A DNA stretch of 64,000 nt, from assembly GCA_047495785.1 (NCBI GenBank), contig JBLDXI010000025.1:1178001-1242000 (forward strand), in the 5' to 3' direction. This stretch comes from Lepidodermella squamata (lineage: Eukaryota; Animalia; Gastrotricha). Within the stretch, counting starts at the first letter, position 1. Each line of letters starts with the position of its first letter. The translations under genes were made by a program, and so were the position numbers. Below the pieces are notes generated by a model, which was not told the DNA's origin, did not search any database, and saw only the letters and a program-made list of their open reading frames with translations. Shown one piece after another: positions 1 through 64,000 of the stretch.

Positions 1-577
1 AATCCGCCACGGACCATCTCTCAGAGAAATTTGAATCCTCTCAACGGGAATAATGATGCGGATGCGAAAACAGCATTTTTATAAAATGGGAATATTCGAT
101 AAAAATAGTAAATAGTAAAATAGTTTTCACTGCCAATTTATTTGTCCGAATGTAATATCATCCCACGAGGATTTCAAGGGAGTTGAAATGTGAAAACTGC
201 GTAAAAAAATGTATCGTAGATAACGAAGACACTGTCTTCTTTTTTCAAAGGGTATTTCCAGAAAATTCAATTGCTCGCCTGCCAAGATCAATGCAAAACA
301 TGCCTTAAATTCTTAGAATAGGTCTAACCCTGCCCTTTATTTCGGTCATACATTTTAATTCGGTATTAAGGTAGTAATAAAATGCGAGACCAAAAATATT
401 GGCAAGCAATTTCCAAATAAGAAGCTAAAATTCAAAAAATCCTTGGAAATATTGAAAAAAATCGAGGCGTAAAACCATCACAATCTGTTTATTGAGCCTT
501 ACTACACAAATCGAACAAACAAAACATAAAAATGAAAAACACAAATCGAATTACAGTTTTACACACAGGCTAGAGTT

Positions 578-3500
578 TCAGCGCTCATGTTTAACGACAA
601 CGCCAGCCTTATCGCCCGCAGCCAGCAGCTCGCCATCGCCGTTTTTATTCGCAATCAGCGCCATGAACGCCTCAACCTCCTTCTCCATATCCGGCGCCGG
701 CTCCGCGTCCTCCGCCTCCATCGCCTCTTCATCGTCACCACCTTCTTCGTCATCCTCCCCTTCCCCATCCTCGCCGGTCGCCGCGTAGAAAGCTTGTTCG
801 TCCTCCTGCAGCCACGTCATCTGCTCCTGAGCGTCGTAAGCCGCCTCGCTCGCCGTAACGACAATCGACGCGAAAATGGACATGTCAGACGCGATCGACG
901 CATCGCCCTCCAGGCCTAGCACATGCCGCCAGCCGCCGTGGGCTGTCACGCGGAGTAGCGTCTGCGCCGTGTAGGTGACTCGATCCATCTCTTCGAAGGT
1001 CAGCGCCTCGTGGGCGGAAATGCCGCTGCTGGACTGGCACGGGTCGGGGATGCCGGCGGCTCCGGGGAGGAAAATGCCGCCTGCTAGGAGTTGCAGACAG
1101 CGACGGAAGGCCGGGGCGAGACCGGGCGAGCTCCCAGTGCCGGGTTCTCCCGACCCGCTCGTAGCCGCAGTTCCAGCTTTCGCGCCAGAATTCAACGCAT
1201 GCTAAAAAAAGAACTCAGTAAGCTACGAAAACTGGTCACTGGAAAACACGAAAACTCATTTCCTTCTCAGAATTTTCCGATGAAAATGAGAAATTTATAG
1301 TTCTCAAATTAAGGTCCCTTTTCCAATTGTATGCGCTAAATCGTTTGTTGCCTTGGAAATAAGAAAATTCGATGCTTGGCTCACCTGTGCGAGCAGAAGC
1401 AGCATCCATGGGTTGAGGCCCTGCATGCCTGTGAAGCGGTGCCGCATGTCTCGCAGGATGCGGACTAGCGCTCGGACGCTGGCGTTGTTCGCATTCTCCT
1501 CAAACCACTTGACGTGGCGAACCGCGGCCAGGTGCTGCTCGACCAGCTCGCGAGTCGGCTCTACAATTAAATGGAGTCATTAAAAACAATATCAACTGTG
1601 ATTTGACATAAGATAAAATGTTAGCTTGCTCTGTGAGGCGCCTGGCTGGCTTTGCTTACGCGATTAATCAAAATAAATAAACGAAGTGCTCATTTGAAGG
1701 TAATTTCAAAGTTCAACTTTTTTCACGAATTTTCGGGGTTTTCCTGACTTAGTTGCTGTTATATGCGTTACATCAAACTGGCAACAAGATTGTTGATGAT
1801 GCCAACGTTTTTCTACTCGACATGAATCTCACACAGAACGAGAATGAGCAGACTGCTTTCGAAAGCATCAGGCAAGCTCGAAAACCATTGTGGAGCTTGT
1901 GCCGAGTTCACCGGTACGGATATGAAGTACGGATACGGATACGGCTATCAGTTGTATATCAGGCTAATGAATCGACAGATGCTGCTGGTGTTGCTCAAGG
2001 TCATGAAGGTCATTGAAGGTGATCAAGCTGAATCCGAAGAAGACTTCTTCTCTGAGGTTGGCTCCCGTGGAGAAGTTCAGAGAAAGAAAGCGAGCCATCT
2101 AGTGAGAGCACTGGTGTTGCTAATATCGCTCAAGATGAAGCCAAGGGTGCTGAAGGTCAGATCGTTTTCACTGCACCTGCTGGAGCTGTGACGGCAGGTG
2201 CGGTTGTTGGAAGCGCCGTCACGGCTGTGATCCTAATTGCCAATGTCAGAAGTCATGTCTGCACTACTAAAGACTTACTATTATCTGCCCTCACTCATAA
2301 TTACGCTCAAAATCTGCCGGAATCGAGTGTCATAGTGATAACAGTTGTTTGTTACTAATAACTATTTTTGCCTTGACAAGTTCTCATCGAAAATCCTTGT
2401 TGGCTTGACAATGTAAAGAATCACGTGTTGGCCGCCATTAAACAAAGTAGGCATGCCATTAGCAATGCCGCAACGGATGGGCTGTCGAAGATTACATCTT
2501 TCAACTCACAGATACGTCGAACTGGCCTGCTTCCCGTGACCGTGTGATAGAGAAAAATTGATTGAGAGAGCACAGGACGGCCTGGGAGACGAGATCGAGT
2601 CGCGAATATATACGCGAAAGCATTTACGAGGAACTGGAACACGATATCAAACGTTATTCATTGAATTTTATTGATGTCGTTGGAACTACGTGCGGCATCT
2701 ATTTTAGGGATACGTCTGCTTGAAGAGCGGACTCACGATGGCGACAATAACTGCTGAGCAAGCGTTCCGCAAATATCATCCAGCGTGCTCAACGTCTTTT
2801 CGACTTCGAATTGGCGATTCGGCGAGCCTTTCCCGATGTTTTCCCATCGGTCGTTTTGCCCGGGTGTTTCTTCCATCTAAGGCAAAATCTGCTGAAAAAT
2901 TCAATTCTCCCACAATTCTTTCTAATTGCGATTTCGTTCAATATGACGAATGATATTTTCGCACTACCTCCGCGAAAGAAGCGTCCGTTAAGCTGTTCGG
3001 CTGCTCGCTGTCTTAGCCTACCGACCTGTCGGGCGTATTGCGACCTCTTTTTGAGTTTTGGCGAATCGCTTCAATAATAGTGACCTTCGATTGCAATTCC
3101 TCATTCTTCAAACAATCTACAGATATTTTGTTGGGTTTTACATAGGCGCCATCGACGGATGAGGGAATTTACGAATACTTGTCGGAACACGGTTCCTACG
3201 ATGCGAAGTACGATTTCAGTAATAGTTTTTCCTCCGCCAATCGGAACTTTTATCAACATTCGGCCTTCGCCACAGAGGTCCTTACCAATTTTGGACATCA
3301 GCTGGTGGTTACTCACCGTGTTCTGAACACAAATGCTTCATCAATTCCCTAATGTGTATTACTCATATATTAGCTGAAGAATGAGACTAAGCGGTGAAAA
3401 CGTTTAGCATACGTTGCGTAGGTTGAGCTCACTCAGCTGAACTCTTTCACCAAGCGTGAATGAAGCAAAATCAACCGAACCATGAAAGATGTCACAATAC

Positions 3501-6500
3501 AGGTGAGAAGTAAAAATCAACGAATTATAACTCTTTTCTGCGCCCAAGTGACCTTATTGCGAAACTCAAAAGCTCGAAAAACAATTTATGAAATTAAAAT
3601 AGGGCATTTTTCCAGATCATCAAATGAAGTTATAATTTGAACGGTAATGCGAGCTTACGGTGAATTGAATCGTCGAGCAGGCGCAAATTTGTTGGAATAG
3701 TCGCGATAAGGCACCGCAAACTCGCTTGCCGAGTCGCAATATCGAAACCGCTCGGTGTCATGGTCGATTGGACCCATTCGTTTCGGTTAGCCAAGCGATA
3801 GTCTGCCAACAGCTTATTGCACAGGGCCGAAACAGCTTCCTCTGTCGACCGAAAACATGAATGCAATTCATTTTCATACCCGACTGAAACTCACTGGTTG
3901 GGAGGGTTCGAAGCACGGTCACAACATCAGCTTGGTTCTTCTCACGAATCATTGTCTGCGTCTTGTACGAGCCAACTTGTTTCACCTCTTCGATTTGCTA
4001 AAATAACACAGCGATTTCAAAATGCGATCGTGAAGTGGTAAAAGTTAGGAATTCAAAAAAGTTGCGGAAAGGAAAATTACATATCTGCTACCGAGAAAAA
4101 TCAGGTGTCTTTGCTGGCGTCTTTTAGTAAGAATCAGGGCTAGAAAAGTTCTTCTTCTTCCCATCACCGGCTTCAAGATAATTTGACTCGCCACAAGGAG
4201 GCAAAACATAGGAAAATTTTGGAAAAAATCCCCAAAAAAGTTATCGTTTTATATTCCAAGCAAAATTTCGACTACTACATCGAGCAATCCTGTAATTCGC
4301 CAGCCTTCCACTTCAGAGGAGAATTCGACAGTAGACGATAGTATTCGCGCTGCAATTCATCGATTCCTGATGAGTACTGATGTCAGTCGAAATATCAATA
4401 TTGTCAACGGACGAAGATGCTACCAAGATCTTACGAGGTCCTATCAAGACGATAACTTGCTCATATTACCTTCATTTGGGTTTATTTCGATAATTGGGGC
4501 TTGGGGCTATCCGGACGAATGTTCATACGAACAGTAGAATCCCAATGATTTTGCCGGTACTATCGACGCAGAAGGTTTCCGCATCGCGATCGCGATGTCG
4601 AATATATTATTTTCTGATAAATATGAGTGCTTCTAAAGCTGAAGAGCCCTTGGCATTTAGTCCCGCAGCTGCCGGGAACGTGGAGGGGTGATATTCCGGA
4701 GACATGGGGCGATAATGACACGCTGGTCGCGCTCGCTTGAGTTTACCACGTTCATGTGCTGGTCCATACCTATCACACAACACACATCTTCCCTGCCTTC
4801 GGAACTGACCTTGGCGGTGTGAAGCAACTGATCTCGCCTACAACGGAACTGATCATTACTACTCAGTCGTCAAAGAGGGTTTCCTATCGACGGACCGCCA
4901 CAAACTTTGCGAATTAATTGCATTGGTGGAAAAATAGTTCGCTTCAAGCTGGCATAATACTTTAACCGTCAGCTAGACCAGATCGTGGCCAGCTGAAGAA
5001 CGGCGCCAAGTCCAATGTTGTTATGACAAATGACAAGGCTTTTTTCCAAGGCTGTGAAATAGTTTTCCCGTCAGCTAGACGCTTGATGTGTTTCTTCCAC
5101 CTCATGAAAATCGTCAAAGAACGCTGGCGAGGCAATTGCAGAGAGCCGAAACATCAACATCGATTTACATCAGAACGAATCTGCATCATCAAGCCTATCG
5201 GTCGTCGTGGTGCCGGGCGAAAGCCAACCTACCTATTATCTTTTTCTCGTTAACAGTCATTGTATGGCCCTGGGCAAGTAAGGTACCATGGATATTCTCG
5301 CGGTAATTGAACTAGCCATTTTTTATTTAATTTTATTTAACATTTTCTTTAACATTTGCAAACTCGATTGAAAATTATGAATTCTATACAAAAAGCAGAA
5401 TCCTCGACTGTGGGGGTGGGTGAGGAACGTTCTTCGCCTGCCTTCGCCCTCTTCAAAACCGGAAACGGTACACGACGCTCAGTCTCGAAGAGGCAAAATA
5501 AAACTATTATTATTATTATTATGCTCTTTAATCGCAGAAGAACTGGGAGCGTTTAAAAATAAATTCCGAGATCTTCTAATTTTCTTTTTTCATCTAGCCT
5601 TAGTACAGCGGTTCCCATGAGGGGGGTTGCGACCCAATTTTGGGTCGCAAGGGCTTTCTCGATGGGTCGACCCGCTGGGCCGCGGGTCGCGTGGGTCGCA
5701 AGGCAAACATAGGCTTGAGAAAAAAATAAGTGATGAATGAGTGAGTGGCACGCGTTTGCAGTGGTAAAAAAGTGATGAAATTTACTTTTTATGGAATAAA
5801 TTTTTTCAATTTCATCCACACATGCTCGCATTCAACTTTCTGACGTGTATTTTACTGGCCAAGAAATTAACAGCCGGCTATTTAAGAAATTGTGCGACGC
5901 ATTCAACGTGTTACTCTTCTATACCGAAGAGGTGGCTGTCGCGGGGGAAGGTGTTGGACAGAGTCTTTCGATTGAGGGAGGAAATTCACAAGTTTCTCGT
6001 GGAAAAATAACCACGATCTTGCAGAAAGGTTCAACGGCACGAAGTTCACCCTGCGTCTGGCATTTTTAGCCGATATTTTTGGCTTTGTCGTAGCTTTGAA
6101 CATTTCGCTTCAAGGAGGAAAGAAATATGTTTTCCAGTTGCAGCAGCATGTCGTTACGTTCATCAATAAACTCCCCGTTTACCGTGATCGTATAAGCAAC
6201 AAGGAATACAAATCTTTTTCGTTCCTGAACGAAGTGGTTGTAACCTATGAAATTTCGGTTCCAAAGAAAATTCGCAAACAATTCATTTCTTATCTGGAAA
6301 ACTTGGAAAATGAGTTTCGAAGGCGATTCTCTGAAGAGCTGAAGGCCGATTACTCTGATGTTCGGTTTCCCTTTACTGTCGACCCAACTAAGTTACTAAA
6401 GTCGAGCTACTATCCGAACTTTGATCTGTTAGCCAAAGAAACCTGATTTGATATTTGATGACTACATGACTCTGTTACAAAAATGTGAGAATATGGAAAA

Positions 6501-7579
6501 TGAAGAGGTTGATTCGAAATAAAATTGCAGAGTTTTGAACGAAATAATGATGCACCCCTATACAACCTATAATAAAAAATTTGAAAAATGCACCCCCAAA
6601 ATTGAACTTTTCAAATGCCAGGGTCGCTAAAATATCTTGAAAATCACTTTTAGGGTCGGGAAATGTTCAGCCGTGGGAACCGCTGCCTTAGTACCAAACC
6701 TGGGCTGAGATTCCCTTACGACCAACCACGCGTGAATAATTTAAACTAGCAATTTTCCGAATTTTTCCGGAAATTAAACGGAATCTGCTGCAAATAAAAG
6801 ATGTTCCTCGCGAAAAATGCATAGAAATTGAGCCATGAATCACGGCGATAATCGGCTGTGAAAGAAAAATGGTTAATTTGCTTCGAGATTTTGTCCAAAT
6901 TTAGAATTATTATGATTATCATATTTCTCGAAGTAGCGTAATTTCTATTACAAAAATGTGAAGCCACTTACAGCTGGTTCAAAACTGGCGGGATTGAGGA
7001 CTAGCGCCTCGAGTTGCGAGTGAATTTTCGACATGAGCGCTGACACGTAGGCCTGGTCGGACGGCGTCGGTGTGCAGTCCTGGTTACGCTGTAGAATCGA
7101 CTCGGTTAGCGCCTTTTCAGCCTGAGCATCGACCGGGTGAACGCGTGTGAATCCGCCCGATGACTCATTGCTTGGGCCCATGCCTGGGTTCATTCCACCA
7201 GGCTGGTAATGCGGCCTAGGAAACCTTTGTTCAACAATGTGAAGCCAAATTGCAAAATTGTTTCAAAAATATGAAAAGCACAATAAAATTTAAATTCAAA
7301 AATGGCGAAAATGTCAAGAAATTTTGAAAAATAAGTTATGAAATTTAAAATCAATAAAACTCAACAAATAGATTAACGGAAAATCTGCTTGTAATTATCA
7401 CATGATGCATTTTCAAATAAAATATTTTCGCGAATATACGTGAATAGATTTTTAATTTCTCTTCATTTTGTATCTCTTTTTTCTCCATTTCTCAGGATTT
7501 TTAGAATCCGTACTATGAAGACAGCTAACCTGGCTCCGCCTCGATAACCGCGTCCGTAATAATGACCTGGTCCTCTCAT
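578..7579 (-). CDS. ILF2: Interleukin enhancer-binding factor 2 (NF45), DZF-domain protein; 6 exons: 7579-7530, 7215-6971 (3' end approximate), 3997-3895, 3841-3659, 1560-1385, 1201-578
   Basis: The spliced translation is collinear with NF45 as recalled: N-terminal RG-rich MRGPGHYYGRGYRGG, ILQRNQDCTP, QIEEVKQVGSYK, HLAAVRHVKWFEENA, AFRRCLQLLAGGIFLPGAAGIPDPC, HGGWRHVLGLEGDAS and an acidic tail. All introns are GT-AG with consistent phases. Confidence 0.93.
2640..3450 (+). mobile_element. Decayed MULE (Mutator-like) transposase remnant in an ILF2 intron
   Basis: Frameshifted fragments including VFPSVVLPGCFFHLRQNL (MULE CxFH motif); no intact ORF; boundaries approximate. Confidence 0.6.
4440..5300 (+). 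mobile_element. Second decayed MULE transposase remnant in ILF2 intron 2
   Basis: MTNDKAFFQGCEIVFPSARRLMCFFHLMKIVKERW matches the MULE D..A...A...VFP....CxFH signature; degenerate, boundaries approximate. Confidence 0.6.
5606..6685 (+). mobile_element. Internally deleted hAT (Buster/Charlie-type) DNA transposon, 1080 bp
   Basis: Perfect 12-bp TIRs (CAGCGGTTCCCA ... TGGGAACCGCTG). An 8-bp TSD CCTTAGTA at 5598-5605 and 6686-6693 has the NNNTANNN form typical of Buster elements. Subterminal GGGTCGC repeats and transposase fragments (RWLSRGKVLDRVFRLREEI). Confidence 0.92.
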
Positions 7580-8884
7580 TCTTTTAAATTCAATTCTGCG
7601 AAATAAAACACTCTAAAAACCGGAAATGTCATAATAAAATTGAGAAAAAAGTTAACACAAGCACGTGTTGAATACGTTTAATTGACGCGACAATATCGAA
7701 TACAAGTATTTCCAGTACAAGTACGTAAATAACGTTAAATTATCAAGACATTCACGTAATTATTGAATTCACGAATAACATTTTCACATTATTTTCGAGA
7801 TAAAAATTTAGGAAATATTAAGACACAGGCAATATAACGCATCACACATCGCCGATCGATACACAACTGAATGTTAGTTTCATTCGAATTCGCTCTTATT
7901 ATTATACCAAACCACGACAAAAAATAATTCTGGCACAATCATATCATAGGTATAGATTACATCATCGTCTATAGCCATTGTTATTTTTTCAGTTGACAAG
8001 TGACTAGCTGCATCGTTGAAATTATTACGATGAAAACAAACGCGATAGAGCACACTTCGTTCTTTTCTTCCATTTTCAATCACCTTACATATTATTATTA
8101 TTAGCCGAAAAAAACGTAAAAGAATAATAATAATTTGTCTTCAATAATGCTGTTGATGTTGATGTTTGGGAAATTTTTCAGGAAATATTTGCACTTGAAA
8201 CATCAGTGGTTTAAATGTAGAGCCGAATACATAATTAGGCAGTATATTAGCAATTATATTTGAAGAAAGCAACAAGCGGCACAACATCAATTCATCATAA
8301 TATCTGGCCATGATTATTGACTATTATTTGTGTTGATATGGGCGTGTTTTTTGAAGGGTGTTATAAAAACGATCGCGTTCCAGAGAGAGAAGAAAAAATT
8401 GAGAGAGATCACAGACACAATCGGTGGACTTTTTGGCGCTACTTTACACATACCCTTCTCGTGAACGTTCTAATTAAATGAGAAAACTATAGCATCTAGC
8501 GAGTGAAAATAGCAAAATAAATTCAGGGGAAATAAAGAATGTTAGCGAAAATTCCACACTATAAAAAGGGAACAGTTCCAGCTAATTAGATGGAAAATTT
8601 GAAAATTCAAATTTCAATAATGGAGTAATTTTAAACGCCTCTTAAAATTATTCAATCCAATACAATAATTCATATTCATCAAAATTAGAATTTGTTAGAA
8701 ATTTCCAATTTTGTTTTAAATTCGTGAAATTTTATGAAATATGTGAAAAATTCGCCAGTTTAGAAGCAATACGAATAAAAACAAGAAAAAATGTGGCTAA
8801 AAGAGAAGAAGCAACGAAAAAGGCTGGCCTATCTATGTCTCAATATTTCACTTTCGTTCAAATTTATTCCTGTAAATTTATTTA

Positions 8885-11800
8885 TTACTGCATCGGCTGC
8901 ATTTGCTGCAACTGCGGCGTTTGACTCAAGCCGCGCAACTGCTCCAAAAACCGCTTCGGCGTCAAAATATGCGACGAGCCAATGACAACGTCCCAGTTCT
9001 TCGACGCATTCGCCACGTCGTAGGCGACTCGCATTTCCGACAGCGTCATGCCGCCAATGATGAAAATGATCAACCTCGGCCCGGTGCGCTGCTGTTTCGC
9101 ATCGCGGCCCCAGCCACCGCCGCCGCCAAACCGCCGCGTGCCACCTGTTGCTTGCCGCTGCATGCCGTGGAACGGGTAGATTTTCGCGTCTAACTTATCC
9201 TCGAGTACGTCCTCCATAATATCTCGCAAAAACGGGCTCCAGCGCGAGGTTGAGTACGTCTGTTCGTTCCGCTCCTTCCGGCCCTGGTTGAACAACTGCT
9301 TCGGCATGCGCCGGCTAGCCGGATCTTGCAACACGGCAACGTTCAACTGCTGCAGGTTGAACACCGTCTGCCGCTCCTCGGCCGGGATTTCGCAGTTTTG
9401 GAACAAGCGATTCAAGTTGTCCTCGGGGATGCCGCCCTTGTGCATGATGTACAGTAGGATAACTCGCAGTTTGTCGTTCATCGTATAGCCCGGCTCCATG
9501 AGGATGGGCACGACGATTTTCATCGCGTCTTTAACACGCTCGCCGTCCGCGTCGACGCCCGTTGCCAGGTCCTGTTCGACCTTGCACAGGCGGTCCATGC
9601 CGTTCGAAAACGCCGCCATGCAGTCCTCCGCCAGTTTCATGTGGGTCGTGTAGCGCGACAGTTCTTTCTGGTACTGCGGCAGTTTTTTCATGATTTGAGA
9701 CAAATCTTTCGCAGATTTTGTCTCGCCAGCGCTCATGCGGTGCGATTCAACGAAATCTTTCAGCTCCTTTGTGATTCGCCTGAAAAAATTTCGCGTTAAA
9801 TCATGAACTTCTATCAATAATATGAAATCAACTTTTTCAATAAATTTATTTTGAAATATTTTGAAAAATGTGAACTTTCATTTTTTATTCCGAATTCGAT
9901 ACATTTTTCAGCTTTCAACATTCGACACAAGTCTGGTGAATCTTTTCCCCAGTATTTTTCAAATTAAGCTATACTATTATTCAAGAAATTTGTTCTGCTG
10001 TAAGTAAGATCTTCATTATATTCCTGTTTTCATCATGGAAGTACTAAATTTTAATAATTTATATCGAATTGAATATGTCAACAATTTGAATTGGCTGGAA
10101 TTAAAATCAAAAGTTTCAATAACATTTGAATTCCCTTTTTCTACATTAATTTAAATAAAAATTTACGTCCACTTCCGCTTAAAATTGAGATCTACAATTA
10201 AGAGTTGAGATTAAAAGTCATAAGGCGAGCGAGTCCATCGATTTTAAATCTCAGTTGCAGCTACGTTCATCTGTCACTTTTTCAACCACTCTGCAATTAG
10301 GCGCCATTATCATTAGGCCACGGCTGTGTATAACTTAATAATAGCTTTCGATCAGGCGCCACGATCCACCAAAATAATCGATATCAAGTCACGCTTATAC
10401 GGCATGTACTATAGACGGCCAATTGTAAGTGTATTAAGAACAACACGCGACGGCACGCATATTAACCCAACGAAAAACTACCCCAGTGGCCCGCGCCTTT
10501 TGCATATTCGACCGAAAAGCTGGCCGCACTACTACTACTGCAGCTATGTAATGCGTAATTTCTACACTATTACTCTATAATGCTGAAATTTCTGAATATA
10601 TTTATTCATCACATGTGTAGTAATAATAAAGGCAGCGCGCGCGTGACGGAATAGCGCGACATAGAAAGCAAATACTTTTGCGGTTTTTATCGATTGCCGA
10701 GCTGAGAAACATAGCCGGACAAAAATCGATCGCAGATACTATGCGTTTACGAAATACGCATATAATAAATAATCAGAAAAATAACAAGAAGAAAAATTGC
10801 AGAAAACATTAGCGAGGGCGAAAAAGATATGGCCGTAACAAGGCTACAGGCCATATTCAATTAAAATTAAAATTAAACATGAAATTTCAAATAAATCCAA
10901 AAATTTCTCAATTTCCAAATCACAATAAATTATTGGTCTAATCAATTTCTTTGACTATTTGTAAATAAAAAATGTTAGTAAATGAAATCAGGGGCTTTTC
11001 ATAATTTGCGTACAAATTTATTAAAATCAAACTTACTGAGCTAGAACGGCAATGTGAAGGTGGCGAATTTGGGCGTAGAGTTCGTCATTTTCATCCAAAA
11101 TAACGTCCTTGACCTGCTCGTTGCCCTGCGAATTTGTCGCCTGGAACGTGTAAGTGTCGTTTTCAATCGGCAACAAATCGTAGGCCATCGCCTGGTAAGT
11201 GCATTCGTGAAGGAGCGGGGAGATGGGGTCGAAACCGCGGTCGAGAATCAACAACACCGATCGGTCTTTCTGCGGCCCTTCGCCCATGTTCGGATCGTCG
11301 GCTTTGTACGCCTCCAATTTTCGCTGCAGCGAAATGGCGAATTCGGCATTTTTCTCATGAGCACTGCAAATAACAACGAAAAAATTACATTTTTCATTGA
11401 AAAAACTTTGTATAAGTTAAAGAGCTGCGATTTCCGCCACCGAAAAGGTTCAAGATGGGTTAATAAGAGAAAAGCTTTCATCTAACTCTAAATTAAAAAC
11501 TCAGTCATAATAAAATTTTGAAATTATTTTCAAATTTATCCGGTAATTTTAGGCGGAGTTTATCAATATGAAGAATAAAATCTTTGAGGCGAATTTTTAT
11601 CCCAAAGTTAGTTTTTAAATGCAAAGCCCATTTCCAAAATTAAATTAGTAATTAAGTAAAATTAAGTTAGTTTCTCATCTAAATCCAGATTAATCAAGAG
11701 GACAGAAGTGTTTTAGCATTAGTCGGGGTAGCATAGGCTCTTGTTCACTCAGTGTCACCTTCACCTCATCAATAGAGTATCACTTACGGTTGAGAAGTTT

Positions 11801-12440
11801 CATAAAGTCTTCACACAAAATTAATGGTAATCCTCTGCAAAAATAACCCCATAAAAATGCGTTACCTGCGATAGCGAATGTTGGGATATTCGGATAAAGT
11901 AGCGCACAAAGTCGCCAGTTGTTCAGCCGAGCGTTCCAACAGCATTTGACGCGACTCGCTCACCTGCATCGTCTGGTTGTAGAAGTAGTAGAACAAGTCG
12001 GGCAGGTCCAGGTGGAAGACGCGCGATTCGTACGGCACGAACGAGATGTTGATCTCCTTCAGCGTTTTAATGTACTTCGCGGCTGGCGATTTCGAAATTT
12101 CGTTGAACAACGCATCAGGCATCGCTTCCGTCACAAAAATGTGCGCCCCGCGGTAGATTGGCCGGCGGGAGTTCATGAAATCTTGAATGATGCGCTGAAT
12201 CGACGCCTGAGTCGGAGTTATTAGGTAAATCGCTTCCAGAGCTGGCAATGGCTCGCGATTTTTCGTCAAATCTTCGACCAGGGTAATGCCCTCAGACATA
12301 ATTTCAGTCATTTTCGAGCATGATGATATAATCCGAGTCGATAATTTGTCGACGACCAGGACTTTAAACTGGTCTTGAACTTTCAACGGCCGGATAACTT
12401 CGTTCAAAATGCGTTGATTAACTGCTGATTTCAACGCCAT
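8885..12440 (-). CDS. STXBP1: Sec1/Munc18 family syntaxin-binding protein (unc-18/Rop/Munc18); exons 12440-11866, 11363-11037, 9779-8885
   Basis: [109 protein letters not shown]; two GT-AG phase-2 introns. Confidence 0.95.
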
Positions 12441-12528
12441 TTTTTCAGAAGAAATTTAGTAATAAATCTAAACAGAAAACAACAAATTAAATGAGCAATT
12501 TTATTGATGAAAAACGCGTGTTTTTTCT

Positions 12529-14052
12529 CTATTCCGAGGAAGAAGAGTCAGTGCTTGAAGTATCCATCGGAACTTCTTCGCGATTTGCTTCCTCCTGAGC
12601 TGAAGGAGGAACAACTACCGGAACAGCTGGAGCCGCCATAACTTCCTCTTTCTTCGAGTCCTTCTTGGATTGAGAACGAGAGCGCGATCTACGGCTTGAT
12701 TTCGACGACTTCTTTTCACGGGATTTTGACCGAGACCGTTTCCTCGATGATTTTCTATCCTTTCGGTCGTCCTTCTTACGACGACTGCGGGATGAAGAGC
12801 GATCGCGAGATGATTTTCGGTCTTTCTTCGATTTCGATGATTTCTCCTTACTGCGATCACGGCGTTCACGCGATTTTGACCGTTTCCGATCTTTCCGACG
12901 ATCTCGTGATGTAGAACGAGATTTCGATCGCTTACGGTCTTTACGCCGCTCACCTGATCGACGGCGGCGATCGCGGCTGCGAGAGCGTGACTTTGACTTC
13001 GATCTACGAGATCGATGACGATCAGAGCGATGGCGTGATCTCGAGCGCGACCTGGTTCGACGAGATTTAGCAGCCGGGGATGAAGATCTGCCAGGGGTAG
13101 GCAGTCTCTTAACCGGGACAGGGACAGATGGTGGGATGTTGGTTAGTTTAGCCAACGGCCCTGATAGCTGCTTTGGTGATATCATTTCATCCTCTACGCC
13201 TCGCGTGATTTGCGCTTGATTCTCCCGCATTCTTCGCAAGCCTTCTTCCAGCGTATCCGACGCTGAGCTACTTTGATTCGAATCCGAGGAGCGATCATCG
13301 TGGTTAGCAATCGGTCGATCGATAGCTTGAGTAGCATGACTAACTTTCACGGTTCGATCGCCTAGCATGCAACCGTTGTAAGTCAGCGCGCCTGAAACTG
13401 ATTCTTGATCACAATACTCGATGTAACAACCACGCAGGCCGTCAGGACCGAAAGCAGTCATGCGGGCGAATTTAACCTCACCGGCTTGGTTAAAAACCGT
13501 GATCAATTTATCACATGCAACGGAAGGATCCAGATTTGAGACGTAAATAGTCTTGCGGATGTCTTCGATTCGAGATGTATCCGTCGTTTCATATGTCAAA
13601 GGCGGATAAGGCGTCAAGCCCAGCTCGACCAGCTTTGGGTCAATAGTGACAATCTGTTGATTCGGCGCCTGTCCAACAACTTGATTAACTACACGAGCTG
13701 GCCAGCTCTTCGTCTTCGGCAATATACCAAATACAGCACCCTGAGGCGACGCGACGGCTAGAGCCTCCTTTTCAGAGGGGAATTTAGAATCGTTAGACGA
13801 AAAAGGTTGAATAAACAAAGCACGATCGTTGAAAACTGTGTTTTGCAGATGAAGAGCGATATCAACACTCTCTGGATCGGAAAATTTCACATAAGCAACT
13901 TTAGTTGCAAATCTTCCATCCTCTGATTCAGGATACACTTGAATAGACGAAATGTTGCCAATATAGCCGAAGAACGCATTGAGTTGATCTCTGGTAACAG
14001 CGTTGGAAATATTAGTCACTTGTATGATACAAGGACCTGACGATGACGGCAT
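12529..14052 (-). CDS. SR-related splicing factor of the SREK1/SRSF11 (p54) family: 2 RRMs plus a long RS/RD/K domain; intronless CDS
   Basis: RRM1 IQVTNIS...VAYVKFSDPESVDIALHLQNTVFNDRAL, linker DPKLVELGLTPYPPL, RRM2 IEDIRKTIYVSNL...GEVKFARM, then an RS domain. The ATG is at 14052; the ORF track starts at an upstream GTG. Confidence 0.88.
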   Translation of the reverse strand: MPSSSGPCIIQVTNISNAVTRDQLNAFFGYIGNISSIQVYPESEDGRFATKVAYVKFSDPESVDIALHLQNTVFNDRALFIQPFSSNDSKFPSEKEALAVASPQGAVFGILPKTKSWPARVVNQVVGQAPNQQIVTIDPKLVELGLTPYPPLTYETTDTSRIEDIRKTIYVSNLDPSVACDKLITVFNQAGEVKFARMTAFGPDGLRGCYIEYCDQESVSGALTYNGCMLGDRTVKVSHATQAIDRPIANHDDRSSDSNQSSSASDTLEEGLRRMRENQAQITRGVEDEMISPKQLSGPLAKLTNIPPSVPVPVKRLPTPGRSSSPAAKSRRTRSRSRSRHRSDRHRSRRSKSKSRSRSRDRRRRSGERRKDRKRSKSRSTSRDRRKDRKRSKSRERRDRSKEKSSKSKKDRKSSRDRSSSRSRRKKDDRKDRKSSRKRSRSKSREKKSSKSSRRSRSRSQSKKDSKKEEVMAAPAVPVVVPPSAQEEANREEVPMDTSSTDSSSSE

Positions 14053-14280
14053 TTCGGCTAAATGAGGCACCCGGCAATATTCAGCAAGAAATATGCCTCC
14101 AGCTAAGGCAAGAAACGATAAATGTACCTACAGGGCAAGAAAAAACATGGTAAAATACGACATGCAGAAACACGCAAAACGGAAAAGTGAGAGTCAGGTG
14201 TTTGGTGTATTTACGCAAAAAGTCCCACAACAACCTACAACGTAAGTCGTACATTATAGGTGGTGTTTAGCATAGTGAAC

Positions 14281-14332
14281 TCAGTGATGAATCACATCCA
14301 TGTTTTTCAGTGATGAATCACATCCATGTTTT
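14281..14332. repeat. 26-bp tandem duplication TCAGTGATGAATCACATCCATGTTTT x2
   Basis: Two exact adjacent copies upstream of the SR-protein gene. Confidence 0.9.
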
Positions 14333-15504
14333 TTCTTGGCTTGTTATGTGGTGATGGTGGTGCGGTCGAGCGGTCGGTTATTTTTTTAGCTGATTAATTA
14401 GATGGAGATGAATGAAAAATATTTGCAAAAACTACTATCGCAACAAAATTCACCACCTCACCACCACACCATCGACGCAGCAAATAAAAATGGACTTCGA
14501 CCCTGCAAACCCGGCCTACAATGTAAGTCGAAGCCAATAAGAAAGACCTCCCATTTACCGATTATGGTTAAAAACTATTTGATTGAGCGGTCTAAAAGAT
14601 ATAATGGGATATTTGTGACAAAACATGAGGCATATGAAAGTTTCTCTGTTCTCAGTAAAGAGACATCCGCTTTTCACTGACTCATTAAGGGCGGAGCGTT
14701 TTTGAGTCTGGTCTTTTTTCAAAATTGTCTCGATTGTTTTTTCTGTCAAAACCATTTTGCGTTAAAATTATTTTGCAATTTACGATTAAAAATTAAATAA
14801 AAAAATAATCCGATGTAATTTTATAATTATTAATGACATTGTTTTGCCGTATGTTTTTCATATTTTGGCGGTATTTTGTTTGGAGAACTCTTTAAAGAAT
14901 GAATGTCGAACTCTTCAATGTTGAAGGAACAGTTCCGTGCTTTTGCGCGAGCCTATTATTGGCTTCGTTTTTATGTTAGCTTCTATTCCTCCCAGTTCAT
15001 AACTTGAAGAAACTCAGGTCTTTGTAACGGTTAAACTTTTTGCTGACAAATTCAATTGTATTTCAATGACTGAAATGTTAGACCGGAATTCAATTATCAT
15101 TTCCGAGCGCGGCAGCTATCGACAAGTAAACTGCGCGGCACCAGTCGCCCACATGAACACACACTCCAAATGATTCAGAAGGCAAGCGGCTGTTCTACCG
15201 ACAATGTGACCGGAAAGGTCTGCAGCCACCGCAAGTTTTGACCTGGAGCGAAAATGGTTTGAAATTCCCTGATCAGCCTTACTGGAATGACCGTGCTTTA
15301 TATTCTAGCCCAGCGGTGGAATCCTTAGCATCAACACTAACGTTATCCGAAGTTGCGCTGGTCACCTCGGCGAATCGTTAAACGCTAGAGGGCTATTCAA
15401 AAATCATCTTTCACTTGGGAAATCAATTGCTTCCTACTAGCTAAAGTTCGTGCAGTTGGGAGTAAGATTTGATTATGATGGGATATGATTCCCAGAACCT
15501 TTAA

Positions 15505-16257
15505 CCCTTTCGCGGCCATCAGGACGATCTCGGAATTTTGACTTCGGCAGTGCGCCAAAATTTCAATTTGATGCAGTTCTGATCGCCCATTCGGGAAATG
15601 CTACTTCTCGATCCTTGCTCGAAGAATTTGAAACAATCAGACCGCTATCTCACACCGCTTTGAAAAATTGGTAACCGAGGAGAGACATTTCGATTTTTTC
15701 AAATTAAAATTAAGTTAACCCCATCTCATTTTCCGGTCATACTACAGTGCCCGGCATAGTCTCATTCACTTGTGAGTACATTTTTATCAACTTTCGTCAA
15801 AAACTAACAGCGCTGCCTTGATTTTAGTTAAGTTGTCGAAATCGTCCTATCGGTCCAGACGTCATACAGGCGAGAAACATGTTTTTGCGCTTCAAAACAG
15901 CCGCTTGTGAAAAAGCTGACTTGGCTGAATACTGATCAAAATGCTGCTGATTTTTGAAACCTGGTTTTAACTGACTTCTTTCCTCAGAATAACAAAGGGG
16001 GATTTTCAGGGACTGTTGAGGGAGAGGCTTAGAACATGAAAATTAAATGTTGAGAGCACCACCTGAACTAGGGTGTTTGAAAAATGTGCTGAAATCAGCT
16101 TGGCCGATAGGGCGATTTCGACCAATTTTCGTACAGCCTTAACGGTGATAGATAGAGACAAGCGGGCTTCAAAATCGCGATCAGTGCCTTTGAAAACCCC
16201 TAGTAATGCTGTCAAATATATTTTCTACCGGAGATAAGTAATTCGGCCATGAAAGGG
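15505..16257. mobile_element. Non-autonomous piggyBac-type element (MITE), 753 bp
   Basis: TTAA at 15501-15504 and 16258-16261. The ends CCCTTTCGCGGCC and GGCCATGAAAGGG match as inverted repeats at 11/13 with CCC...GGG termini. No transposase ORF. Confidence 0.8.
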
Positions 16258-17162
16258 TTAAAAGTGTTGGCGGGATATTTTAAGAGATTGGTTTTGAGTC
16301 TTTCGAGGCTCAGGTATCACGAACAATGATCGATAACCTAATCGAATAAGATTTTTAAGCAAAAGCAATCCGGCTATTTCTCATCGGCTCGAAATGAAGG
16401 CTTTCGAAACACGCCATGTGTAAGATGATTCTAATGTACCTAGATGTGCCCGAAATTATTTGTTCCATGGACATAAAACGATGAAAGAATATGTAAACGG
16501 AAATAAAGGTAAAGCCGATTAGCCGGGCTGCCTATTAGTTGACCGGGCTGCAGGCTTACCACTAGGCGCTTTACCTATTTCGTTACCACAGGATCCAACA
16601 ATTCTTCGACAGCTTTTTCCGAAATTAGAGCTCTACACTCCATCTTTGATAACAGTCCATTTCACGCGGATTTTCGGCTATACGGCAAACACAGCAAGAA
16701 AATGGAAGAGCCCACATGGGAATAGCAAACCAGTCTCAGTAGCTCTTCAATTGACACACTGGACCTCAAGTTACTGTTTCCGAGGATCATGTTAATCAGA
16801 CTTAGTCGTAGACCTGCGGTTATAGCGTAATATATGTTCTCCCTTCTCGCATGGAACAGTTTTCACGAGATTCGCGTGGTTTCTCAACAGGCCTGGCGAA
16901 CCTCTATAAGCTTCTCGCTCTCATTTGTTGAGACCCACATCGTCGAAAACATAATTAAAAAGATCAGCTGGTTTTTTCAAATCACATGATGCAAGGTTTT
17001 CTGACTCAGTTCCCGAGTCAGCTAGTTTCCACATTAATGAAGTGACCAAGTGCGAATTAGAAATTAAAACATGAAATTTATTTCGCTTTTATAGATCGAA
17101 TCACTCTAAAATACATTTGTACAATGCAACAAAACAGATTTGCTACCAAAATAAAAATAGAA

Positions 17163-18239
17163 TCAGTCCACACCGGAATCGATTCCGTCAAGCCCGTCTG
17201 CATTTTCGCCACCGAATCGAGGGTCGTCGGGAAGATCGTCCTATTCAAGAAGGTTCAAAATACGTAAAAATTCTCAAAAATTACTCACGTTCATTTCACG
17301 AGGCTCCTGATCTTCGCCGTAATGCAAAGCAAGGTCGATTTGGATCAAAACTAGGCTGATGCAATCTTCATCGGTTGGATCAAGTGGCACGAATTGAATG
17401 AGACTATAATCATCGATCTAGGGAGAAAATATAAGAAGTGAACGATATCCTACAGAATTTCTTTTATAACAAACCAGGTTAGCAATGGCTTTGTTGAGTT
17501 TTTTGAATTTGTCACCGAAAAGCATGGTTTCATGAGCGAGACTCAAGGCGTGCGGGTCCGTGAACTTGTCAATGTTCTCCTTAGCCTCCTTGTTGAGCAA
17601 ATCAACCTTCGACAGCACATTCACATGCGGAATTTCGAGATTCACCATAGCCGATAAAGCTGACAGCATTCCAGCTATAAATTTGCTCGGCTCGATCAAA
17701 AACTGCGAATCAAGCATGAAAACGGCGCACAACGTAAAACCCATTGTTCGCTGCAGATGAGCAATTATCGTTCGGAAAATGTTTGTATGCGTATAGAGTT
17801 CGATCTGACCTAATTACGAGACAAAACGTGAAAATATTCGAACCATGACTCTTAAATTTTACCAGGACAATCAATGAGAAAGTAGTCATCATCGCCTTCG
17901 CCAATATTTTCGTCTAGCCAATCAAGATTGTCAACTAGATACTGCATGCAAAACATGAGACCGCCATTTGGGCCAAATCTCAATTCGTTATCCTCCATAA
18001 CGTCATCCACTGCAATCAATTCGCGAATATCAGCTGCAACGGGGTAGTCGAAGGCTTCGGCGGCTGGGTCCAAATTGATGACGCGAACACTGCGGCGTAT
18101 CGTCTCGCAGTGCTTCACCATTGTTGAGCAGAAAGTCGACTAAAAATCAAATATTCTCAGATGAGAAAACATTTTATTTCATTTTTCTTACCTTTCCACA
18201 GGCGGCAGGTCCCATGACCAACTGAGCATATCTCGGCAT
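17163..18239 (-). CDS. GPN3: GPN-loop GTPase 3; exons 18239-18192, 18139-17863, 17809-17475, 17417-17289, 17240-17163
   Basis: [34 protein letters not shown] (GPN loop), [40 protein letters not shown]; four GT-AG introns of about 50 nt. Confidence 0.95.
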
Positions 18240-18404
18240 TTTAATATGGTTCTCTATGATAAAAATAATGCCAATGGTTAACAACCGGCCGTTTGTATTG
18301 GTTTTTAATATTGAAAGTTGAGCAGGCGTGGATTGGAGTTAAAAACGTAGCAAATAGTAAACGAAAAAACACGCGACGTCATCGATCGTTACATGAGTCA
18401 ATTA

Positions 18405-19343
18405 TCAGCGACTATACTTTTGTTTCAGCTGCTCGAAAAGTTCATCGGTGAGCACGAAAGACAAGCTCTGAAGGTCAAGCGGGGCTTGCGGGTTATGTGT
18501 CTGCAACCAATCAGCCTTGGCGAGAAACAACGAGTTTGGAGCTGAGCCTTCGAGCAGAAGAAGTTGCTTCTGCTGTAAAATGTGGTTGATACGCAACATT
18601 CGCATGAAAGTAATGCCTTTTGAGCTAGGGTCGAGGACAAAGCGCCAGTAATCGATTGGCGCGTTGCCGTTTTCATTCATCTGTTCATTCAGCGCTACAT
18701 TCAGAGAATTCATTTCGCCTAGGGTTTCAAGGTCGTGTTCGTCAGCAGCTGCTCGCTCAGCCTCGCCAACTTCATCAGCTTGAGCGCCCGCCGCTTTTTC
18801 GGCAGCATTCGCTTCTTTTTCCGCGGCAGCCATCGATTTACGCTTCGCCGCTTTCTCTTTCTGGCTCAATTGAGTTTGTTCCAGCTGAGCCGGGTCCGCC
18901 TTTATACCAGCTCCTTCAATCGCAATTTTCACCGAATCCCACGGAGGGCATGATCGAAAATGTTTAGCAACGGTAAGAACCCACTTTTTCAGGGCCGAGC
19001 TATCTTCGGCGTGTTCAGCTTGATCACTGTGATCGCGATAGCTTCGGTCGAACGCGTTGAGAATGTCTTTAATAGATATTTTACCACCGACGCCGTCACT
19101 GCAAGAGGCCAGAGCCGATTCGCAGAAGTCGAGTTCGCGGTTAGCAGATCTAATGTCGGTTAAGACGAAGTCTGAATCCAGTAGCATGGCAGCTTGTTGC
19201 AAGGCATGCGTAGCTTCTCGAGTAGAGCCGCCAGCTGCTGAGCCTTGAGTAACTCTTTCTTCGACTGCTTCCAATGCTAAGAACAGTCGGTTTCGTTTCT
19301 CGATCGCCTCCTGACGTTTTGCATTCACGCTATTCAAATTCAT
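18405..19343 (-). CDS. Divergent NSE4/EID-family kleisin (Smc5/6 subunit) candidate; single exon
   Basis: N-terminal AAMLLDSDFVL resembles the Nse4 A.LD..F motif. C-terminal PIDYWRFVLDPSSKGITF resembles the Nse4_C P...F.FV.DP.SF..T motif. ATG at 19343. Confidence 0.55.
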   Translation of the reverse strand: MNLNSVNAKRQEAIEKRNRLFLALEAVEERVTQGSAAGGSTREATHALQQAAMLLDSDFVLTDIRSANRELDFCESALASCSDGVGGKISIKDILNAFDRSYRDHSDQAEHAEDSSALKKWVLTVAKHFRSCPPWDSVKIAIEGAGIKADPAQLEQTQLSQKEKAAKRKSMAAAEKEANAAEKAAGAQADEVGEAERAAADEHDLETLGEMNSLNVALNEQMNENGNAPIDYWRFVLDPSSKGITFMRMLRINHILQQKQLLLLEGSAPNSLFLAKADWLQTHNPQAPLDLQSLSFVLTDELFEQLKQKYSR

Positions 19344-19907
19344 TTTAGCGGATTGGAAATATTGCACAGATAATAAATCTAAACTGAGACAGAAACAAAC
19401 AACGTTAAATAGGATAACGACTAAGCAGCTCTGTTCTCTCTCGCGTCGAGACTTCTTGCTTGAGGCTGAACATTTTGCCAAAACATTTCCGCGAACTAGA
19501 TTTTATAACTGGCGGCATGGGTGGCGGGCAGCGGGCCAATTTTAAGGGGGTCTGCTTCCGTTCACACTTGACGGCATCAAGGAAGCTTGGGACAAAACTC
19601 TTGGGTAACAAAGGTCACTTAGGCGAACTCCCTTCAACGTGAAACGAACTCTGTCGCAGCATCAAATTCGCGGGGTTTTTGCAAAATATGACCTTGAAAC
19701 ACATTTTTTGTAAAATTTTCCATCATTGTCGATTTTAATCAATACTAGATATAAATAGTCTTAAAAAGAGGCATGCGAGAATGAGGCGCAACACGAGGCA
19801 CCAAATAGCGTGAGTCAAAAAGCTTGGGGTGTAGAGTTTTCAATATTTTTAGTAAGTGTGACCGTTAACCGTCTAACGTCAACGTCAAACGTTTTGCCTG
19901 TTTGAGC

Positions 19908-20824
19908 ATGCCGGTGAGTTTCCTTTCCAATATAGCTTGCTTAAATTCTTACTTGGGATTGTTTTCTCCAGGCTTATCATTCGCAGTTTACTGAGAGTTC
20001 GCCGCAATCGGTGGGCAATCTTGCCATATTGCCTATCAAAACTCAATTACGCGGTCCTGCCCCTAGACATCGTTAGTTTTAGCGATATCCTGTTTCCTTC
20101 CTATAATAGATTCCTGATTTTAATGTAGCCGGTGGATCTGCCGACGACGATATCATTGATGAAACCTTGAAGTACTTCAAGGCGAATGTATTCTTTCGGC
20201 GATTTGAAATCAAGGGCGATGCCGATCGTGTGATGATTTACCTCACTCTTTACGTCACAGAGTGTTTGAAGCGCTTGCAAAGGACTTCTTCGAAAGAACA
20301 GGGCAAGAAGGAGTTGGCTTCTCTGGCTCTCGAAAAGCTCCCGATTCCCGGCGAACCTAACTTTCCATTGAATGCTATGTACGCTAAGCCGAAGAACCCT
20401 CAAGAACAAGGTGAGAATGATTTTATATCTATGGTCTCTTCAATAATTCCAAGGGATGATATTTACAAGCGAGACTGGCGAGATTTGCTATTGATGTGAG
20501 TCATCGCAGGGCAGTTTTGCGGCTTTGATTCATGTTGATAGCTCGTAATCAAACCTACCCTGTGATTGCAATGTAGTCATAGTTACTCTGATGGGTCTCA
20601 ATTAGTCTATTTAAGCATCTTGATTTTTTCGATAGTCTCTTACGACTTTTTTGTGCTTTCTAGAATTGATGCAGCTCTATCTGCTCCAACTGAGACAAGA
20701 ACTCGGCCTTCGGCTTGTCGACAAAGTGTTCGACCCTCAAACAGATAAGCCGAGCAAATGGTGGATGTGTTTTGTGCGTCGCCGTTTCATGGACAAGAGT
20801 CTTTCGGGCAATTCAACCAATTAA
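19908..20824 (+). CDS. ARPC3: Arp2/3 complex subunit 3 (p21-Arc); exons 19908-19913, 19972-20071, 20129-20410, 20664-20824
   Basis: MPAYHS..., [59 protein letters not shown]...[18 protein letters not shown]. Confidence 0.96.
20446..20596 (+). ncRNA. Intronic box C/D snoRNA, SNORD46/snR63-like (copy 1, ARPC3 intron 3)
   Basis: Variant box C GGGATGA at 20453-20459 and box D CTGA at 20588-20591, closed by a CCA/TGG terminal stem. The guide AGTCATAGTTACT is complementary to the conserved LSU rRNA sequence AGUAACUAUGACU. Long central hairpin; box D lies 72 nt before the 3' splice site. Confidence 0.88.
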
Positions 20825-21085
20825 AGAAACAATTTTACGAAAATCAGCTGTCGTGCATTTTCATCAATTCATTCATTCTCGATTTCCAATTTAATCAACG
20901 CTGATTGTTTATTATTATTTACTTATTATTTATCGTTGAAGCTCTAAGCTTGAGATGCTATCCCGCTACAAATTGCAACAACCGAAGTGCTAATATCAAG
21001 CTAGTGTATGGCTTTGCATGCTTTTTAAACAAAAATGATGAGAATTTAATTGATTGCTTTCTTTCCTGTAGAGTTTTAAATAATA

Positions 21086-22446
21086 ATGTCGGCTGAATCT
21101 GCTCCAGTCGCAGTGGGCTTTTCGAACCTGCCGAGCCAAGCTCATCGAAAAGCTGTTAAGAAGGGCTTTGAATTGACTATCATGGTTGTTGGCGAATCTG
21201 GCCTTGGAAAATCAACGCTGATTCCGGCCTTGTTTTTATCGGACGCGCTCTACAATTCGCAGCAAGCTAATACAACCCAAGATATTTACGATCGAACTAC
21301 TAAAATCGAAACTCACACTGTCGACATCGAAGAGGGTGGCGTTAAAGTCCATCTAACAATTGTTGACACGCCTGGTTACGCCGATGGGCTCGATTGCACT
21401 CAAGAGTAAGTATATTTTCAAAATAATCCGAGTTTTGATTCCAAGGGATGATATTTACAAGCGAGACTGGCGAGATTTGCTATTGATGTGAGTCATCGCA
21501 GGGCAGTTCTGCGGCTTTGATTCATGTTGATAGCTCGTAATCAAACCTACCCTGTGATTGCAATGTAGTCATAGTTACTCTGATGGGTTTTATTTCATCA
21601 TATAGTAACTGCTAGCATTTTTTCTGACGAAATGCTAATTTTTATTGCTTTTTCAGCATTGCACCAATTATTCGCTACATCGACGAGCAGTACGAGAAGT
21701 ATTTTCGCGACGAAAGCGGGCTGAACCGGCGAAATATCACCGACACGCGAGTTCACGCCTGTCTGTACTTCATCTCGCCGACTGGTTACGGCCTGAAATC
21801 AATCGACCGCGAATTCATTCGTTTACTGCAAAACAAAGTCAACATCGTGCCAGTCATTGCTAAAGCTGACACTTTGACCTCGTCGGAGTTGTCTTCACTA
21901 AAGGCCTTGATCCTCGAACAAATTCGCGCTGCTGATTTGAAAATTTTCCAAATCCCAGAGGCTGAGGTTGAGGAGGATATCGAGTATAAAAAGATCTGCA
22001 CTGCTCTGAAGCAAGCGATGCCTTTCGGCGTTGTTGGCGCGCCACTGGATTCGTACATTGAGGTCAAAGGGCGTAAGATTCGAGGCAGGGCCTATCCCTG
22101 GGGTGTGGTTGAGATCGACAACCCTGACCATTGCGATTTCGTGAAGTTACGAGCTTTATTGACTACGCACATGGGCGAGCTCCGTGATTCAACTCACGAT
22201 GTGTTGTACGAGGCGTATCGAGCTCAGCGTTTGCTGTCAACTGGCCCGGTTAGCGGCGGGTCTGCCGTTGATTCGTCGAGTTCGCTGCTGAGTGGCCAGG
22301 CTGGTCGAATGATGGACGAAGCGACGGAAAAAGAGCGTTTGCTGGCTGAAAAAGAACGCGAGTTGCGAGAGCTGGAACGCAAGCTGAAGAAGCAGCTTGA
22401 ACAGCAGCAGCAGCACCAAATCCAAACTTCGAATTCGATTGTCTGA
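21086..22446 (+). CDS. Septin, SEPT2-group-like; exons 21086-21405, 21657-22446
   Basis: [92 protein letters not shown] and a C-terminal coiled coil (EKERELRE). Confidence 0.93.
21438..21588 (+). ncRNA. Intronic box C/D snoRNA, SNORD46/snR63-like (copy 2, septin intron 1)
   Basis: 150/151 nt identical to 20446-20596; box D at 21580-21583 lies 73 nt before the 3' splice site. Confidence 0.88.
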
Positions 22447-22999
22447 GACAAAAAAAAACGTGACATTCCTTTGATCTTATTTAGCTCAAATCTTCATGCC
22501 TAGTTGCAACCATGACGCTGCTGCTCATCGAACGTGCATTTTTATCAAAAATATCGGGTTTTCTTCTGGCTTTTTCTCCCGGCTTTTTAAATCTTTCATC
22601 TCGCTTATTACGCATGACGATCTGATATTATTGAATTATTACTTTTTTCTTCGGAGTTTTCCACATGCCATTTTATATTGATTATATCGACTTCCTATAC
22701 GGTTGTACGCCCTCAACTGCCGAGTAATTAAAATAAAACTTAGATTTTCTCGAACGACATGGGCTTTTTAACTAAGTTTCCAACGAAGCTGGATCCACGA
22801 AGTAGATGTGAAGAAAAATTGCAAAACAGGCCGCGTTTTGATAAGGTGATGATTTATTGGATCCTCGTTAATAAAATGGAGAAATTTCCGAAATAGTGGC
22901 CAGCCTTGGGACCAGCACATCTTTTCCTTGTATTTGCGGCCCTGAATCTTCCAGACCAAAGGGTCCCCCTGTGGTACCCAGAGTAGATTTTTCCAGCTG

Positions 23000-23040
23000 G
23001 TGGGGCCGGTGCCCCCTGCCCCCCCTTAGTTACGCCTCTG
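23000..23040. mobile_element. Possible orphan terminus of a hAT-type MITE (...GCCCCCTGCCCCCCCTTAGTTACGCCTCTG)
   Basis: GC-rich end resembling CAGAGGCGTAACTAAGGGGG termini; the partner TIR was not found. Confidence 0.3.
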
Positions 23041-23319
23041 TTCCGAAATCGAAACTCCAGAAGGCGACGTTTCAGAAAATTCGGATATTTTTGTTTTGGT
23101 CACAGTATTAACGCGTCATTCCTGTTTCGGAAGAAAATTCGAATAATGAGAAAGAAATCCGAAAACTCCTGAAAATACGGGGAACTCTAATCAACACCCA
23201 TTGTATATTGACATTTACCTATTATAGGTATCGGATATCGGAGATGAAACCCATCGGTTCGTTAGGTACCTATTTAGATCGAACCATTTTACTCGTGAGC
23301 TTTCGCAGTTCAAATTGAA

Positions 23320-23700
23320 GCCTCATGAAAACCTCCGAACTATCGGGTGGATCGATGGAACTCATATTCTTAACAGCGCTCCGGCAAAAAAACCCAGTCG
23401 CCTAAAGTAATTACAAATGTTTCGTGGAGTTAGGGAAGTTTACGTGACGTTTCCACTATTGCAGAACCTGTTGGTTCCTTTCAATGCTTTGGGGTTGGTG
23501 CAAGACGAGGATGAAGCTCGAGAATTATATAGCAACAATTTATCGAGCCTGAGATTGATAATTGAGCGTGCGTTCGCTGAATTCAAAGGATTAGAGAAGA
23601 TTAAAACTATTTTCGCCCCGACTGCTGTCGCAGCCGCCTGCATTTTCCTCAATTTTTGAATTGACGAGGCTGATAACGATGGCTTTGTTACAGTATGAAT
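23320..23700 (+). mobile_element. Decayed PIF/Harbinger transposase (DDE_Tnp_4-like) fragment
   Basis: IGWIDGTHIL (GAIDGTHI motif) at about 23342 and SSLRLIIERAFAEFKG (R..IERAFG.LK motif); interrupted by stops. Confidence 0.7.
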
Positions 23701-24298
23701 TGAATTCTGCTGTGCCTGAAGCTCTAATTCTACCCTAATCAGATGATACCCAAGTGCCAATTACCTCCACAGGCAGTGAGAAGAGATGAAGTTTTACGGC
23801 TAATTAGGTAAGTGCGGTTTACGCGAAAATGAAAAATTGAAACTGTTCTTGCCGAAGATGAGAGAAATAAAATTTCCAGATCGCGTAATTATAAAAAATT
23901 GCTTGCTCTTCTTGCTCTTGACGTGTGACAAATTATGCCATCAGTTTCGTTTAAAAATTATTCGGACCCATCAGTCTACTCGGAATTCGTTCGAACCGGA
24001 CTTGAAAAACACACCCCAGGTACACACATTTCATACGGCTAAAACTGTTACGCTCAAGTTTCTCTCAAGATTAAAACCACAAAACATTTTATTTTATTGA
24101 ACAAAAATTAATTATTTAAATAATAGACTGGGTTTTGAACAGTTCATCACAATAGATTGAGAAATTGAATAATAGCACTTCATAGCCTGTGCAAGTCTTT
24201 GGCGAGGTGACCAGAACAAGCTTCGTCAACTCGATTCTTGACAGAGACGAAAAATATTGACCTGCTACATTTTCGAAATCGCCAGTGAAGCGTGAAAA

Positions 24299-27200
24299 TT
24301 ATGACTTGTCACTTGTGGCTGATTTCTGTGATGACTTTTCAGCCGCCTGGAGCCTCGCCAAGCATGCCCTGACTTCCCGGACGCAATCTTCGTCCTTGTA
24401 TTTATCACCCAATAATTTAGCACTATAACACATTTTTCTCGCCTCAACAGCCGAATTTTCAGAATATTTCTCAACTTTCAGCAGCGTGTTCACAGTGTTA
24501 CACTGGCATGCGCATAAAACTCGCGCCAGTTCCGCTTCGTTGATTTTCGGCTCCAGCTTCGAATCGTCAACAATTTTCAGCTCAATTTCTTGATCCAGCG
24601 CCTTTTTCGCGACATTTGAGCAGCTTCTGAATATTTTCTCCGCCGCATCTAGATCGCCAGTTCCTATCAACGCGTTGCCAAGGAGATTTAGGACCGACAA
24701 CCTCGTCGGGCTATTTTCCTCGAGAATTTTCTCCGTGATCTCAACGGCTTTCCGTGCGACTGAAACTGCGTCCGAATACCGGAAACCTTCGATTAGAAAC
24801 CGCGCATAGCCGTCTAGACACATGCCGTATAACCCGAGAAAATTACGAATTTCCTCGTTTTCCAGGTCGACTTTTTCGAAATTTTTCAAAATTTCGCTCG
24901 ATTCAAGCGACTGAAGGCAGTATTTGTAGCCGATTTCCGCATCGGTGATTCTGCCAAGTGATGCGTAGATGATAGCTAGTTTGAGTGAGACTTCGATCAC
25001 GGCTAAATGCTGCGGTGAATAGCCGAGTTCGGCGATGAAACCCTGCACGCACGTTTTGAACAGCGTTTCGGCATTGACGAAATCTTTGCGCGAATACGCC
25101 ATATTTGCCATCATGTTGTAGATGTGCAGACGGTAGAGCTTGAAATCCGATTCTAAAAAATACCAAAAATTGTAATTAAATTAAATTATGACAAGCAATC
25201 TCGAAATTTTCAAAATCACGTTTTGAATTCATTTTATTTAGTTTGTCCTAGGTTTACGATGCTATTACTCATGGCAGTTCACGCCACTTCTAAAGACTCT
25301 TCCAAAACATAAACGACCCAAGAAACTTCGGTGAAAGCTGAAAATAATTATCTCGAAGACGCCTCGGCCAATTACGCTGATGCGTACTTCAGGGTAGCCC
25401 CGTTTCTCGACCCATCTCACGGCTCGAACTGGTTATACAACGCCAAGGCTATAACCGAATGTTTTTCTGGTGTCATCAAGGAGTCGTTCGCCCTTTCTAA
25501 TTATTATCTCCCATTTTGATCCCATTTTTTTGTAGCAAATTCACAGCGCTACGGTCACAGTTCGACAGTCTGGTAGTAATTCCACCAGCTTTAACTTTCT
25601 GGAAGCAACATCGCCACAGATATCCTCGTTTGACAATTCTTGCCCAGCGTGATTTTTCGGTTTCGGCGAGTGGCGCTGGGGCGGAGCAAATCTTGTCGCT
25701 ATCTAGTGATCGAAAATCACCGCAAATATTTTTCCTTGATCAGCATTATTCAATTTTTGCTTTATTTGTATAATTATTAGACGAGAACTTCTGGCAATAA
25801 AGGCCTGATCTCCTGGAATAAGCCTGTTGCAGCTGTGTACTTTAGCCGGCAAACCCAAAGCAAGTTTTGACAATGAATATCCTTTAGTGATGCAACGAGG
25901 GAAGAAGACCCTTCACCGCAGCATGGCGCTAGTTTGGAGCACGAAGTGTCTCTAGGCAATTTGATTTCGAACTTGACCATCTTGCAGACTACATGTTTTC
26001 ATGCATTTATCATTTTTTTCGGTCAATATTAAAAATTCCAGAAATTTCATCGACATTTTAAAAGTTCAGAATCTTGCTGAATTTTAAAATAAAAAAATTG
26101 AGGAAATATGTTTCTGATAAACCGAATTTTAAAAAATCAACCTGTATTCCACTTGTTTCCTGAGAACTTCAAGAAAAACGACTTCTGCCACTTTTTATGA
26201 CATTTTAAAATTAATTTTTGAAATTTCTTCAAAGTGTAAACGTTATACGTATCTATTTTCCAATATTATACGTAAATAAGGTATGATCGTAAGGTATAAT
26301 ATCATTTTCATTTTTTTTTCTTCAATTTTCTAGGCTTGCTTTCTCGATGGCGAAAAAACGCGGTATTGATCCAAAAGTGGTCCATGGCGTTGTTTATGCG
26401 GCAGACGAAGAAGCTTATCAGAAGGCTAGAACGGCTTTATCACAGTCACCCGTAACTGCCCACTACGAAAATTGGCGCATTCTTTCTTCCGGTTACCCAA
26501 AGGGATCCAAGAAATTCAAACGTGCATTTGGTGCCGGCGCACCAGGGGCACACTACTGCTGCATCTCGTGCAAGTTTCTCACGCGATTGCTGGCTCAAGT
26601 GGGACCCGCCCGCCCGAGCCATTCAATCAAGAAAGTTCCGCTTGATATCAAGAATGTGATCAACAATCCGATCCAAGGCCAATCTTACGATGATCTACGC
26701 CCTAGCTACGGCTGTTCTATCTGATTCGTCCGATAAACCTGCCACTTACCGCGAAGCCATGGATTCTGAAGATGCCACTGGCTGGTCGAAGTTTGCAAGA
26801 TCGAATTCACGGCGCATTCCAGCAATAAGTCCTGGATCATCGCCACGTTGCCCGAACACGCAAAAAACAATCAATTCTGGTTGGGTTTTCATACAAAAAA
26901 TTGGTGCCAATGGCGAGCTCGAAAGAAGCTTGAAAGCTCGCATCTTCGCCAAAGGCTGCCTTAACGACCCGGCGATATTTTACTGACCGACGGACACAAC
27001 ATGGTGAAACCTACGCGCTTGTTGTCAGAACAAGATATGCACAGAAAAGTGCAGCGACTTCATAGTCGTTAAAAATAAGGGCAACTACGAGGTCACGCAC
27101 AGCTCGATGAACAAGGTAATAACGAACCTCGACGACATGCACGTTTCAGTTACTGCTATGGTCATGCGGCCGTAAGCCGATGCCAAACTGACTTTTGGCC

Positions 27201-28048
27201 AATTGCGGCAAATCAGCACCTCGGTCTAATTTACGACTTCATTTCATTTCACCGTACGTCACCACAGTACTTCCTCTGACTTCCATTTCCAACGTTCCGT
27301 AAAAGCTTAATTTAAGTTGTCTGCTCATTTATATTGAAAATTGCGTGGAGTAATTTCGAATTTCGGCGAAAACAGACCGAGATCCTATATGTGTATCTCA
27401 GTGAAGAATTTTAGCAAGACTAACTACAGAAATGCTGGCCAAAACTTGAAATATCACTCTCTTATGCGCATTTTCAAAGGGGGAACCTGTTCCCTTAGCC
27501 GAATATATATCGGGGTTATAATCGAAAAAATTGCAAAAATCAAACTCGAACTTGGAAAAGTGATGCGGGAAATTTTTCAGGGCTATTCACTCTTCTATTC
27601 AACTCGAAAATCATATTTTCCTTAATTCCGACTAACAACTCAATTTTCAAAATAATTTTGTGCATCATCTCAGATAGAAACAATATAGCTAAATGATTTC
27701 CAAGAATTTGATTTTCTAATGGTTAATTTATCAACGCTTACCAGCTACAGTGCCTTGTTCGAACTGTTTATGTAGCAACTTGAGGCCAGCATGGTACAGC
27801 TCTTCCGATTTTTCAAATTCACGCCGAATTTCAGCCAGTTTCGCCTTTCGAAGTAACAGCAGCAGCGGGTCTGGTTCGATATCTTCTTCCGTCAGCGGTC
27901 TCTGCGTCAACCAATCAGGCAAAAGCCAAAGAATAGCCGGGGGTAACGCGGCTAGGGAGACCACAGCCATCGATTTTCTACCACGCAGCCTCGTTGATTT
28001 CAGAAGCTGCGCCCGTCTTACAACACCCAACAACAATCTGTGCCACAT
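24299..28048 (-). CDS. TTC19: Tetratricopeptide repeat protein 19-like (mitochondrial); exons 28048-27742, 25152-24299
   Basis: Basic amphipathic presequence, LLRKAKLAEIRREFEKSEELYHAGL, IYNMMANMAY, AETLFK, AVIEVSLKLAIIYA, AEIGYKYCL, LYGMCLDGYARFL. Confidence 0.82.
25330..25780 (+). mobile_element. hAT transposase C-terminal dimerisation-domain remnant in the TTC19 intron
   Basis: LTFWKQHRHRYPRLTILAQRDFSVSASGAGAEQILS matches the hATC L.FW......YP.L..LA...LS.PAS....ER.FS motif. Confidence 0.7.
26347..26990 (+). mobile_element. Ty1/copia LTR-retrotransposon pol remnant in the TTC19 intron
   Basis: KPATYREAMDS...INSGWVFIQKIGANGELERSLKARIFAKG matches the start of the copia RT domain (P.TY.EA, KWVF..K....G...KARLVAKG); frameshifted. 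Confidence 0.75.
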
Positions 28049-28151
28049 TTTATGGAAACTTCTAGTAATAAAATGCCGGATATTTTTACATTAAAAACTG
28101 TATAAAAATTTTATTTAGACACAACCTCGATGAAAAGATGGGTAAAACAAG

Positions 28152-29373
28152 CTACGAAACGAAAGACGCTGGTCTGAGGAAGTAATTAAGCACCATTCGA
28201 CAGCCGTTAGTCGGATCAGTCATCCACGGATCATTGAAATATTTAACAAAACCAAGCTGAGCTAGTTTCTTGTAAGTCCGCCTAGCCTCTTCAATTTTTT
28301 CAGCATTAACAAAATCTTTCGGACAAACGTGCCATTCAACAAGGAAAAATCGAACTGATTCAAAAAGTCCATCTTCCATCGCTTGAGCGATCGAAATCCA
28401 CTCCATGCCCTCAACGTCTAGCTTCAGAACGTCCAACACCGCCGATTCGTGCTTTAGATCGCGTTTTATTGTTCGTAGAGATTTGACTATCCATGAAGTT
28501 TTGTTGTTGAAAGCATTTAGCTCGGGTTTGTAGGCGTAACTGTCGCGTTGAGCGATGCCAATGTTGAAAAACATTACGCCCGACTCGCGTTTATGATCGC
28601 CGGCTTCCATACTCGGATCGAATGAGTAAACTTTGCAACCGAACGAAGCGATATCATCATCAAAAGTAAAATCGTATGCGACCCTGAAAACGAAAACAAA
28701 TCAACTGGAATTCTGGCTAATCATTTGAAACTTACCCGAAAGAATAGACGAGACAGGGTGCTTTAATGCGATAAGGATCGTCGAAACACAGCCGCCAGGT
28801 TTCGTGGCCGAAATCGCGGTTTTCATCCCGGCCAAATTTGTACTTCAGTTGGCAACTTAAATTGGCTGGCGCGCTAATTTCACTTCGAAAAGTTCAAAAT
28901 TATACTAAGTATTAATAATAGAAATACCTATATTACCTCAAAAGCAGCTGTACCAACGGACTTTCCGAGCTAGGCACGTTTTGTGTAGATTGAATGACCT
29001 TGGTTGATTTTTCGTTGACAATGTCACTCTTTCCGAATTTTCCCAGATTTAAGAGGTCTGATAATTGAAGTTCTTTAGTCGTGCCTTTGGTTGATTTCTC
29101 AGTTGGAGCAACAGATTTCCCAGTCACCACAGGCTGTCTTTCCTCAGGAAAATCGACTGATTGCTTTTGATCAGAGAGAATTCCGTAATCGTCATTTTCA
29201 ATGTCTCTTGAGATAGGCGCGGTGAATTGGCTGATGAGTTTTACTTTGCTTGATTTAGCGGAGACAAGGGTTTGGTGAACTGTGTCAGTGAAATAGCGCA
29301 GCAGGAATACGTTGGAAAAAATGAGCGCACCAGCCACGCCCAGTCCGATGCATGCCAGTTTTCCAGATTTCAT
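28152..29373 (-). CDS. METTL24-like (Methyltransf_22/FkbM-type) methyltransferase with an N-terminal membrane anchor; exons 29373-28937, 28882-28736, 28683-28152
   Basis: N-terminal hydrophobic helix; WRLCFDD, PCLVYSFGVAYDFTFDDD, FGCKVYSFDPSM, LDVLKLDVEGMEW, FLVEWH. Confidence 0.82.
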
Positions 29374-29544
29374 TCAATAAAAATTCCCTAACATCAAGTA
29401 CCGTGAAATTATTTCTGCTTGGACAGATGATGTTGTAAAATAAAATGGTAAATAGTTTTTTCCATATAAACTTGAGCAAGAGTCATAGTATCTGAGCGAC
29501 ACATAAGTAATTGCGATCCGTAGTAGTGGACCTCGTTAAACTGA

Positions 29545-30171
29545 TTATGACACACAACAGCCTGGATCGGTGTCTTGATTTTTCTTCTGCATCACTCGGT
29601 TACACTCGGCAATGTAGCGATCCATGTTTTCTTCTCGAGATGGATATGAAGTTGATTTGAATGAGCTAGGCGATAACATCGAGTAAACGCCCCGCTTACC
29701 TAAAACACAACTTACGATGAGAATCCATCACGGAACGCTTCCGCTTTTTCGTGAGTTTTTCTAATAATCAAAGCAAATATTCAAGAGCAGGGCGGTATAT
29801 CAACAATTACTTTGGGCATTTGCCAACTGCTTTCATTCCCTTAATGATTAAAGATAAATGAGATAACCACATGGAATTTCAAGGCTCATTGACATACGGA
29901 TCGCAATCGAGTAAGGTTAGATTTTTTCAATTGATTGTGCTCGAAACTCGTAATCGAGTTTTTGCGGTGTTTCATGGCAACTTTTGAATGTTCAGCGTTT
30001 TTCTTTTCGCTTTCAGGGTCCAGGCAGGGCTTACTCCAGTCATCCTCAAAGTTCTTATCTAAGTCTCTGCAGCAAATCAAGAAAAAAATCAAAGAATAAG
30101 CGCCACTAATATACAGAACCGATTTATTCTTACCTGAATGCCCTCCTAAAAGCCTCAGTTGAGTAGTCCAT
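29545..30171 (-). CDS. Orphan 133-aa basic protein ending in CCVS (CaaX); exons 30171-30134, 30066-29898, 29839-29811, 29760-29716, 29665-29545
   Basis: Manual splicing of four 50-67 nt GT-AG introns gives an open 402-nt CDS (MDYSTEAFRRAF...KKNQDTDPGCCVS*); no recognisable homology. Confidence 0.55.
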
Positions 30172-30259
30172 CTCAAGCCAATCTGACTTTAAAATCAAAG
30201 ACAAAAACCACGAAATCAAAACTTGAGGTCAGTCGCTAACGCAGTCGCCGGCAGAAATC

Positions 30260-30430
30260 GTTTTTTTCCGGCGAGTTTCATTTGTGTTTTTTAAATTTGA
30301 ATCATTTTCGCGCAAAAGCCTTCAAGCATACTTTTTATTATAACATTATAATGGTAAGCTAGTTCTTAAAAAAAATTACTCAGTATTCGTAAAATTTTGG
30401 AGGCAAATTCAAAACTTTTTGTTTGCGCAA
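30260..30430 (+). promoter_or_regulatory. Candidate cell-cycle (CHR/E2F, DREAM-type) promoter of the cyclin B pair
   Basis: TTTGAA at 30296-30301 lies next to TTTTCGCGC, with a reverse TTTGAA near 30410. These are the motif types known from G2/M gene promoters. Confidence 0.45.
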
Positions 30431-30732
30431 AATGTTGATCGTGCGCCAAGCTGACAGCCTGTCTGACGGCGGGATGCAAGTGCTGTTCCTATTTCATTTT
30501 GACAAATACCTTGTGGATTACAACGATTGATTTGCTGATCTAATTATAGCGACATGGCTCACTAGAATGTCTGTTTTTAGCTGTACTTGCTATGTGAACT
30601 CTGAGCACAGTTCTCAGTCTTGATGTGAACCTCAAAGTTTCCTTTCTCTTCCATTAAGCTCACGTGGTTCATCTATAGCCAATCGTTCTTGTTTTCCTTT
30701 GTAGCTCTACTTGGAACAGATACTTGCTAGGC

Positions 30733-31980
30733 ATGGACAGGGGCAAGGCTAAAGCTGGTCCGTTGAGAACTGTCGGTCTGGAGGTATAATTTTGTTGAAT
30801 GTCTGACTTGTGTCGTAATGTCTGCATTCTTTCTCGAATTAGAATCAGGCCGCAGGAGCCGGTATCGCCAAAACCAAACGTGTGATGAAGCATTTGACAA
30901 CTCTGGTTTGTAATTTCCATGTTTCTGCTGATTTGAGCGTGAAGATATGCTTTATGTAGGACCAAAATGCTGTCGAGAAGAAAGTTGCACTCAAAACAGC
31001 AGCTCTGTCTGCCAGCACCACCACTCAGCAAACGAATAAAGACTCGCGTCGTTACATCGTCATTCCCAAATGCCTTCCGCCTGCAGTTATTGACATTGAT
31101 GGTGAAAAGCAAGCCAACTATCTAAACTGCCCCGATCTAGCCCCTTCGCAGTACGCCTACCTCTTCAAAGTCGAGGACAAGTTCATCACTCCACCCAAGT
31201 TTTTGGAGTCAACTGCTATCAACACTCTGCAGCGGCAACGCGTCATCGATTGGATGACTATTTTGCATGGCAAATTCTGCGATACCCAAGAAACTCTGTT
31301 CATCGCTGTCAATTACTTCGATCGCTACCTGGCGTCCAAAGCCAACGTAAATCATGATCAGTTGCAAACAGTTGCCGCTGCTGCATTGTACACATCGTCA
31401 AAGTTCGAGGAGATCTATCCGATACCGATTGATGACCTTTGCGGTGTCTCAGAAGGCCTCGAGGGTGTCGAGTTGAGCCCGATCAGCCTTCGTAAAATGG
31501 AAATGGACATGTTGAAGGTTCTGAAATTCAGGCTGAACCCGCCTCTCAAGAATCACTTCCTTCGTCGCTGCTCTATGGCAGCTGGGGCTACGGTTGAACT
31601 TCATGTTCTTAGCAAGTTTCTCATTGAGGTAAGTGGTGATTTCATGGTTAACATCTGAAATTTCATGGATTTTTCTGAAGGCTTCGATGTACGATCCTGA
31701 TCTGGCCTCAGCTGTTAGGCCGTCTCTTGTGGCAGCTGCTGCATCCTACATCGCATTGACGTTGTTCGGTGAACGAACTCGCATCTGGGACAAAACTATG
31801 GTGTTCTATTCTGGCTACCTCGAGTCGGAAATCGTCCCAATTGTACCGCGCCTCGCTGCTATCGTTCGTCACCTCTGCACGCCGCCTAAAGAATCCGGCA
31901 TGACTAGCTTTCACGTCGCGAAGAAATGGACAAGCATCGCGACCAACGCCGTTTTTCTCAAGTGGCTCAGCACTGCCTAA
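30733..31980 (+). CDS. Divergent B-type cyclin, copy 1 (about 360 aa); exons 30733-30783, 30843-30905, 30960-31628, 31681-31980
   Basis: Cyclin box RVIDWM...QETLFIAVNYFDRYL...SKFEEIYP, then PLKNHFLRRCS, LHVLSKFLIE and PSLVAAAA. Confidence 0.85.
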
Positions 31981-32270
31981 GAAAACCTTTGTTGCGCTTT
32001 TAAGCATGATGATGATAATATTAATTATTACTAGCTGTCTCGTTAACCTAATCAAGCTATTTAATCTCATTGCTTTTGCTTGTCTCTAAGTCGGATAATT
32101 TTAAAACAAAACTGCCCGTTCACTTCCGACACCTCTTCTTGTTGCGCTTTTTCTACTTCCAATCGCTAATTCGTCACAAACTCGTTGTAAACAAAACATT
32201 TTAAATACAGCTCGATTTGCTAATGTTGTCTGCTTTTAATTCTTAGACATATTTGACCATTAAAAACATC

Positions 32271-34607
32271 ATGGCAGCCAATCCTAACCGTCCTGGAGTT
32301 GTCAAGGCTCCGGTTTTGGCCAATCGCGAGAACAAAATTCAGAATCTTTCGCAAAATGGAATGGATAACAAGCTGAAAAAAGACATTTCGATCAGAGTAA
32401 GCTTTTTCGATTTGATTTCTGATTTTTTGTAATTATCCCCGCTACAGCCGACGATTGGAGCTCAAAATCCGAGCCGAATCATTCCGTCAAACTCGTTTTC
32501 CCAGCAGTCGAGCAGCACTCTGGCGTCACTAGCCGGTGGTTTACGCAATCGCACCCTTGGCTCGTCGAATTTGTTGCCCGGTTTGAGCCAAGCTGCTAAA
32601 CAACAACCGGCCAAACAGCCCGAGCAGCCGCCGATTCGCCCCGACGATTGGATCATCGTCCCGGCGGCGAAGCCTAGCGACGTGTACAACATTGACACCG
32701 ACCTCGAGTCGCACCTGATGTGCCCTAGCTTGGCGCCGGCTCAGTACGCGTATTTGATGTCCATTGAGGACAAGTTCATGACTGAGATTGGCTTTCTGGG
32801 CAAGACCCGCATCGACGCTCAGGCGCGGCTCAACATCGTCAATTGGATGACAACAGTTCACAGGTATTGAATACCGTGTTTGTTCAGCCTGGGCTACTAA
32901 AATTTCAACCTCGAAAATTTGAAAAATTCGAAAATTAATTTGCGGCCGTCGTTTTTTTCATGTTTTCAAATCGATTGGCCCCTGAGAAAAATTAGGGACT
33001 CGAGATTGTCATGCATTTTTGGCGAATTAAATGTTGAGATTTTGGTTCAGGATCAAGTATGATCCATTCCGCTTTTTTTAGCCTGTTGAATCAAATTAAT
33101 ATAGCCAATTTTTTTCTGAATCTTGTCCAAAAAGTATTTGTTTTGGGCGATTTTATTCGTTTAAAATGAGTAAATGAGCGCATCACAACTACATTGTACC
33201 AAAATGTAAAAAAGCGACTTATTTTTTGGGATTTAGAAAAAAATTGGTAGAAGTCATGCAATGAAAACTCACCAGTGGGACCGAATCGGCGACCTCAGCC
33301 TAAGCGGCGTTTTTTCGCTCCTTTTCAGAAACCGATAGGAATTATAAAAGCTTGAATAGTTGAGGAAATTTGGGTCTGCTGAGAGATCCTAAATTATCCG
33401 TAATTTTCTATATTGACCCTCTTCATCTTTTGAAGATTACCTTTATTCCTGAATCACGATATATTATTCGATGGGTATATTTTCGGATTTTGGCTGTTCG
33501 GTATTTTCGTATGCTTTAAAATTTGTAAATTCTCCCATTTCTAGAAATACGAAGAAGGTGATCTCCTTGTTAAATCGGGACATCCCGCGTAACCTAGTTA
33601 TTTTTTAGAAATTGGGAAATTTCCTTTTACGGGCATTTTAGGCGCCTTGTTTAGCTTCTGGCTTTCATCATAGGCAATTCGCTGAGCAGCAAGAGTCGCT
33701 GTTTTTGGCCGTTAACTACTTCGACCGGTTCATGGCGGTGTCGCCCAGCGGCTCCACGTCCATCTCGCAGACGCTCTCGCCGATGGCGATGGCACAGCGA
33801 GTCGCCGCCACGGCACTGTACATCGCGTGCAAGTTCGAGGAGATCTACGCGCCGTCGATCGACCAGATCTGCGGCGCCACCGAGAACCCGCGCGCCACGC
33901 CCGCCGACGTGCGCCGCGTCGAGTTCGACATGCTGCGCGCGCTGCGATTCCGCGTCAACCCGCCGCTGCTCAACCACTTCCTGCGCCGCTGTTCGAAAGC
34001 CGCCGGGGCGACGGCTCTCCTCCACAGCCTTGGCAAGTATTTAATCGAGGTTGGTTCTTCGAAAAAATGCGTTTTCAATAATACCTTCAATTCAAAATTC
34101 CCTCAAAAATGCCCATAATATACAATGAACTCATCAATTTTCTCATTTTTGATATCGATATTCAACGTTTTTCTAAAAATTCTGTGGTTTTCCATGCTGA
34201 AATTTATAAATTGAATTTTTTCAAATATCAATGGAACATTTTTCTAGATTTTTGATTGCTAATATAATTTTAAATCCATGCATTAGAATTTATTTATTTT
34301 CCTTATTTTTCAGCTCGCTTTGTACGATCCTGAGCTAGCGACTGGCATTAAGCCGTCCTTAGTCGCCGCGGCCGCCAGCTACATCGCCATTCTAGTTTTC
34401 GGCGAGCGGACGCGCGAATGGGACGAAACGATGCAGCACTACTCGGGCGGTTACTCGGAGCTCGAAGTTCGCCCGGTCGCGTCCAAACTCATCGCGCTGC
34501 ACCGCATGCTGGCGAACCGCGAATCGTCGATGCTCGTCAAATCGAAATGGGACGACATGATCAAGCACCACGTGTTCGCCGAGTGGATCCGCAACACTTC
34601 GTTCTAA
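32271..34607 (+). CDS. Divergent B-type cyclin, copy 2 (about 403 aa); exons 32271-32396, 32448-32863, 33674-34049, 34314-34607
   Basis: RLNIVNWM...QESLFLAVNYFDRFM...ACKFEEIYAP, NHFLRRCSK, LHSLGKYLIE. Clear paralogue of copy 1 (shared CP.LAP.QYAYL..EDKF and FGERTR.WD.TM..YS). Confidence 0.88.
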
Positions 34608-35248
34608 TTACAAACTCGGACGGTGAATGGCTGCCACAGAATGACGACAAAAAAATCAAACAAAAAAATCTATCTGTAAATATGACTAATTTTTCATCGC
34701 AGAAAAAATGATAAATAATTTGATATTCAAATCGGAAAAAAATTATTCAACCAAAAAAACTCGTGTTTGCTTTCTCAGAATTTGAATGTATAACTTATGG
34801 TGAACAAAAATTAAATTTTTTCTTTCGCTACGCATCTCCCTGCTGTTCTTCTCTGATTGTTGATGAAAACTGTACAATCCAAACTGATTTCATAAAAATT
34901 TGATAATTTGAACACCTGCTCAAATGTGAAACTCGGTGGCCTTGTAAAATAAAAGACTTTTGTTTGATAAAAATTCGTCGTATTTTTATTATTATTTGAG
35001 GATCATCACAAATTCACAATATTGTAATAAGCAGACAAAATTTCTTAAAGCAGACAACTTTTTATTTATCAGGCTCAACGATAAATTATTGTGTTTATCA
35101 CAGAAGACACGATCGGCGTTCACTGCATCGATTGAGCTGTTATTCACAACAACGTTATTAATTCCTTCCTCTTTCAAATTTAACGAGATCAGCAGATTTA
35201 ACATGAATATTCGACAAAACGATCATATTTTATGGCTATTACGGGAAT

Positions 35249-37554
35249 TCATTGAATAGAACACACGGCGCTACTCTTATCCGAAGCCAACATCTGAGTC
35301 CGGTGCTTCAGGCCTTCTAGGTAAATTTCACGATCAAAAAAGCCGACCCCTACAGGTAACGCGTCCAGACCCGGCCGTAACTCAACGTCAAACACACCGA
35401 AAAGAGGTTTATGATCCGAAGTCTGAATCGCATCCACGCTTTGATAGGCTAAGCAAGTTACCGCATTTTTACGCCGGCTTCGAAAGACAATACGATCAGT
35501 ATATGACTGAATGCGTAATTTCGATGACGAGTCGTATTTACTCGTGCCTATGTCGAATTTATACGTAGGCATGAATCGAATTCTGCCCTCGTGGAAGCCG
35601 ATAAAAAGCCGCCCATTCGCCATTTCTTTGCTCATTTCGTCGTGGTCTAGCAGCAATTCGTAGCTGTTTGTTGAAGTCAAAGGTTCCTCTATTTCTTGCT
35701 GCGTAACCGGATGGATTGAGTTGGTTTTACCCATTGAAGCAGCTGTTATACCTTTGATCACTTCGTCGACATGACTACGCTGTTTCATCACTCGAAAATT
35801 GAAATCACCCATCCAAAAAACGCAGTCGAATTGAGCGGTAACGTCCCAATTTCCGACATCCCTAGGCGTTGGAGTCACATTACCGGAGTCTTCGCCAGAA
35901 ACTGGCCTTCTTTGGGCTGGAGAGCTGGGCAGAGTCGCTGATGCTACCCTTCGACTAAATAGGGAACTAGCGAAACTAGGAGCGTTTAGAGATGATAGCG
36001 GCCTTTGCCGCGATAACTCCTTTTTCGCAGCTTGACTTGGCGGTAACAGTTTCAATTCGGAAATGGCTCGTTTGTAATCTTCTACCCTAGCATCGACGTT
36101 ACCCTCGCCAGCCGAAAAGTGCGAATTGATAAACAGAAATGATGTCCCAAACACTTCAAACGAAACAGCTAAGCTACCCTTCGTTGCGATAGGCTGGGCG
36201 GGTTTCGGCGTTGAAACGCCTTCAACCGGTGCCGATGTATACCAGATAAGTTCCCGGCGAATGAAAATCGCTAAACCTAGAGCTCCTTGCGTAGGTGAGC
36301 TAATTAGGACGAAATTGTGGCCGAGTAACTCTTGCAATTTAACGAGCCAGCGCCGTCTATCACCAGAGCTTTCCTGCGTGCTGAAAGCGAAAATGTGGGG
36401 AGCAGCTGAGTTGAAATCTGAAGATGCGTAGTCTGGTATGACAAAACTTTCCAAATCAGCAGGAAGAGTCTAAGGAGAAACACAAATTAACAATTAAAAA
36501 AGCTGCACACTAAATTCTTTACCTTAGAAGCAGCCATGTTCCAAGTTCCAGCGTATACTCGGAGTAAACGATCTGGGAAGAAATATTCGAGCTCGGGTTT
36601 TGAGCCTAAGGATAATTGGCTGCCTAAACAGCCGACTAAATAGCTTCGAGTTCTCACATCACGGCTCGACAATTGACGAAGAAACGATTGCTGATTCACA
36701 TTTGTGAGGTCGCTGGCACTTGTAACTTTGGTCAGGGATTTCGATAGCTCCTCTGACAATGAGTGATTCGTTGATAGCGTTAAGCTCTAAGTATTGAATA
36801 ATCATTTTAATGCATAATGGCTGGCGTAGGAGCAACTTACATTCCGCGGAGAATTGGAACTCGATGTGAAAGCTTGTTTCAAATGGGCTGGAATAGGGCG
36901 AGGAGTAGTTTTCTTGGTGGGTTCTCCAATCGACTTTGGCGTTGCAGCCACATTCGAAAGACTGGTGGGAACGCTCGTCGTTGTAGTTGGCATGGACATC
37001 GCCAGCTTTGATGTTCCGTGTAGTTCTTTAGGCAGTCTTGAACGGCTTGAAGGTCGCGGGGAACCGGATGAAAGTAATTTTGTAGGATTAGATGGTAGCG
37101 TGGTATCTGCAGCAGCAGTAGCCAATACATCTTGCGAAGAGGCCAGACCATTAGGCGATTGAAGCTTGTCCTTTTCTGGCAAGGAAGGCTTAGGTTCAAC
37201 AACTAACGGCTGAGAACTGGAAGGAGTAATCGTTCCGAAGTTTTGCACAGGTTGCTGAATCAGGGAAGGATTTGAAAGAGAAGCCTTTAACGGAGGTAAC
37301 GGGCCTAATGGCGAACCATTGCCCAAGGAAGGCAATTTAGAGTCAGAAGCAAGCGCTTCGACTTTCCTAGGGATTTCAACTGCAGGTGAATCGATGCCTT
37401 TGTTCAAACCCGACGTTTGAGAATCAGTTTCGAGCAAAGTATCCTTCCCGTGAATATTCGCGGCCAGTCCGCGTTTTTTCTTCCGCCGACCTGACAAATC
37501 CTGACCGGATATAGAATGCTCATCGCTAGCAAGATCTTCGCTATCGTTGCTCAT
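35249..37554 (-). CDS. INPP5E: Ciliary phosphatidylinositol 5-phosphatase; exons 37554-36841, 36786-36523, 36469-35249
   Basis: YAGTWNM, FSTQE, TKGSLAVSF, FINSHF, VFWMGDFNFR, PTYKFD, SYTDRI and SDHKP motifs; FDREIYL ciliary-targeting motif; C-terminal CaaX CSIQ; long S/P-rich N terminus. Confidence 0.93.
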
Positions 37555-39378
37555 TTAGCTGAAGATGAATGATAGCCGTTTTCTAACAATTTAAAGATAT
37601 CGATGAATGCATGTCCATTTAGTTCGATAAACACCAGCATAATTCCTTTATGGCGAAGCGACCAGAAAAATTCCCAAGAGACATAGTTGCTTGATGAACT
37701 CGAGAATTACCAAACTCGAGCAGTGCGTAAGTAATCATCGTCATGGACGCTTTCCGGTTGCGCTGATGATTATCGTTATTGAATTATATTTATTTAGATC
37801 CCGGAAATTGCTGATAATAATGCCTTAAATTATTTGATTAAAAATTATGTAATTATGCAATTTTTCGGCAACTTTTTTAAAAAACCGAAAAATCGAAACT
37901 TGGAAAAATATGGATCTTAGGTACGCGTCTTATATTGACGTGTGACGTGTCTGGCATTCACCCTTTCTTGTTTTCTGTGTTTGCATACGAATATCTATTT
38001 TTTTGCGCTTAAAGTTTTTCAGTATCTCTAGGGTTGTCACTGAGCAAGAATCTTCGAGTTTTGGCTGACTGAAGGACATAATTATCGACCCGGACCCTAT
38101 ATTCTATACTTATTACCTTTTACTACCTCGCGCCTAGTACTTGGTGCATTTGGCGGCTTACTGGTGCGATGTTCCTCTTACTTTTATTTCTGTTAAGCAG
38201 CAACAGCTTATTTTCTACGCATCGCAAATCTTACTATCGAATATCCTACTCTGCATGGATTTAATTGTCGTTGGGCCTTGAGCCTTGATTGCAGAAATAG
38301 AGGGAGTTGGATTTAACAGTATTGGGCTCAGTGTGGCCAATGCTAGATGATACAAGGGTTGAACATCTATATAATTTTATTGATGCAGCTCAGACCGGTG
38401 AGAAATCAGTAGCCTCTTACCTCAACGGCTGCCGGCTGCTGTCCGCTTCAGGACTTATAATTAAGTCAACTGGTACCTTGTTTTATTTTCCGCTGTCCTC
38501 AAATGGTTAGTTGCTAGCAGAAGGATGTAGAAGTTTGCTGAATCTTTTAAGTTCATAGTTTAATTTTCAATTCGATTTATTGGGAAATATATGTGGATAT
38601 CTAATGGATATTTTAGATTTAAATTGGTCTTGTAAACATTGTCGACATGTTGTTCTGTGTACGATATCTTGATTTTCGTTCGACCAGCAAAGTAAGCCTT
38701 TCATCCTGGCAGTCGCTTGAAAAAACAGGCTACATCGGCGAAATTGTTAGCGTTTCCATTCATTTACTGTTATGTCGATTTTTTGCTGTTTTTTCCTCAG
38801 TTATTTTTATTCCACTTAGTAGTTCCGATGATCATCTCCAGTTTCAAGCAATTTTTTATGGTTATACGTTCTCACCACCTGTTATGCTCAGCTAAAATAA
38901 CACATGTACTTTTTTGTTCTGCGCGCATAATTTTGCGCCTCAGGCTATGTAATGTGCATCAGACACGATCTAGCCACACTCCCTTTACTTTTCGGCATAA
39001 CTTATTCCTAACATTAGTTATCTAGTTGGTAATCGCCCATGATTCTGACACTATACCATTTTTCAATGACCATATGATGTACTTGGTAATTGATGTCCTG
39101 CTGTCTGGCCAATATTTTTTATTTTATCGCTTGTTTTCATGTTTTTTTTCGTCCGGATCATTTAGGATTTTATAAACTTTTAATCTCACATCCGTTTTAC
39201 ATATTTAATGCCGATCGTGCTATGATTTACAGCCGGCAACAACAGGCTGCTGATGTGCTTTTCGCGATTTAAATTATTATTATTACTATTATAACGAGGA
39301 CGACGAGTCGGCTCAAGCATCTGCTGGTCTTTTCGCGACAACTGCACGCTTGTTTTAACACTGTTTTTACAAGCAGCC

Positions 39379-42300
39379 ATGGATCCGTTGGATAATCCCA
39401 CTGATAAACAGCAACTACCGTGCGAGAAACATGAACAAGACGACAACAACAAGAATAACGAGGAAGAAGAAATGTTATTAGTGCATCAGCAGCAGCAGCG
39501 AGTCGCGCCGGCCGACTTTCTTTGCGGTTGGCTCAATGCTTGGGGTGAGTTGATATAGCATTATAATACAGTAAAAATGGCCTAATAACGCCCGAGTAAT
39601 AAATAATAACACAGCTAAATGCGAGACACTGAGTGACGCGTCGTGTCGTTGATCCAATTTCCCAGAGCCCGTCTTCTTCTGCTACAACGAGAAGTAGTAG
39701 TAGAAGAAGGCGCGATCCGGCCGCTCTCTTTCGCTTGTTTATTTTACATTTCACGCGCGCATACTTTTGCGCGTGTCTCTTGTGGGCGCCTCTTGTTGTT
39801 GTTGTCCGGAACTGCGTCGGCAGTAGAATCGATATTGCTGCTCAATTGACCTGCTAAGCAGGCGTGCAATTAATTACACAGCGCTTTTTCGTTGTTTCGA
39901 CCGCCGCTGCTGCTGCTGCTGCTACGGCTCTTGATGATGATGAGCTAAACCTGCGGCCGGCATCGATTATTAGCCGCTGTTGTTTGATTATTATTCTTTC
40001 AATATAGGCCTAATCTAATTAGGCCAAGTGGCATCGGCTTGTGCTTTTAACGCCGCCACGTTTTGATGGAGAATAAGAAAACAATTGGTGAAGAGCACCG
40101 CTATACAAGCAACGTGTCAGGACATTCGATTTTTTTGCGCCAAAATTGGGTCCAGAATTAAATTAAATATTCGCAGCATTCATATAACAAAGATAGGAAA
40201 ATCGAATTTGTGGAAAACGAGAAAAAATGCGATAATTTAATCTAAGAATTATTTTAATCTTACGATTTATCGCCTTCTCTTCATCTTTAGACTATATATC
40301 ACGAGTAAAAAAGCGAATGATGCAAAAAGAAGGATATTACAAAATTTCCACAAAAATTATATGGAATCTCCTAAATTTCTACGATTTTCTTACCTAGATT
40401 TTACCGAGACATTGCTATTTCTCTTTAGAATTTTTTTATCAATCTGAAATTGCTGCAATTTCATTGAAAGTATGAAAATTAGTAGAGGACTTTGATCTTA
40501 TTTTGTATTTAAATCAGAGCTCCTGAATTTATATCAATTGACGGAAATTCTGACAACCTTGCAGCTAATTTTTTTGTATCAAAATTAATGATTTTTTATT
40601 AAATCTGTCGTGGGTGAAATCGAATGGAATAAAACGAAACGAGGTCCCTGCTAGAGGCTCTCAAATTAAGCAGATCGGAACAGGCCATCCGGCCAAAAAT
40701 AGACGGCTCGTTTTTTTCAATTTCCAATTCCAATTATTTTTCTGTTTACTTGAAGGCTTTCCATTTATTTACTCGGAAGATTTGTTGCTTTAGCTTTCGC
40801 TGTTTTGTCTGGTTTTGGTGGAACCCGAAACGCTGTGAATTAAAACTCGATGGTTTCTGATATTTCCACCTATAATTGAATTTCTAAGATCTTTTCATAG
40901 ATTCATGTCAAATTCTTCGTAAAATTGGGTTAAACAAGCAATGAAGCGGTTAATGGATCTGTGCCATTGTCCGCGGAACCAATAGTTTCCGTTTTCGGAG
41001 CGTATTTTCTCATTAAGCCAGCTGTTTTACTCACTTCATTTTCACGTCTGATATCAGCCGTACTCGATTTCACTCTGAGTCTAGCTCGATTACCTACTCT
41101 AGGTATACGTATGCATTAGCCGGCTGATTGTTATCTCATTAGCAACACCGGCGCCTTTTCGAGGCCGTGAACTCGAGCGCGCGTTTTATATCTCACCGCC
41201 GCGGCCTCTGAGTTTTAAATCGTCCGCTTTGATCGTCAATTTACGCACGCTTTTTGGCATGTTGTATAATAATAATAAATAATGCATGCAACAAGTGTAA
41301 TTGAGTGCGAGATGATGCGCGTATTGCCTTACGTGTTATCTATTTAATAAAGCCAGTCGAGAGATAATTGCGGTATTCGCAATATGCAACATTCATTTTC
41401 GGTTCCCGCTCGGCCTCATTGCGAGAAAACAGCAAGAGACGTGCCTGCCTAATGAAATGATGAATTGCCGGCACAAGACTATATAATAAGTAACCTGAAT
41501 AAATGTATGCATGCATATTTGCTCGTCCGAAACGCACCCGTGGTCATTTTCAGATGATAGATGACTGCTGAATACCAGAGCGCAGCCTTGCCTACCTCCT
41601 ACCGCCTACCTACCTAATGCTGTATAACTCACTCGGTGTAAACATTGTTTTTCGTGTGTGTGCTAGTACGGGGGCTGGCACGATTGCCGACCGGCCATTT
41701 TCGTTCGAGTGGCTATTCAAATAACGGTGACAGAAACACTTGTCGCGCTGTGACACCGGCTCGCTATGCCTAAAAGCAGGCCCTGCAAGTGACAGAAAAT
41801 CCGGCCCAGAATGCGGTGGATACCTTGCTAAAAGCGTTATTAGGCCATGAACTGACGGGATGACAAAAAAATATCCGGAGCCTTGAACTGATTGAAAAAA
41901 TGGAATTTTTCTGTATTTTTTTTTATAGCAATTGATGGATCGAAACCTGCGAATGAACTATTTACTGCCTCGGCGCCGGCGCCTTATTATCCGGACTGGG
42001 AGCCGTTGTTCGTTGTATTCTCGACTAAAACCGGCCAGCTTTCGCATTTTCTTACAGAGCAGGTAATTTAATCGATTTGAAACAACGTAAATCAACATTC
42101 TTCCATTTTCAACTTCGAAATCGAAATGGAAATAATTGTGTTTGAGATTGACTGAAATAACGACTGAGCATTGCCGTCTTGCGGAATGCGCTAAAGAATT
42201 GAAGAAATAGCACAGAGATCCCAACTTTGTACTTACACATTAGCTGAGCAGTATTTCGTATGAACGACAACATTTGATTGAAGAAATTTAAGCTCCGATT

Positions 42301-45300
42301 TCGGCCAAACATTGTTCATTGGAATTCGAAAATTTCTCTCGGATTGAGAAGTTGAGCTATTTTGAACATCCACGGAGCAGAGTTCCTTTTTATTTTCAAG
42401 GCTTTTTCATTCGACTGATGAGAAGTTGGAAATCAGAATCTGTCAATATTAGGAATGAGATCCTCTTATATGGGAGATTATGACATTTTTTAGCTTTTTC
42501 TAGTAGATTACGATTCATTGATTTTTTTGTAATCTGTCCCAATATATGGCTGTACTTGGTAGATTTAAACCCATAGCAAGCAGCACTTTGTTTTTGTAAG
42601 ATATCTAAAACCCCTACAAATATTGAGCATATTTCTAAATTCGAAAAATTGTGGGGAATATATAACAGTTTTACCATCCCTAACTGAGCTAATTTTCCTA
42701 TTACTGTCTTCCAGCCGCATGCGTTGAGGAACCTGAGGAAGTTTAGAAGGAACTAAGTAGTACTTGGTCAATTTTCAAAAATGGGTGAATTGAATTGTGC
42801 CAATTTTTCAGTCCTACTCATCACGGGCTATTATTTTGGCCAAGGCTTGATTTTTCTGATTTAACGTGCAATTAATAGTCCGGGTTGATAATATTTTTTT
42901 TCATTATGCTAAAATTTACGCCCCTCGGCGGAATTCTAATATTATCTAAGGAATTTCGGCGTGCAAAAATAGGTCGAAATTAGCCTAAGCCTTACATTGT
43001 ATACTAAATGTAGCGTGTCCAACAGTGCTGGATTAATGTGTTGTTCTTGATTATTTCAACAGTACGCGGAGGAGTTTTACCGTTTCACGGACAACGTGTC
43101 GCTGTTTAACCCGGCGGCGACGCGCGGCTCGTGCGGCGAAGAAGCCATGGCGGACGGGCTGCGGCCGGCCGTGACGCGGCGCCTCGACGGCGGCCGTACG
43201 CAGTTCATGGCGCGCTGGGGCTACGAATCGCTCGAAAATCTGCACACGCGTTTCGCGAAAACGACAAGCGGCAAGAATAAACTGGTCAGCTCAAATCAGG
43301 GTGCTTCAACTACAACTACGTCAGCTATTAGTCTCAGTCAGCAGCCGGCGAGTAGCAATCAAGTCAATCAGTTTTTCGATACGAGTAACTTCGATTGTGA
43401 GGACGATGCGAGTTTTGTTTACATGAACGATACGTTGAATACCGAGTTCGGTTGCGGCGACGAATCAAACAATCGTGAGTTTCTTTCATTCGAATTGTTT
43501 TTATAAATTTTCTCGGAATTCACCTAAAAATATATAGGTTTTACTACTTTTTTGAAGATTGTAAAGCCTACATGCAAAAATCTTGAATAATAGTTTTTAT
43601 TTTTTAATCGTAATTACTTGGAAAATTTGTTAGAACAATTGTAGAAACTTTGAACTAGTTTCTCAAATTTTAATGCCTAAACAAGACCTAAATTTTTGCG
43701 TTTCTAATAATTTTCGAGACGTGTCAGAAATTAAAGGAGTTTTCTATGATTATTCAAAATTTCTGTGCAATCAGCTACGATGTTCTAATGAAAAGAAATA
43801 TCCAGTTCTCAGGTCAAATTGATTTTGGGGCAATTCGTTGTGATTTTAACGATTTTTTCTACGTAAAGCTTTGACCAGTAATTTTTGCAACAAATGGTTG
43901 ATTTTCTCTGGAATTTATCCTCATTCGAAAGAAGTGCGTTTTCAATCCTTCATTCGCGGTTTTACAAAAGTTCAATTTGGGAAGAAAGATGGATTTTATC
44001 GGACAAAACTCGATTGTACATGATATTTTTAGCGGTTGGACCGGATTTTCTTGGTTTCTTATTTCTGTTGACAAGTTTTACAGTTTATTACCATTCTCAG
44101 GGCTACGATTTTCGGGAAACTTTAATCGTTGGTTCGCCATAAGAAAGCAAATTTTTAATTTTAGACTTTCTGTCGCTTTTTTTTCTTTCATTTGGTTGCG
44201 TTACTGTGAACACTCTAATATCTGTCCCAAATTTTTCCTCAGTCAAATTCAGGAGCAAAAATGACTTGATTTTGCTGAGAGTTGAGACGGTTCACTCTTA
44301 ATTCTAGTCATTATTATCAAGTATTTATTTCAGCCAAATATTATCCCGTATTTTTTCGTCATATTTGATCGGTCCTAAATTTTCAATCCCTGTTTATCGT
44401 CTGAAATGTAGCCCATTTATCGATAGATGTGTCCGGCGATTCTCGAAAGGCAATAAGCCGCCTCGTTTGTTTACCCATTGCCGAGTTAAATATGCAAATG
44501 AAGCGACAATAATATGTACCTAAACTTGAGCCGCAAATTTTTACAGCACTGGCCAGTCGTATTTTTGCGCGGCCGGCAGCGGCGGCTTTCAAGTGCCTAC
44601 AGCGCTTATTTGTAATTTGAGAAAGCGAGCGAGTGAGCGAGTTAAATAGAAAGTAAAATTTAATTTAATGCAGATATTGTCAGATTTTGAAAAATTGTAT
44701 TTGAATAGAGAGAGATAATTGCTCGCTATTATAATTTTGGCAGCCGTGATGAAAAAAAACTTGTCAAGTCATAAGTGGCCGGTCATCATCTTGATTAGAA
44801 ATTGAAAAGCCGCGGCGTAAAAAATAATAATAACAAAAATTACAACAGTAGTATTTAAAATGAAATGAAATACGTATTCTCGCGTTGAAATTCAGCACGC
44901 CAACATTTTTAGGTACACATGGCGTTTTCTCACTATAAGATACAGTAAACCCGTTGCTTATCGAGTGTTGTTTTTATGCCATCGTATCGTTTGTATATCA
45001 CTTTGTTACTAGAATGCGTCTCAGTTTCGCGCTGTCATAATATCATCTTCAAAGTAGCGTTTTTGTCCTTTTAACTTTGGCACGTCTCGAGTTGAAACGC
45101 CGCGAGATTGAGAGTATATGCCTGTTATCATCTCGCGTTGAAAATTTTTAATTTACACGAAAAAAATGCCATCAATTTGTCCGGCTATAAAGGTTAATAA
45201 CGATTTTGATCGTTTAGTTTTGAGCCAATCGGCGCGGATCAATCGAACACTTGCCGACGATAACGCCATGTTTGCGGCTGCTACGCCGTGTTGCGCGTCG

Positions 45301-48300
45301 ACGGCGCAGAAAACGAGTTCGTCGCAGCTGAGGCGCGACATTTCCTGCTCTATGGACGTGTTATTTGTGGCGAAAAATGCGCGAAATAGCGCGTCGAAGT
45401 TGGCGAGGACCGGCGAGGAAGATGGCGTGTGCGAAGCTGAGAAATCGCTGACATTTGGCCGCGCGGTTTTTACGCCGAAAACTGCCGAGCAGCCGCACGT
45501 TCGACGGCCGTCATTTCGCCATTTAAAGGTAATTTTTTTTGTTATAAATTTTATCGAGTCATGCTTCGAATTTTTGAATATTTTTAATATAATTTTTGCG
45601 AAATTTACGAAATTAGATGGCGATTATCAACTATTTTATTAACATTTTTATTAAAATTTTCTAGAGTTCTCAAATTCGGCGTTGGTTTCTGTGTAAATTA
45701 TCTAAATTTATACCCGAATTTGCCGGGAATTAGGAAAATTCTGCGAATCTCGTTATTGTTTTTTGGCTAATTTGTTTCACAAAAAGTATTCAGATTACTC
45801 GATTTTTAATCAATTTCATTTGAAATTCGAATTTTCAAAAATGTTCACATTTTTTATCTATTGCCTAAGTTTTTTATTTTCTATACCTTTGTGTACTAAA
45901 GCACCTAAATTTTTACTGGAGTTGTCGCGATTGCTCGCGAATCTTGAGCGTAATACCAAGTTTTGCCAGTTTTTCGATATCCTAATCACTCCATTTTTCC
46001 GCGCTCATCTCATCTGACCTTCTGCTCTTATCGTTATTTTGCAAGTTAAGGGACTGCCTAAGCGTTGTATGATTTCCTCCTTTTCTCACATTAACGGTCG
46101 CTCGTAAAACGCTCGTAAAATAGTAGTAAATTAGACGGTTATATTAGGAAATTGGAAAAGCATTTTATTGCTGAGCTCTATTATTATTTTTTGATGATGA
46201 GCTCAATTTCCGTTAGTCATAACTTGCTATTTCCAAATAAAAGATGGGGCTTATTAGAACGCCTTTTTCGTGGGCTGCATCAATCGTTTCGATGACGTCC
46301 AACTTTTAAATTATCTTCAAGTTTTTTCAGTTGTTGATGATTGGAAGAAAAAAAAGTGAACTAACTTGGCACAGTATTTTGTTGAGTCACGCTTCCAGGT
46401 ATTTACTCTTCGTATGTTAAACGTGCAGAATGCTTTCTGGGGATTAAATAGCTGAGTCAGTGGCTGGAAAGTAGCATTTATTTCTGCACGCTCTAACGAG
46501 CGCCCGGCCCCAAGCAATTTTGATACTGTTACTAAAAACTACAACAAAACCAGATGAGGAAAAAACTACGCACTTTCTCTCTTTCTCGTTGATTCTGATC
46601 TACAGCTGCTGTTCTGAAAGTATTAGGTTCTATTAAAAGCTGTACCGTGTTGTTGTCTGGTGGCTGTGCGAAAAAGGTAACAACTGCCAGTTTTCATTCG
46701 TATACATAATTGCATTATATATATATAAATCTGCCATTTTTGGCACGCGCGTGAAAACAGCGATGCTGATGCTTAATTGGCCGCGAAAAAACAAGTAACC
46801 TGTGTAATAAGCGAGTGTTTACGGCTTGAAGCGCGCCGGTTATGCGCGCCTAATTTGTTGAATGATGATCGGCATTAGTGCCACCGGTCTGCTTGCTTTT
46901 CGCGTATAATACCCACCAACACCACCACCCACCTTGCACTCTTCGAACAATATTTTATCTCTTTCCCGTTGAAAAATAGCTCCGAGGAATATATATTTTG
47001 CATTTTTAGGCGAAATTAGCGACTCTTGGGGGATAAATTATTGGCCATTTCTATTTATTTGTTGATCAAAGGGCGGCGGGTGATAAATGAATGGAAAATA
47101 AATGCGCTGGTCCCTTGGCGTGCCGCGAAACTCGAAACCCGGGTGCAAATTGGGCTCTCTAATGCAATAATATTCGGAAGTGGCTGTTGTATTTATTTAT
47201 AGTGTTAGTTGGTTGGTTTTATCCGCGCGAGTTAATAATTCATTCATTCATTCATTTAACACGCCAAGCATTTTGACGCCTGGGCCATCCATATACTCTA
47301 CTATATACTTCCGTTCAAGTTGTATAGAGAAGAATTGCGCAATTTTTAATTTATCCAAGTCACGTTTTGAATGGTGAAATGTTACGAATTTCGCTGAAAG
47401 ATGACGAGGAACTTGCTAGTTCACCTAAACGCAGCCGCCTTAAAACTACACATCCGTCGCTGTTGCTCGCCTGTTGCTGGTCGTCTGTCCAGGTATATTA
47501 CTTGTAATAAATTTACTCTATATATTGTTTGTGCCCGGCGGGGTGAGACGGTGTCCGCGCATCGTAATAACCAAGTGCACAATATATGACCGCTTTAACG
47601 CAATGAAATCTGACATTTTATGCCCTCTGATGAGATATTTTTACTTGGGCCTAGAAATTTCAACAACTCTCTCTCGCTCGTTTCGTCGCACAGCGTCTCG
47701 TGTGCACTCGTGTTTTGTCAACATATATTATATACCTTGTAATAATTCAACAAATAACAATCACTTTATTGCAGCTGCTGTTGCCGACTGACTGTATATG
47801 CCTAGGTGGTTGGCGACACTTTTACACCTTTTACTGCCACACTTTTACGTCTGCCTATCTTGTATAGTACAGCAGTTTTTGGCGGCGTTGCCTCGTAAAA
47901 TTTTGGCGTCCCTATTACGCCTGCTGTTGTTATTGCACTGCACTGCTGTTACAAGTGTGTACGTATTCAGGTATCTTTTAAATGACGATAGCCGTAGGCC
48001 AAGTTTCGTCATTTTCGAATAGCGTGTCTTTTCAAAAAATTTCGCCGCTCATTTTGTATTGATTCATCGACTTGTTTAGAAAATTTAACGTTCAATTTTT
48101 TTACTTTCGATTTTCAACGATCTGATTTTAATTTTAATTGTATCGTTGTACGCAATTTTCTTTTCTAACAATTGGCGAAAAATATCCCCGAAAATAATAG
48201 TTGCTATTTGTTCTAGCTGTAAACTAGCCAAATTTGAGCTTTAAAATGGTTAATTTTTTGTACTTTGGTTACAGTTCAAATTTAGGAGCGTTCAAGTTTT

Positions 48301-51300
48301 CTTGTGAAACGTTAAGACAGAGCCAAGCTACTTCAATTTCAAAAGCTGAGCACGATAGCTAAAAATAGGATTTCTTTACTGGGTTCGCCTATTGATGATT
48401 TAAATGACCTTCCCCTTATTATTTGAATTGCGGTCATTCTTCTTAAGCGGTGTGTTACAAAAGTCGTTGTTATTTTTATTGTTATTGACCGAATTTTAGC
48501 ATATTTCGGAAAGCTGTTCCTCAAATTTCAGACTCATTATATTTGGCCAATTATCTTTTCTATATATTTTGAACAAATTCTCGTTTACGATAAATTTTAG
48601 TTTAGTAAGTCACAAATCTTATCTTTCTATCTAGGTATGATTCGTTCAATTTTTCCCAAAAAAATTATCGAAATTTAATTATCGAAAATATTTATTTACT
48701 TGAAGTGGCCGCTGTAATAGATTAGGGTGGCCATTTACTCAGATTTTTTCGAATAGGTATTTCCAGTGCACACTTTCTCATTATTCGAACTTCCGTGAAA
48801 TTTCCACGCGAGAAATATTGCTCAATAAATTGGAACGAAAACTAGTTTTCCTCATGCTGAAGAGGAAAAAACGTCTGGAGTGGACGGCTGAAAACACCCT
48901 TGTAATAGGCGCCTTGTTTTGCAATCGATAATCGCCTATGTTTAGCCGGCAAATTCTAGATTTGTGTATATTTGTTCTGGTTTGATAATTGGCTGATTAT
49001 ATATATTTTCGGCAATAACAAAAATTTGATCTTTGCCGACAATAAACACCTTGAAATAGCATTCAAGTGCACTTTTATTTCCCGCGACGGGCAAAAAAAT
49101 ATGAAAGTTTTCAATTAGCAGCGCGGCTTTGTTGTTATTTTTCTTCTTTCGAGCGATGACGACGATGATGATGAGCAATATTTTCCTATTATATTAGGCC
49201 GAGATTTGATTTTGATGCGCCCCGCCTGTTGTGATATATACGGCCATAATACCACCACTAGCTGTGATGATAGCTGGCCAGTGGTCTTCGGCTAACGGCG
49301 AAAATCGAAAAATCTCCGCATTTTATTATTCGCAGGCCTAAATATATATATCGCGTTTCGCCCGGCTAGCTGGGCGTAATTGGCGCGTGGCGCCGATCGG
49401 TCGGCCATTTCGCGCGTCTGTATCGCTTCATTATTATCTACTCTATATTGTAATAAAAATATGGCCCGCGATTGAAATCTAGACGCGCATCGCAGATTTA
49501 CTTACCTTATGGTTATTAGCGTTATATTCAATAATAATAATAATAATAATAAATCTTGTGTGTGTGTGTATGTTCAGCGTTCAGTGTTTACTGCGCCCCA
49601 CTTTTTATTATACGAAAGAGATCTGTTTTATAATTTTCGCTGTATTATATATCCACTTGATTAAGATATAGTCGCGGATTTTTTCCTGTGTTTGTGCGGT
49701 TTTGCAGGCTAACAAAAGCGTGCCGTCGCGTGAATCTTGTGTTCCGGCTTTGTTTCGCGTAATAATTACCTACATGCCGCCTCTTCTTCTTCTTCTTCAT
49801 GAGACACGCCATTGTCTTGCGATGACAATAATATATATTAGTAATTATTATTATTATAACACGTGTAACGCGCGCGCAAACAATTGTTAAGGTGGACGAT
49901 TTTTATTATATAGGTATAACGCCGACACGCTTTACGACGTTAGGCGGTGTGGTTTGCGTGTTGCCAAAATCGAGGACGCGAACATAGTATTTCTGGGGTC
50001 AGTTGTAACATCACCAGCGCTAGGCAAATACTATAACTGTATAGCATTTGGGTGGGTGGGTGCGTATATGTAGGTGGCGAATGTACAAATTAGTTCCTGG
50101 CTTGCTGGCTACTCGGCGGCGCGTGTGACAGTCGCGAAAATGGCGGCAATGACCGGACGCGGCTGTCAATGGCTTTTAGCAGGTGTAGGTTAGGAGGCCT
50201 AGAGTATGGGCTCGAAATCGCTGCTCTTTGTAGTGATGCGCGTTTTAGTTGTTCGTATATGCTATATCGAATTGATTTTGTAGTTGTTTGACGGCCGTGG
50301 CATTCCTTCCCTAAAACGATTGTGTTTCAGTTGCGTGGGTGCGCCGCATTCTTCTTCCGCTCCTCCCGTATATCGCTGTAATTGCCGCCGACTGCTGCCG
50401 CTTGTATTTGAACATTCCTATCTCGTGCGCTGTCCTTTTAAATTTTTCTGTCTGATATCGCCAGTTTTACGCGGATTATTACTCATTTATTACTATTTTA
50501 TTCGGAATGTATAAGAAGATTATAGCTGCATAAATTTAGGATTTTATATAAATTATCAAATTAATATTTCTAGATCTATTTTTTCAAAAATGTAGTGCTC
50601 ACCATTTGACTGAAATTATTCATGAATTTTTTCTTGAATAATTAAATCTGATTATGCTTAGATTCGATTTGTTTGGTTTCTTCTTGGTAGCTGATTATTT
50701 TTCATATCTTGCTTCTTTCAATATATTGGGATAAATCTTGAAAAAAATTCCTATCCACAACTCTTTTCTTATTTTTCTGTCGCAGATTTTTCTTGTTAAT
50801 TGGAAAATTTTAAATAATTTTAGCTCTGGATTTATAAAAAAAATCGAAAGCATCATATAATTTATTTGCAGTTCTTTCACACCTTTCTACTCCGTAAAAA
50901 TGAGCTCGTTGCGAAATATTTCGGTACTTTTGCCCTAAACTATGAAGATGCTCTTGATAACGATCTTCAAATAATAATAATAAGCTTATCATGATGAACT
51001 GACGATGTATGAATCCAGTTCTCGCGCATTCGTTATACCGCGTAAAAAACGAGTTGCGATTAGTTCAAATTTCACGCACAAGTATAGTGGAGGAGATGCG
51101 ATATGTAAGTAGTAGGATGGAGGAGACGGAGACGAACTCGCACGCTCGCGCTTATTTATTTGTTTATTACGGCGTGGTGGTCGCACACGCGCGTGGTTTT
51201 TATTAGAATATTTATCGCCGCATCGGTTTATTTCACCTCTACCTTTTTTATTACTACTACTGGTCACTGTAGCGAGGCGATGCGTAAAAACAACAAAAAT

Positions 51301-54300
51301 GAGAGCACTGTATTACTCGCGGCCTTAATTTTTTCGGCTTTTTTGACGCGCAATTTTTCATTCGTTTATTTAATTGAAAAAGTGAAATAGCGCACAGGTG
51401 GTGTAGTGTGTTGCGTATTTTTAGGTACCCCGCGCAGTCGACTTGTTTATTTATAGTGCCCCCTACGCTCGCAAAGCGCTTTTTTTCGCAGATAGCGCTC
51501 GCTACATGACTCGCTCATTCTATTTATTTATTTATTTATCTGACCGGTAATATATTATTATTATTGTGTTGCTAGCCGAATTTTTGTCGGTAAATGATGC
51601 AGCAGTCAACATTTTTTTCCGCGTTGTTTATGCCGCTCGTGTGTTGAGATGTAGATAATTTTTATCACTGCTGCTATTGTTGTTGCCGATGACGACAATT
51701 AAGTCTTTCATTGGCTTGTCAGTTTTTCGCCACTGACTTTTTGCTCACGGAGATTAGCTGCAGCAACCAGTCGCGCGCGGCCGCACGTGTTGACAAATTA
51801 CCCGTCGCACCAGCTTGGTCTCTTTGCGCTACTTACCACTGGTCAAGAGGCTATACCTGTAGACGAGGCACCCACTTGAGCGCCCAGACACCCTTTGGCG
51901 GCGGCGCGCTCTTAGCAAACCCCCCAGGGTTTTCGCCACGGATTTGTCGACTAGGCCCAATTTTGGCGAGACGCACAATTTCCCCTTCCACTCCCTTCGC
52001 ACCAAGCAATTCTCTCTTCAATTGCGATTTTTACTCAATAAACTAGGTCTCTCTTTGGCGAATCTTCGTATTTTCATTAATACGAAAGATTCCAGACTGG
52101 TCGAATTATTATTATTTTTCAAGAAATTACATTATAGGGTCTTAACTCTCAGCCGGGCCAAATTGTGAATAGTTAGCCCAATAATTTTTATTTTTATTTA
52201 TTTTAAAAATCCAAATAAATCGCTATTAAATTCTGTGGTATTTTCAGTATAAGGTCTCATCATCACTCTGAGACAGGACTATTTTCGTTTGGTTCCAACG
52301 AAATTCGATTATTTTATTATTTTTATTATATTTTCTAATTATGGCAAACTTTTACTCTTTTCTTTGACATTTTCACTCAATATACGCCGGATTTTGTTTA
52401 TTAAAATCTTGGCACCTTAAGGCGATGGCCAGCTATCACCCGTATAATTAAAATTGATTGATTATCCACCGGCGCGTAATAATACTTTGTCATAACTTCC
52501 TATGTCATATTTTCGCCTGCAATATACTTATGCAAAAATGTAGCGCTGTGGCGTTGTTTGTCATCAGCGCGCGCGCGGGCTGTTTAAAAATGCAGAAAAT
52601 TTGGCTGGCACATATACAGAGTTGTTTACCCGTCGATATACTCGCGAATATATAAGGCTAAATGTGAACACCTTGTTTGCGAAAAACTTTCTTATATTAA
52701 ATTCCGGAAGCGTGACTCGTTTTGACTTTAAAGGGCTATACATCACTCTAACGATTTTGTTTTGTTATATAGGCTTTTCTGAATCAGCACTCGCTTACTG
52801 CTAGTCGAGCGAATACTTCTACGAAAGAGACAAATTCGAATGAATCATCAAGTCACGGCTGGGGGCCGTTTTCTGGGCTGAAAATCCGCCGAGCGAAATC
52901 TCAGGCTAAATTACAAGGCCCATCGAACAATAACAGCAACAACAATTCGTCGATTCACTGTATAAGTTCGTCGATCGCCAGTTTTCAACCGCAGCAATCG
53001 ACCCCGGACCGCTGGCGACCGCAGCCGAGTTTGACGAATAACAGTTCGTTCAACGAGCCCGGCAACTCGAGACCGGCTTCTTCGCTATTCGGCTCGCAGC
53101 TCACGATGACGACCATTGATTTGAACGACCCCGACAGCGTGCACGTGCGCCCTGTCCACCCGACGCTTGTCAATGGCCATTGTTTTCAGGTAAAGAGTAA
53201 TTAATTTTTAATTTATGCCCACAAATCCGGACGTCGTAATCAATGTGAAAAGCTTCGGATTGTTTATTTCCGCTAAATATTTATTGATTGTTGTAGCAAA
53301 ATTTAAATAGTCAGAATTTTGGCTTTTTTCAATTAAAAAGCTAATTTTTTCTGTTCTATTCAAATTTAAAGTTGAATTTTTTGCGCATTATCAGAGTTAT
53401 AAAACCTGATGAATTTCACGTAGTAGCGTGATAACACTCAATTACTATTTCTCACAGTATTATTTTTTTATACATTACGCAGTAGGTTTAGGTAGAAAAA
53501 AATCGTCAAAAACTGTCCGTTCATTTTTGAATTTATTTTTACCCATTAGTTGGTGCATTTAGCAAATTTTTTTATTTCTTAAATATATTCCTGTGACTAG
53601 TCGGTTCATAATCGGCTCTTTAATGGTTCGTTATTCAAAGCTGGATTGTTTTTATATTTCTAAATTGAATATTAATAGAGCGAATCGAGCTCTGTGTAGG
53701 GGGTGTATTTATGAAGCTCAAAATTCATTTTATATTACCTCGGCTACTGTATATGATGAAGCAAAATTGCTTTTTACAGGATACTTTTGTAATATATTTA
53801 AGAAATTTCCGACTTTATTAAATTGGAATTCTTCCATATCTCGTTTTTAAGCTGGATTTTATTGGATTTTGTTTTACTAATTTTTGGCTATTTTTGTTAT
53901 TTTAGATAAATTCGACCAACAGCCCTCAAACTCATTTTTACGCGTGCAAATCTCCGGCTGAAGGTCGCGCCTGGCTGTGGGAATTGTCCAACTACAGCCT
54001 CGCCTCAATGCCCTACAACACGCCATCGCCCGGGCCCGCTTCGTGCACAACCTCAATGATGGCCAGCTCAAATAATTCAAACAACTTCAACAATAACAAC
54101 AACAGCAACCAAATGCGAAATAGCGATTCGTCCTCGACGATGCTTAAAAATTCGCAAGTGCTAAATCAGTCGCAGATTCGGTCGTTTCCCGTTGGATTGG
54201 GCCGGACTCGAATGGTGAATACGTTGAAGCTGAGTGTATTAGAAGCCGTTAATCTACCCCAGAAATATAAATATTACTGCGATATTTACATTGACGAAAT

Positions 54301-57300
54301 GCTGTATGCAAGGACAACTTCAAAACATCGACACGAACTGCTGTTTTGGGGCGAAAATTTCGAGTTCGCCCAACTGCCAGCTGTTCAATACGTCCAGCTC
54401 AAATTGTACCGCGAAGCAGCGGCTACGTCGAAAAAAGCTCAGAAAAATTCGTTACTAGGCTCCGTTCAAGTGCCAATCAGCGACATTTCCGGGCGCCAGC
54501 TCATCGATCGGTGGTACCCGATTTCGGTCGAGTCGAAAATTCGCCGGCGAATTTTTGGCCAGCGCAATTCAACCGTGGTAAATGTGCGAATTCGCGGCCG
54601 GTACCAATCGACCCTGGTTTTGCCTCAACCGAATTACCGCGATTTAATCAATTTTGCGACGTACAACTACGCGTGGATGGTTGAAAGCCTTGAACCGGCT
54701 ATTCCGTTGCGGTTGAAGGAGGAATTGGCTAGTTGTCTTATTCACATTTTGCAATCGCGCGGCTGTGTTGTTGATTTTCTGGTCTCTGCCGCGCTCGCCG
54801 AGGTGCAGCGTTCGTCGAGTGAGAACGAGGCGCTGGCTTTCCGCGGCAATTCGATCGCTTCAAAGGCGTTCGAGGCCTATATGAAGCTGGTTGGGGAGCG
54901 GTATCTCTACGATTTGCTATCCGGCTTCGTTCAGGCTGTTGTTCGATCTCAAGACGACTGCGAAGGTAATTTGAGAATTCGAAAAATCAAATTTAATTAT
55001 TTCTAGGCGGTTTTTCAAATTTTTAATTTCATCTCAGTTGGCTTAAAATCGTAAATACTGATATTTATCGACTTGATTTTTTTGCGATATTTGAACACCT
55101 TGGATAGTTCGCTTCTACGACATTCAACGGGATTCAATCGGCTATTTTTCGGATTTTATCTTAGTTACGGGATTTTTTTTATTTTGAGATGATAGAATTA
55201 CCATTCCTGTGGTATTTTTGACGAGCTTTAAAATGACCTTTTTATTTTTCTATTTATTGCGTTTATTCATATTTTCGTCTCGTTGTCGAATTTCTGGAAT
55301 TTTTCAATTTTCTTTATATATTTTTCTTTCATGTTTGATTCATGCTGACTTTTTTAATATTTTTAAATTAAACGTTCCCTTTTCCGATTTTTAGTCGACC
55401 CCGCGAAATTGGCGGCCAGTAATGCTGACACGAACAACAATCAAAACGGCCAATCTGCGCGCAACCTCGACCGCAACCGCTTCAACCTCGTCTCTTACTG
55501 CGAAATGGTGTGGCGTAAAGTGCTACAATCGGCGCAGTGGTTCCCGCCCGAGCTGCGCGCCGTCTTCGCCGAACTGCGGCACCACCTCAGCAACAAGCCG
55601 GCGCTGTGCGACAACATCATCTCGGCCTGCGTGTTCCTGCGCTTCCTCTGCCCGGCCATCCTCTCGCCGAGCTTGTTCGGCCTGTGCCAAGAATACCCGG
55701 AAGAACGCGCCTCGCGCACGTTCACCCTAGTCGCGAAAACTATTCAAAGCCTGGCGAATTTCGCGAGGTTCGGCACGAAGGAGGACTACATGTCCTTCAT
55801 GAACCAATTTGTCGAACGTGAGGCTGGCAATGTCCGCCAGTTTCTCGTTCAAATCTCAACAATTCCGCCGAACAACCAGCAGCAGAGTGATGCGAATTCG
55901 AATTTTATCGACACAGCCTATCACAGCTCGTTGCTGCATGACGTGCTGTGTGAATGCATTGCGTTTCTGCCGAAATTGACGACGATTCGCGGCGATCGGC
56001 ACGACTCGCCGCGCTCGGATGAAAATGATATAACGCGGCATTTTGAACTGCAGGCGATTTTGGACAGGCTGACGGAGGATCTCGGCTCGGCGAGTGTCAT
56101 TGGCGGCGGCGCGGTGACGTCGTCGCTGAATTACGCCGCCACTGTGCAGACGCTGCCGGCGAGTGGCCGGCCGCACATCCCCAGCATTGTTGCTTATGAT
56201 AATCTTGTGGTGATGCAGCCGAATTCGCAGCAGCAGCAGAACTCGAATGCGTTCAATACGTTTCCGCACAAGCCGACGCAGCAACAATTGAATCAACAGG
56301 TGGCGCCGCAATTCGTTCAACCGGCGACGGTTCTACGGCAAGTCGTCAAGCCAACGGTAATTTTTTTATAATTTTTCGGCGTTTTTTCAAAATTTCAAAA
56401 TATTTTTTAATTATTTTAATTGAGGTAAATGTTGGCTCGTTTTCCTATTTAGCAATGTATGCGATAGTGTAAGGTGAAAATTAGGTGGCTGGTAATTTTT
56501 TCTGTGCATGAATTATTGCTGCAATTGCAAATTTTGAAAAAATTTGAAAAATATTTTTTATTCGATTTAAAAAGCTGAAATTCTAAAAAATTTCGAATTT
56601 GTTTGGAAATCTTAAAAAATCTGCTTTGCAAGTTGAATTTTGAAATTGGGCTCTTTCCGCTTTTTCTATTTCAAATCCGCTCATTTTTCCATTAGAAGGC
56701 AATTTTTGAATTTTTATACAATCAAAATTCGAATTCTTTAAGTTATAAATCCAAGATTTGAGATTTGAGATAACTTGGAAATTTTGAAAAGAATTACTTA
56801 TCAATAAAATATTTACCGCGGCTCAGATTTCAGGTCATAAAATTGAGTGTATGACTGAATTTCTAGCCAAAATCTGTCGCAGTGATCAGGATAATAGTCG
56901 AATTGATGCCGCTTAGCTTGGCGAATTTCCGCAATAGCATGCGGCTTTATCAATTTCTGAATTTTCCTATTAACTTTTAATTATTTTTTCAATTTCAAGG
57001 TGACTACAACTGCGGACGGCGTAACAGTTTCGGTCGTTACAACTGGCCAACAACAACAACAGCAACAGCAACAACAGAAGCCGTACCAACAACCCGGCTC
57101 GTCTTGCACCCTCTCGCCGTCGATCTACCGCCGCCACAGCCAGGCGACGCGGCAGGTCGAGCGGAAACCGTGGCAGAACGTTGTGCCGCAGAACCAACAG
57201 CGAACAGCCGCCGCAGCTAACCAGCCGAAAACCTCGTCGAAAACCTCGCCAGAGCGAGAACTCGAGAAATCGTGGAACCAACTGATCGCCGCCGCTGAGA

Positions 57301-58157
57301 TGTTGAGCGTCGACTCGCCGCCGAAGAACAATAATTCGATAGGCAGTAGTCTGACCAACCCGAGACCGGGGCATAAACAGCCGAAAATGGGCGTCTCCCT
57401 CCTGTCGGACCAACACCACTCGCCGACTACTCGATTTTCAACCCTCACATCCGGCTACCAATCGTCATCGCTGTCGAGCTCGAACAGCAACAGCCCGACG
57501 CAGACGGGCGATCGCAAGAAATCAACGGCCGACGAGACAGTTCCGGACTATTCGATCATTTCCGCGCATGAATTGGTCGCGAAATCGATGATTCAGAACG
57601 CGGCGCTGGATGACTCATCACAGAATTTAGATGACGTGTTCCACCGATCGGCGGCGGCAGGGGCAGGGAAATCGAGCAATCACCACTCGCCGTTGATTGA
57701 CTCGCTGGAAATGAGCCGGCTCATCGGCAATTGCATCGGCGAGGGCAATAATTTGTTGATGGTCCCGCCCGCGAATCGCTGCTCATCGAGCGGCGGCTCG
57801 TCGTCGAGTTACGAAGAGGCCGGCGATCAGCTATCAATGGCGAATCGATTCTCCAGCACCGGCTCTGACGTCACGTCAGTCCTCGATAATTTAGTCCATT
57901 TAGAACAGGAATTGAAGCAGGAACATGCCGCCCTCATAAAATCAAGTGCAGATAGGCAGTGGCTACTCGAAAACGGCCAGAGATGTGTTGGGTCGTTGCT
58001 AGAGGCGCTGACGAAGCTGCGCAAACACTGCGAGCAGATTTCTAGCATAGAGACCACCTCTTCACCACCCCCGCCCCAAACCCAACGCCCGTCGCAATTG
58101 TCGCTGAATACGCCGCCGCCAAGCGCGTTGCCGCAGCGCAAAGAGTCGCACCTTTGA
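39379..58157 (+). CDS. SynGAP/DAB2IP/RASAL2-family Ras GAP (PH-C2-RasGAP-coiled coil); exons 39379-39544, 41929-42062, 43063-43474, 45218-45528, 52773-53189, 53906-54965, 55395-56356, 57000-58157
   Basis: KIRRAKSQAKL, RPVHPTLVNGHCFQ (PH), LKLSVLEAVNLP...YARTTSK...FWGENFEF (C2), AFRGNSIASKAFEAYMKLVG (arginine finger), CEVDP and FLRFLCPAILSPSLF. All exon phases join in frame. The first four exons are less certain. Confidence 0.88.
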
Positions 58158-59554
58158 CGCTTTTTTTCTTTCACGCCACAAGATCTTTAAATTGTTGACC
58201 ACATCATGTGTCTAATCGCCCTGACCTATAATTAACCAATTTTTATTAATATTTATATAACAGCGGTGATTTTAATTGTTTTTACTATCGCAGCTGTTTC
58301 GGAAATTTCTGCAATTTTTTTTCCGTCTTCTTTTACCTACCTACCTATCTCATATTGCTTCTCATATATATCGAAACTGCGTGCTTATTATTGATTATGC
58401 AGAAGATGATGATACCTACCTTTTATGTGTGCTTCGTTTTTTATATGTGTAACATAATCGTCCGACTTGCTTGATTGTTATGGTGTTGCTTGTGTTGCGA
58501 AAAACTACGGGAGATGATGATGATGGTTTAATCGATGGTGGAAATTACGTTTTACGTTTTCGGTTCGATTTTTTTGTATCAGAAAATGCGTTGCTATATT
58601 ATAAAATCGTCAACTCTTGAAGCGGCTTTTTCTATTAATAATAATAAATGAAAGGAACATTTTTTTACTCGACGACTTTTGAGAACTTTTATTGGGTTTT
58701 GTCACAGGAGGGTATGGAGCTGAGAAAATCGGAATCATCAGAATCAAAATGACCTGTTGGTACCTTGATTTATGGCACATTTGAAAAATTCAGGTGATTT
58801 TTCAATTGGAGGAAGAACGAAAAGCCGGAAAAGTTCGGGTGAATATTTCTCAAATCTTCTTATGAATCATCAGAAGCCAAACAAAACCGTTTACTACAAA
58901 ATTTCTGCTGCCGCTGATGCCAATTTTGATGTGTTCAGAATTCAGAATTAGGCTAGAAGTACCTCATTCGGGAATTTGGAACCTCAAGATAATCGCTTAC
59001 CTGGCAAAAATAGCTGCTTAGTTGGTGGCATCGTGTGATCATTTGAGCGTTCTAATTTTTTTTCTCCGATCAAATTGCATGTAATTTTTTTCTGAAACGC
59101 TCAAATGATCACACGATGGGGATAGGCAAAGGGCAAACAATGGGGCAAGTGGATCACTCGTTTTGCTACCTTTGATTCTTTCTAGTAAATGCACAGCCCC
59201 ACGTCTGTATCTAGAGTCGAATTCTCCTGATAGTAACATTTGGTTATCAACGAGAATCAATGGGAAATTTAAGCTTTTCGCCAACTTCATTCCGCCAACA
59301 TAGCATGCGTATGTGCCTTAGCGAAAATTGAACTTGGATGATTCGGAACCTTTTCTAAGCTCTTGCGTTCGGATTTCACGGCACTTTAATTAGCCTGACT
59401 GTAATGTAGTGTTTACTCGTATTGGGCTATAACATTTTTGATTGCATAGCATAAGCAAAATCAAGGCTTCATGAAGGGTTAGAATAAAAATGTGTCATAA
59501 ATAGTGTCAACAAACTTGTAAGAAAGCTTAGAATCTAGGCAATCAGCAATCAGT

Positions 59555-62500
59555 TCATTTAGATTGCACATCGCTCTTGAATTTCACTGACGGCGTTCTC
59601 GGAACGCGCTCATTCTGACTACTGGCGCCTGGAACAGTCAACAATGTGCTGTTCAGACCCTGCTGGCGACGCTGAGCTGCCCTGACGTAGTCGACAGAAG
59701 GATGCGGGCTCTTCAGACTCGCAACAATCATCTTCTCGAACTTTTCTGGCCTCAGAAGCCACGTGCTCTTCGTAAGAAGCTCTTTCCGCTCCAAACGTAG
59801 CAGACTGCGACTGACAGGCTGCGCCGGCTGCTGCTGCTTCTGCATCCTGGCTTTGATTTCAGATACATGGGGCCTGATATGTCGCAAGCGAGGGTCGTTG
59901 TAAGTTGACAACCAAACAGCTTGCGCAATAGCTGTCACCAATGGTCTGTTTGGAGATGCAAAAAATACTAAGAAAACAGCTGACAGATGAATAATGATCA
60001 TACTTGTATTTCGCGACCCATCGCAGTCTCAATTTTTGATCTGTACCGATATAGCTGCGGCGAACTATTCGGTAGTTGGTGGCAAACGTTCTACGAGAGA
60101 AATTACGAATTTCACTTGGCTGAAAGCTGAAATTTAAAACTAACATGTAGCTAACAAAATTCGTCAGAGCGCATTCTGGGCACAGAGCGAGAGCACAATG
60201 CTTCAGCTCGTCCTCCGTTAGCGGAATCTGTTTCATGAAGCCGCGGATGAACTGCGGCAGCGTAACTCCTTGATCGCCTTTGGGGGCGCAGCTTCGGAAA
60301 ATATCGATGAGTCTGATATTTGAACAATGCTTCTGCAGCTCGTCCGAAAACCGATGGACGACAATGAAGTCAAGCCCTTTCTGCGGAACCTCGAAAAACG
60401 CTGTAAAATGATAGAATGAAGCCATTTTTAAGCAAAGCGAGAGATTTTATTGCTTGAGGTCAGGTATTAAGCCATGCAAAGCTTTGGAAACGTTTCAAAC
60501 TCACAGTGCCCTTCACTCTCGATAGTAGGACCTAAGTAAATAGAATTACAACAAATTTCATGATGGAGCTGGTGCCGTTGGAGCTACGCTAGGTAGGATA
60601 TTCTGCTTAGCAGCGCTTTGAGTGCGACTTCCAGCACGGCTCTTCTTTCTCGGCGTGTAATTCTTGATCTGAGAAATGACCGGCAAGGGCCGGTGGTTTT
60701 TGAAAATCTCACCATGGGTGAAATCGAAATCCCGCATTAGCACTGCCGCGCCGTGTCCGAATCGCGACTGCAGTTGTTGCGTTGCCAGCAGGGCCTGTTG
60801 AGTCCCGGCTCGAATAGGCTCGTTCTGAATCCTGTGCCGGATAGTCTCAGCCATTTGGAGGATCTTAGGAGTTACCGGTGTACCCTTTTAACAAAGACGT
60901 AGGTAAAATCCAGAGAAAAGTGCATAGAAATCTTTACCGAAAAATCGAGAACTCTAAGCCCGGATTGTTTGTTGCGTAAGACCACCGTCATGATGGCCAT
61001 GATGCCCTCCGTCCCAATAGGATTGTCTTTCAGACACAGGCTGTGAAGGCCAACATTGCGGCTGATGCCTTCGGCCAGCATTTTGGCTGCCTCAGTTCGT
61101 AATCGGTTTCCACTGATATCCAGAGTTTTGATGCGGTTGTTGGATCGTAGCGCTTCGCCTAAAGCCAATGCCCCTTCGGAGGCCAGACCATTGTACGACA
61201 TGTCGATCATCCTGAGACTCCAATTTAGCTGAAATAATACACGTCATCAACAAGTTGGCTATTCATGAATTTAGCAACCCTTAAAGCTGAGCAGATTGCA
61301 GTCGCATTTTTGAGTCGAATTTTGCACCATCTAGAATTTTAAAAATGTACGGCGCAATATGAAAAATGACGACTGTTGACTATTCACCCTATATTGAGAA
61401 CTTTGACCTTACAGTCTGGTTGAACTGCAAATGTACAAATAGGTGACTCTTGGAAATTCTATAGCAGCCAATCTTACGTAGCCAGTCGATGAGAATTTGA
61501 GTCGACAGATTCTCGATCTCGTTCCCAGAAATATCCAACGCAGTGAGGTAATTGTTTGCCGCAATCACTTCGAACAGTTTCGCACAATCTGCGTCGACGA
61601 AGTGATTTCGCGAGAAATTTATATATTCCAGCGTGCGATTCTTCTCGAGGGCTTTAGCGATGGCCTGAACTGACCTGGGACCCAGAAAATTATTTCCAAT
61701 ATTCTGAAAAAAATTTAATATTAATTGTAACTTCAAAAACGAAAGTTGAATTACCAAATTTTTTATAGACTGGTTCCTCTCGATGATTCTAGCTATTAAT
61801 TCTCCAACATTGCTTTCCAAACCGAGACCACAATCCTCAAGTATCAAAGTAGTAATTTTGTCGTTTTTCTAAATGTTAAATTTCAGCTTCAAATAATCCA
61901 CGATATTCTACGCCTTACCTCCAATACCCCGATTAAAGGCCTCATACTTTCGTGGGAAGTACTGCAGTGACGGATGTCAACTACCGTAATTGCATCATGA
62001 GCCAATGCCTTCACCACGGCTCTTAAAACAGGCACTTTCATCTTGTTGCAAGCTCTAACATAAGCCTTGAGTAGAGCCAGTACGTCCTTGTCAGTTACAG
62101 TAATGTTGCCAGTGTACTTTTTGATCAGCGCCTCAACTTCCGCAGTACGACTTCGCCTCTTGTAAATGCTAGATTTCGCTAGCTTGATCTCTTCCTCCAT
62201 ATCTGTGCTGTCGTCGTCTTCGAAAGTTTCCTTTACTGGAGTCGTTGATTCTATTTCTTGCGGCTCTTCCTTCGCTTCCGGTTCCTTCTCTTCATGAGCT
62301 TCTTCATCACTGCTATCCCCGAGAACATTACGCTTCTGACGGGTCCTTTGAAGTAGCCGCATGAAAGGACCCCGGTATTGCAGCAGACGAGTGAAGCGGT
62401 CGAAGCGGGGCCGGAAGGGCCAGATATCCGAAATAGGCGCAAAGTTGGTTCGCTGCTCGGCGCAAGCATTTGTCTGCTGCTGCACCCACCATTCGTCGAC

Positions 62501-62587
62501 TTCCGGCTCCTGATCCTCCTCATCACCCTCCTTCTTCTCGCCATCATCTCCAAGAGGATCTTCGCCTAAAATATCGTCGGTAATCAT
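59555..62587 (-). CDS. LRRC74-like leucine-rich repeat protein (acidic N terminus, RI-type LRRs, EF-hand-like C-terminal region); multi-exon
   Basis: YVRACNKMKVP, NIGNNFLGPRSVQAIAKAL, LDISGNEI, IDMSYNGLASEGALALGEALRSN, LKDNPIGTEG, RLIDIFRS. Many introns of about 50 nt; the 3' exon junctions were not fully resolved. Confidence 0.68.
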
Positions 62588-62669
62588 ACTTTTTCGAAAT
62601 TATGCTGAAAACACATGCTACGGGCTACTGGGCAGTTTCGGGCTAGCTTTATTACCTGATGTGATTTAG

Positions 62670-62683
62670 GTCTCCATGGTTGC
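62670..62683. promoter_or_regulatory. Candidate RFX X-box upstream of the LRRC74-like gene
   Basis: GTCTCCATGGTTGC is one mismatch from the X-box variant GTCTCCATGGTTAC and lies about 83 bp from the ATG of a putative ciliary gene. Confidence 0.4.
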
Positions 62684-63104
62684 ATAAGACATTTGCGTGA
62701 TCAGTGATTGTTTAACCGTATGTAATATTTGTGTTTACTCCCGAAATATCTCAATAATATTATATTGAGCGCAGTTTTTCAGATGCGTGACGTCAGCAAT
62801 CAGCCATGCAACAAGCGACATACGATATTTTTCTAAGATATGGGTTCGAATGATGGGCTCAAAATTCATATAAAAAGCATTAGCGACTAATTTGGACTCT
62901 TTCGGAAATTTTGGCGTTAGCTTGCATCTCATATTTTCGGATCGCGCACGTCATAGATGCGAAAAAGGGAAATGGCACGTTATTGATAATTAGTGAACAA
63001 ATATAGCCACCGGGCTAATTCGAGTAACGGAATACGCTTGGAACTATATAAGCACGTTAAGGATTGATTATTCGTGTAAGAAAATTCCTGTAATCAAAAA
63101 GTAA

Positions 63105-64000
63105 ATGAAAAATCCGTGCGCCATGATAATTTTCATTCTTTGGGCAGTTATCCATTCCACCAATGCGGCCATTCAAAAGCCGTATCGACTGAATCTGCCG
63201 CAAATTTTCCTCCTTTCCGCCGCTACGCCTGATTACGGAACTTCCTGTAAAGCTTCGTCTGAGATGGTCGTAGATATGTACAACAACCGAAGCGACTTAC
63301 TCCCGGACTACCATGTCGTCTCGAAGTTTACCGATGAACAGCAAGGAACACTGACGGCTCGTCGAGTTGCGGAATACATTCGTTCTTTGGAGGAAACCGA
63401 AGAAGGTAACTACAACTCACCTCTAATCCTTGGCGGGGCTTACTCCGGCGGCATAACTCGAGCTGTTCCGATGCTGAAACCAATGAATTTGATCGAACTG
63501 TGTTTCACATGCAGCGCTCCTTACCTGGCTGATCACTCGAAATACCCAAACTTGTGGCTGATGTTCGCTGGTGCAGACGTAATGGCTATGTCGATGGTTA
63601 AATTCACTGGGCAGGTCGGTAAATGGAAGCGGCTAGGAATCCTTACAACCCCGACTAATCCTTACGACTACGTAACAGCTTTTTGGATCCAGAAAATCGC
63701 ACTGGAAAGCAAAATCGAAGTCCCTGTCTATAACATTCGGCTAGACTTCGGGGACGATGCAGTCAAGTCGTTACTCGATCAGGACGTAAGGATTGCGGTG
63801 ATTCTCACCACTGATATCGACGCAGCTTGGCAATTCTTCTGCGCAGCTCATCGACTTGGAATGACAGGGGACAAGTACGTCTTCATGTTCGATCTAACAA
63901 TCTTCGTAGAGCCATCCCTAGTCCCAGAACAAGTTTTACCCGGTTGCCCACGTCAGTTCATCCTGGATCAATATGCGATATCATTCTGGGTTCTGCCAGC
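63105..64000 (+). CDS. GABA-B-receptor-like class C GPCR, Venus-flytrap domain (5' part; runs off the window)
   Basis: Open frame from the ATG at 63105 to the window end (absent from the ORF track). Signal peptide, then MYNNRSDLLPDY, LILGGAYS, SAPYLADHSKYPNL, WKRLGIL, VKSLLDQDVRI and FCAAHRLGMTGDKYVF. Confidence 0.78.
   Translation, partial: MKNPCAMIIFILWAVIHSTNAAIQKPYRLNLPQIFLLSAATPDYGTSCKASSEMVVDMYNNRSDLLPDYHVVSKFTDEQQGTLTARRVAEYIRSLEETEEGNYNSPLILGGAYSGGITRAVPMLKPMNLIELCFTCSAPYLADHSKYPNLWLMFAGADVMAMSMVKFTGQVGKWKRLGILTTPTNPYDYVTAFWIQKIALESKIEVPVYNIRLDFGDDAVKSLLDQDVRIAVILTTDIDAAWQFFCAAHRLGMTGDKYVFMFDLTIFVEPSLVPEQVLPGCPRQFILDQYAISFWVLP

Follow-up and report, generated by a model that had tools for sequence, protein, structure and literature searches.

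Near-identical copies of a putative box C/D snoRNA in introns of the adjacent ARPC3 and septin genes of the gastrotrich Lepidodermella squamata

The stretch of DNA analysed here (the window, 64 kb from one contig of Lepidodermella squamata) contains an ARPC3 gene followed by a septin gene, both identified by Pfam searches run exon by exon (P21-Arc/ARPC3 and Septin), and the positions of the genes and of the features discussed below are collected in Table 1. Transcriptome contigs (runs X2 and X3) confirm all four introns of the two genes, each with a spliced GT..AG joint, and the septin gene has a single intron. The ARPC3 mRNA starts near 19833, where a loose end carries the cDNA adapter (template-switch oligo), and ends near 21044, where contigs of two runs end. 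Moreover, one RNA contig carries 22 foreign letters before position 21070, joined at the acceptor 21070/71, which lies 27 nt downstream of the ARPC3 mRNA end; the leader sequence is absent from the 64-kb window. Because of this leader-bearing contig and the 27-nt gap, ARPC3 and septin probably form one trans-spliced (spliced-leader) operon, which supports the co-transcription that a preliminary description of this DNA had considered possible.

Table 1. Positions in the window of the host genes, the trans-splice acceptor and the elements of the two putative snoRNA copies.
Feature	Position (copy 1 for snoRNA elements)	Copy 2	Strand	Basis or remark
ARPC3 host gene	19908..20824		+	Pfam P21-Arc; spliced contigs
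ARPC3 exons	19908-19913, 19972-20071, 20129-20410, 20664-20824		+	
Trans-splice acceptor before septin ATG	21060..21071		+	RNA contig with foreign leader
Septin host gene, exons 21086-21405 and 21657-22446	21086..22446		+	Pfam Septin; spliced X2 contig
Putative snoRNA copy 1, long form, 151 nt	20446..20596		+	ARPC3 intron 3; apparent ancestral location
Putative snoRNA copy 2, long form, 151 nt		21438..21588	+	septin intron 1; apparent derived location
Terminal stem, 5' half UCCA	20448..20451	21440-21443	+	sequence reading
C box GGGAUGA, 6/7 of RUGAUGA	20453..20459	21445-21451	+	sequence reading
D'-like motif GCGAGAC	20469..20475	21461-21467	+	kept in all three snoRNA versions
Lineage-specific linker, 84 nt	20476..20559	21468-21551	+	alignment with L001/L002 and third paralog
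Internal hairpin, 56 nt	20487..20542	21479-21534	+	folding
C' box GUGAUUG	20562..20568	21554-21560	+	aligned to box of Rfam DdR4 and snoR442
D guide AGUCAUAGUUACU	20575..20587	21567-21579	+	complementary to 28S helix-69 AGUAACUAUGACU
D box CUGA	20588..20591	21580-21583	+	72 / 73 nt before acceptors
Terminal stem, 3' half UGGG	20592-20595	21584-21587	+	pairs with UCCA

The third ARPC3 intron (20411-20663, 253 nt) and the septin intron (21406-21656, 251 nt) share a block of 151 nt, which is identical at 150 of its 151 positions according to a repeat search, a pairwise alignment and a script; the sole mismatch falls at block position 72 (T at 20517, C at 21509). The identity ends sharply at both edges of the block, and the remaining intron flanks resemble each other no more than shuffled sequences do (upstream p 0.95, downstream p 0.36, with the polypyrimidine tract and acceptor left out), so that this comparison finds no residual homology of the flanks beyond that tract and acceptor. 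A duplicated block with one T/C difference and unrelated surroundings, as given in the preliminary description, thus agrees with both the alignment and the shuffle comparison. In DNA run X1, which may be the source sample of the window assembly and whose support is then not fully independent, a separate contig of 151 nt corresponds to the block and has a depth of 178, against 77-88 for its flanks, and each of the four junctions is overlapped by a unique contig, by 30 nt. The depth and the four covered junctions indicate about two copies genome-wide and argue against an assembly artefact. Within the same run, the C variant seems to occur at low depth (about 17 on the variant bin versus 178 for the shared contig), so that the T/C difference may be polymorphic instead of fixed.

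Both a high-copy MITE and an assembly artefact had been named in the preliminary description as outcomes that would overturn its interpretation. With its hairpin and its sharply bounded duplication, the block could be read as a dispersed MITE-like mobile element or as such an artefact, but the 64-kb window has two copies only, the doubled DNA depth and the separate junction contigs speak against it, terminal inverted repeats are absent, the hairpin folds on one strand only, and the 5' and 3' parts of the block are orthologous to the snoRNA of a distant relative described below. We consider this reading extremely improbable.

The limits of identity lie 7 nt 5' of a C box and 5 nt 3' of a D box, and the 4-bp terminal stem (UCCA/UGGG) is found at these edges, where the preliminary description had placed it. 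The layout corresponds to a k-turn, in which the stem is followed by a 3-nt spacer (AGG) and then by GA, which faces the GA of box D. For D', there is only a degenerate D'-like motif, GCGAGAC, which is conserved in the window copies, the relative's scaffold L001 and the X1 loose ends that were compared; no conserved D' guide is evident, as each of the three versions has its own sequence between the C box and this motif. The D boxes end at 20591 and 21583, leaving 72 and 73 nt to the ends of their introns, which agrees with the preliminary description. These distances, like the 67 nt in the relative, fall within the favoured placement of about 60-80 nt before the acceptor, a rule that reportedly goes back to Hirose and Steitz in 2001. 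In addition, the six snoRNA-free introns at both loci measure about 50-58 nt, compared with 166-253 nt for the three snoRNA-bearing ones. As the best explanation of the whole, which we regard as likely, the two blocks appear to be copies of a single box C/D snoRNA gene that resides in introns. RNA contigs covering both introns are present at low depth and could represent unspliced precursor.

Comparison of the whole window with Rfam at gathering thresholds gave no match. Below threshold, a window copy matched DdR4, snoR442 and GlsR7 through the guide and C' region, while the SNORD46 model gave no match to either window copy up to E = 10, and snR63 was absent from the sub-threshold matches of both the window copy and the relative's short form. 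The link to SNORD46 and snR63 made in the preliminary description consequently stands for the predicted target site, which is shared, but not for family membership, for which there is no gathering-level Rfam score. The DdR4 alignment also hinted at a shorter snoRNA starting from a second C-like box (UUGAUGU near 20491); this candidate was rejected because it has no terminal stem, while the relative keeps the outer C box and the stem.

The guide forms 13 contiguous Watson-Crick pairs with AGUAACUAUGACU in helix 69 of 28S rRNA, a target read from the conserved eukaryotic 28S sequence rather than from the animal's own; an animal 28S containing GGGAGUAACUAUGACUCUC is printed in PMC13000458. By the D+5 rule, which is stated in PMC10557570, the selected nucleotide is the second A of GUAAC, and both the pairing and this position match the preliminary description. 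Previous studies equated yeast Am2256, guided by snR63, with human A3739, guided by SNORD46, in helix 69 (bioRxiv 10.1101/2024.08.07.607065; PMC6461891), which bears out the earlier assignment of this site to both guides, and GlsR7 has been reported as a SNORD46 homolog sharing guide and target (PMC6461891). In yeast and human numbering, the predicted methylation site corresponds to Am2256 and Am3739, respectively. In the Rfam comparison, GlsR7, DdR4 and snoR442 have exactly the same guide core, and SNORD46 corresponds weakly. During maturation, the spliced intron would be debranched and trimmed by exonucleases to the part shielded by core proteins at the C/D k-turn, a step that we infer from established snoRNA biology; the element beside box D would then pair with helix 69, and fibrillarin would methylate the second A of GUAAC at its ribose.

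Both host introns, whose comparison between species had been suggested in the preliminary description, could be followed in a distant relative represented by metagenome scaffolds L001/L002, which keeps the ARPC3-septin gene pair and whose septin is about 61-67% identical to that of the window. The orthologous ARPC3 intron of the relative carries a short snoRNA of about 68 nt (L001 about 4918-4987), with the same terminal stem and with AGGAUGA as its C box at the place of GGGAUGA in the window, whereas the orthologous septin intron (L001 5852-5902, 51 nt) has no snoRNA. Since the relative has the snoRNA in ARPC3 only, this comparison makes the ARPC3 copy ancestral and the one in septin derived. 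Below threshold, the short form of the relative matched DdR4, snoR442, GlsR7 and SNORD46 in Rfam, again through the guide and C' region, the last (RF00218) with 11.5 bits against a gathering score of 40. A third, short paralog of about 70 nt is located elsewhere in the genome, among the loose ends of X1, and has intact boxes, the AGGAUGA C box at the same place and an identical C'-guide-D segment; the C' box GUGAUUG is also identical in L001. The terminal stem of the third paralog reads GCU/AGC, with both sides changed and the pairing kept, which represents covariation. A metagenome pattern scan with the C'-guide-D segment gave no match, and a scan with a shorter pattern hit only an unrelated eukaryote of high GC content (L003-L007).

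In place of the 84-nt linker of the window copies, the short forms have 2 nt, which corresponds to a net insert of about 82 nt. Most of the linker folds into a hairpin of 24 pairs, 7 of which are G-U, with an energy of -24.8 kcal/mol in copy 1 (z -5.05, equalled by 0/200 shuffles) and -27.3 in copy 2, while the opposite strand reaches -11.6 at best. The T/C difference lies within this hairpin and makes a G-U pair in copy 1 and a G-C pair in copy 2. The insert was also considered as an internal tandem duplication of the snoRNA, but local alignments were no better than shuffles (p about 0.3), and a perfect 12-nt internal match was merely a product of overlapping slices and is meaningless. In a speculative reading to which we assign little probability, the 56-nt hairpin could have a function of its own, for instance as a small-RNA precursor inside the snoRNA.

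The insert bears on the question of whether the long forms are functional. With a short paralog in the DNA run that has intact boxes and an identical C'-guide-D segment, and with a long form twice the size of the relative's version, the window copies might be decaying or inactive pseudo-snoRNAs disabled by the insert, the short paralog supplying the helix-69 methylation. We judge this improbable: neither copy has lost its boxes, terminal stem or guide, both keep the favoured acceptor spacing, and the insert folds on the sense strand into a well-formed hairpin rich in G-U pairs, unlike random sequence. Moreover, the SNORD46 model of Rfam already spans 104 positions, and yeast snR63 measures about 255 nt, so that long internal regions are tolerated in this class. 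Under the preferred reading of two snoRNA gene copies, the ARPC3 copy in the lineage of the window would have gained the insert of about 82 nt, with its sense-strand hairpin, between D' and C', and the enlarged snoRNA would then have been copied into the only intron of septin, the next gene downstream.

The near-identity of the copies could reflect either a young copying event or an older copy under gene conversion, and the latter is slightly favoured because the septin intron has acquired donor-like spacing, with about 100 nt apart from the block. The snoRNA is surrounded by 30-35 nt and 67-68 nt in both introns, and the roughly 100 nt of the septin intron without the block compare with 51 nt for the whole orthologous intron of the relative. 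In the favoured case, an older septin copy would have been kept uniform with the ARPC3 copy by gene conversion; alternatively, the copying would be about as young as allelic variation. One form of the latter, possible though rather unlikely in our view, is a very recent RNA-templated hop, in which reverse transcription of the mature snoRNA, trimmed to its protein-protected part, supplied the DNA that entered the nearby intron. Such a hop would explain why the identity limits coincide with the expected mature ends and why the flanks have no residual similarity, the paralogs differ by no more than 1/151, which is about the level of strain-to-strain exon differences, and snoRNA retroposition is known in mammals (PMC2653536). 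However, copy 2 is followed by TTTATTTC, with no A-run or poly(A) tail, and the edges of copy 2 offer no convincing microhomology or target-site duplication, a possible 5-nt GTTTT being weak in a T-rich intron. Apart from the block, the recipient intron also has about 100 nt, double the length of a usual intron of these genes, and a fresh random insertion would produce the donor-like spacing with a chance of only about 3% by our own estimate. A more speculative proposal, to which we assign little probability, is that the enlarged snoRNA is a self-contained RNA-level mobile unit, copied back by a tail-less, RNA-templated route into a different intron of its polycistronic transcript, with the hairpin perhaps as a second module; the ends of the mature 151-nt RNA may in that case be set by its own protein coat.

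Like SNORD46 (U46), snR63, GlsR7 and DdR4, the window copies have a box C/D architecture with the guide core UCAUAGUUAC beside box D, not D', and the same predicted helix-69 target; unlike these, they score below the gathering thresholds, have negligible similarity outside the guide and C', and bear the extra 56-nt internal hairpin. Human SNORD46 resides in an intron of RPS8, unlike the ARPC3 and septin hosts here. The view of these hosts as atypical, taken in the preliminary description, is weak given that the ARPC3 association is old and conserved, and the supposed actin host is in fact a subunit of the Arp2/3 complex. The terms cis- and trans-duplication of intronic snoRNAs come from PMC2653536, for vertebrates and nematodes, and the pattern agrees in that a paralog sits in another nearby intron and conservation covers the snoRNA but not the intron sequence around it. 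The second host in the window is, by contrast, an unrelated protein-coding gene that is probably on the same operon transcript, so the event would be 'trans' by gene and 'cis' by primary transcript. Similarly, the mammalian snoRNA retroposons (snoRTs) are snoRNAs copied to a new intron with boundaries near the RNA ends, but the window copy has no poly(A) tail or clear target-site duplication.

The kind of RNA, its target and the duplication into nearby introns are already well known, and the value of the locus is therefore descriptive rather than conceptual. What is new here is the direction, with the ARPC3 copy apparently ancestral, the insert of about 82 nt with its hairpin, the probable operon and the third paralog; no published snoRNA annotation for gastrotrichs was found. 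The locus gives a clean predicted guide for helix-69 methylation and presents ARPC3 as a stable non-ribosomal snoRNA host, kept between two lineages. It also suggests an order of events, with the internal expansion first and the copying into the next gene afterwards. Finally, a single operon transcript probably contains both the donor and the recipient intron, a situation relevant to the ways in which intronic snoRNAs spread.

The 151-nt block at 20446-20596, in an ARPC3 intron (copy 1), recurs at 21438-21588 in the adjacent septin gene (copy 2) with 150 of 151 positions identical, the sole difference being T at 20517 and C at 21509. Identity is lost sharply at both edges, and an alignment of the flanks, trimmed of the splice donor and of the polypyrimidine tract with the acceptor, gave similarity no better than shuffled sequence, so that the duplication between two introns with unrelated flanks reported in the preliminary description is borne out. 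Two of its caveats, a dispersed high-copy element and an assembly artefact, did not materialize: only these two copies were found in the 64-kb window (guide plus D box search with three mismatches; short-word BLAST), and in the DNA run X1 the block forms its own 151-nt contig at depth 178, about twice the 77-88 of its four unique neighbours, each of which shares a 30-nt overlap with it. This is the pattern of a two-copy repeat in a de Bruijn graph, and the block is not an artefact, although X1 is possibly the assembly's source sample and its depths count as support from reads, not as an independent replicate. The C variant at 21509 is apparently rare in X1, being under-represented against the single-copy depth (mean depth about 17 in its bin), while the depth of the shared contig nearly equals the sum of both loci; the T/C site that sets the two copies apart may therefore be a polymorphism that is still segregating.

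The host exons were run against Pfam one by one, without a joined protein model, and four GT..AG introns, at 19914-19971, 20072-20128, 20411-20663 and 21406-21656, are spliced out in transcriptome contigs from two public RNA runs (X2, X3). Taken together, these place copy 1 in ARPC3 intron 3 (253 nt) and copy 2 in the sole septin intron (251 nt), with 35 and 32 nt from donor to block and, in agreement with the earlier reading, 72 and 73 nt from D box to intron end, respectively. Downstream of copy 2, at 21600-21640, the septin intron also contains a small hairpin (AGCATTT ... AAATGCT) around CTGA, near the expected branch-point region.

The stem, three unpaired bases and GA dinucleotides give the block a box C/D k-turn layout. 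Its 13-nt guide element is a perfect complement of AGUAACUAUGACU, and an animal 28S sequence with GGGAGUAACUAUGACUCUC is printed in PMC13000458. Under the D+5 rule, the methylated nucleotide is the one that pairs five positions ahead of box D (PMC10557570). The guide pairing and this rule together point to the second A of GUAAC as the predicted methylation site. Counted against the known yeast pseudouridines 2258, 2260, 2264 and 2266, this nucleotide is yeast A2256. Yeast Am2256, guided by snR63, corresponds to human A3739, a helix-69 nucleotide at the intersubunit bridge B2a (bioRxiv 10.1101/2024.08.07.607065); SNORD46 guides human A3739, and Giardia GlsR7, with the same guide, is regarded as a SNORD46 homolog (PMC6461891). 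The block RNA is predicted to be a methylation guide of the usual box C/D type, directed at a site that is well known and conserved, and the C/D snoRNA with a helix-69 guide proposed at first holds in its boxes, stem and 13-nt guide. GC-rich metagenome contigs of an unrelated eukaryote (L003-L007; e.g., L005 2152-2451) carry a box C/D-like RNA just past a GTGAG donor, with an identical helix-69 guide and a CUGAUGG end, showing that conservation of this guide reaches far.

Features of copy 1 and of the host genes
Feature	Position	Basis
5' stem half UCCA	20448-20451	read from sequence
C box GGGAUGA	20453-20459	read from sequence
D'-like motif GCGAGAC	20469-20475	read from sequence
Long linker	between GCGAGAC motif and C' box	read from sequence
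C' box GUGAUUG	20562-20568	read from sequence
Guide element AGUCAUAGUUACU	20575-20587	read from sequence
D box CUGA	20588-20591	read from sequence
3' stem half UGGG	20592-20595	read from sequence
P21-Arc (ARPC3)	20131-20409 and 20666-20821	Pfam
Septin	21086-21406 and 21658-22443	Pfam

No Rfam match in the whole window reaches gathering score. In a permissive search, the block matched DdR4 (25 bits), snoR442 (24.8 bits, E 0.001) and GlsR7, all running through the C'-guide-D segment, while the short form of a distant relative additionally gave a weak SNORD46 match (11.5 bits). The block RNA would do the same job as SNORD46/snR63, sharing with these and GlsR7 the helix-69 role and the target site expected by the preliminary description, but the guide-driven matches, all below gathering score, do not establish family membership by model. 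The same case, function matched and family model not, was met by the authors of PMC6461891 with a nucleomorph snoRNA.

A search with the septin exon returned one close protein, P0001 (61% identity), encoded on L001 and L002, metagenome scaffolds of that relative, where ARPC3 lies directly upstream of septin on the same strand, at a spacing of about 265 nt as in the window. In the relative's orthologous ARPC3 intron (L001 4883-5048, 166 nt) lies a ~68-nt snoRNA at about 4918-4987, with terminal stem, GCGAGAC and C' box as in the window, an identical guide, the C box AGGAUGA and 67 nt from D box to acceptor; the orthologous septin intron, which agrees in codon position and phase, measures 51 nt and has no snoRNA. 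By this comparison, the ARPC3 association is old and ancestral and the septin copy is derived; that the relative once had a septin copy and lost it is the less parsimonious account. With ARPC3 as an old host, the suggestion that the host genes are atypical is weak. Just upstream of ARPC3, L001 1804-4131 contains a reverse-transcriptase ORF and a hAT-dimerisation ORF, neither of which was found in the part inspected on the corresponding side of the window.

An X1 contig that matches the window only at 20560-20591 and diverges on both sides represents a third, short-form paralog at another locus outside the window. Its upstream part has an AGGAUGA box, a spacer that differs from the window's and GCGAGAU immediately ahead of the C' region, and AGC downstream of box D stands opposite GCU ahead of the C box, a stem changed on both strands yet pairing, which lends small covariation support to the fold. 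The stretch from GCGAGAC to the C' region is 84 nt long in both window copies versus 2 nt in the relative and the third paralog, and hence the expansion is older than the duplication. The core of the insert (20487-20542) forms a hairpin of 24 pairs (-24.8 kcal/mol, z -5.05, 0/200 shuffles folding as well), and the opposite strand, owing to seven G-U pairs and no A-C pair, folds at only -11.6. Mismatches of both kinds would be expected of a decaying DNA palindrome, so the hairpin seems to have been shaped as RNA, on the snoRNA strand; the 20517/21509 difference within it gives a G-U pair in copy 1 and a G-C pair in copy 2. No support was found for an internal-duplication origin of the insert, and a permissive Rfam search of its sense strand found no known family.

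The ARPC3 mRNA has a cDNA adapter (template-switch oligo) immediately before its start at 19833, and ARPC3 contigs from two runs end at 21044, 27 nt from the septin acceptor. An X2 septin contig instead starts with 22 foreign letters (ending ...AAATTTTCTG), absent from the whole 64-kb window, joined at acceptor 21070/71, which lies 15 nt ahead of the ATG. A gap of 27 nt and the conservation of the pair on L001/L002 make a spliced-leader ARPC3-septin operon likely; of the co-transcription considered possible earlier, the leader and the gap speak in favour, but no read across both genes was seen in the RNA data examined.

Between a very recent hop and one kept identical by gene conversion, the two options first proposed, the data do not decide. 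An RNA-templated hop of the mature snoRNA would account for the identity limits, 7 nt before box C and 5 nt after box D, which are the expected mature ends, but the copy has neither a poly(A) tail nor a clear target-site duplication. In addition, the septin intron without the block is about 100 nt versus roughly 50-58 nt in the six snoRNA-free introns at these loci, and its 32|68 spacing echoes that of the donor (35|67; 35|61 in the relative). Hirose and Steitz reportedly found in 2001 that distances of this kind matter when box C/D snoRNAs are processed from introns in a splicing-dependent way. Gaining it takes time, at odds with the near-identity of the copies unless gene conversion acted, so an older septin copy, which would have been kept like the ARPC3 copy by gene conversion, is slightly favoured over a recent hop.

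Copying of snoRNAs to introns close by is well documented under the terms cis- and trans-duplication (PMC2653536), which the septin copy resembles in lying in a nearby intron. What sets this case apart is that ARPC3 is a conserved host, that the second copy took over the structured insert, and that the donor and the recipient intron probably share one operon transcript.
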